Shown here: positions 1 through 30,624 of the stretch, piece after piece
How the letters are laid out: every line of letters begins with the position of its first letter
Position numbering within the stretch: the stretch's first letter is position 1
Sequence record: NC_001317.1
DNA length: 30,624 nucleotides
Origin: Escherichia phage 186
Strand: one strand, 5' to 3'
Made by a program: the position numbers and the translations under genes
Notes under the pieces: model-generated
The model's input: the letters and a program-made list of their open reading frames with translations, nothing else
Databases searched by the model: none
Told to the model about the DNA's origin: nothing

Positions 1-19
1 GGCGTGGCGGGGAAAGCAT
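1..19 (+). other. Putative cos cohesive-end sequence (P2-type 19-nt end)
   Basis: GGCGTGGCGGGGAAAGCAT at the very start of the window closely resembles the P2 19-nt cohesive end as I recall it (GGCGAGGCGGGGAAAGCAC). It sits immediately upstream of the portal gene, as in P2. Confidence 0.5.
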
Positions 20-163
20 TGCGCGCCAGAGGTGGCGCGTGAATGATAAAAATTATCGTCTGAGCGCCTCGTAATGGCGCTATCGTGGTGCTGTTGGTTC
101 GTTGGTGGTCGTGTGTGTTTGTGCGCGTGTGGCGCGTCTGAGACGTGATGGTGGCGGGGTATG

Positions 164-185
164 AAAAAGCCGCCATGCTGGCGGC
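164..185 (-). terminator. Rho-independent terminator downstream of the portal gene
   Basis: 7-bp GC-rich stem GCCGCCA/TGGCGGC with a 3-nt loop, followed on the minus strand by TTTTT, directly after the portal stop codon. Confidence 0.6.
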
Positions 186-195
186 TTGAGAGGGA

Positions 196-1218
196 TTATT
201 CCGGGTTGTCGAGGGTGTACTCTTTGAACCTGATGACCTCCATGCCGAGCCAGTCGTTTACCTCCCTGAACCTGTCCTGCAGCGGCGACAGGTCGTTACG
301 CACAAATACCTTTGCCACTTTCTCAACGTCACCGAGCGAGCCGATATTCTCGGGCTTGCCGCCCATGAGCTGGAACGGTACGCGGTGCGCGTCCATCAGG
401 TCGGCGGCGCTGGCTTTCTTGATGTTGAAAAAGTCATCCTTTGTGGCGACCTCGCTCAGTGGCACGATTTTAATGCCGTCCGGTTTTCCATTGGGAGCGT
501 AGAAAAACAGGTTTTTAAAATTGCCGAGCCCTTTCGAGTTGCGCATCGCCTCGCGCAGCGATTCGACGTCGGTCGCGCTCTGCGCCGGGTCGGTCACATA
601 CATGATGTAACCCGCATGCGCGCCGTTCTGGTAATACTTGCGGCGGAACAGCGTTGCGGATTCATTCAGCCAGGCGGAATTAAGCGCGCTGAGATATTCG
701 GGCAGGCCGTAAATCTCCTGATTAATGTCGGGCTCCAGCAGGTGAAACACGGTATCAGGCGCGAATTCATGCGGCAGAGTGAAGTTTTCCACAAACCAGA
801 AAACCGAATCGTCGACCCCGCGGCGGGTGTATTTGGCCGGTGAGGCCAGTAGCTTGATTAGCTGGCCGGTAACGCTGTGGCGCTGCTCAAGAAAGGCGTT
901 GCCGAATACCAGATAGTCGAGCGCAAAGCGGCTGAAATCCTGACGGGACAGCAGCGGGTGCGGGATGTAGGTGCTCGCGAGCACGTTGCGCTTAACGTAA
1001 ATCGGTGAGCTGTGATGTACAGCAGAGCGCAGGCTCTTTGCCAGCCCGGAGAAGCTGACCGGCGGCTCGTACCATTTGCCGTTACTGATGCACTCGACAT
1101 AATCCAGAATGTCGCGCTTATCGAGTACCGGCACTGGCTCGCCAAAGGTGAACGCCTCCATTTTTTGCGGGGCGCTGGCGGTCATGGCTACCTGTTTGCG
1201 TGGCTTGCGCTTGCTCAT
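196..1218 (-). CDS. Portal protein (P2 gpQ homolog)
   Basis: 340-aa ORF starting MSKRKPRKQ; size, position next to cos and sequence match P2-family portal proteins. SD GAGGTGG upstream. Its ATG overlaps the stop of the upstream ORF (ATGA). Confidence 0.93.
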   Translation of the reverse strand: MSKRKPRKQVAMTASAPQKMEAFTFGEPVPVLDKRDILDYVECISNGKWYEPPVSFSGLAKSLRSAVHHSSPIYVKRNVLASTYIPHPLLSRQDFSRFALDYLVFGNAFLEQRHSVTGQLIKLLASPAKYTRRGVDDSVFWFVENFTLPHEFAPDTVFHLLEPDINQEIYGLPEYLSALNSAWLNESATLFRRKYYQNGAHAGYIMYVTDPAQSATDVESLREAMRNSKGLGNFKNLFFYAPNGKPDGIKIVPLSEVATKDDFFNIKKASAADLMDAHRVPFQLMGGKPENIGSLGDVEKVAKVFVRNDLSPLQDRFREVNDWLGMEVIRFKEYTLDNPE

Positions 1219-1961
1219 GCTGCCACCTCACCCGCTGCAACAGCGAAAGACCAGTCGCAGCCAAACAGCAGGCGATAATCATCGTCGCTGTATTCGTGTT
1301 TAATTTCATCGGGCGCAAAGAGATTGCACCCGCGCTGGCATGCTGCATCCAGAGTGACCGACTGACGCCAGACACCATCTGTACAAAATACGCTGTCGCC
1401 GGTATTGATGAGCGGTGACGGTCGGTGCCTGCGGGTTGTGCCGTTCCATACCCTGAAAGCGTCATAATTATCAGAGGGCGAGGTAAACATCGTCAGGCTG
1501 TGGCGTTTATGGCAGGCGATACCCGCCGCGACTTTCGCAGCTCTTAGCGGGTTATTGAACCATCCGAACTCATCAAGATAGACATTACCCGCCAGTGCGG
1601 CGCAATGGGATTCCTCGCCGACAAAGCTGATAACCGCACCGTCGTCGAGCTGCAGGCTGTGGCCGTTACTCGTAAGACTGACGCCGACGCGCGCCGAAAG
1701 GTTACTCATGTACATCAGCGCCACGCGCGCATGCTCAATAGTGTGAGCAAACCAGACATGATTATCGCCTGTTGTCAGCGCATCGAGCAGCGCCTCACGG
1801 CTAAAGAGCTGCGTTGCGCCAATCTGGCGCGATTTGGTGATGCTGCGGTCGATATTGAGTTTCCCGACACGCAACCATGTTGCCTGATAGTCAAAGCTGT
1901 CATTGTGCAGAATATCGGCCATTGCCTGAATCTGGCTTTGTGAGAAAACGTTATTTTTCAT
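1215..1961 (-). CDS. Terminase large-subunit ATPase-domain paralog (truncated, no nuclease domain), function unknown
   Basis: 248-aa ORF translationally coupled on both sides (TAATG with terminase stop, ATGA with portal start), with SD GGAG 8 nt upstream. Clear similarity to the central region of the adjacent terminase: KSRQIGATQLFSREALLDAL vs KSRQIGATFYFSREALLRAL; VYLDEFGWF vs LYVDEIFWI; DGVWRQSVTLDAACQRGCNLF vs DGQWRQIVTIEDALAGGCTLF. Confidence 0.8.
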   Translation of the reverse strand: MKNNVFSQSQIQAMADILHNDSFDYQATWLRVGKLNIDRSITKSRQIGATQLFSREALLDALTTGDNHVWFAHTIEHARVALMYMSNLSARVGVSLTSNGHSLQLDDGAVISFVGEESHCAALAGNVYLDEFGWFNNPLRAAKVAAGIACHKRHSLTMFTSPSDNYDAFRVWNGTTRRHRPSPLINTGDSVFCTDGVWRQSVTLDAACQRGCNLFAPDEIKHEYSDDDYRLLFGCDWSFAVAAGEVAA

Positions 1962-3730
1962 TAATTAAACTCCAGAATGGATTTAGGCTGTATGCCGCTA
2001 CCGGCGGAAAGCGGTTCGTTTAACAGGGCGTGCATGGTCGCCCATGCAATATCGGCGTGACTGGCTTCCTCGGTGCGGCTGGCCTCGTAGGTGGCGCTGC
2101 GCCCGCTGCTGGTCATGGTTTTGCGGATGGACATAAACGACTGCGTGACGTCGGTTGCTCCGGCGTCGTACTCCAGACAGCCGCGGCGAATGGTGTCTTT
2201 TGCCTTGAGTACCATTGCGGTTTTCATTTCAGGCGTGTAACGGATGCCGCGTGCGGCCGGGTAGAATGAGCGCACCAACTGGAACACGCCGAGGCCGAGG
2301 CCGGTTGCGTCAATGCCGATGTATTCGACGCTGTATTTCTCGGTCAGTTTGCGGATGCCATCTGCCTGCGCGGCAAAGTCCATGCCCTTCCACTGGTGGC
2401 GCTCCAGCATGCGGAACTTGCCACCAGAAACCACCGGCGGCGCGAGCACGACGCACCCGGCGCTGTCGCCAGTGTGTGACGGGTCGTAGCCAATCCAGAC
2501 GGGGCGAGAGCCGAACGGATGGTCGGCGAACGGGGCGAAGTCCTCCCATTCTTCCATCACGTCGACCATGCAGCGCTGCAGCTCCTCGAACGGGAATACC
2601 GACGCTTTATCGTCGACAAACTCGCACATAAACAGGTTTTTAAAGTCCTCATCACTGTTTTCGCGTTTGAGTTGGTCGAGGTCGAACAGGGTGCAGCCAC
2701 CGGCAAGGGCGTCCTCAATGGTGACAATCTGCCGCCACTGGCCATCGTCGCAGAGCTGGCCACCGGCGAGCGCGCGGTGACTGATGTCAATTTCGATGCG
2801 GTCGGCAATACGGCTGCGCCCCTTGTTGAACAGCTCGCCAGACCAGAAGGGATAAGCGCCGTGCGCCAGCGTTGAGGGTGTCGAAAAGTAGGTTGAGCGC
2901 AGATGCTTCTGCGAGGCCATGCCCGAGGCGACTTTGCGCAGCTTCTGAAAATTCGGGATCCAGAATATTTCATCGACATACAGGTCGCCGTTATGGCTCT
3001 GAGCCGTGTTGGAGTTGGTACCGAGAAAAATCAGCTTTGCGCCGTTGTTGCCAATGACAATCGGGTCGCCGGTCAGGTCGACGTCAACCAGTCGCGCAAA
3101 CTGTATGATGTATTCGCGGAACACGTAAGCCTGCGTTTTACTGGCCGACAGAAAAATCTGGTTATGGCCGGTCTTGAGTGCTCGCAGCAGTGCCTCACGG
3201 GAAAAATAGAACGTCGCGCCAATCTGGCGGGATTTGAGAATGTCGCGAATACGGTGTGCCAGTCCTGCGCGGTACCACTGCAACTGGTACTCGAAAGACT
3301 GGTCGAAAAATAATTCCTCCAGCTTTTCGATAGCCTCGTCGCTGAAAAAATTCTTTTTCGGCTTCTTGCGCTCACCCTTGTTGCGGTTGGCGACGTTGGG
3401 GTTAAGGTCGGCCTCGTTGCCGGTCTGGCTGTAGCGGTTAACGCGTGCCAGTCGTTCAATCTGCCGCCCGAGCAGGTCAATCTCTTTGAAGTCACCGCCT
3501 GACTTTTGCGGCTTGGCGATGAGCTGAATCAGGCGCGCCTCAAGGCTGCTTTCAACGCGGGAAATCGGTGCGATGCCATCCCAGCCGTCGCGCTGTTTCC
3601 AGCTCTGCACGGTCGGGCGCTTGACCTGCAGCATTTCGGCAATCTGCGGCACGGAAAAACCCTGCCAGTAAAGCAGCGATGCCTGTCGTCGCGGGTCATG
3701 CAACAAGGTTGTATCGGTGGAAATGGTCAT
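1961..3730 (-). CDS. Terminase large subunit, ATPase plus nuclease (P2 gpP homolog)
   Basis: 589-aa ORF MTISTDTTLLHDPRRQASLLYWQGFSVPQIAEMLQV... with an N-terminal HTH-like region, a deviant Walker A (KSRQIGAT), Walker B (LYVDEIFW) and a C-terminal nuclease-like region (VWIGYDPSHTGDSAG). SD GAGG upstream. Confidence 0.93.
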   Translation of the reverse strand: MTISTDTTLLHDPRRQASLLYWQGFSVPQIAEMLQVKRPTVQSWKQRDGWDGIAPISRVESSLEARLIQLIAKPQKSGGDFKEIDLLGRQIERLARVNRYSQTGNEADLNPNVANRNKGERKKPKKNFFSDEAIEKLEELFFDQSFEYQLQWYRAGLAHRIRDILKSRQIGATFYFSREALLRALKTGHNQIFLSASKTQAYVFREYIIQFARLVDVDLTGDPIVIGNNGAKLIFLGTNSNTAQSHNGDLYVDEIFWIPNFQKLRKVASGMASQKHLRSTYFSTPSTLAHGAYPFWSGELFNKGRSRIADRIEIDISHRALAGGQLCDDGQWRQIVTIEDALAGGCTLFDLDQLKRENSDEDFKNLFMCEFVDDKASVFPFEELQRCMVDVMEEWEDFAPFADHPFGSRPVWIGYDPSHTGDSAGCVVLAPPVVSGGKFRMLERHQWKGMDFAAQADGIRKLTEKYSVEYIGIDATGLGLGVFQLVRSFYPAARGIRYTPEMKTAMVLKAKDTIRRGCLEYDAGATDVTQSFMSIRKTMTSSGRSATYEASRTEEASHADIAWATMHALLNEPLSAGSGIQPKSILEFN

Positions 3731-3895
3731 TGATGCCTCGCCGTAATGGATTCAGGGCAAGGCTACTTAATGGCCGTCAGTGATTCGCTAAGGTGCTGTT
3801 GTGTGGGCGGTTGTCCAGTCGTCATTGGTGGTCTGGCGTGTCCTGAGTCTGGAAACTGGCGGTGACCAGTAACCCCAACCTCAGGACTCCTGACA
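3731..3895. promoter_or_regulatory. Divergent late promoter region between the terminase operon (leftward) and the scaffold/capsid operon (rightward)
   Basis: 165-bp non-coding gap between divergently oriented late operons, as in P2 (P_P/P_O). No perfect TGT-N12-ACA activator dyad could be picked out by eye. Confidence 0.4.
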
Positions 3896-4750
3896 ATGGC
3901 AAAAAAAGTCTCAAAATTCTTTCGAATCGGCGTCGAGGGTGATACCTGCGACGGGCGCATTATCAGCGCCAGTGATATTCAGGAAATGGCCGAAACCTAT
4001 GACCCGCGTGTTTACGGTTGCCGTATCAACCTTGAACACCTGCGCGGCCTGTTGCCCGATGGCATATTCAAGCGTTACGGCGATGTGGTCGAGCTGAAAG
4101 CCGAGAAGATTGACGACGATTCTGCGCTTAACGGCAAGTGGGCGTTGTTCGCTAAAATCACCCCGACCGATGACCTTATCGCGATGAATAAAGCCGCGCA
4201 GAAGGTCTACACCTCAATGGAAATTCAGCCGAATTTTGCCAATACCGGCAAATGCTACCTCGTCGGCCTTGCTGTCACCGATGACCCGGCGAGCCTCGGC
4301 ACTGAATATCTCGAATTCTGCCGCACTGCGAAGCACAACCCGCTGCAGCGCTTTAAAGCCCACCCTGAAAACGTCTTTTCCGCCGCCACGCTGGCCGAAC
4401 TGGAATTTGAAGACGTTCCCGACACGGTGCTCAACAGCCTGGCCGATAAGGTGAAAGCCATTTTCAGCCGTAAGCAGGTCAGCGACGATGCGCGCCTGAA
4501 TGATGTACATGAAGCGGTGACCGCCGTCAGCGAGCATGTGCAGACCAACCTCACTGCACAGGATAAGCGTCTTTCCGATATGGAAACCGCGTTTGCCACC
4601 TTCAAACAGGAACTGACCGGCAAGGTTGAAGAAACCAGCCAGGCATTTTCCGTCCTGAAAACCACTCTCGACAAAACCGAAAGTTTCAGCCAGCCGCGAC
4701 GCACGAAAGCCAGCGGCGGTGGTGGCGATGAGCTGCTGACTGACTGCTGA
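3896..4750 (+). CDS. Capsid scaffolding protein (P2 gpO homolog)
   Basis: 284-aa ORF MAKKVSKFFRIGVEGDTCDGRIISA... closely resembling P2 gpO; first gene of the rightward head operon. Confidence 0.92.
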   Translation: MAKKVSKFFRIGVEGDTCDGRIISASDIQEMAETYDPRVYGCRINLEHLRGLLPDGIFKRYGDVVELKAEKIDDDSALNGKWALFAKITPTDDLIAMNKAAQKVYTSMEIQPNFANTGKCYLVGLAVTDDPASLGTEYLEFCRTAKHNPLQRFKAHPENVFSAATLAELEFEDVPDTVLNSLADKVKAIFSRKQVSDDARLNDVHEAVTAVSEHVQTNLTAQDKRLSDMETAFATFKQELTGKVEETSQAFSVLKTTLDKTESFSQPRRTKASGGGGDELLTDC

Positions 4751-4825
4751 TAAACCGCAGACCGAAACCGGGCGGAACCCCCGCCCGATGCTGTGACTAA
4801 CCGATTAAATCAAACAGGAAATACT

Positions 4826-5893
4826 ATGCGTCAGGAAACCCGTTTTAAGTTCAATGCCTATCTGACCCAGCTCGCCAAACTGAACGGCATCAGCGTTGAT
4901 GACGTCAGCAAAAAATTCACCGTCGAGCCGTCCGTCACGCAAACGCTGATGAACACCGTGCAGGCGTCATCCGCGTTTCTGCAGATGATTAACATTCTGC
5001 CGGTCGCAGAAATGAAGGGTGAGAAAATCGGTGTCGGTGTGACCGGCACCATCGCCAGCACGACCGACACCTCGGGCGACAAAGAGCGCCAGACCGCAGA
5101 TTTTACCGCGCTTGAGTCCAACAAGTACGAGTGCAACCAGATTAACTTTGACTTCCACCTGACCTATAAACGCCTCGACCTGTGGGCGCGTTTTCAGGAC
5201 TTTCAGCGTCGTATTCGCGACGCCATTGTCCAGCGTCAGGCACTGGATTTCATCATGGCCGGGTTTAACGGTACCACCCGCGCTGACACCTCTGACCGTG
5301 TTAAAAACCCGATGCTGCAGGATGTGGCCGTTGGCTGGCTGCAGAAATACCGCAATGAAGCCCCGGCGCGTGTGATGAGCAACATCACCGACGCTGACGG
5401 TAAAGTCGTTTCGGCAGTGATTCGCGTCGGTAAAAACGGCGACTATGAGAACCTCGACGCACTGGTGATGGATGGTACCAATACCCTGATTGACGAGATT
5501 TATCAGGATGACCCGAAACTCGTTGCCATCGTTGGCCGTAAGCTGCTGGCCGACAAATATTTTCCGCTGGTCAACAAACAGCAGGAAAACACCGAGTCGC
5601 TCGCGGCGGATATCATCATCAGCCAGAAGCGCATCGGCAACCTGCCAGCCGTACGTGTGCCGTACTTCCCGGCGAACGCGGTGTTCGTGACCACGCTGGA
5701 AAACCTCTCTATCTATTTCATGGATGAGAGCCACCGCCGCAGCATTGATGAAAACCCGAAAAAAGACCGCGTGGAAAACTACGAGTCGATGAACATCGAC
5801 TATGTGGTCGAGGCGTATGCCGCCGGGTGCCTGCTGGAAAACATCACCCTGGGCGATTTCACCGCACCTGCAGCACCGGAAGGCGGAGAGTAA
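4826..5893 (+). CDS. Major capsid protein (P2 gpN homolog)
   Basis: ORF-track start 4793 replaced by the internal ATG at 4826 (MRQETRFKFNAY..., SD AGGAA upstream), matching the P2 gpN N-terminus; 355 aa. Confidence 0.93.
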   Translation: MRQETRFKFNAYLTQLAKLNGISVDDVSKKFTVEPSVTQTLMNTVQASSAFLQMINILPVAEMKGEKIGVGVTGTIASTTDTSGDKERQTADFTALESNKYECNQINFDFHLTYKRLDLWARFQDFQRRIRDAIVQRQALDFIMAGFNGTTRADTSDRVKNPMLQDVAVGWLQKYRNEAPARVMSNITDADGKVVSAVIRVGKNGDYENLDALVMDGTNTLIDEIYQDDPKLVAIVGRKLLADKYFPLVNKQQENTESLAADIIISQKRIGNLPAVRVPYFPANAVFVTTLENLSIYFMDESHRRSIDENPKKDRVENYESMNIDYVVEAYAAGCLLENITLGDFTAPAAPEGGE

Positions 5894-5897
5894 ACCC

Positions 5898-6647
5898 ATG
5901 ACGAGCCCCGCACAGCGTCACATGATGCGGGTCTCGGCCTCTCAAGCCGCGCAGCGGGAACAAGCCCCGCTGCGCCATGCAACCGCCTATGAGCAGATGC
6001 TGGTTAAGCTGGCCGATGACCGCCGCACGTTAAAAAACATCCGTTCAAACGAACGTAAAGCCGAGAAAAAGCGCGAGCTGCTGCCGTTCTATGCGCCGTG
6101 GGTCGCCGGTGTGCTGACTGATGGTCGTGGTGCGCAGGATGACATTGTTATGACCGTCATGCTGTGGCGTCTCGATGCCGGTGATATCGCTGGCGCGCTG
6201 GAAATTGCCCCCTACGCGCTGAAGTACGGCCTCACCTCTGACCATCGCCGCACGACACCTTACATGCTGGTCGAGGAAGTGGCACTTGCCGCGCAGCGCC
6301 TGCGCGATGCCGGTGAGTCTGTCGACCTTTCCTGGCTGCAGGCCACTATCGACCTGACCGACGGCGCTGACGTTCCCGATATGGTGCGCGCCCGTCTGCA
6401 TAAGGTGACAGGCCTGACCCTGCGTGATGCCGGTATGAATGCAGAGGCGCTGGCGCAGTTTCAGCGCGCGATGCAGCTCGACCGCAATGCCGGTGTGCGC
6501 AAGGAGATTGAGCGACTGGAACGGGCATTGAAGCCAAAGACAGAGGCCGCGCCCCGTAAAACGACTAAACCGCGCACGCGTAAACCTGCCACCAAACCGG
6601 CAGCAAAGCGCGGGCGTCCACCAAAGGCGGCAAAAACCGCCGGTTAA
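5898..6647 (+). CDS. Terminase small subunit (P2 gpM homolog)
   Basis: ORF-track start 5802 overlaps the capsid gene; the internal ATG at 5898 (MTSPAQRHMMRVSA...) lies just after the capsid stop and matches the P2 gpM N-terminus. Basic Lys/Arg/Pro-rich C-terminal tail. Confidence 0.9.
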   Translation: MTSPAQRHMMRVSASQAAQREQAPLRHATAYEQMLVKLADDRRTLKNIRSNERKAEKKRELLPFYAPWVAGVLTDGRGAQDDIVMTVMLWRLDAGDIAGALEIAPYALKYGLTSDHRRTTPYMLVEEVALAAQRLRDAGESVDLSWLQATIDLTDGADVPDMVRARLHKVTGLTLRDAGMNAEALAQFQRAMQLDRNAGVRKEIERLERALKPKTEAAPRKTTKPRTRKPATKPAAKRGRPPKAAKTAG

Positions 6648-6739
6648 CTGAACGCTCCCCGAGCCGGGCGGCACGCCGGTCAAAGCAGGCAAAGACCTGA
6701 CGGCGACCGGCGTCCACCGCCCAACCTGATGAGGTTGTC

Positions 6740-7246
6740 ATGACGACAGTGATACTGAACCAGCCCGACGAACCGCAGGACGTACCGGGCGTGGTGATTC
6801 CCGCACCGGAGACGGGCGGTGCAGTGATTAAAAACACGTTCTTTTTCCCTGATGTGGATCCGAAGCGCGTGCGCGAACTGATGCGCCTTGAGCAGACGGT
6901 TTCCGATGCGCGCCTGCGCAATGCCATCAAGACCGGCATGGCCGAGACCAATGCGGAGCTTTACGACTACCGGCTGCGCCAGACTGCCGCCGGGTTTAAG
7001 CAACTGGCCGACGTGCCTGCCGAGGAAATCGACGGCGAGAATGTACGTGTTTTCCACTATCTGAGTGCTGTGACGGCAATGGCAACCGCCACCCTGTATG
7101 AGCGCTATCGCGGCGTTGAGGCCACCGGCAAAGGTGACAAAAAAGCCGACAGCGTGGAAACCACCATTGATGACCTGTGGCGGGATATGCGCTGGTCAGT
7201 TGCGCGTCTGCAGGACAAGCCGCGCTGCATTGTGGGGCAGCTCTGA
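6740..7246 (+). CDS. Head completion/stabilization protein (P2 gpL homolog)
   Basis: 168-aa ORF in conserved position after the small terminase; SD GAGG upstream. Confidence 0.85.
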   Translation: MTTVILNQPDEPQDVPGVVIPAPETGGAVIKNTFFFPDVDPKRVRELMRLEQTVSDARLRNAIKTGMAETNAELYDYRLRQTAAGFKQLADVPAEEIDGENVRVFHYLSAVTAMATATLYERYRGVEATGKGDKKADSVETTIDDLWRDMRWSVARLQDKPRCIVGQL

Positions 7247-7449
7247 TGAAAGTCAGGTCGATGCAGGGCGATACCCTCGACACGATTTGCGCCAGGTATT
7301 ACGGGCGCACTGAGGGCGTGGTTGAGACGGTGCTGCAGGCTAATCCGGGTCTGTCTGAGCTGGGTGTCATTCTGCCGAATGGTACAGAGATTGACCTGCC
7401 CGATGTGGCATCGTCACCCGTAACTAAAACTATCAACCTTTGGGAGTAA
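7246..7449 (+). CDS. Tail protein X (P2 gpX homolog)
   Basis: Internal ATG at 7246 overlapping the gpL stop gives a 67-aa product MKVRSMQGDTLDTICARYYGRTEGVVETVLQANPGL... matching P2 gpX in length and sequence. Confidence 0.85.
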   Translation: MKVRSMQGDTLDTICARYYGRTEGVVETVLQANPGLSELGVILPNGTEIDLPDVASSPVTKTINLWE

Positions 7450-7451
7450 CC

Positions 7452-7748
7452 ATGACAGAAGGTGAAAAAGGCGTCCTGTCACTGTTTGTGATTGGCGTGA
7501 TGATTGTTGTTGGGAAAGTGCTGGCAGGCGGTGAACCCATCACCCCGCGTCTGTTTATTGGCCGCATGCTGCTCGGTGGTTTTGTTTCAATGGTCGCCGG
7601 TGTTGTTCTGGTGCAGTTTCCTGACATGTCACTGCCCGCCGTGTGCGGGATTGGATCCATGCTCGGTATTGCCGGTTATCAGGTGGTTGAAATCGCCATA
7701 CAGCGCCGCTTTAAGTCACAAAAGGGGGAAAGTGATGCCGGTCATTAA
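7452..7748 (+). CDS. Holin (P2 gpY-like)
   Basis: Start moved to the ATG at 7452 (SD GGGAG). 98-aa protein with three hydrophobic helices and a charged C-terminus (QRRFKSQKGESD); sits immediately upstream of the endolysin. Confidence 0.8.
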   Translation: MTEGEKGVLSLFVIGVMIVVGKVLAGGEPITPRLFIGRMLLGGFVSMVAGVVLVQFPDMSLPAVCGIGSMLGIAGYQVVEIAIQRRFKSQKGESDAGH

Positions 7749-8232
7749 CACTCACCAGAATATCGCTGCGTTTCTGGACATGCTGGCGTATTCCGAAGGA
7801 ACAGCGAACCATCCGCTGACGAAAAATCGTGGCTACGACGTCATTGTCACTGGCCTTGATGGCAGACCAGAGATTTTCACCGATTACAGCGACCACCCTT
7901 TCGCGCATGGCCGACCACCGAAAGTGTTTAATCGCCGTGGCGAGAAATCCACAGCCTCGGGACGTTACCAGCAGCTTTATCTGTTCTGGCCGCACTATCA
8001 GAAACAGCTCGCATTGCCTGATTTCAGCCCACTGTCGCAGGATAAGCTCGCGATCCAGTTAATCCGGGAGCGCGGTGCTCTTGACGATATCCGGGCGGGG
8101 CGTATTGAGCGTGCTGTTTCACGTTGTCGCAATATCTGGGCGTCATTACCGGGGGCCGGTTACGGCCAGCGCGAGCACGGTCTCGAAAAGCTGGTCACCA
8201 TCTGGCGCACGGCTGGCGGGGTGGTGGCATGA
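7735..8232 (+). CDS. Endolysin (P2 gpK-like lysozyme)
   Basis: ORF-track start 7504 gives an implausible extension overlapping the holin; the ATG at 7735 (SD AAGGGGGAAAG) gives a 165-aa protein MPVINTHQNIAAFLDMLAYSEGT... closely matching P2 gpK. Confidence 0.92.
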   Translation: MPVINTHQNIAAFLDMLAYSEGTANHPLTKNRGYDVIVTGLDGRPEIFTDYSDHPFAHGRPPKVFNRRGEKSTASGRYQQLYLFWPHYQKQLALPDFSPLSQDKLAIQLIRERGALDDIRAGRIERAVSRCRNIWASLPGAGYGQREHGLEKLVTIWRTAGGVVA

Positions 8233-8642
8233 AAGTCCTGATAACGCTGCTTGTGATGGCCGTGCTCGGGTTGCTGTGGCTGCACCATGAGAACGGCAAT
8301 TTATCCCGCTCATTTGAGACGGCAAACCGCGTCGCGAGCGAGCAAAAGACGACGATTGGGATGCTGAAAAATCAGCTCAGTGTTGCCGGTCAGCTCGCCC
8401 GACGTAATGAATCCGCGCAGGTGACACTGCGCGAACAGCTCGCAAAGGCAAGTGCAGAAGCCAGCCGCCGTGAGCAGACGATAACGAGGTTACTTAATGA
8501 AAATGAAGCCTTTCGCCGCTGGTATAACGCTGCTCTGCCTGATGCTGTGCGTCGGCTGCACACCCGAACAGCCTGCGCCAGTGCCGGTGATTGTGGTCAA
8601 CGGATGCCCGAGGGTGAGCCTTTGCCCTATGCCGGGAAGTGA
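8229..8642 (+). CDS. Inner-membrane spanin (Rz-like; P2 LysB homolog)
   Basis: The ATG at 8229 overlaps the endolysin stop. N-terminal TM helix (MKVLITLLVMAVLGLLWL) followed by a coiled-coil-like region; resembles P2 LysB. Confidence 0.85.
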   Translation: MKVLITLLVMAVLGLLWLHHENGNLSRSFETANRVASEQKTTIGMLKNQLSVAGQLARRNESAQVTLREQLAKASAEASRREQTITRLLNENEAFRRWYNAALPDAVRRLHTRTACASAGDCGQRMPEGEPLPYAGK

Positions 8643-8787
8643 CCCGAAAACCAATGGTGACCTGAGCGCAGATATCCGCCGTCTTGAGGGGGCGCTGACT
8701 GCCTGCGCGCTGCAGGTCAAAACCGTCAAACACTGTCAGGATGAACTCGATGCAGAAGCACAAAAGCCTGCGCAAAGCGCTGATTAA
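8497..8787 (+). CDS. Outer-membrane lipoprotein spanin (Rz1-like; P2 LysC homolog)
   Basis: 96-aa ORF starting inside the LysB gene in the +1 frame and running past its end. Lipoprotein-type signal (LLCLMLCVGC) and a Pro/Cys-containing mature region (VNGCPRVSLCPMPGSDPKTNGDLSADIRRLE) typical of o-spanins. Confidence 0.85.
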   Translation: MKMKPFAAGITLLCLMLCVGCTPEQPAPVPVIVVNGCPRVSLCPMPGSDPKTNGDLSADIRRLEGALTACALQVKTVKHCQDELDAEAQKPAQSAD

Positions 8788-9217
8788 CGCCGTGCCGCAG
8801 CTCCGAAATAACCCCGATATGCTGCGCCTTTTTGCCGACAACGGCCACACCGATTCCCGACTGGCGAGCTCGCTGTCGTTTGAAAAGGTGTATGTGCTTA
8901 ACGTGGTGGTGACCGACTTTACTGGCGACCTCGATTTGATATTCGTGCCGGTGCAGGCATGGCTGCGTGAACATCAGCCGGACATTATGACCACCGACGA
9001 CGGGCGGGAAAAAGGATTCACCTGGATTATTGATATCAATAACGACGATTCGCTCGATATCAGTATCAGCCTGAGGCTCACCGAGCGCACGCTCGTCAAA
9101 GAGGTCGGGGGCGCGCTGCATGTCAGTTATGCACCAGAACCGCCACTGCCTGAGCTGGTGAAGCGCCCGGTTGCTATGTATGCAAACGGTGAATTAGTGA
9201 GCCAGTGGGATGAGTGA
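8741..9217 (+). CDS. Tail completion protein (P2 gpR homolog)
   Basis: 158-aa ORF (start may instead be the ATG at 8750) with SLRKALINAVPQLRNNPDMLRLFADNG and an NGELVSQWDE C-terminus matching P2 gpR. Confidence 0.85.
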   Translation: MNSMQKHKSLRKALINAVPQLRNNPDMLRLFADNGHTDSRLASSLSFEKVYVLNVVVTDFTGDLDLIFVPVQAWLREHQPDIMTTDDGREKGFTWIIDINNDDSLDISISLRLTERTLVKEVGGALHVSYAPEPPLPELVKRPVAMYANGELVSQWDE

Positions 9218-9659
9218 ATTAACCGCGCTGCAGGAGCGCCTCGCCGGTCTGATTGCCAGCCTGTCACCGGCGGCACGTCGCAAAATGGCGGCTGAGATTG
9301 CGAAAAAGCTGCGTACCAGTCAGCAGCAGCGCATCAAGCGCCAGCAGGCACCCGACGGCACCCCGTATGCCGCACGAAAGCGCCAGCCGGTACGGAGCAA
9401 GAAAGGCCGCATTAAGCGCGAAATGTTCGCCAAACTGCGCACCAGTCGCTTTATGAAAGCCAAAGGCAGCGATAGTGCGGCGGTGGTGGAGTTTACCGGC
9501 AAGGTGCAGCGCATGGCGCGGGTGCATCAGTACGGCCTCAAAGACCGCCCAAACCGCAACAGCCGGGATGTGCAGTACGAGGCGCGCCCGTTGCTCGGTT
9601 TCACCCGCGACGATGAGCAAATGATTGAAGACGTCATTATCAGCCACCTCGGCAAATAA
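9210..9659 (+). CDS. Tail completion protein (P2 gpS homolog)
   Basis: 149-aa ORF overlapping the gpR stop; conserved position and size. Confidence 0.85.
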   Translation: MSELTALQERLAGLIASLSPAARRKMAAEIAKKLRTSQQQRIKRQQAPDGTPYAARKRQPVRSKKGRIKREMFAKLRTSRFMKAKGSDSAAVVEFTGKVQRMARVHQYGLKDRPNRNSRDVQYEARPLLGFTRDDEQMIEDVIISHLGK

Positions 9660-9728
9660 ATATTGTGTGAACCACCACCGGAGGCGCGTGATTTGGCGCG
9701 GCTAAAGACCAGAGGCATTCTTTGCACT

Positions 9729-10370
9729 ATGAATACGTTATCCACGATACAGGAGCTCGCGCGTGCGATTCGTAACCTCATCCGCTCAGGTGTGGTGACG
9801 GAGGTCGATACCGTGCAGGGGCTGTGCCGCGTACAAAGCGGCGGGATCCAGACGACATGGCTGAACTGGCTGACCACCCGCGCCGGTCGTTCGCGCACAT
9901 GGTGGGCTCCCTCGCTCGGTGAGCAGGTGCTGCTGCTGGCAATCGGTGGCGAGCTTGATACCGCTTTCGTGCTGCCGGGGATTTTCTCCGACGATAACCC
10001 CGCTCCGTCTGCCTCGGCGGATGCGTGGCATGTGGTTTTTCCTGATGGCGCGGTCATTGAGTACGAGCCGGAGACCAGTGCACTGACGGTCAGAGGCATC
10101 AAAACTGCTGACGTGACCGCGTCGGAATCCATCACGGCCACTGTGCCTGTGGTGCTGGTGAAAGCAGAAACCCGCATCACCCTCGACACCCCGGAGGTGG
10201 TATGCACCAACAAACTGACGACGGCAACGCTTGAGGTGCAGAAAGGCGGGGAGATGAGAGGCGACATTGTCCACAACGGCGGCACATTTAAATCAAACGG
10301 TGTGCAGCTCGACGACCACGGTCACGGTGGTGTGCAAAGAGGCGGTGCCTGGACGGAGGACACCAAATGA
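9729..10370 (+). CDS. Baseplate central spike (P2 gpV homolog)
   Basis: Start moved to the ATG at 9729 (MNTLSTIQELARAIRNL...), matching the P2 gpV N-terminus; 213 aa. Confidence 0.9.
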   Translation: MNTLSTIQELARAIRNLIRSGVVTEVDTVQGLCRVQSGGIQTTWLNWLTTRAGRSRTWWAPSLGEQVLLLAIGGELDTAFVLPGIFSDDNPAPSASADAWHVVFPDGAVIEYEPETSALTVRGIKTADVTASESITATVPVVLVKAETRITLDTPEVVCTNKLTTATLEVQKGGEMRGDIVHNGGTFKSNGVQLDDHGHGGVQRGGAWTEDTK

Positions 10371-10714
10371 CGGCGCGCTATATGGGGATGAACCGCAACA
10401 CCGGTCTCGGTATCAGTGACACTGAACACATCAGCCAGAGCATGCGCGACATTCTGCTGACGCCGGTCGGCTCGCGGGTGATGCGTCGTGAATATGGCTC
10501 GCTCCTGTCTGCGCTGATTGATATGCCGCAAAACCCGGCGCTCAGGCTGCAAATCATGGTGGCGTGCTATTCGGCCATCCAGAAGTGGGAGCCGCGTATC
10601 AGGCTTACATCCATCAGCTTTGAGACTGGTGATGCTGGCGAGATGTATGTCGATATTACCGGGATGCGTACCGATACGGGTGCGTCAGTTTCAACCACTG
10701 TTTCACTGAGTTAA
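10367..10714 (+). CDS. Baseplate wedge protein (P2 gpW, gp25-like)
   Basis: 115-aa ORF overlapping the gpV stop; same size as P2 gpW. Confidence 0.88.
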   Translation: MTARYMGMNRNTGLGISDTEHISQSMRDILLTPVGSRVMRREYGSLLSALIDMPQNPALRLQIMVACYSAIQKWEPRIRLTSISFETGDAGEMYVDITGMRTDTGASVSTTVSLS

Positions 10715-10720
10715 ATCACT

Positions 10721-11629
10721 ATGGCAACTGTTGACCTGAGCCTGTTACCCGTTCCCGATGTGGTTGAGGAACTGGATTTTGAAACCATCCTTGCGGAACG
10801 CATTGCGACGCTAATTTCGCTATACCCCGAAGACCAGCAGGAAGCTGTAGCCCGGACGCTCGCACTTGAGTCTGAACCAATTGTTAAATTGCTGCAGGAA
10901 AACGCCTACCGTGAGGTTATCTGGCGTCAGCGTGTTAATGAAGCTGCTCGCGCAGGCATGCTGGCTTATGCCAGAGATAGCGACCTCGATAATCTCGGGG
11001 CGAATTTCAATGTTGAGCGCCTGGTCGTCAGGCCTGCTGATGACACCACCATCCCCCCGACCCCCGCTGAAATGGAGCTTGATGCCGATTTTCGTCTGCG
11101 TATACAGCAGGCATTTGAAGGGATGAGCGTTGCGGGATCCACCGGAGCTTATGAATTTCATGGCCGCAGTGCTGACGGGCGTGTCGCAGATATTTCTGTT
11201 ATCAGCCCTTCCCCAGCATGTGTCACGATATCTGTGCTTTCGCGTGAGAATAACGGTGCGGCGTCTGATGAGCTTCAGAGCATCGTGCGCAATGCGCTGA
11301 ATGCTGAGGACGTGAGGCCGGTTGCTGACCGGGTTACAGTGCAGTCAGCTCAGATTATTGACTACCAGATACGCGCAACACTTTTCGTTTATCCGGGGCC
11401 GGAAAATGAGCCGATTCGTGCGGCGGCTGAGGCGAAGCTCAAAGCTTATATCAGTGCACAGCACAGGTTGGGGCGGGATATTCGCCTGTCAGCAATTTAT
11501 GCCGCGTTGCATGTTGAGGGGGTGCAACGTGTCGAACTGGCTGCACCTGTGGCCGACATTGTGCTTGATAAAACGCAGGCATCTTTTTGCACAGACTATC
11601 AGATAGTGATTGGTGGCTCCGATGAGTGA
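10721..11629 (+). CDS. Baseplate wedge protein (P2 gpJ homolog)
   Basis: 302-aa ORF, same length as P2 gpJ, in conserved order. Confidence 0.88.
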   Translation: MATVDLSLLPVPDVVEELDFETILAERIATLISLYPEDQQEAVARTLALESEPIVKLLQENAYREVIWRQRVNEAARAGMLAYARDSDLDNLGANFNVERLVVRPADDTTIPPTPAEMELDADFRLRIQQAFEGMSVAGSTGAYEFHGRSADGRVADISVISPSPACVTISVLSRENNGAASDELQSIVRNALNAEDVRPVADRVTVQSAQIIDYQIRATLFVYPGPENEPIRAAAEAKLKAYISAQHRLGRDIRLSAIYAALHVEGVQRVELAAPVADIVLDKTQASFCTDYQIVIGGSDE

Positions 11630-12152
11630 TGTCCGCCTGTTACCTGTAGGGTCATCACCTCTTGAGGTGGCTGCTGCCAGAGCCTGCGCAGATATTGAAA
11701 ATACACCTGTTCCGTTACGCCGCCTGTGGAGTCCTGACACCTGTCCTGCAAATCTTTTGCCGTGGCTGGCGTGGGCGTTTTCCGTTGACCGCTGGGATGA
11801 GAACTGGCCGGAAAAAACAAAGCGCGATGTTATTCGCAGCGCGTATTTCACTCACTGCCACAAAGGCACGATAGGCGCTGTCAGGCGAGTTATTGAGCCG
11901 CTCGGATACATAATCAACGTTACGGAATGGTGGGAGACAGGTGACCCGGCGGGAACGTTTCGTCTTGATATCGGTGTGCTGGAAAGCGGTATTACCGAAG
12001 AAATGTATTTAGAAATGGAGCGGTTGATTGCTGATGCGAAACCTGCGAGCCGTCATTTGATTGGCCTGAATATTATCCAGGATATTCCCGGTTATATGTA
12101 TACAGGTGGTGTGAGCTGTGACGGCGACATTATTACAGTTTACCCCGGATAA
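11622..12152 (+). CDS. Baseplate protein (P2 gpI homolog)
   Basis: Start at the ATG at 11622 (MSDVRLLPVGSSPLEVAAARACADIE...) overlapping the gpJ stop; 176 aa with a strong match to P2 gpI. Confidence 0.9.
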   Translation: MSDVRLLPVGSSPLEVAAARACADIENTPVPLRRLWSPDTCPANLLPWLAWAFSVDRWDENWPEKTKRDVIRSAYFTHCHKGTIGAVRRVIEPLGYIINVTEWWETGDPAGTFRLDIGVLESGITEEMYLEMERLIADAKPASRHLIGLNIIQDIPGYMYTGGVSCDGDIITVYPG

Positions 12153-12162
12153 GTGAGGAATA

Positions 12163-13551
12163 ATGAGCACGAAATTTAAAACTATTATCACCACTGCCGG
12201 AGCCGAAAAACTGGCAGCGGCTACTGTGCCGGGTGGTAAAAAAGTGAATATCACCGTGATGGCCGTTGGTGACGGAGGCGGAAAACTGCCAGTGCCGGAC
12301 GCCGGTCAGGTGCAGCTCGTGAATGAGGTCTGGCGCCATGCCCTGAATAAAATCAGCCAGGACAACCGGAACAGCAATTACATTGTAGCCGAGCTGGTTA
12401 TTCCGCCCGAGGTGGGAGGATTCTGGATGCGCGAGTTGGGTCTTTATGATGACGAGGGCACTCTCATTGCTGTTGCCAATATGGCAGAAAGCTACAAGCC
12501 AGAACTTGCCGAGGGCTCAGGCCGTGCGCAGACATGTCGCATGGTCATTATTGTCAGCAGTATTGCCTCAGTTGAATTATCCATTGATTCGACAATGGTA
12601 ATGGCGACGCAGGAATATGTTGATGACAGGATTGCGGAACATGAGAAGTCACGTCGACATCCTGACGCCACACTGAAAGAAAAAGGCTTTACTCAACTCA
12701 GTAGCGCAACAGACAGCGCGTCTGAGGTGCTTGCGGCGACGCCGAAAGCGGTTAAAGCGGCGTATGACCTTGCTAATGCTAAATATACCGCTCAGGACGC
12801 GAGCACAGCGCAAAAAGGCATTGTGAGGCTGAGTAGTGCGGCAGACAGTACCAGTGAAGCTGAGGCCGCAACACCGAAAGCTGTCAAAATTGCGATGGAT
12901 AATGCGAATGCGAGGCTGGCAAAAGACCGGAACGGCGCTGATATTCCGAATCCGCCGTTGTTTGTCCAGAATATCGGTTTAAAACCCACGGTCGATAAAG
13001 CTGCTAATGCCGTTGATAAAAATGGCGACACGATGAACGGAAACCTGACACTCAAGGGTGATTACCGGCTGAGTTTTATTATCCAGAATGAAGACGGTTC
13101 TATTCGTGCTTATATCTTCAAGGACAAAGGTGGCGACGGTATTCGCATCAGTAATGGCGATGACGGCGGCGGTGATTTTGTTTTTGGTAAAAATGGACAG
13201 TTTTACTGCCCGGATATTATGCATGTTGGTAATACGATTGTATGGGGTGACGGAAATATCGAGGGGGCGCGATGGGGCGGTTTGTTGAGCGACTGGTTAA
13301 CTGCTCAACTGGTTGCCCGTGACAATAATATTAACTTGCGAGCACCCTATGAATGGGTTAACCAAAACTTTGTCAACCGTGCACAGCGCGGCGCACAGGC
13401 CAGCATGACTATGGACGGCGGACTTGTAGAGGCTCCATGGGGATGTTTTCTTACGGGGGGGAACGGTAACGAGGGTAATCAGGTTGGAGTGGCTTTATAC
13501 CGTCCATTGCAGATTCTTCGCAATAATACTTGGGTAACGATAGAGAACTGA
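12163..13551 (+). CDS. Tail fiber protein (P2 gpH-like N-terminus; divergent C-terminal receptor-binding region)
   Basis: 462 aa. The N-terminal ~150 aa are the conserved baseplate-attachment domain (MSTKFKTIITTAGAEKLAAATVPGGKK...). An internal tandem duplication follows (SSATDSASEVLAATPKAVKAAYDLANAKY / SSAADSTSEAEAATPKAVKIAMDNANARL), then a Gly-rich, AT-richer C-terminus. SD GAGGA upstream. Confidence 0.9.
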   Translation: MSTKFKTIITTAGAEKLAAATVPGGKKVNITVMAVGDGGGKLPVPDAGQVQLVNEVWRHALNKISQDNRNSNYIVAELVIPPEVGGFWMRELGLYDDEGTLIAVANMAESYKPELAEGSGRAQTCRMVIIVSSIASVELSIDSTMVMATQEYVDDRIAEHEKSRRHPDATLKEKGFTQLSSATDSASEVLAATPKAVKAAYDLANAKYTAQDASTAQKGIVRLSSAADSTSEAEAATPKAVKIAMDNANARLAKDRNGADIPNPPLFVQNIGLKPTVDKAANAVDKNGDTMNGNLTLKGDYRLSFIIQNEDGSIRAYIFKDKGGDGIRISNGDDGGGDFVFGKNGQFYCPDIMHVGNTIVWGDGNIEGARWGGLLSDWLTAQLVARDNNINLRAPYEWVNQNFVNRAQRGAQASMTMDGGLVEAPWGCFLTGGNGNEGNQVGVALYRPLQILRNNTWVTIEN

Positions 13552-13553
13552 AA

Positions 13554-14054
13554 ATGAAACTGATTAATTTGCAACGCTACATTCTGATGAATTATTTTTT
13601 AGGTGATGGCATTCAGTATTTTATAGATGCCACAGGTAAGGACTGGTATAAATCACTGCCCAAATTCACAAAGAAATACAGCCTTGCTATCGAAAATGAT
13701 ACGGGCGTTATTCGTAGTATCAGCGAAGATGCATCCCGGCTTTATCCCGGTGGTTTGACCGTTGTTGATGTTGACAGTATTCCGGCAGGTTGTGACATTT
13801 TCGGCGGATGGGTATTTGACGGAGAGAAAGTCATTCCTCGTGAGTACACATTGGCCGAACAGCAACGCCAGTCAGATGAAAAGAAAAAAACACTTCTTGC
13901 TGAGGCGGAGGCAACAATTTCCACGCTTGAGCGTGCGGTAAGGTTAGGCATGGCTACCGGGGAAGAAATAAGGCGACTCGAAGCATGGGAGCGTTACAGC
14001 GTATTGGTGAGCAGGGTTAAGCAGTCAGATGACTGGCCGCAAAAACCTGAATAA
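13554..14054 (+). CDS. Tail fiber assembly chaperone (P2 gpG/Tfa-like)
   Basis: ATG at 13554, 2 nt after the tail fiber stop; 166 aa; immediately downstream of the fiber gene with the typical Tfa arrangement. Confidence 0.8.
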   Translation: MKLINLQRYILMNYFLGDGIQYFIDATGKDWYKSLPKFTKKYSLAIENDTGVIRSISEDASRLYPGGLTVVDVDSIPAGCDIFGGWVFDGEKVIPREYTLAEQQRQSDEKKKTLLAEAEATISTLERAVRLGMATGEEIRRLEAWERYSVLVSRVKQSDDWPQKPE

Positions 14055-14182
14055 CCCGGCGGCATTTGCCCGCTTCTTTCTCATCCATTAGTTGTGCCAG
14101 ACATCATCCAGCCCTGACAAATAGCCCCTCACAAGACCAGCCAGGACAATAACACTCGCCCACTAACTACGGAGTTAACCGG

Positions 14183-15361
14183 ATGAGTGATTTTCACCAC
14201 GGCACGAAGGTCATCGAAATAAATGACGGTACGCGTGTTATTTCCACGGTCGCAACCGCAATCGTCGGCATGGTCTGGACAGCCAGCGATGCGGATGCCG
14301 AGACATTTCCCCTCAACGAGCCGGTACTGATTACCAATGTGCAGAGCGCCATTGCGAAAGCCGGTAAAAAAGGCACTCTGTCAGCTTCCCTGCAGGCCAT
14401 CGCCGACCAGTCAAAGCCTGTCACCGTTGTCGTGCGCGTTGCCGAAGGTACCGGAGACGATGCAGAAGCGCAGACCACGTCCAACATTATCGGCGGCACG
14501 GATGAGAACGGTAAATACACCGGTATCAAGGCGCTGCTAACTGCCGAAGCGGTCACCGGCGTTAAGCCGCGCATTCTCGGTGTGCCGGGTCTCGATACGC
14601 AGGAAGTCGCAACCGCACTTGCATCGGTCTGTATCAGCCTGCGTGCGTTTGGTTACGTCAGCGCATGGGGCTGTAAGACCATTTCCGAGGCGATGGCATA
14701 TCGCGAGAATTTCAGCCAGCGCGAGCTGATGGTCATCTGGCCTGATTTCCTCGCATGGGATACCACCGCGAACGCCACCGCCACGGCATACGCCACCGCC
14801 CGCGCACTCGGTCTGCGTGCCTACATCGACCAGACTATCGGCTGGCACAAAACGCTGTCTAACGTTGGCGTGCAGGGCGTTACCGGCATCAGCGCCTCAG
14901 TCTTTTGGGATTTGCAGGCATCCGGCACAGATGCTGACCTGCTCAACGAGGCCGGAGTCACCACGCTGGTGCGCAAGGATGGTTTCCGTTTTTGGGGGAA
15001 CCGCACATGCTCTGATGACCCGCTTTTCCTGTTTGAGAACTACACCCGAACCGCGCAGGTGCTGGCCGACACAATGGCTGAGGCGCACATGTGGGCGGTC
15101 GATAAGCCCATCACCGCATCGCTCATCCGTGACATTGTCGACGGCATTAACGCCAAATTCCGCGAGCTGAAATCAAATGGCTACATCGTGGACGGTGAAT
15201 GCTGGTTCGACGAGGAATCGAACGATAAGGAAACCCTCAAGGCCGGGAAACTGTATATCGACTACGACTATACACCGGTTCCCCCACTGGAAAGCCTGAC
15301 CCTGCGCCAGCGTATCACCGATAAATATCTGGTGAATCTGGCTGAATCGGTCAACAGCTAA
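14183..15361 (+). CDS. Tail sheath protein (P2 gpFI homolog)
   Basis: 392-aa ORF, SD ACGGAG upstream, in conserved position before the tube gene. Confidence 0.92.
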   Translation: MSDFHHGTKVIEINDGTRVISTVATAIVGMVWTASDADAETFPLNEPVLITNVQSAIAKAGKKGTLSASLQAIADQSKPVTVVVRVAEGTGDDAEAQTTSNIIGGTDENGKYTGIKALLTAEAVTGVKPRILGVPGLDTQEVATALASVCISLRAFGYVSAWGCKTISEAMAYRENFSQRELMVIWPDFLAWDTTANATATAYATARALGLRAYIDQTIGWHKTLSNVGVQGVTGISASVFWDLQASGTDADLLNEAGVTTLVRKDGFRFWGNRTCSDDPLFLFENYTRTAQVLADTMAEAHMWAVDKPITASLIRDIVDGINAKFRELKSNGYIVDGECWFDEESNDKETLKAGKLYIDYDYTPVPPLESLTLRQRITDKYLVNLAESVNS

Positions 15362-15376
15362 GGAGCCTGAAACAAC

Positions 15377-15898
15377 ATGGCACTACCCCGCAAACTTAAA
15401 TATCTGAACATGTTCAATGACGGCCTTAGCTACATGGGCGTTGTTGAATCCGTGACGCTGCCGAAGCTGACCCGCAAGCTCGAAAACTATCGCGGCGGCG
15501 GTATGAATGGCGCTGCAGCGATTGACCTCGGCCTCGACGATGATGCGCTTACTGTCGAATGGTCTGTCGGTGGCCTGCCTGATGTGGCGCTGTGGGCGCA
15601 GTATGCCGCGCCGGGGGCTGATGCCGTGCCGCTGCGTTTTGCTGGCTCTTACCAGCGTGACGACACTGGCGAAATCGTTGCGGTCGAGGTGGTCATGCGT
15701 GGCCGTCATAAAGAAATCGACGGCGGCGAAAATAAGCAGGGTGAAAATACCTCGACCAAACTGTCGACCGTTTGCACCTATTACCGCCTCACGATTGATG
15801 GTAGCGACATTATCGAAATCGACACCGTCAACATGGTCGAGAAGGTGAACGGCGTCGACCGTCTGGAACAGCACCGCCGCGCAATCGGGCTGCTGTAA
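15377..15898 (+). CDS. Tail tube protein (P2 gpFII homolog)
   Basis: 173-aa ORF with a strong SD (TAAGGAG); size and position as P2 gpFII. Confidence 0.92.
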   Translation: MALPRKLKYLNMFNDGLSYMGVVESVTLPKLTRKLENYRGGGMNGAAAIDLGLDDDALTVEWSVGGLPDVALWAQYAAPGADAVPLRFAGSYQRDDTGEIVAVEVVMRGRHKEIDGGENKQGENTSTKLSTVCTYYRLTIDGSDIIEIDTVNMVEKVNGVDRLEQHRRAIGLL

Positions 15899-15906
15899 TT
15901 CCCTGA

Positions 15907-15927
15907 CCGGTCAGCACTGCTGGCCGG
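15907..15927 (+). terminator. Stem-loop after the tube gene (possible attenuator or partial terminator)
   Basis: CCGGTCAGC-ACT-GCTGGCCGG hairpin (9-bp stem, one G:U) followed by UUAUUA. Confidence 0.35.
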
Positions 15928-15959
15928 TTATTACCCCCATTCAGAGCAGAGAAAAAATC

Positions 15960-16295
15960 ATGGCAAAAGCACCACGCAAAACCCCTGAATTTATTGATAC
16001 GGCTGGCAATGAAATTGACACCGTAAACCCGAATGTCGTGACCCTCGACAAGCCGATTAAACGCGCCGGTCAGACAATTGAAAAGGTCACGCTGATTGAA
16101 CCGAACGCAGGCACCCTGCGCGGCGTCAGTCTGGCGGCGGTGGCGCAGTCCGAGGTCGATGCGCTGATTAAGGTGCTGCCCCGCATGACCTACCCGGCAC
16201 TCACCACGCAGGAGCTCACCGCAATGAACCTGCCCGATATGCTGTCGCTGGCCGCTAAGGTGATTGGTTTTTTGTCACCGGCTTCGGCGGAATAG
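15960..16295 (+). CDS. Tail assembly chaperone E (P2 gpE homolog)
   Basis: 111-aa ORF ending ...KVIGFLSPASAE; contains the slippery run T TTT TTG at 16268..16274 near its 3' end. Confidence 0.85.
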   Translation: MAKAPRKTPEFIDTAGNEIDTVNPNVVTLDKPIKRAGQTIEKVTLIEPNAGTLRGVSLAAVAQSEVDALIKVLPRMTYPALTTQELTAMNLPDMLSLAAKVIGFLSPASAE

Positions 16296-16447
16296 ACTTC
16301 CCGCCCGGCCTGTCGACCGATGACCTGATGGCGGATATCGCAGTGATATTCCACTGGCCGCCATCAGAGCTCTATTCCCTGAGCCTGACCGAGCTCATCA
16401 CATGGCGCGAAAAGGCGCTGCAGCGTAGCGGAAACCACAATGAGTAA
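15960..16447 (+). CDS. Tail assembly chaperone E+E' fusion made by programmed -1 frameshift at TTTTTTG (about 16268..16274)
   Basis: After a -1 slip the reading frame continues as ...FVTGFGGIDFPPGLSTDDLMADIAVIFHWPPSELYSLSLTELITWREKALQRSGNHNE, ending at TAA 16445..16447 overlapping the tape-measure start. This matches the conserved P2 E/E' arrangement upstream of the tape measure gene. Confidence 0.8.
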
Positions 16448-18878
16448 TAACCTGAGGCTTGAGGTATTGCTGAAAGCGGTCGACCAGGCGACCCGACCGC
16501 TTAAATCCATCCAGACCGCGAGTAAAAGCCTGTCGGGCGATATTCGCGACACACAAAAAGGGCTGCGTGACCTGAATGGTCAGGCGTCGAAAATCGACGG
16601 CTTTCGTAAGGCAAGCGCGCAACTGGCCGTAACCAGTCAGGCGCTTGATAAGGCGAAACGCGAGGCCGGTGAGCTGGCCGTGCAGTTTAAAAACACCACC
16701 AATCCGACCCGCGCGCAGGCGCAGGCACTTGAAGCGGCAAGGCGTGCCGCCTCTGAGTTGCAGACGAAATACAACAGCCTGAGAACGTCGGTACAGCGCC
16801 AGCGCTCCGAGCTGATGCAGGCCGGTATTAATACCCGCACTCTCTCTGCAGATGAGCGTCGGCTCAAAACCTCCATCAGCGAAACAACTGCGCACGTTAA
16901 TCGACAACGTGAGGCACTGGCGCGCGTCAGTGCGCAGCAGGCGAAATTAAGCCGGGTGAAAGAGCGATATAAATCAGGCAAGGAGCTTGCCGGTAACATG
17001 GCCGCAGCAGGCGCTGCGGGGTCGGTATCGCGACACGGAACGATGGCCGGGGTTAAATTACTGATGCCCGGTTATGACTTTACGCAGAAAAATTCCGAGC
17101 TGCAGGCTGTGCTCGGGGTCGATAAGCAGTCGCCAGAAATGCAGGCGTTACGCAAACAGGCGCGCCACGTCGGCGACAATACTGCAGCCTCTGCAGATGA
17201 TGCAGCAAGCGCGCAAATCATCATTGCGAAAAGCGGCGGTGATGCAGCTGCCATTCAGGCGCGACGCCGAGTCACGCTGAATATGGCGCTGTCAAACCGG
17301 CGCACGATGGAGGAAAACGCAGCGCTGCTGACCGGGATGAAATCAGCGTTTCAGCTTTCAAACGACAAGATTGCGCACATTGGCGACGTTCTCTCGATGA
17401 CGATGAACAAAACCGCCGCCGATTTTGACGGACTGAGCGACGCGCTGACCTATGCCGCACCGGTGGCAAAAAATGCCGGGGTGAGCATCGAGCAAACCGC
17501 CGCAATGGTCGGTGCACTGCACGATGCCAAAATCACCGGGTCAATGGCGGGCACGGGTAGCCGCGCCATTCTCAGCCGCCTGCAGCTCCCACCGGAAAAA
17601 GCGTTTGAGGCCATTAAGGAGCTCGGCGTCAAAACGTCAGACAGCAAGGGGAACACGCGCCCGATATTCTCCATCCTGAAAGAAATGCAGCGCAGCTTTG
17701 AGAAAAACAACCTCGGGACAAGCCAGCGCGGCGAGTATATGAAAACCATTTTCGGCGAGGAGGCCAGCTCGGCGGCGGCGGTACTGATGGAAGCCGCCTC
17801 AAGCGGCAAACTTGACCGGCTCACCGCTGCGTTTAAAGCCTCGGACGGTAAAACCGAGGAACTGGTTAAGGTTATGCAGGATAACCTCGGCGGCGACTTT
17901 AAAGAGTTCCAGTCTGCTTATGAGGCAGTCGGTACTGACCTTTTTGACCAGCAAGAGGGCTCGCTGCGTAAACTCACCCAAACCGCCACGCAATACGTGT
18001 TAAAGCTCGACGGCTGGATCCAGAAGAACAAAGGGCTGGCGACAACCATTGGCATCATCGCCGGTGGCGCTCTAGCTCTGATTGGTATCATCGGCGGTAT
18101 TGGCCTCGTTGCGTGGCCGGTTGTTATGGGGATTAACGCCATTATCGCTGCTGCTGGCGTGCTGGGTACGGTCTTTACTGTTACCGGTAGTGCCATTGTG
18201 ACCGCACTTGGCGCGATTACCTGGCCGATTGTCGCAGTGGGGGCGGCTATTGTGGCTGGTGCGTTACTCATCCGTAAATATTGGGAGCCCATCAGCGCAT
18301 TTTTCTCGGGGGTGATTGAGGGCATCATGAGTGCCTTTGCACCGGTCGCAGAAATGTTCGCTCCACTGGCACCCATTTTTGACGGTCTCGGTGAGAAACT
18401 GCGCGGCGTCTGGCAGTGGTTTAAAGACCTGATAGCACCGGTCAAAGCCACGCAGGAAACGCTCGATAGCTGCAAAAATGTCGGCGTCATATTTGGTCAG
18501 GCGCTGGCCTCTGCTTTGATGCGTCCGCTCAATGTATTTAACAAGTTGCGCAGCGGTGTCGACTGGCTTCTCGAAAAGCTCGGTATCATCAACAAAGAGT
18601 CAGACAACCTCGACCAGACTGCCGCCAAAACCAACGCCGCCACGCAGGGTAATTCCTACATCCCGGCAACCAGCACATATGGCGGCTATCAAGCTTACCA
18701 GCCAGTTACCGCACCGGCGGGACGCTCTTACATTGACCAGAGTAAAAGCGAATACAAAATCACTCTGCCGGGAGGTGCTGCGCCGGGGCATCAGCTTGAC
18801 AGACAGCTACGCGACACGCTCGAACAGATTGAGCGCGAAAAGCGTGCGCGTCAGCGTGCCAGTATGAGCCATGACTGA
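16440..18878 (+). CDS. Tail tape measure protein (P2 gpT homolog)
   Basis: 812-aa ORF with an Ala-rich coiled-coil N-terminal half and hydrophobic Gly/Ala/Ile-rich segments (LATTIGIIAGGALALIGIIGGIGLVAWPVVMGINAIIAAAG); follows E/E'. Confidence 0.93.
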   Translation: MSNNLRLEVLLKAVDQATRPLKSIQTASKSLSGDIRDTQKGLRDLNGQASKIDGFRKASAQLAVTSQALDKAKREAGELAVQFKNTTNPTRAQAQALEAARRAASELQTKYNSLRTSVQRQRSELMQAGINTRTLSADERRLKTSISETTAHVNRQREALARVSAQQAKLSRVKERYKSGKELAGNMAAAGAAGSVSRHGTMAGVKLLMPGYDFTQKNSELQAVLGVDKQSPEMQALRKQARHVGDNTAASADDAASAQIIIAKSGGDAAAIQARRRVTLNMALSNRRTMEENAALLTGMKSAFQLSNDKIAHIGDVLSMTMNKTAADFDGLSDALTYAAPVAKNAGVSIEQTAAMVGALHDAKITGSMAGTGSRAILSRLQLPPEKAFEAIKELGVKTSDSKGNTRPIFSILKEMQRSFEKNNLGTSQRGEYMKTIFGEEASSAAAVLMEAASSGKLDRLTAAFKASDGKTEELVKVMQDNLGGDFKEFQSAYEAVGTDLFDQQEGSLRKLTQTATQYVLKLDGWIQKNKGLATTIGIIAGGALALIGIIGGIGLVAWPVVMGINAIIAAAGVLGTVFTVTGSAIVTALGAITWPIVAVGAAIVAGALLIRKYWEPISAFFSGVIEGIMSAFAPVAEMFAPLAPIFDGLGEKLRGVWQWFKDLIAPVKATQETLDSCKNVGVIFGQALASALMRPLNVFNKLRSGVDWLLEKLGIINKESDNLDQTAAKTNAATQGNSYIPATSTYGGYQAYQPVTAPAGRSYIDQSKSEYKITLPGGAAPGHQLDRQLRDTLEQIEREKRARQRASMSHD

Positions 18879-18890
18879 GAGGAATAAACG

Positions 18891-19376
18891 ATGATGCTTG
18901 CGCTTGGAATGTTTGTGTTTGAACGTCGCACCCTGCCTTATCAGTCGATGCAGCACTCGAAGGATTACCGCTGGGCGTCTAATGACCGGGTGGGTAAGCC
19001 GCCTGCTTATCAGTTTCTCGGCGAGGGGGAAACGTCGATACAGCTTGCCGGTACACTGTACCCAGCCATCACCGGCGGCTGGATCTCACTAAAGGCTGTA
19101 GAGGTAATGGCTAACGAGGGCAGAGCGTGGCCGTTGATTGAGGGAACTGGAAACATTTTAGGGATGTATATCGTCGATAAGGTGTCGACCACGCACGCCG
19201 AGTTTTTCAGCGACGGCGCTGCCAGAAAGATTGATTTCACCCTTTCGCTTAAACGGGTCGACGAATCACTGACGGCAATGTTTGGCGACCTGAATAAGCA
19301 GGCCAGCGAGCTTCTAGGCTCTGCCGGAAATCTGACTGATAAGCTGCAGAGTGCGCTCGGAGGACTGACCGCATGA
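18891..19376 (+). CDS. Tail protein (P2 gpU homolog)
   Basis: 161-aa ORF, SD GAGAGGA upstream; conserved position after the tape measure. Confidence 0.85.
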   Translation: MMLALGMFVFERRTLPYQSMQHSKDYRWASNDRVGKPPAYQFLGEGETSIQLAGTLYPAITGGWISLKAVEVMANEGRAWPLIEGTGNILGMYIVDKVSTTHAEFFSDGAARKIDFTLSLKRVDESLTAMFGDLNKQASELLGSAGNLTDKLQSALGGLTA

Positions 19377-20542
19377 TTACGGGCATGACTATTGACGCCG
19401 GAACTAGCCTTGCACCGGCATTTATGTTAACGCTGAACAGCCAGGACATTACCAGCAATTTTAGTGACCGGCTGATTTCTCTCACCATGACAGACAACCG
19501 GGGCTTTGAGGCTGACCAGCTCGACATTGAGCTCGACGACACCGACGGCAAAGTCGAATTACCACTGCGCGGGGCGGTGCTGACGTTGTGGCTTGGCTGG
19601 CAGGGTTCGGCGCTTCTGAATAAGGGCGATTTCACGGTCGATGAGATTGAGCACCGGGGCGCGCCTGATATCCTGACCATCCGCGCGCGTAGTGCAGACT
19701 TTCGCGGAACGCTCAATTCACGGCGTGAAGAATCATGGCACGATACTACCATCGGTGAGTTGGTCAGCACCATTGCAAAGCGCAATAAACTGACGGCCAG
19801 TGTCGCGGATTCACTGAAAAAAATTCCGGTACCGCATATCGACCAGTCGCAGGAGTCCGACGCCGTATTTCTGACCCGACTGGCTGACCGCAATGGGGCG
19901 ACGGTGTCAGTGAAAGCGGGGAAACTCCTGTTTCTGAAAGCCGGTAGTGCGATGACGGCCAGCGGCAAGCCCGTCCCGCAAATGACACTAACTCGCAACG
20001 ATGGTGACCGTCATCAGTTTGCTATTGCCGACCGTGGGGCTTACACCGGCGTAACCGCAAAATGGTTGCACACCAAAGACCCGAAGCCGCAAAAGCAGAA
20101 AGTAACACTGAAACGCAAGCCAAAAGAGAAGCACCTGCGCGCACTGGAGCACCCGAAAGCAAAGCCAGTCAGCAAAAAGACAAAGGCCAAAAAAGAGCCG
20201 GAAGCGCGCGAGGGTGAGTATATGGCCGGTGAGGCCGATAACGTGCTGGCGCTGACGACGGTCTACGCTTCTAAGGCGCAGGCGATGCGTGCCGCTCAGG
20301 CTAAGTGGGATAAGCTGCAGCGAGGCGTTGCGGAGTTTTCAATTACGCTGGCGCTTGGTAGGGCTGATTTATTCCCTGAGACACCGGTGCGCGTATCAGG
20401 CTTTAAGCGCGTCATAGATGAGCAGGCATGGTTAATCAGTAAGGTAACTCACAATCTGAATAATAGCGGCTTCACGACGGGCTTAGAGCTTGAGGTTAAA
20501 CTCTCTGATGTGGAGTACAACGCGGAATCGGATGATGAATAA
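19373..20542 (+). CDS. Tail protein (P2 gpD homolog)
   Basis: 389-aa ORF overlapping the gpU stop, SD GGAGGA upstream; last gene of the late tail operon. Basic KPKPQKQKVTLKRKPKEKH region. Confidence 0.88.
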   Translation: MITGMTIDAGTSLAPAFMLTLNSQDITSNFSDRLISLTMTDNRGFEADQLDIELDDTDGKVELPLRGAVLTLWLGWQGSALLNKGDFTVDEIEHRGAPDILTIRARSADFRGTLNSRREESWHDTTIGELVSTIAKRNKLTASVADSLKKIPVPHIDQSQESDAVFLTRLADRNGATVSVKAGKLLFLKAGSAMTASGKPVPQMTLTRNDGDRHQFAIADRGAYTGVTAKWLHTKDPKPQKQKVTLKRKPKEKHLRALEHPKAKPVSKKTKAKKEPEAREGEYMAGEADNVLALTTVYASKAQAMRAAQAKWDKLQRGVAEFSITLALGRADLFPETPVRVSGFKRVIDEQAWLISKVTHNLNNSGFTTGLELEVKLSDVEYNAESDDE

Positions 20543-20547
20543 AATGT

Positions 20548-20564
20548 ATTCACAAAAAGTGAAT
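20548..20564. promoter_or_regulatory. Inverted repeat ATTCAC-N5-GTGAAT in the promoter region of the late activator gene (putative repressor operator)
   Basis: ATTCACAAAAAGTGAAT 45 bp upstream of the activator start; the same dyad recurs at 22725..22741 and 23404..23420. Confidence 0.5.
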
Positions 20565-20608
20565 TTATGATTATCATTTATTCACGAATTGAGAATAAAG
20601 GGTGGGTT

Positions 20609-20827
20609 ATGTTTCATTGTCCGAAGTGCCATCATGCCGCACATGCGCGAACAAGCCGCTATCTAACCGAAAACACGAAAGAACGCTACCACCAGTGCCA
20701 GAACATCAACTGTAGTTGTACGTTTATGACAATGGAAACGATAGAGCGCTTTATTGTTACTCCGGGAGCCATTGACCCGGCACCGCCTCACCCGACTGTC
20801 GGTGGTCAGCGGCCATTGTGGCTCTGA
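20609..20827 (+). CDS. B: Ogr/B-family zinc-finger late-gene transcriptional activator
   Basis: ORF-track start 20567 replaced by the ATG at 20609, giving a 72-aa protein MFHCPKCHHAAHARTSRYLTENTKERYHQCQNINCSCTF... with the C-x2-C...C-x4-C zinc-binding pattern of P2 Ogr. Symbol B follows my recollection of phage 186 nomenclature. Confidence 0.9.
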   Translation: MFHCPKCHHAAHARTSRYLTENTKERYHQCQNINCSCTFMTMETIERFIVTPGAIDPAPPHPTVGGQRPLWL

Positions 20828-20844
20828 TAAATTTCCGCTAAATG

Positions 20845-20866
20845 CCCGCCGCGTGCGGGTTTTTTT
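20845..20866 (+). terminator. Rho-independent terminator after the late activator gene
   Basis: CCCGC-CGCGT-GCGGG hairpin followed by TTTTTTT, 18 nt after the stop codon. Confidence 0.65.
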
Positions 20867-20932
20867 ATGCACTCAGGAAAGTGGCGGTAAAAAATCCACC
20901 GCCATTCTATCGCCACTCGAAAACGAGGCAAC

Positions 20933-20957
20933 AAAAAGGCCACTCGAGAGAGTGGCC
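20933..20957 (-). terminator. Minus-strand hairpin plus U-run just beyond the att core (terminator for leftward int-operon transcripts; sib-like position)
   Basis: Perfect 8-bp stem GGCCACTC/GAGTGGCC with a 4-nt loop; on the minus strand it is followed by TTTTT. Lies on the far side of the att core from int. Confidence 0.45.
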
Positions 20958-20984
20958 TAACTGTATGTATTTACTACTTAAATT

Positions 20985-21030
20985 TGGTGGCCCCTGCTGG
21001 ACTTGAACCAGCGACCAAGCGATTATGAGT
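20985..21030 (-). other. attP core: 46-nt segment identical in form to the 3' end (anticodon loop to CCA) of a tRNA-Ile(CAU)-type gene
   Basis: The minus strand reads ACTCATAATCGCTTGGTCGCTGGTTCAAGTCCAGCAGGGGCCACCA: anticodon loop with CAT, T-arm GGTTCAAGTCC, acceptor 3' strand and CCA. No 5' half of the tRNA is present, so this is an attachment-site fragment, not a tRNA gene. Confidence 0.8.
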
Positions 21031-21156
21031 TCCTACAAGAACAACCGAAAATCAATAGTATGCGTTATTTATCATTGACATAGATTGCCATTGTTTGCCA
21101 ATAATTACCTATTATTCGCCATTTCTACCGCCACTTTATCGCCATTCTATTATCTG

Positions 21157-21408
21157 TTACTCAGAACCATCGCCGACATAGGTTCCATCAGGTGCGAGAT
21201 GATATCTTCCACCAACATAAGTCCCATCTGGGGCAAGTGTTGGGCGGCCAGCAACATAACTTCCATTTGGCGCTAAGCGTGGAACGCCACCGACATAAGT
21301 TCCATCGGGTGCAAGGCGTGGTGCTCCTCCTCCAACATAAGTCCCATTAGGGGCAAGCATAGGTTGTCCGTAAACATAGGTACCATCAGGTGCTAATCGA
21401 ACTGACAT
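21157..21408 (-). CDS. Small tandem-repeat protein (six roughly 13-aa LAPDGTYVGG-type repeats), function unknown
   Basis: 83-aa ORF with a strong SD (GGAGG, 4-nt spacer) 14 nt downstream of the integrase stop. Protein is MSVR followed by repeats LAPDGTYVYGQPM / LAPNGTYVGGGAPR / LAPDGTYVGGVPR / LAPNGSYVAGRPT / LAPDGTYVGGRYH / LAPDGTYVGDGSE. Confidence 0.6.
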   Translation of the reverse strand: MSVRLAPDGTYVYGQPMLAPNGTYVGGGAPRLAPDGTYVGGVPRLAPNGSYVAGRPTLAPDGTYVGGRYHLAPDGTYVGDGSE

Positions 21409-21422
21409 ACAACCTCCATAAC

Positions 21423-22433
21423 TTATTTGCTGTTAGTAATGTGAACTAAAGGATTTAGTTTAACTGCATCCTCTAAATGGTCGGGTGCAAAGTGCGCATA
21501 TCGCATGGTCATTTTTATATCTGTATGGCCGAGTACGCGCTGCAACACCAAAATATTACCGCCATTCATCATAAAGTGACTAGCGAAGGTGTGACGTAAA
21601 ACGTGGGTAAGTTGTCCTGCCGGTAGTTCGATACCTGTTCTTTCCAAAGCTGACCGGAACGCGCCATAACAATCACTGAACAACCGGCCCTTTTTATCAT
21701 CAGGCAGAGACTCATAGAGCTCTTTGCTGATTGGGACGGTGCGATTTTTTCTACCTTTCGTGTTGGTGTATGTGATTTTGTATTTCGCGAGTTGGCTTTT
21801 TCTCAGACTCTCGGCCTCAGACCACCGTGCGCCAGTTGCGAGACAGATTCTTACCACGGTTTCTAAATCAGGGTGGTCATGTCGGTTACACTCTCCGAGC
21901 AGTTGCGAAATTTGGTCGTGAGTTAGCCAAGTCATTTCCATTTCTTCTGTGCGGAATGGGCGCATATTTTTTAGTGGGTTTTCACCCTTCCATTCTCCGA
22001 GGCGGTTTAGCTCATTGAACACCGCCCGGAAGTAGGCCAGCTCAAGATTAAGCGTGCGAGGCGATACCTCTTTCACTCTGTTTGAACGGGCATACTCACC
22101 TTTTAACCGTTTTTCTCGGTAGCGGGAAAACATCTGCGCATCGAAATCGCGTGCGAGTGGTTCGCCCATACACTCAAAAGCATGGTGCATGGCTAACTGG
22201 CGTTTCAAACCATCTTTCAGTGTAATGCCATGAGCGCTATACCATGAATCAACCAGCTCTTTTAACGTGCGCCTGTCTTCCTTTTCTTCCTGCCACGGGT
22301 TTTGAACGGTGTACTGCTCAAACGCCAGAGCCTCGCCTTTAGTAGCGAATTTCTTTCTGATACGTTTGCCTTTTGCACCGTTTGGGTAGAGTTCACAAAT
22401 CCAACCGCCAGCCGGATTTTTACGGACGGTCAT
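21423..22433 (-). CDS. int: Tyrosine integrase
   Basis: 336 aa with tyrosine-recombinase motifs: LATGARWSEAESL (Arg), HVLRHTFASHF (His-x-x-Arg), LGHTDIKMTMRYAHF (His and catalytic Tyr). Adjacent to attP; its start overlaps the repressor stop. Confidence 0.95.
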   Translation of the reverse strand: MTVRKNPAGGWICELYPNGAKGKRIRKKFATKGEALAFEQYTVQNPWQEEKEDRRTLKELVDSWYSAHGITLKDGLKRQLAMHHAFECMGEPLARDFDAQMFSRYREKRLKGEYARSNRVKEVSPRTLNLELAYFRAVFNELNRLGEWKGENPLKNMRPFRTEEMEMTWLTHDQISQLLGECNRHDHPDLETVVRICLATGARWSEAESLRKSQLAKYKITYTNTKGRKNRTVPISKELYESLPDDKKGRLFSDCYGAFRSALERTGIELPAGQLTHVLRHTFASHFMMNGGNILVLQRVLGHTDIKMTMRYAHFAPDHLEDAVKLNPLVHITNSK

Positions 22434-23011
22434 TAGTTAACCTCGCTGTATACACCCACCACACGCCCCAACGTTTTAATATCATCAATGCCGCATTCGA
22501 AAGGAACCTTCCCGCCTGCAACATGTAGTTTTCTACCCGGTAGTTTTGTTAACTCTCGAATGCTTATTGCTCCCTCAATGTCGACTAGCCATAAGCCGTC
22601 AGACAATGATGCTTGCTTGTCCACAAAATAAATTTTCCCCTCGGAACGGATAGCCATCCCATCTGTGAGCGGTTTTGTGAAAAATTGGGCATCAACACTC
22701 AATTGTTTATCGGATTTGAGGATTTCTTCACTTAATGTGAATCCCTCAATCCTTTTTGCGTCGCTCGATTCTCTGTTATTTACAAATGCTTCTCCTTCTC
22801 CGGTAAGTAACCACTGGAGATTAGCACCTGTTTCAAGGGCACAGTGAGCCGCAAAGTCATAGGAGATAGCGCCTCGGGTGTACCTGTTTGACAATGAGCT
22901 GGACGCGATATCGAAGTGGTTAGCTAATTGAATTTTCTGCGAAAATCCGTACGCCTCGCAGATGCGGTCAAGTACATCCACGTTGCTCCATCCTAAAGAA
23001 TCTATTCTCAT
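22433..23011 (-). CDS. cI: Lysogeny (immunity) repressor, 186 CI-type
   Basis: 192-aa ORF MRIDSLGWSNVDVLDRICEAYGFSQKIQLANHFDIASSSLSNRYTRGAISYDFAAHCALETGANLQWLLTGEG...: N-terminal HTH domain plus C-terminal domain. Divergent from the early operon and co-transcribed with int. Size and sequence match my recollection of phage 186 CI (P2 C is only about 99 aa). Confidence 0.88.
   Translation of the reverse strand: MRIDSLGWSNVDVLDRICEAYGFSQKIQLANHFDIASSSLSNRYTRGAISYDFAAHCALETGANLQWLLTGEGEAFVNNRESSDAKRIEGFTLSEEILKSDKQLSVDAQFFTKPLTDGMAIRSEGKIYFVDKQASLSDGLWLVDIEGAISIRELTKLPGRKLHVAGGKVPFECGIDDIKTLGRVVGVYSEVN
22725..22741. promoter_or_regulatory. Inverted repeat CTTCAC-N5-GTGAAT inside the repressor gene (putative flanking operator, left)
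   Basis: CTTCACTTAATGTGAAT, about 370 bp left of the switch region; same dyad as at the late-activator promoter and at 23404..23420. Confidence 0.45.
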
Positions 23012-23140
23012 TTCGATAAAACCTATTTACTATCTCTCAATTGGGAGATATATTTTGGCTAAACCCACGCAATTGATGGCAAGTGTTGGCAAACAGAGTC
23101 AAATCAATTGCAAACTTTGGCTAATAGGGAATCATGCAAT
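23012..23140. promoter_or_regulatory. Lysis/lysogeny switch region: divergent promoters for cI (leftward) and apl/cII (rightward) with operator-like dyads
   Basis: 129-bp intergenic region containing the palindrome ATCTC-TCAATTGG-GAGAT (23022..23039), three CAATTG hexamers (about 23029, 23067, 23096) and a direct repeat TTTGGCTAA (about 23044 and 23114). Confidence 0.6.
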
Positions 23141-23404
23141 ATGGCTTCTGAAATCGCAATCATCAAAGTGCCTGCACCTATCGTTACTCTGCAACAATTC
23201 GCAGAGCTTGAGGGTGTTTCTGAACGCACCGCCTACCGCTGGACAACCGGCGACAACCCTTGTGTACCAATCGAACCCCGCACAATCCGTAAAGGCTGCA
23301 AGAAAGCAGGTGGCCCGATTCGCATTTATTACGCACGCTGGAAAGAAGAGCAGTTGCGTAAGGCGTTGGGACATTCCCGTTTTCAACTCGTCATCGGTGC
23401 TTAA
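23141..23404 (+). CDS. apl: Apl/Cox-type excisionase and transcriptional regulator
   Basis: The ORF track starts at a TTG (23108); the ATG at 23141 (SD AGGGA) gives an 87-aa protein MASEIAIIKVPAPIVTLQQFAELEGVSERTAYRWTTG... with an Xis-like HTH. First gene of the rightward early operon. Confidence 0.85.
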   Translation: MASEIAIIKVPAPIVTLQQFAELEGVSERTAYRWTTGDNPCVPIEPRTIRKGCKKAGGPIRIYYARWKEEQLRKALGHSRFQLVIGA

Positions 23405-23420
23405 TTCACTTTATGTGAAT
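23404..23420. promoter_or_regulatory. Inverted repeat ATTCAC-N5-GTGAAT between apl and cII (putative flanking operator, right)
   Basis: ATTCACTTTATGTGAAT, about 310 bp right of the switch region. Confidence 0.45.
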
Positions 23421-23434
23421 TGTAAGGATGCAAC

Positions 23435-23944
23435 ATGTTTGATTTTCAGGTTTCCAAACATCCCCACTATGACGAAGCGTGCCGGGCTTTTGCGCAGCGT
23501 CACAACATGGCGAAGCTGGCCGAGCGTGCGGGTATGAATGTTCAAACGTTACGTAACAAGCTCAACCCAGAACAGCCTCACCAGTTCACGCCGCCTGAAT
23601 TGTGGCTGCTGACTGACCTGACCGAAGACTCAACCCTCGTTGATGGTTTTCTGGCGCAGATTCATTGTCTGCCATGCGTGCCGGTTAATGAGCTGGCTAA
23701 AGATAAATTGCAGTCTTACGTCATGCGCGCAATGAGTGAACTCGGTGAACTGGCGAGCGGTGCGGTATCTGATGAGCGTCTGACCACTGCCCGTAAGCAC
23801 AACATGATTGAAAGCGTTAACTCCGGCATTCGCATGTTGTCATTGTCGGCTCTGGCGCTGCATGCACGTCTGCAGACTAATCCCGCTATGTCGAGCGTGG
23901 TCGATACCATGAGCGGTATTGGCGCATCGTTTGGTCTGATTTGA
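23435..23944 (+). CDS. cII: CII-type transcriptional activator for establishment of lysogeny
   Basis: 169-aa ORF, SD AAGGA upstream, with an HTH (NMAKLAERAGMNVQTLRNKLN). Position after apl, and size matches my recollection of 186 CII. Confidence 0.85.
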   Translation: MFDFQVSKHPHYDEACRAFAQRHNMAKLAERAGMNVQTLRNKLNPEQPHQFTPPELWLLTDLTEDSTLVDGFLAQIHCLPCVPVNELAKDKLQSYVMRAMSELGELASGAVSDERLTTARKHNMIESVNSGIRMLSLSALALHARLQTNPAMSSVVDTMSGIGASFGLI

Positions 23945-23951
23945 GGTGCGT

Positions 23952-24179
23952 ATGCTGAAAAGTGAACCGTCATTTGCGTCTCTGCTCGTTAAGCAAAGCC
24001 CCGGTATGCATTACGGCCACGGCTGGATCGCAGGTAAGGACGGCAAGCGCTGGCACCCGTGCCGCTCACAGTCCGAATTATTAAAAGGGCTGAAAACAAA
24101 GTCGCCGAAATCGTCAGGTTTTTTAATTATTCGTATTGTCCACTTTGTAATTAAAGGAGTGAAACATGTCACGCGATGA
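23952..24179 (+). CDS. Small early protein (possibly 186 Fil-like)
   Basis: The ORF track begins at a GTG (23946); the ATG at 23952 with SD GAGGTG gives 75 aa. The Fil assignment rests only on gene order as I recall it for 186. Confidence 0.55.
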   Translation: MLKSEPSFASLLVKQSPGMHYGHGWIAGKDGKRWHPCRSQSELLKGLKTKSPKSSGFLIIRIVHFVIKGVKHVTR

Positions 24180-24366
24180 ATTAAGAATTGTTTTGGGTGC
24201 CATGATTCCAAATATGGAGGAAGGTTTTGAAATTAAAACCCGCGACGGCGCAATACTTCGCGTTGACCCTGAGTGGGAGTGCTGCAAAGAATTTAAGGAT
24301 GGATTAAAAGCCGAAATCATCAAGCAGTTAAAAAGCAAACCTGCTGTTGTATTTGGATATAGTTAA
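24166..24366 (+). CDS. Small early protein (possibly 186 Dhr-like)
   Basis: 66-aa ORF with a strong SD (AAGGAG); overlaps the previous ORF by 14 nt. Function assignment by position only. Confidence 0.55.
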   Translation: MSRDELRIVLGAMIPNMEEGFEIKTRDGAILRVDPEWECCKEFKDGLKAEIIKQLKSKPAVVFGYS

Positions 24367-24432
24367 TTAATTAAACGTAATTACTTGGCGTAAACCCGCC
24401 GGGCATTCTTTTGCCAAAAAACAGGAGGATAT

Positions 24433-24666
24433 ATGAGTCGAACTATTTATTTATCAACGCCGAGTGGTGCTGGCGACCACTTGCTGGAGTCTTTGTTTAA
24501 AGAAGCCAAAAAAGAAGAGCGCAAAGACCGCCGTCTCGCCGTTTCAATCCGTCTCGAAGATCTGGCCGTTCACATTACCAATTCAGATATGACAGGCAAA
24601 GAAGCGGCCGAGCTACTGCGCCGCGAAGCCACTCGCTTTGAGAACGAATCACAGGAGCTTCACTAA
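24433..24666 (+). CDS. Hypothetical early protein
   Basis: 77-aa ORF with a strong SD (AGGAGG); charged, helical-looking sequence with no recognisable motif. Confidence 0.6.
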   Translation: MSRTIYLSTPSGAGDHLLESLFKEAKKEERKDRRLAVSIRLEDLAVHITNSDMTGKEAAELLRREATRFENESQELH

Positions 24667-24893
24667 TGGCCGACGCAATGGATTTAGCACAACTGCGCGA
24701 GCAGGAAGACCGCGAACGCCACATAAGCAACGCGCGCAGCCGTCGCCATGAGGTTTCTGCATTTATCTGTGAGGAATGCGATGCACCTATCCCGGAAGCG
24801 CGCCGCCGAGCCATACCGGGCGTGCAGTGCTGCGTTACCTGTCAGGAAATCTTAGAGCTGAAAAGTAAACATTATAACGGAGGTGCTTTATGA
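24666..24893 (+). CDS. TraR/DksA-family C4 zinc-finger protein
   Basis: 75-aa ORF whose ATG overlaps the previous stop; CEEC-x17-CCVTC zinc-finger pattern (FICEECDAPIPEARRRAIPGVQCCVTCQE), typical of phage TraR-like proteins. Confidence 0.7.
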   Translation: MADAMDLAQLREQEDRERHISNARSRRHEVSAFICEECDAPIPEARRRAIPGVQCCVTCQEILELKSKHYNGGAL

Positions 24894-25474
24894 GCATTAC
24901 CAATGCAACTATTAGCCAGCGTGCAAAAAAATGGCTTGAAGATGACCGTATATTTATTGACACCGAAACTACGGGTTTGGGTGATGATGCGGAAATAGTA
25001 GAAATCTGTTTAATAGATAGCGCTGGTTTTATCATGCTAAATACATTGGTTAAACCAACTAAACCAATTCCAGCAGAGGCTACGGCCATTCATGGAATAA
25101 CTGATGAAATGGTTATGTATGCGCCAACGTGGAAAGATATTCACGGCGCAGTAGCTTCTTTATTTTTTGAGTATGGCTTTGTTATTTATAACGCCGATTA
25201 CGACACAAGACTTATATATCAAACTGCGAAATTATATGGGCTTGAGAATGACGGCTTTTGTTATTTTTTAAATGAGCGTTCGGCCTGCGCCATGATGCTA
25301 TATGCAGAGTATCGCGGCGAGCCAGGGCGATTTAAAGGTTATAAATGGCACAAATTAGTTGATGCCGCTGCACATGAAGGGGTTAGCGTTGAAGGAAAGG
25401 CACACCGTGCATTAGCAGATTGCCGGATGACTCTTGGCATTATCGACGCTTTGGCAAAAGGCGGTGCAGCATGA
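24890..25474 (+). CDS. DnaQ-like (DEDDh) 3'-5' exonuclease
   Basis: 194 aa with Exo I (FIDTETTGL), Exo II (VIYNADYD) and Exo III (HRALADC) motifs; translationally coupled; AT-rich. Confidence 0.8.
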   Translation: MSITNATISQRAKKWLEDDRIFIDTETTGLGDDAEIVEICLIDSAGFIMLNTLVKPTKPIPAEATAIHGITDEMVMYAPTWKDIHGAVASLFFEYGFVIYNADYDTRLIYQTAKLYGLENDGFCYFLNERSACAMMLYAEYRGEPGRFKGYKWHKLVDAAAHEGVSVEGKAHRALADCRMTLGIIDALAKGGAA

Positions 25475-25746
25475 GTATCCGTATCGAAATAGGTGATAAA
25501 TGGGTAATCACCAGCGACCAATATCAATTCATCCTGAATGAAAAAAAAGTCGTTAAGACCGGCAATAAAGCTGGCGAGGAATGGCTCGACACCATCGGTT
25601 ATTACCCGAAGATTAATCAGCTCATTTCTGGTCTGGTACATCACCACATTCATACGGCAATGATTATTTCCCTTAGTGCAATGGCAGAGGAAATAGAGAA
25701 GTTATCTTTTATCTGTGAAGAAGCATTTAAGGCGGTTAAAAAATGA
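25471..25746 (+). CDS. Hypothetical early protein
   Basis: The ATG at 25471 overlapping the exonuclease stop gives 91 aa (MSIRIEIGDKWVITSDQYQFILNEKK...); no recognisable motif. Confidence 0.55.
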   Translation: MSIRIEIGDKWVITSDQYQFILNEKKVVKTGNKAGEEWLDTIGYYPKINQLISGLVHHHIHTAMIISLSAMAEEIEKLSFICEEAFKAVKK

Positions 25747-26747
25747 TTGATTCCCGCTGCTTTGCTGAAAGCACAATAAATATTGTTTCTGTTTCTGGTG
25801 GAAAGGACAGCCTTGCTCAATGGATTCTTGCGGTAGAGAACGACGTACCGCGCACCACTGTTTTTGCAGATACCGGGCATGAGCATTCCCAAACAATGGA
25901 GTATCTGGATTATCTTGAATCCAGACTCGGCCCGGTTATTCGAGTGAAAGCCGATTTTACTCGGCGGATTGAAGGCAAACGGAAATTCATTGCTGAAAAA
26001 TGGCCTGTCTCTCTCGTTGAAGAATGCGGAATGTCTCATGAGCAGGCTGCAGAACGAATCGCAAAGGCACTGGAAATCCTTAAGCCAACCGGTAATCCGT
26101 TTCTCGATTTGTGCATGTGGAAAGGACGGTTCCCGAGCACGAAAGCAAGGTTTTGTTCACTGGAACTGAAACATGACTCAGTACGGGACAAGATTGTACT
26201 CCCAGCGCTGGAGAAATATGACGAAGTAATTCTATGGCAGGGTGTTCGTGCTCAGGAGTCACCAGCCCGCGCTGCGTTACCTATGTGGGAGGAGGATGCA
26301 GATAATACCCCCGGTTTGCATGTGTATCGCCCAATTCTTAACTGGACACATGAAGACGTATTTGCCTTAGCTAAACGACACGGAATTAAACCGAACCCAC
26401 TCTATCAGCAAGGTTGTAGCAGAGTTGGCTGCATGCCATGTATTCATGCAAGAAAATCTGAGCTGGCAGAGATTTTTGCTCGCTGGCCGGAGGAGATTGC
26501 GCGCGTTGCAGAGTGGGAACGTCTTGTTGCTGCCTGTTCACGTCGGGGAAACTCAACATTTTTCCCTTCGACTCACGACCCGCGGCGAGCAGAAAAACGT
26601 ATTGAAGTTGTTACCGTAGAAGAATATGGGATAGCTTCATATCGTGACTGGGCGATGACTACGCGTGGCGGTTCTCAGTACGATTTGCTCGCTGCTACAA
26701 ACGACAAAACTGTGTGCAGTAGCGTTTATGCCGGTGTATGTGAATGA
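25743..26747 (+). CDS. PAPS reductase-like / PP-loop ATP-pyrophosphatase family protein (DndC-like fold)
   Basis: 334 aa with the N-terminal PP-loop SVSGGKDS and a C-terminal Cys cluster (GCSRVGCMPC); translationally coupled upstream and with gene A downstream. Confidence 0.8.
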   Translation: MIDSRCFAESTINIVSVSGGKDSLAQWILAVENDVPRTTVFADTGHEHSQTMEYLDYLESRLGPVIRVKADFTRRIEGKRKFIAEKWPVSLVEECGMSHEQAAERIAKALEILKPTGNPFLDLCMWKGRFPSTKARFCSLELKHDSVRDKIVLPALEKYDEVILWQGVRAQESPARAALPMWEEDADNTPGLHVYRPILNWTHEDVFALAKRHGIKPNPLYQQGCSRVGCMPCIHARKSELAEIFARWPEEIARVAEWERLVAACSRRGNSTFFPSTHDPRRAEKRIEVVTVEEYGIASYRDWAMTTRGGSQYDLLAATNDKTVCSSVYAGVCE

Positions 26748-28828
26748 CGGGTGTCGTTTACGCGTTTCCGTGGAATGCCCCACGGTCGGCAATAGCCAGC
26801 TCATATCTTACCTATGACCAACAGCATCGCCGCGACCGTATGTTCGCGGCTTTGCTGCATGCGAGAAAGGTGCTTTTTCTCCAGCCAGAATGTGTGCGCT
26901 TTGACGTTTATCGCACCGCTGCAGTTCTGGAGCAAAATCAGGGCAGTCAACGAGCCAATGCCTTTTTAATCAGCTTCTGCAAAAAGGCATTACCACGTCT
27001 TGAACTGGTCGCAAAAAAATACGAGTGCTCGGGCATCAACAGCAATGTATCAGCCGCTGTTTTCGATGGTCATTTTGATACCCAGCTTATGCAATATCTG
27101 GCGTCACGCATGGTCAATATGGTCGCCAGATTTAACCGCCTCCCGGATATGTCGCGCGCCGATATTGACCTGCTGGCCGCGGATATCGCTAATTTTATTC
27201 GCGCTGAACTGGCCGACATTGATGACACCGGATTTAGCGAACTCAAAACGCTGTACACTTGGTACATGCGCGCCGGTTTTATTTCCCTGCAATTCAACGT
27301 TACACCGCCGAAATGGGAGCGTGTGACTAAAAAATATTTTTGTGAGGATGAAATCGCACCGGCAGTAATGCGCATGTTTAATGAGGTTTGGTGGCGCGGC
27401 CGCTTGCGACGCATTGCGGCTGCATGGCGCGAACATCTGCAAATTGCAGTCGGCAACGTAAGCAAGAAACGACACGCATACGCGAGTAAAAACTGCGTCA
27501 CCGACTGGCGCGAGCAGAAGCGCCGCACGCGCGAATTTCTCAAGGGGCTGGATCTCGAAGACGAAGAAGGCAACCGCATCAGTCTGATTGAAAAATACGA
27601 CGGCTCGGTCGCTAATCCAGCAATACGCCGCTGTGAGCTGATGGCCCGCATTCGTGGGTTTGAAAATATCTGTAATGAGCTCGGTTATGTCGGGGAGTTC
27701 TATACTCTGACTGCACCGTCTAAATATCACGCCACCACCAAAGCGGGCTACCGTAACAGCAAATGGAACGGTGCAAGCCCGTCAGACACGCAGAGCTATC
27801 TCACAGGCCTTTGGGCACGCATACGCGCCAAGCTGCACCGGGAAGAAATCCGCATTTTCGGAATACGCGTCGCTGAACCGCATCACGATGGAACGCCGCA
27901 CTGGCATATGCTTATGTTCATGTTGCCGGAAGATGTCGAGCGTGTGCGACTCATCATCCGAGATTATGCGTGGGAGGAAGACCACTACGAACTGAGAAGC
28001 GATAAAGCCAAAAAGGCGCGCTTCCATGCTGAGGCCATTGACCCGGAAAAAGGCAGTGCTACTGGCTATGTCGCTAAATACATTTCCAAAAATATCGACG
28101 GTTATGCTCTCGATGGTGAAACCGATGACGAAAGTGGTGAGTTGTTAAAAGAGACTGCACCCGCCGTTTCAGCATGGGCGGCGCGCTGGCACATCCGTCA
28201 GTTTCAATTTATCGGCGGTGCGCCGGTGACGGTATACAGGGAGCTACGCAGAATGGCTGACCCTGAAACAGCCAGGGCGCTCAGTGTTGAATTCGCCGCA
28301 GTGCATGATGCTGCTCACTATGGACGCTGGGCTGATTATGTGAATGCTCAAGGCGGACCATTCGTTCGCCGTGACGATTTACAGGTACGTACATTGTATG
28401 AACCTCGAACTGAATTTAATCAGTATGGCGAAGAAACTGTGTGCATCAAAGGTGTCTACGATGCCTCGATAGGTGCTGGCTCTCCTATTCTAACCCGGTT
28501 AACGCAGTGGAAGATTGTTCCAAAGCGTGCCGTTGATTTGGCCGTTGACGTTAAGGGCGCTTCTGCGCCCTCTCGGAGTTCTGTCAATAACTGTACGGGA
28601 AGCGAAAGCGATCCACCGATACTCGATTTAACAAAACCGCTGAGTCGGCGTGAAAGACGAGAGTTGACGAACCGACTCAGGAAGAAAAAGCCAACAACAC
28701 GGCGAAAATTCATCCACGGAACGGATAAGCAAAACGTCGCTATAACGAAAACTATCGACGAGATACACTCTGACAACCGGCATCACAATCAGCCGGGGCG
28801 AAGCCCTGCACCTGATGGCCGGTGGTAA
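26744..28828 (+). CDS. A: Rolling-circle replication initiator endonuclease (P2/186 gpA family)
   Basis: 694 aa with the HUH-type motif (HHDGTPHWHMLMF) and active-site tyrosine region (GYVAKYISKNIDGYAL); last gene of the early operon. Confidence 0.92.
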   Translation: MTGVVYAFPWNAPRSAIASSYLTYDQQHRRDRMFAALLHARKVLFLQPECVRFDVYRTAAVLEQNQGSQRANAFLISFCKKALPRLELVAKKYECSGINSNVSAAVFDGHFDTQLMQYLASRMVNMVARFNRLPDMSRADIDLLAADIANFIRAELADIDDTGFSELKTLYTWYMRAGFISLQFNVTPPKWERVTKKYFCEDEIAPAVMRMFNEVWWRGRLRRIAAAWREHLQIAVGNVSKKRHAYASKNCVTDWREQKRRTREFLKGLDLEDEEGNRISLIEKYDGSVANPAIRRCELMARIRGFENICNELGYVGEFYTLTAPSKYHATTKAGYRNSKWNGASPSDTQSYLTGLWARIRAKLHREEIRIFGIRVAEPHHDGTPHWHMLMFMLPEDVERVRLIIRDYAWEEDHYELRSDKAKKARFHAEAIDPEKGSATGYVAKYISKNIDGYALDGETDDESGELLKETAPAVSAWAARWHIRQFQFIGGAPVTVYRELRRMADPETARALSVEFAAVHDAAHYGRWADYVNAQGGPFVRRDDLQVRTLYEPRTEFNQYGEETVCIKGVYDASIGAGSPILTRLTQWKIVPKRAVDLAVDVKGASAPSRSSVNNCTGSESDPPILDLTKPLSRRERRELTNRLRKKKPTTRRKFIHGTDKQNVAITKTIDEIHSDNRHHNQPGRSPAPDGRW

Positions 28829-29043
28829 AAGTTGTTTTAACGGTCGATGGGTGCGCGGAACGTCAAAAGGTGAAATCTTTGCTGCAGCTCCTTCACATCA
28901 GGCGAGACGCGGAAAATCCTTAATCGTGTTGCAGATTTAGCTGAGCTGGCAACGAAAATGTAACCGCTAATATTCATCCATATCATGTACATACAGTGTA
29001 TTTAACTGTGATTTTTTTCTTCACACCTTTTGCCAATACGTGC

Positions 29044-29063
29044 TACTGTATGTTTATACAGTA
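29044..29063. promoter_or_regulatory. LexA box (SOS operator) overlapping the promoter of the antirepressor gene
   Basis: TACTGTATGTTTATACAGTA fits the CTGT-N8-ACAG LexA consensus (17 of 20 against TACTGTATATATATACAGTA). A possible -35 TTGCCA (29031..29036) and -10 TATACA (29055..29060) overlap it. Confidence 0.8.
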
Positions 29064-29081
29064 TCTCGTAGTGGAGGTTGT

Positions 29082-29522
29082 GTGGATAGAGAGCTAAATG
29101 AGCACGTTATGATTGAGCGGGTCGAAATGATTGCGCGTCTGACTGCTGAAGGTACTTGTCAGGAAAGAGACCGTGAAATCGCATTGAATCTAATTGCGGA
29201 AATAGCAAGAGGCAACCTAATGAAAAATAATAATTTTTCTGTTGTTTTTTCCGCACCGCCTGTTGGTGAAACATTTGCAAAGGAGGGCAAAGTGAAAGTA
29301 AATATCACGTTGGATAAAGACCAAAAAATCGGCCAGCCGGTAATTGATGCTTTTCAGTGCGAATTGACCAAGCGAATACAGTCCGTTTTCCCGTCAACGC
29401 GCGTTACTGTTAAAAAGGGATCCATGACCGGTGTCGAGCTGATGGGGTTCGATAAAGATTCAGACCGCGAAGCGCTGGATAGCATCCTTCAGGAAGTGTG
29501 GGAAGATGAGAGCTGGCGTTAA
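29082..29522 (+). CDS. tum: SOS-inducible antirepressor with DinI-like C-terminal domain (186 Tum-type)
   Basis: GTG start at 29082 with SD GGAGG 5 nt upstream gives 146 aa. The C-terminal region ELTKRIQSVFPSTRVTVKKGSMTGVELMGFDKDSDREALDSILQEVWEDESW resembles DinI. Sits directly downstream of the LexA box; start-codon choice is inferred. Confidence 0.8.
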   Translation: MDRELNEHVMIERVEMIARLTAEGTCQERDREIALNLIAEIARGNLMKNNNFSVVFSAPPVGETFAKEGKVKVNITLDKDQKIGQPVIDAFQCELTKRIQSVFPSTRVTVKKGSMTGVELMGFDKDSDREALDSILQEVWEDESWR

Positions 29523-29547
29523 TCCCTGAAAAATGTGCAACCATCGA

Positions 29548-29578
29548 CCCCATGTTTGATAGCATGGGGTTGTTTTGT
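29548..29578 (+). terminator. Rho-independent terminator after the antirepressor gene
   Basis: CCCCATG-TTTGATAG-CATGGGG hairpin followed by TTGTTTTGT. Confidence 0.6.
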
Positions 29579-29603
29579 ATGGGATTACACACAAAGGAAA
29601 ATC

Positions 29604-30335
29604 ATGGATACCGTAATAGCATTTTTATCTCTGGCTCTCTTTATTGCTTTTATCGTCGGGTTAATCAAGCCGTCGCTGGTTCGAATGCCGAGCCGTAAGC
29701 GCTCCAGTGCTGTTTATCTCGGTGGCTGTCTGGCGCTGGGCGTTATTGGCTCAATCTTATGGCCGACTGAAAAAACTCAGCCGGTGGCAAAAACTGACGT
29801 ACCGGCGGTTAAAGCGGAACCGGCTACGCCAACGTTTGAGTACGCAGATAAAACCCTCAAAGAATATCGCAACGAGCCAAAAGAAACCCGGCACGAAATC
29901 GTTAAAGACTATGTTGGATTCAAAGGTGTGCAGGCCAGCGCTACCGATGTTTTTTATGCCTGTATGAGCGAGTACACTTTTACCAAAGATGATGCGTTAA
30001 AGCTCAGTGATGTGTTGGGGTGGTGTTTCAACGACTTCGAGAAAGATCCACAATCTCTGAATAATAAAATCAACCTTGACGAATTTCAGGGTAATTTTAG
30101 CGGTTGGGATGGCTCTTATCGCCCGTTAGAGAAGCTGATAAAAGCCAGTATGAATGATGATTCCTCTTATAAACATGTTTCAACGGTCTACCATCTGATT
30201 TTGAATAAAGACCCGCATGCCGTTGTAAAAACAACGTTTCGCGGCACTAATGCTTATGGTGGCGTGGTCAAACAGACCGTAGCAGCACGCGTCAACGTGC
30301 GAACGGGCGAGGTCGATTCAATACTCGACAATTAA
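29604..30335 (+). CDS. Membrane-anchored protein of unknown function (N-terminal TM helix plus about 200-aa soluble domain)
   Basis: ORF-track start 29535 would read through the terminator; the ATG at 29604 with SD AAGGAAA gives 243 aa. One hydrophobic helix (VIAFLSLALFIAFIVGLI), a second hydrophobic stretch (VYLGGCLALGVIGSILW), then a hydrophilic domain. Confidence 0.65.
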   Translation: MDTVIAFLSLALFIAFIVGLIKPSLVRMPSRKRSSAVYLGGCLALGVIGSILWPTEKTQPVAKTDVPAVKAEPATPTFEYADKTLKEYRNEPKETRHEIVKDYVGFKGVQASATDVFYACMSEYTFTKDDALKLSDVLGWCFNDFEKDPQSLNNKINLDEFQGNFSGWDGSYRPLEKLIKASMNDDSSYKHVSTVYHLILNKDPHAVVKTTFRGTNAYGGVVKQTVAARVNVRTGEVDSILDN

Positions 30336-30436
30336 ACATGACAAACGCCGCCGGTGCTGAAACTCGCTTTCAGTGCTGGCGGGGTTGAACAACGAGCCCC
30401 GCGAGGCGTTAGCCTACCCCTGAGCAACCGCCCAAG

Positions 30437-30464
30437 ACCGGTACTATTAAAGCCGGTTTTTTTA
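30437..30464 (+). terminator. Weak hairpin plus T7 run downstream of the last gene
   Basis: ACCGG-N11-CCGGT followed by TTTTTTT; the stem is only 5 bp. Confidence 0.3.
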
Positions 30465-30624
30465 TGCCACTTTTCCACGAATTTCCCGTTTTTTTAGCCG
30501 TGCATGCAACAGGTGCATTGTTTTGCATGCGTCAGGCTTGCCCGTTCTGGTTGTGCGTCGCCAGAGCTGGCGCGGCTCCAGAGTGGTCATGCAACTGCAT
30601 TAAAACCGACCCATAAAGTGGGCA

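Follow-up and report, generated by a model that had tools for sequence, protein, structure and literature searches.

Temperate phages with a self-cleaving repressor of the lambda CI/LexA type resemble coliphage 186 in coupling prophage induction to the SOS response. The two differ in where the SOS signal is read: by the phage repressor itself in the lambda type, and by host LexA at a phage promoter in 186. The 186 SOS operon (promoter p95, tum and orf97; U32222.1) goes back to Lamont 1989, Brumby 1996 and Shearwin 1998, as cited in passages of PMC7708051 and PMC5322425, and has stood since 1989-1998 as the textbook case of a prophage induced through an antirepressor under LexA control. In these passages p95 is described as LexA-regulated and Tum as the anti-CI factor (PMC7708051), and the operon is given as tum plus orf97, citing Brumby 1996 (PMC5322425). 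A passage elsewhere, citing Shearwin 1998, states that Tum binds its repressor and blocks operator binding (PMC3121763). The element still serves as a tool for engineered UV induction. In a 2020 paper, "186 p95.tum, U32222.1 pos. 28984-29538" was employed for this purpose; placed beside a minimal switch, it gave UV-dependent derepression of pR, with repression returning once LexA re-repressed tum (PMC7708051). In DuoHS, a related P2-like phage, deletion of tum and a lexA(Ind-) allele each abolish induction by mitomycin C (PMC12055606).

Two groups of prophages offer further comparisons. PSP3 (tumA/tumB) and Fels-2 have the locus at the same position after gene A, with the same LexA box, an aligned start codon and, like 186, an antirepressor half ahead of a DinI-like one. 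A stop codon divides their coding region in two, and the upstream gene of PSP3 has antirepressor activity (PMC3121763), whereas in the 186-type Tum the two halves are joined by some 30 additional nucleotides. The tumA sequence of PSP3 and Fels-2 has diverged too far from 186 to be detected at the DNA level. Gifsy-1/2/3 (GfoA, GftA, GfhA) and N15 (AntC) likewise place a LexA box ahead of a small antirepressor that binds an uncleaved repressor, and carry a dinI homologue in the same operon as the antirepressor (PMC3121763). These differ from 186 in being lambdoid or linear plasmid prophages, in having dinI first, and in having unfused antirepressors of about half the size; the likeness to 186 considered here is one of regulatory logic. 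E. coli DinI, for its part, is a protein of 81 aa that stands alone and binds to RecA filaments, whereas the module that resembles it by sequence in Tum is fused to an antirepressor domain. The dinI gene is also SOS-regulated.

We analysed a stretch of 30,624 bp, referred to throughout as the window. An earlier note, made from the letters alone, had pointed to an SOS-inducible antirepressor cassette near its right end and likened it to the induction mechanism described for coliphage 186. The resemblance was borne out, as Tum, Orf97, CI and the A protein (AAC34186.1, P41064) are exact-sequence matches to Escherichia phage 186. We found no difference between this locus and the 186 SOS operon as cited in the passages above. 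The p95-tum cassette is thus real and was correctly read, but it was already known in full, because this is the type example itself. The published fragment 28984-29538 fits the window, beginning 46 bp 5' of the -35 hexamer and ending 16 bp past the tum stop codon. In contrast, the earlier boundary of the feature, at 29578, cuts the published operon ahead of orf97. The locus is useful as a control, since the right mechanism and the right phage were recovered from raw sequence alone. The features are collected in Table 1; a search of Rfam returned no family anywhere in the window.

Table 1. Features of the p95-tum-orf97 region and the cI gene (positions are those of the window).
Feature	Position	Strand	Description and basis
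p95 -35 hexamer	29030..29035	+	TTGCCA; 5/6 to TTGACA
LexA (SOS) box	29044..29063	+	TACTGTATGTTTATACAGTA; 18/20 to consensus TACTG(TA)5CAGTA, 2 central mismatches
p95 candidate -10 region	29053..29060	+	TTTATA (17-nt spacer) or TATACA (19-nt spacer); hexamers scored by hand
Shine-Dalgarno of tum	29073..29077	+	GGAGG, 4 nt 5' of GTG; from sequence
tum	29082..29522 (stop included)	+	146-aa antirepressor, GTG start; identical in sequence to Tum of Escherichia phage 186 (AAC34187.1, TUM_BP186, "SOS operon TUM protein")
TumA-like N-terminal module (aa 1-70)	29082..29291	+	PHROG matches phrog_1993 and phrog_37919
In-frame start ATG	29109	+	137 aa; "truncated Tum95.2" in the 186 record
In-frame start ATG	29220	+	100 aa; "truncated Tum95.4" in the 186 record
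In-frame start GTG	29292	+	76 aa; identical in sequence to AAC34190.1, "Isoform ORF95.5 of SOS operon TUM protein"
DinI-like module (aa 71-146, isoform ORF95.5)	29292..29522	+	Pfam DinI, 1GHH; aligns with PSP3 tumB
Hairpin with T-rich tail, tum-orf97 spacer	29545..29582 (hairpin 29545..29572)	+	12-bp stem; tail TTTTGTATGG
orf97	29604..30335	+	243 aa; gene 2 of the SOS operon as published; identical in sequence to phage 186 Orf97 (AAC34191.1)
Distal terminator-like hairpin	30434..30463	+	CCGG...CCGG followed by T7; RNA fold, sequence
cI	22433..23011	-	192-aa immunity repressor, target of Tum; exact match to RPC1_BP186 (AAC34176.1)

The LexA box lies exactly where the earlier note had placed it. 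A consensus scan allowing up to three mismatches returned it as the sole match in the window, and none of 100 dinucleotide-preserving shuffles gave a match. Its CTGT-N8-ACAG core is perfect and likewise occurs once. The box has the marks of a gammaproteobacterial SOS box: a 16-bp palindromic core, a position spanning the candidate -10, and conservation in orthologous loci. Both half-sites are invariant in nine of nine aligned phages. We also compared 35 tum loci drawn from one-genome-per-species contigs, among whose genera are Citrobacter, Pantoea, Kluyvera, Enterobacter, Serratia, Raoultella, Erwinia and Edwardsiella; a near-consensus LexA box stands at a fixed distance 5' of the tum start in 34 of them.

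The promoter itself is less regular. The note had described a promoter-like -35/-10 overlapping the box, and this held in part: the -35 is good (relatives carry TTGCCA, TTATCA or TTGTCG), and both candidate -10 hexamers fall within the box, but the -10 is weak and p95 was not called by a consensus promoter scan. We infer the exact -10 element from hexamer scoring, so either candidate in Table 1 is a provisional assignment. The feature start given earlier, 29031, is close to the promoter edge but falls one base inside the -35 hexamer. At 28994..29019, just 5' of the -35, a weakly palindromic sequence (ACAGT...ACTGT) leads into a T7 run that all nine aligned phages share unchanged. The early lytic transcript may terminate at this element once past gene A. 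Terminator-like palindromes are found 5' of LexA boxes in Gifsy prophages as well (PMC3121763).

Taken with the literature, from which we adopt LexA control of p95 and the binding of CI by Tum, these features suggest the following course of events. In a lysogen, host LexA bound to the single SOS box, over the p95 -10 region, would keep p95 shut. After DNA damage, active RecA would bring about self-cleavage of LexA and p95 would fire, its transcript being translated from the GTG into the 146-aa Tum. Tum would then bind CI and keep it from binding its operators, so that pR is derepressed and the prophage induced, with CI itself remaining uncleaved; the effect would be reversible when LexA returns. 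The hairpin and T tract after tum would most likely end some transcripts, and the remainder would continue through orf97 as far as the T7 terminator near 30463. We hold this account as a whole, in which p95 is LexA-repressed, Tum inactivates an uncleaved CI and the hairpin is a partial terminator before orf97, with high confidence. The claim that induction runs through a LexA-controlled antirepressor rather than through repressor cleavage is supported both by the papers on Tum and by the lack of a Peptidase_S24 domain in CI (see below).

One part of this account concerns the end of the transcript. The hairpin begins 22 bases past the tum stop codon and has six G-C pairs in its stem and a 4-nt loop. 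The 81-nt spacer between tum and orf97 (29523..29603) folds at -27 kcal/mol (z = -2.8), and the segment 29540-29585 at -21.7 kcal/mol. As in intrinsic terminators, a G+C-rich hairpin stands directly before a U tract. A terminator scan of the region gave three sites against 2.2 expected, a count that is not significant alone; support for the hairpin comes from its conservation in relatives, not from the number of sites. It is shared by 9 of 25 fused-tum loci (the window counted in), and the C-to-T changes seen among relatives preserve pairing through G-U. It also remains with tum where the downstream gene has been replaced (locus L010) or where there is no orf97 match (locus L018). In the other loci, the 3' flank diverges directly past the tum stop.

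The hairpin therefore looks like a competent terminator, and as such it fits awkwardly with co-transcription of orf97. The note had gone further and seen a clean rho-independent terminator closing a self-contained cassette. Of the terminator, the stem and the T-rich tail are there, but the element is probably leaky. We infer a partial terminator, with the p95 unit running on into orf97, because the published operon takes in orf97 and a consensus scan found no promoter-like site on the + strand from 29522 to 29604. The word self-contained is justified functionally, since the working fragment 28984-29538 induces alone, without the hairpin and without orf97; it does not describe the transcription unit, as the published operon extends to orf97, beyond 29578. 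A closed unit, in which practically no p95 transcript passes the hairpin and orf97 has some other source of expression than p95, would agree with several of these observations: the canonical features of the terminator, its persistence beside tum when the downstream gene is swapped or the orf97 match is absent, the presence in other P2-like prophages of orf97 homologues that have neither tum nor a LexA box (see below), and the sufficiency of the p95.tum fragment for UV induction (PMC7708051). We nevertheless consider it unlikely, in view of the joint listing of tum and orf97 as the 186 SOS operon in the passage that cites Brumby 1996 (PMC5322425) and of the lack of a promoter-like site in the spacer. 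Our preferred reading remains a partial terminator, with membership of orf97 in the operon taken from the literature. The CCGG...CCGG-T7 element downstream of orf97 is probably where the unit ends, ahead of cos. The stretch 30336..30480 is strongly structured (-50.8 kcal/mol). PSP3 lacks orf97; the DNA 3' of its tumB matches the window from about 30345 on, and the homologous stretch, directly 3' of tumB in PSP3 and between orf97 and cos in the window, spans 30345..30466 and has this hairpin with its T7 run at its end.

We next consider the product of tum. The C-terminus had been called DinI-like, and two comparisons agree: Pfam DinI (PF06183) matches Tum aa 87-145 at 63.9 bits (cut-off 24.2), and residues 2-73 of E. 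coli DinI (PDB 1GHH) align with Tum aa 72-142. Membership in the DinI family is restricted to this C-terminal half, which also carries the PHROG label "RecA filament binding protein DinI", as an annotation only. The first 70 residues gave no match in a Pfam search, nor did Tum in PADLOC; the two PHROG families that they match are families of stand-alone proteins of about 60 aa. Both the fused form (146 aa) and the split form (a TumA of about 60-72 aa) are present among the 35 loci. Tum would accordingly be a fusion of two modules, an N-terminal antirepressor module of about 60-70 aa and a C-terminal DinI-like module. The resemblance of the second half of the 146-aa Tum to DinI has been taken before to suggest a gene fusion (PMC3121763). 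In annotated collections, the closest phage matches besides 186 are 88-95% identical (best 94.8%); they come from Eganvirus relatives from Salmonella, Erwinia, Yersinia and Klebsiella, in which tum is labelled "SOS operon TUM protein" or "DinI family protein".

The DinI-like half raises the question of whether the functional product is an antirepressor at all, or a DinI-type modulator of RecA, such as the 76-aa ORF95.5, that damps or prolongs the SOS response. The C-terminal 76 aa of Tum align across the length of DinI, the GTG at 29292 is preceded at 5 nt by AAGGAGG and aligns with the ATG of PSP3 tumB, and the ORF95.5 isoform is present as an annotation in the 186 record, where the truncated Tum products are entered as AAC34188-90. 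Against this, published work names Tum as the antirepressor and, for PSP3, places the activity in the upstream half (PMC3121763). The internal start is moreover not conserved, because the GTG is replaced by GTT, GTA or ACC in 9 of 24 distinct junction sequences of fused homologues, and the Shine-Dalgarno sequence before it is missing in several. We regard a RecA modulator in place of an antirepressor as distinctly improbable; such a role could be an added function of Tum, not its main one. In view of its existing annotation as ORF95.5 and its lack of conservation across the family, we rejected GTG 29292 as a candidate for a previously unnoticed internal start.

The antirepressor frame itself stands as the note had drawn it, with a Shine-Dalgarno sequence and a GTG start; it has 146 codons and ends at 29522. 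A GTG with a Shine-Dalgarno sequence of the GGAGG type (minor variants GGGGG and GGAGGG) is present in 32 of the 35 tum loci. Over the first 10 codons of tum, from the GTG through the first ATG, the differences among loci fall 61:21:8 on codon positions 3:1:2; this third-position bias indicates that the nine codons between GTG 29082 and ATG 29109 are coding. The GTG also aligns with the one start codon (an ATG) of PSP3 tumA. Translation from ATG 29109 instead, to give a 137-aa protein, has some precedent in annotation, in that Erwinia phage EtG is annotated with an ATG start and a 414-nt CDS and the 137-aa product is entered in the 186 record as "truncated Tum95.2". With a GGAGG placed 4 nt 5' of the GTG and kept with it in most loci, coding bias upstream of the ATG, the PSP3 alignment and a published Tum length of 146 aa (PMC3121763), we think this start very unlikely and retain the GTG.

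The repressor was examined as the target of Tum. CI matches PDB 2FJR ("Repressor protein CI") in all but one of 189 aligned residues, and its Pfam domains are Phage_CI_repr and Phage_CI_C, the latter matching the C-terminal domain at aa 93-185. No Peptidase_S24 match was obtained in Pfam even at E <= 1, and BLASTP comparisons of CI with lambda CI (E = 0.32) and LexA (E = 26) were not significant. The note had argued from the length of CI and from having identified no Ala-Gly or Cys-Gly autocleavage site in it. The length of 192 aa is right, but the protein is not long when set beside other repressors: LexA has 202 aa and lambda CI 237 aa. The statement on cleavage sites is literally wrong, as CI has one Ala-Gly (165-166) and one Cys-Gly (173-174). 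Both lie inside the C-terminal domain, and the inter-domain hinge contains neither dipeptide. The better case against self-cleavage is thus the lack of a hinge dipeptide together with the lack of an S24 domain, which are also the points on which 186 CI differs from the lambda CI/LexA type. Inactivation of CI by RecA-stimulated, lambda-like self-cleavage at one of these dipeptides, with tum as an accessory, can draw on their occurrence in CI, but we give it almost no credence, given their position deep in the C-terminal domain, the Pfam and BLASTP results, a published induction route that runs through Tum (PMC7708051, PMC3121763) and the loss of induction in DuoHS after deletion of tum (PMC12055606). 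Tum acting on an uncleaved CI remains our reading. In the non-significant BLASTP alignments, CI aa 104-190 is collinear with the S24 domains of lambda CI and LexA, and "DGMAIRS" of CI stands opposite the active-site stretch "SGMSMKD" of LexA. Judged from these alignments, the C-terminal domain of CI may have a degenerate fold of the S24 type in which the catalytic serine is missing.

Downstream of the hairpin lies orf97, whose product has two hydrophobic segments at its N-terminus and gave no match in Pfam or PADLOC; one homologue carries the annotation "expression from plasmid blocks 186 infection". Homologues of orf97 (about 76% nucleotide identity) are found in P2-like E. coli prophages that lack tum, for example at 2533..3264 of locus L044, with no LexA box upstream. 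On this distribution, orf97 is mobile cargo that is not itself tied to SOS control and in 186 happens to sit 3' of p95.

The tum locus is situated between gene A and cos. This interval is the gpA-gpQ region, which in P2-like phages has been shown to be a hotspot for cargo directed against other phages (PMC9122126). The position after tum has the appearance of a slot with swappable cargo (29523..29604 in the window; 1941..2830 in L010; also L006 and L018). In a Pantoea prophage, the hairpin and the orf97 leader are kept and an unrelated 268-aa gene begins where orf97 would. The match with Klebsiella phage Kp4882-2 breaks off at the tum stop codon, and that with PSP3 at the 3' edge of the LexA box. 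A swappable slot after tum fits the gpA-gpQ defence hotspot. One could go further and take the hairpin as the leaky edge of the slot, any occupant of which would become DNA-damage-inducible through p95 read-through, with the DinI-like half separately feeding back on RecA and so timing induction. This combined proposal is speculative and we would not expect it to be correct; if the cargo-slot reading were true, exclusion or defence cargo (orf97 in 186, unrelated genes elsewhere) would be SOS-inducible.

Two further ORFs of the window deserve mention. Next to the integrase gene, on the - strand (21157..21408), is an 83-aa ORF made up nearly throughout of about seven LAPDGTYVGG-like repeats. A 334-aa ORF on the + strand (25743..26747) contains a PAPS-reductase domain (PF01507, E = 1e-43); it lies directly 5' of replication gene A, and its stop codon overlaps the start of A.

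Follow-up and report, generated by a model that had tools for sequence, protein, structure and literature searches.

Orf97 of coliphage 186, a predicted membrane-tethered periplasmic protein assigned to the SOS operon and a tentative candidate for superinfection exclusion

Membrane exclusion proteins block the entry of phage genomes; they include Imm and Sp of T4, SieA of P22, gp15 of HK97, Sim of P1, and Ltp of TP-J34, and are encoded beside repressor genes or among early genes. Membrane-tethered immunity proteins for colicins and effectors, like T4 Sp, neutralize enzymes or toxins that act in the periplasm. Genes whose location shifts among the repressor operon, the tail-cluster end, and the A-cos slot are typically lysogenic-conversion or exclusion genes. 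In P2, the annotation places tin and old between A/orf91 and cosR, which bears out the statement, in an earlier note on the DNA analyzed here, that these two genes occupy the P2 position equivalent to that of the last gene of coliphage 186. Phage 186 serves as a model for the study of genetic switches and of SOS induction. Its SOS operon, p95-tum-orf97, was reportedly described by Brumby et al. in 1996, and Tum is said, going by the title of a 1998 paper by Shearwin et al., to act on CI. A further publication (PMC5322425) gives tum and orf97 as the SOS operon of the phage and presents the pair as the system that facilitates induction.

The window that we analyzed is the complete linear genome of coliphage 186 (30,624 nucleotides; NC_001317.1), whose gene order is P2-like and whose closest relatives in a phage collection belong to the genus Eganvirus (e.g., Erwinia phage EtG, 91.6%). 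It begins with the cos sequence GGCGTGGCGGGGAAAGCAT, and positions 30606 to 30624 mark roughly where the linear genome stops on the right, meeting window positions 1 to 19 at the cos junction; this is an end mark and not a delimited feature. The open reading frame at positions 29604 to 30335 (plus strand) starts with an ATG at 29604, comprises 243 codons, ends with a stop codon at 30333 to 30335, and has an AAGGA ribosome-binding site 6 nt 5' of its start. Its product is identical, residue for residue, to Orf97 of Escherichia phage 186 (AAC34191.1, NP_052294.1, and Q37850_BP186 [Q37850]), and PHROG 3403 covers residues 1 to 243 of 243 (2.1e-139). The frame is thus the catalogued orf97 of coliphage 186, a gene that the literature places in a described operon. 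Databases label the protein “Orf97,” “hypothetical protein,” or, in PHROG, “unknown function,” and the name orf97 also appears in the annotations of VHML ORF47 and Peduovirus P2_2H4. In a large protein database, homologs formed 163 clusters at 90% identity, nearly all of them of about 243 aa and from Enterobacterales. Comparison with six homologs gave dN/dS values of 0.07 to 0.22, and such purifying selection indicates that the gene is used. The full-length homologs, which number in the hundreds, the dN/dS values, and the ribosome-binding site together confirm the coding call, and this is the last open reading frame with homologs before the right end, as the earlier note had proposed. A longer, GTG-initiated frame from 29535 was rejected because it would cross the terminator hairpin described below and because the homologs all begin at the methionine of MDT.... 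The GC content of tum and orf97 is 45 to 46%, compared with 53% for the genome.

Gene A, encoding the replication nickase, ends at 28828. Upstream of tum, a perfect LexA (SOS) box, TACTGTATGTTTATACAGTA, lies at positions 29044 to 29063 (plus strand) and holds the only CTGT-N8-ACAG match in the window; it controls the operon in which orf97 has been placed. The antirepressor gene tum, the upstream gene of that operon, occupies positions 29082 to 29522 (plus strand; 146 aa from the GTG at 29082). The C-terminal half of its product is DinI-like: in the 160-aa tum open reading frame, Pfam DinI matches residues 101 to 159 (2.3e-17) and PHROG 189 matches from residue 15 (4.8e-81). In relatives, the gene is annotated “SOS operon TUM protein.” A terminator scan detected an intrinsic-terminator-like hairpin between tum and orf97 at positions 29545 to 29580 (plus strand), consisting of a 12-bp GC-rich stem and a 4-nt loop followed by UUUUGU, with an RNA folding energy of -30.2 kcal/mol (z score, -3.3). 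The hairpin is kept in relatives, and in a Chimaeribacter prophage (L009) the stem is made of different bases (CAGCCGCATA...TATGCGGCTG, then T7) with the structure and the U-tract retained. This conservation, together with the rebuilding of the stem from different bases, indicates that the hairpin is a real intrinsic terminator or attenuator. The scan found no terminator-like site between gene A and tum, and a consensus scan of 186 and of a P2-type locus found no promoter belonging to orf97 itself; TTGATA in the hairpin loop was considered as an orf97 promoter and rejected for want of an acceptable -10 element.

On the other side of the gene, a structured 3' untranslated element of about 110 nt extends from 30350 to 30462 (plus strand) and contains a 13-bp stem with G.U pairs, a second hairpin, and then a hairpin followed by a U-run (-50.8 kcal/mol; z score, -3.3). 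The terminal hairpin and U-run are probably the terminator of the operon. The first ~70 nt of this element recur as a conserved element on the opposite side of orf97, upstream of the gene, in the single P2-type locus that was read (L149). The hairpins at either end of orf97 matched no Rfam family.

Considering that the LexA box and tum stand ahead of orf97, the gene is unlikely to be expressed constitutively in the lysogen. The strong terminator between tum and orf97 also means that read-through must be partial, so expression may be very low. From this layout, orf97 would be transcribed weakly upon prophage induction, by those transcripts from the LexA-controlled promoter that escape termination after tum. 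Lytic transcription through gene A may also contribute, since the stretch from A to tum showed no terminator-like site. In the accessible portion of a transcriptome study of Salmonella phage BTP5 (PMC7067206), tum is the top-expressed prophage transcript and the orf97 homolog goes unmentioned; that text neither shows nor excludes termination after tum.

The earlier note had predicted a protein with an N-terminal transmembrane anchor. Membrane anchoring is again predicted here, but hydropathy and the AlphaFold (AF2) model both show, instead of a single anchor helix, a two-helix hairpin around a basic loop, encoded by positions 29610 to 29765 (plus strand). Kyte-Doolittle peaks of 2.8 and 1.76 correspond to hydrophobic helices at residues 3 to 21 (TM1) and 36 to 54 (TM2), and the model places the N-terminal helices at residues 2 to 21 and 31 to 52. 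The intervening loop at residues 22 to 35, KPSLVRMPSRKRSS, carries five K/R residues, no charge precedes TM1, and the loop is the best-conserved segment of the protein, with a mean identity of 83%. Residues 55 to 77 (positions 29766 to 29834, plus strand) form a Pro/Ala/Thr/Lys-rich linker that is the least conserved part of Orf97, with a mean identity of 32% and frequent insertions and deletions; its pLDDT is low, falling below 50 at residues 57 to 70, as for a disordered segment.

The soluble domain occurs behind other anchors in homologous proteins, including a lipoprotein signal peptide with a lipobox (L021 from Oxalobacter, P0127, and P0133), a cytoplasmic Zn-ribbon with one transmembrane helix (L020, L026, and P0160), and another cytoplasmic domain with one transmembrane helix (L027 and P0143). 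The topology of these anchors is unambiguous, and each of them places the soluble domain outside the cytoplasm. Within that domain, Cys120 and Cys141 do not vary across 55 sequences and persist in homologs from Vibrio, Stenotrophomonas, Sulfurimonas, and Arcobacter, as expected of a periplasmic disulfide, and a disulfide bond in the periplasmic domain is accordingly probable on sequence grounds. The positive-inside rule, the alternative anchors, the invariant cysteines, and the fold matches to periplasmic proteins described below are four independent lines that point to the same orientation. Taken together, these features strongly suggest that Orf97 is an inner-membrane protein whose helical hairpin is N-out/C-out with the basic loop facing the cytoplasm, and that its C-terminal 165 residues form a folded periplasmic domain behind a flexible linker. 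The conserved cytoplasmic loop probably has a role beyond fixing the topology.

The AlphaFold model of Orf97 has a mean pLDDT of 85, which exceeds 90 throughout the soluble part, and shows a compact domain with helices within residues 85 to 165 and then one helix and four strands at residues 173 to 242. The helical subdomain (residues 78 to 166; positions 29835 to 30101, plus strand) contains both invariant cysteines and may have an HdeA/HdeB-like fold, its best fold matches being the periplasmic proteins HdeA, HdeB, and YmgD. Membership in the HdeA/HdeB sequence family was not detected: no Pfam match appeared at E values up to 1, and a profile search of PDB sequences found neither protein. 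The C-terminal module (residues 167 to 243; positions 30102 to 30332, plus strand) comprises the helix and four strands and carries the motif FSGWDGSYRPLEKLIKxSMNDDSSYKH...FRGTNAYGG. Its fold gave only weak NTF2-like or cystatin-like matches, with Foldseek E values above 0.1; against the PDB, Foldseek returned no significant match for Orf97 (best E value, 0.12; weakly NTF2/SnoaL-like), and against the viral BFVD it returned uncharacterized proteins, one “lipoprotein,” and one “zinc ribbon domain protein” only. The earlier note had assigned no function to the soluble domain, and the profile search leaves it so, as neither the single sequence nor a 55-sequence profile matched Pfam, NCBIfam, PADLOC (0 families), or PDB sequences. 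The sequence and fold matches therefore do not reveal what the domain does.

A family profile search of 1.8 billion proteins recovered 2,895 cluster representatives, about 65 of them below 1e-30. Most of the best-scoring representatives span the whole soluble domain, and many of the 2,895 match positions 160 to 242 only, i.e., the last ~80 residues. This C-terminal module, with the consensus FSxWDGS..xL...IK..MNDPxSYxH...FRGxNxxGG, is found in Planctomycetota, Bacteroidota, Desulfobacterota, Verrucomicrobiota, candidate phyla, and others, usually behind a Zn-ribbon and a transmembrane helix or behind a signal peptide. Its conservation is 80%, no Pfam model covers it, and the proteins that carry it are “hypothetical” in every source. 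A scan of long distant homologs for informative fused domains gave only N-terminal Zn-ribbons and one bacterial PH domain. Judged by its sequence conservation and distribution, the C-terminal part of Orf97 is a real, old, unnamed extracytoplasmic module.

We compared gene order in 80 close relatives in IMG/VR and surveyed the downstream genes at 83 loci. The gene immediately 5' of orf97 is tum in 66 of the 80 loci, and a LexA box is present at the same relative position in 61; most also keep the hairpin. Across the joined cos ends, orf97 and the portal gene lie 489 to 2,804 bp apart. No gene is inserted between orf97 and cos at 13 of the 83 loci, 186 included, and the remaining loci have genes there from at least six unrelated families. 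These unrelated genes indicate that the hypervariable cargo site of 186-type prophages lies just downstream of orf97. A fixed downstream partner gene was rejected on account of the same unrelated families and empty loci. The earlier note had placed orf97 itself in a cargo slot. That placement holds insofar as the slot after tum is variable, given that in PSP3-group and Vimunumvirus relatives, among them PSP3 and Klebsiella phage ST147-VIM1phi7.1, tum is followed by other genes and not by orf97, but the hypervariable site proper is the one downstream.

The gene also has addresses outside the SOS operon. In 12 of the 80 IMG/VR loci, all in P2-type prophages, a homolog 77 to 80% identical occupies the tin/old slot; these prophages have neither tum nor a LexA box, and their A protein is 36 to 37% identical to that of 186. 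Peduovirus P2_2H4 likewise carries an orf97 homolog at the tin/old position. In Vibrio phage VHML, orf97 follows tail gene D. In four prophages, orf97 or an orf97-like gene is co-oriented with, and downstream of, a repressor gene: in Brenneria, the order is divergent cII and cI, then orf97 and int, with no terminator before orf97; in Mixta, the repressor gene is followed by a gene for a 209-aa protein, orf97, and int; in Sulfurimonas, a CI(S24) gene is followed by a gene for a non-specific endonuclease of secreted type and the orf97-like gene; and in Arcobacter, an S24 repressor gene directly precedes the orf97-like gene. The lower GC content, the tum-bearing phages without orf97, the tin/old slot, the site at the tail end in VHML, and the sites in lysogeny modules strongly suggest that orf97 is a dispensable, horizontally mobile accessory gene that stands outside the induction and morphogenesis machinery. 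A role in lysis or morphogenesis was rejected in view of this dispensability among relatives and this mobility of position, and no PHROG or Pfam match related Orf97 to a holin, spanin, endolysin, or structural protein.

Exclusion and conversion genes classically reside in or beside the lysogeny module, where orf97 is found in four unrelated prophages, and the mobile addresses that orf97 shares with such genes are the main positive evidence for a function in exclusion. We tentatively propose that Orf97 mediates superinfection exclusion from the periplasmic face of the membrane, with SOS timing in 186, a possibility that we put well short of an even chance. Under this proposal, cleavage of LexA, or lytic transcription through gene A, would lead to low-level read-through of the tum-orf97 terminator and so to an orf97 transcript, and the protein would appear as the 186 prophage is induced. 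At the periplasmic face of the inner membrane, it might then interfere with a step that other phages carry out in the periplasm or inner membrane during infection (genome delivery or channel formation), and would so be a functional counterpart of T4 Imm and Sp, P22 SieA, HK97 gp15, or Ltp. The outcome would be protection of the induced cell or, where the homolog sits in the repressor operon, protection of the lysogen. The earlier note had offered superinfection exclusion or abortive infection as candidates, and a periplasm-facing domain fits a block to entry better than it fits abortive infection. Several observations argue against exclusion. Orf97 is strongly conserved with low dN/dS, which is unlike a protein engaged in an arms race. 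The C-terminal module is common in non-phage genomes, which would suit a generic envelope-binding role that is not phage specific. Expression in 186 may be very low, given the strong terminator just ahead of the gene, and the scans detected no separate orf97 promoter. Orf97 also showed no similarity to annotated exclusion or defense families, its PHROG matches all being “unknown function” and its PADLOC matches none, and a full-text literature search, whose reach stopped short of the primary 186 papers, returned no orf97 phenotype and no work on the protein family. It is more doubtful whether a broader statement of the proposal would hold, namely, that Orf97 is the founding member of a widespread extracytoplasmic domain family without a Pfam model, tethered to the membrane by temperate phages, and that 186 has wired it to LexA as an entry block raised at induction and not during lysogeny. 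We know of no prior description of superinfection exclusion with SOS timing.

The conservation that counts against exclusion suits a different and, in our estimation, unlikely function, in which Orf97 is a host envelope-fitness or conversion factor, with a chaperone-like or binding domain that would stabilize the envelope under stress (SOS, acid, or other) without acting on phages. By fold match, its helical subdomain is most like the periplasmic stress chaperones HdeA and HdeB, and YmgD, and the domain is both strongly conserved and widespread outside phages. The address beside the lysogeny operon in several prophages fits conversion genes equally well.

We consider it rather unlikely that Orf97 is instead a periplasmic inhibitor or immunity protein directed against an enzyme or toxin acting in that compartment, such as a bacteriocin, a contact-dependent or type VI secretion system effector, or a murein hydrolase carried by the tail of an incoming phage. 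A tethered periplasmic domain with a candidate disulfide would suit such a protein, and the diversity of anchors, lipoprotein and transmembrane, is typical of immunity proteins. LexA control is, moreover, common to colicin operons, and in the Sulfurimonas prophage the homolog directly follows the gene for the secreted-type endonuclease. The NTF2-like or cystatin-like resemblance of the C-terminal fold also points this way, but those matches are not significant. In addition, no cognate toxin gene adjoins orf97 in 186 or in most of its relatives, and the downstream neighbors are unrelated to one another.

The tight linkage to tum in those 66 close relatives, at a conserved spacing, raises the further idea that Orf97 helps 186 induction or the lytic cycle together with Tum, e.g., in cell division, the envelope, or the timing of lysis after SOS, and PMC5322425 treats the two genes jointly as an induction-facilitating system. 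Against it, tum-bearing phages without orf97 exist, and the homologs of P2-type, VHML, Brenneria, and Mixta phages and prophages are accompanied by neither tum nor a LexA box. Furthermore, the target of Tum, CI, is in the cytoplasm, on the other side of the membrane from the predicted location of the Orf97 domain, and orf97 is reportedly not needed for UV induction, so we regard this role as quite improbable. Finally, since Orf97 is a membrane protein and its gene lies in a cargo slot where P2 has tin and old, genes of the Abi type, it might be suspected of being an abortive-infection toxin that kills or arrests the infected cell, but this is highly improbable, given that Orf97 has no PADLOC match and no pore-forming or enzymatic signature, that its bulk is a folded periplasmic domain, and that a toxin made upon SOS induction along with the antirepressor would undermine induction of the very phage that encodes it.

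Superinfection exclusion from the periplasmic face thus remains the function that we tentatively prefer. The gene is the second one assigned to the SOS operon and has no attributed function, in a phage that serves as a reference for induction. Within the literature searched, there appears to be no record of the topology and fold of Orf97, of how large its domain family is, or of where else in phage genomes the gene resides. The analysis yields predictions that are open to test, above all a periplasmic and probably disulfide-bonded domain belonging to a large family that Pfam does not cover. If Orf97 does exclude phages, the defenses that block entry would gain a new protein family, and there would be an example of a defense timed to induction; if it does not, orf97 is an ordinary conserved hypothetical accessory gene.

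Among known proteins, HdeA, HdeB, and YmgD may resemble Orf97 in the fold of one subdomain, with no detectable relationship in sequence. The cysteines of Orf97 are 21 residues apart, unlike those of HdeA, which are ~48 apart, and Orf97 differs from all three proteins in being membrane-tethered and fused to a second module. The Zn-ribbon-transmembrane proteins and lipoproteins of many phyla resemble it in the last ~80 residues (FSxWDGSH..L...IK..MNDPxSYxH...FRGKNAFGG), at 45 to 55% identity, but most do not have the HdeA-like subdomain or the hairpin anchor; many occur without a visible prophage context, and all are uncharacterized.

The known membrane exclusion proteins are small, dispensable phage proteins that sit at the cytoplasmic membrane and act in the periplasm, as is predicted for Orf97. 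Like Imm, Sp, SieA, gp15, Sim, and Ltp, Orf97 is predicted to be membrane-anchored with its business end on the extracytoplasmic side, and its homologs in several prophages adjoin repressor genes as the genes for membrane exclusion proteins do. Comparison with these six proteins gave no fold match in BFVD or the PDB and no similarity to an annotated PHROG, and the likeness, as far as the comparison goes, is one of architecture and address only. Timing by LexA would be unusual for this class. With Tin and Old, Orf97 shares no homology, nor does it with catalogued defense proteins (Pfam, NCBIfam, PHROG, and PADLOC). The genes nonetheless have the same slot relative to gene A and cos, and orf97 and tin/old are alike nonessential cargo of lower GC content. 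The P2 proteins are cytoplasmic, and in the lysogen their genes have a promoter of their own that drives leftward transcription; unlike them, orf97 of 186 is read rightward from behind a LexA box and a terminator, and its product is predicted to face the periplasm.

The segment that carries the antirepressor gene tum and orf97 (window 28800-30200) has a GC content of 41-48%, compared with 53% for the genome, which is consistent with horizontally acquired cargo. Downstream of orf97 lies a structured element of ~110 nt (window 30350-30462, + strand; RNA fold z of -3.3) that comprises, in order, a 13-bp stem, a second hairpin, and a hairpin with a U-run. The 13-bp stem is strand-specific, as it contains three G.U pairs, and no Rfam family matched the element. 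In a P2-type prophage (L149 3780-3850), its first ~70 nt are found again, here 5' of the orf97 homologue. Considering that the element is 3' of the gene in 186 and 5' of it in the P2-type prophage, the sequence comparison identifies it as a conserved element of the backbone, with orf97 inserted on one side of it or the other.

The terminator hairpin between tum and orf97 (window 29545-29580, + strand) has a counterpart in a Chimaeribacter prophage (L009, about 4930-4975), where the stem is made of different bases while the loop (TTTGATA) and a U-tract are kept. Because the hairpin is retained there even though the upstream genes also differ from the 186 context, it seems to travel with orf97. 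Within the protein, residues 1-64 of Orf97 (window 29604-29795), the membrane hairpin alone, match a second PHROG (phrog_28655; E of 3e-4), a 225-aa profile of unknown function, suggesting that this anchor, conserved basic loop included, is a reusable module.

Between the portal gene and the orf97 homologue, 186-type prophages have a hypervariable hotspot for cargo, located immediately ahead of cos. In the loci in which it was seen (L005-L018 and L080-L159), this gap measures 489-2804 bp, and at least six unrelated gene families occupy it. Among the encoded products are proteins of 266 aa (L133 4864-5664), 353 aa (L085 5266-6327; gene on the opposite strand), and 326 aa (L155 4753-5733), as well as a TM protein of ~200 aa (L108). 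The site is empty in phage 186 itself. Other genes replace orf97 3' of tum in Klebsiella phage ST147-VIM1phi7.1 (L160 1098-2334), namely, a helix-turn-helix gene that overlaps a gene of 316 aa with the annotation "polymerase," together with small ORFs. The slot thus seems to hold another accessory or defence cassette in this phage.

Genes like orf97 also occur in lysogeny regions. In a Sulfurimonas MAG (L026 3498-5534), three genes share one orientation: one for a CI-like repressor with an HTH and an S24 peptidase, one for a DNA/RNA non-specific endonuclease (Pfam, 6e-40), and an orf97-like gene of the Zn-ribbon-TM type. The latter two may represent a nuclease and its partner within a lysogeny operon. 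In Mixta mediterraneensis, a gene for a 209-aa protein (L019 4349-4978) separates the orf97 homologue from the repressor and lies 23 bp upstream of the homologue. The protein has a hydrophobic C-terminal tail (…FGFIFVIGFTVGALIF) and no Pfam match.

In the tum region itself (window 29040-29522, + strand), two candidate in-frame starts follow the LexA box, GTG at 29082 (with GGAGG) and ATG at 29109. Tum combines an N-terminal part (PHROGs 37919 and 1993) with a DinI-like part in one fused protein; in PSP3 (L161 2456-2875), by contrast, each part has its own gene, tumA and tumB.
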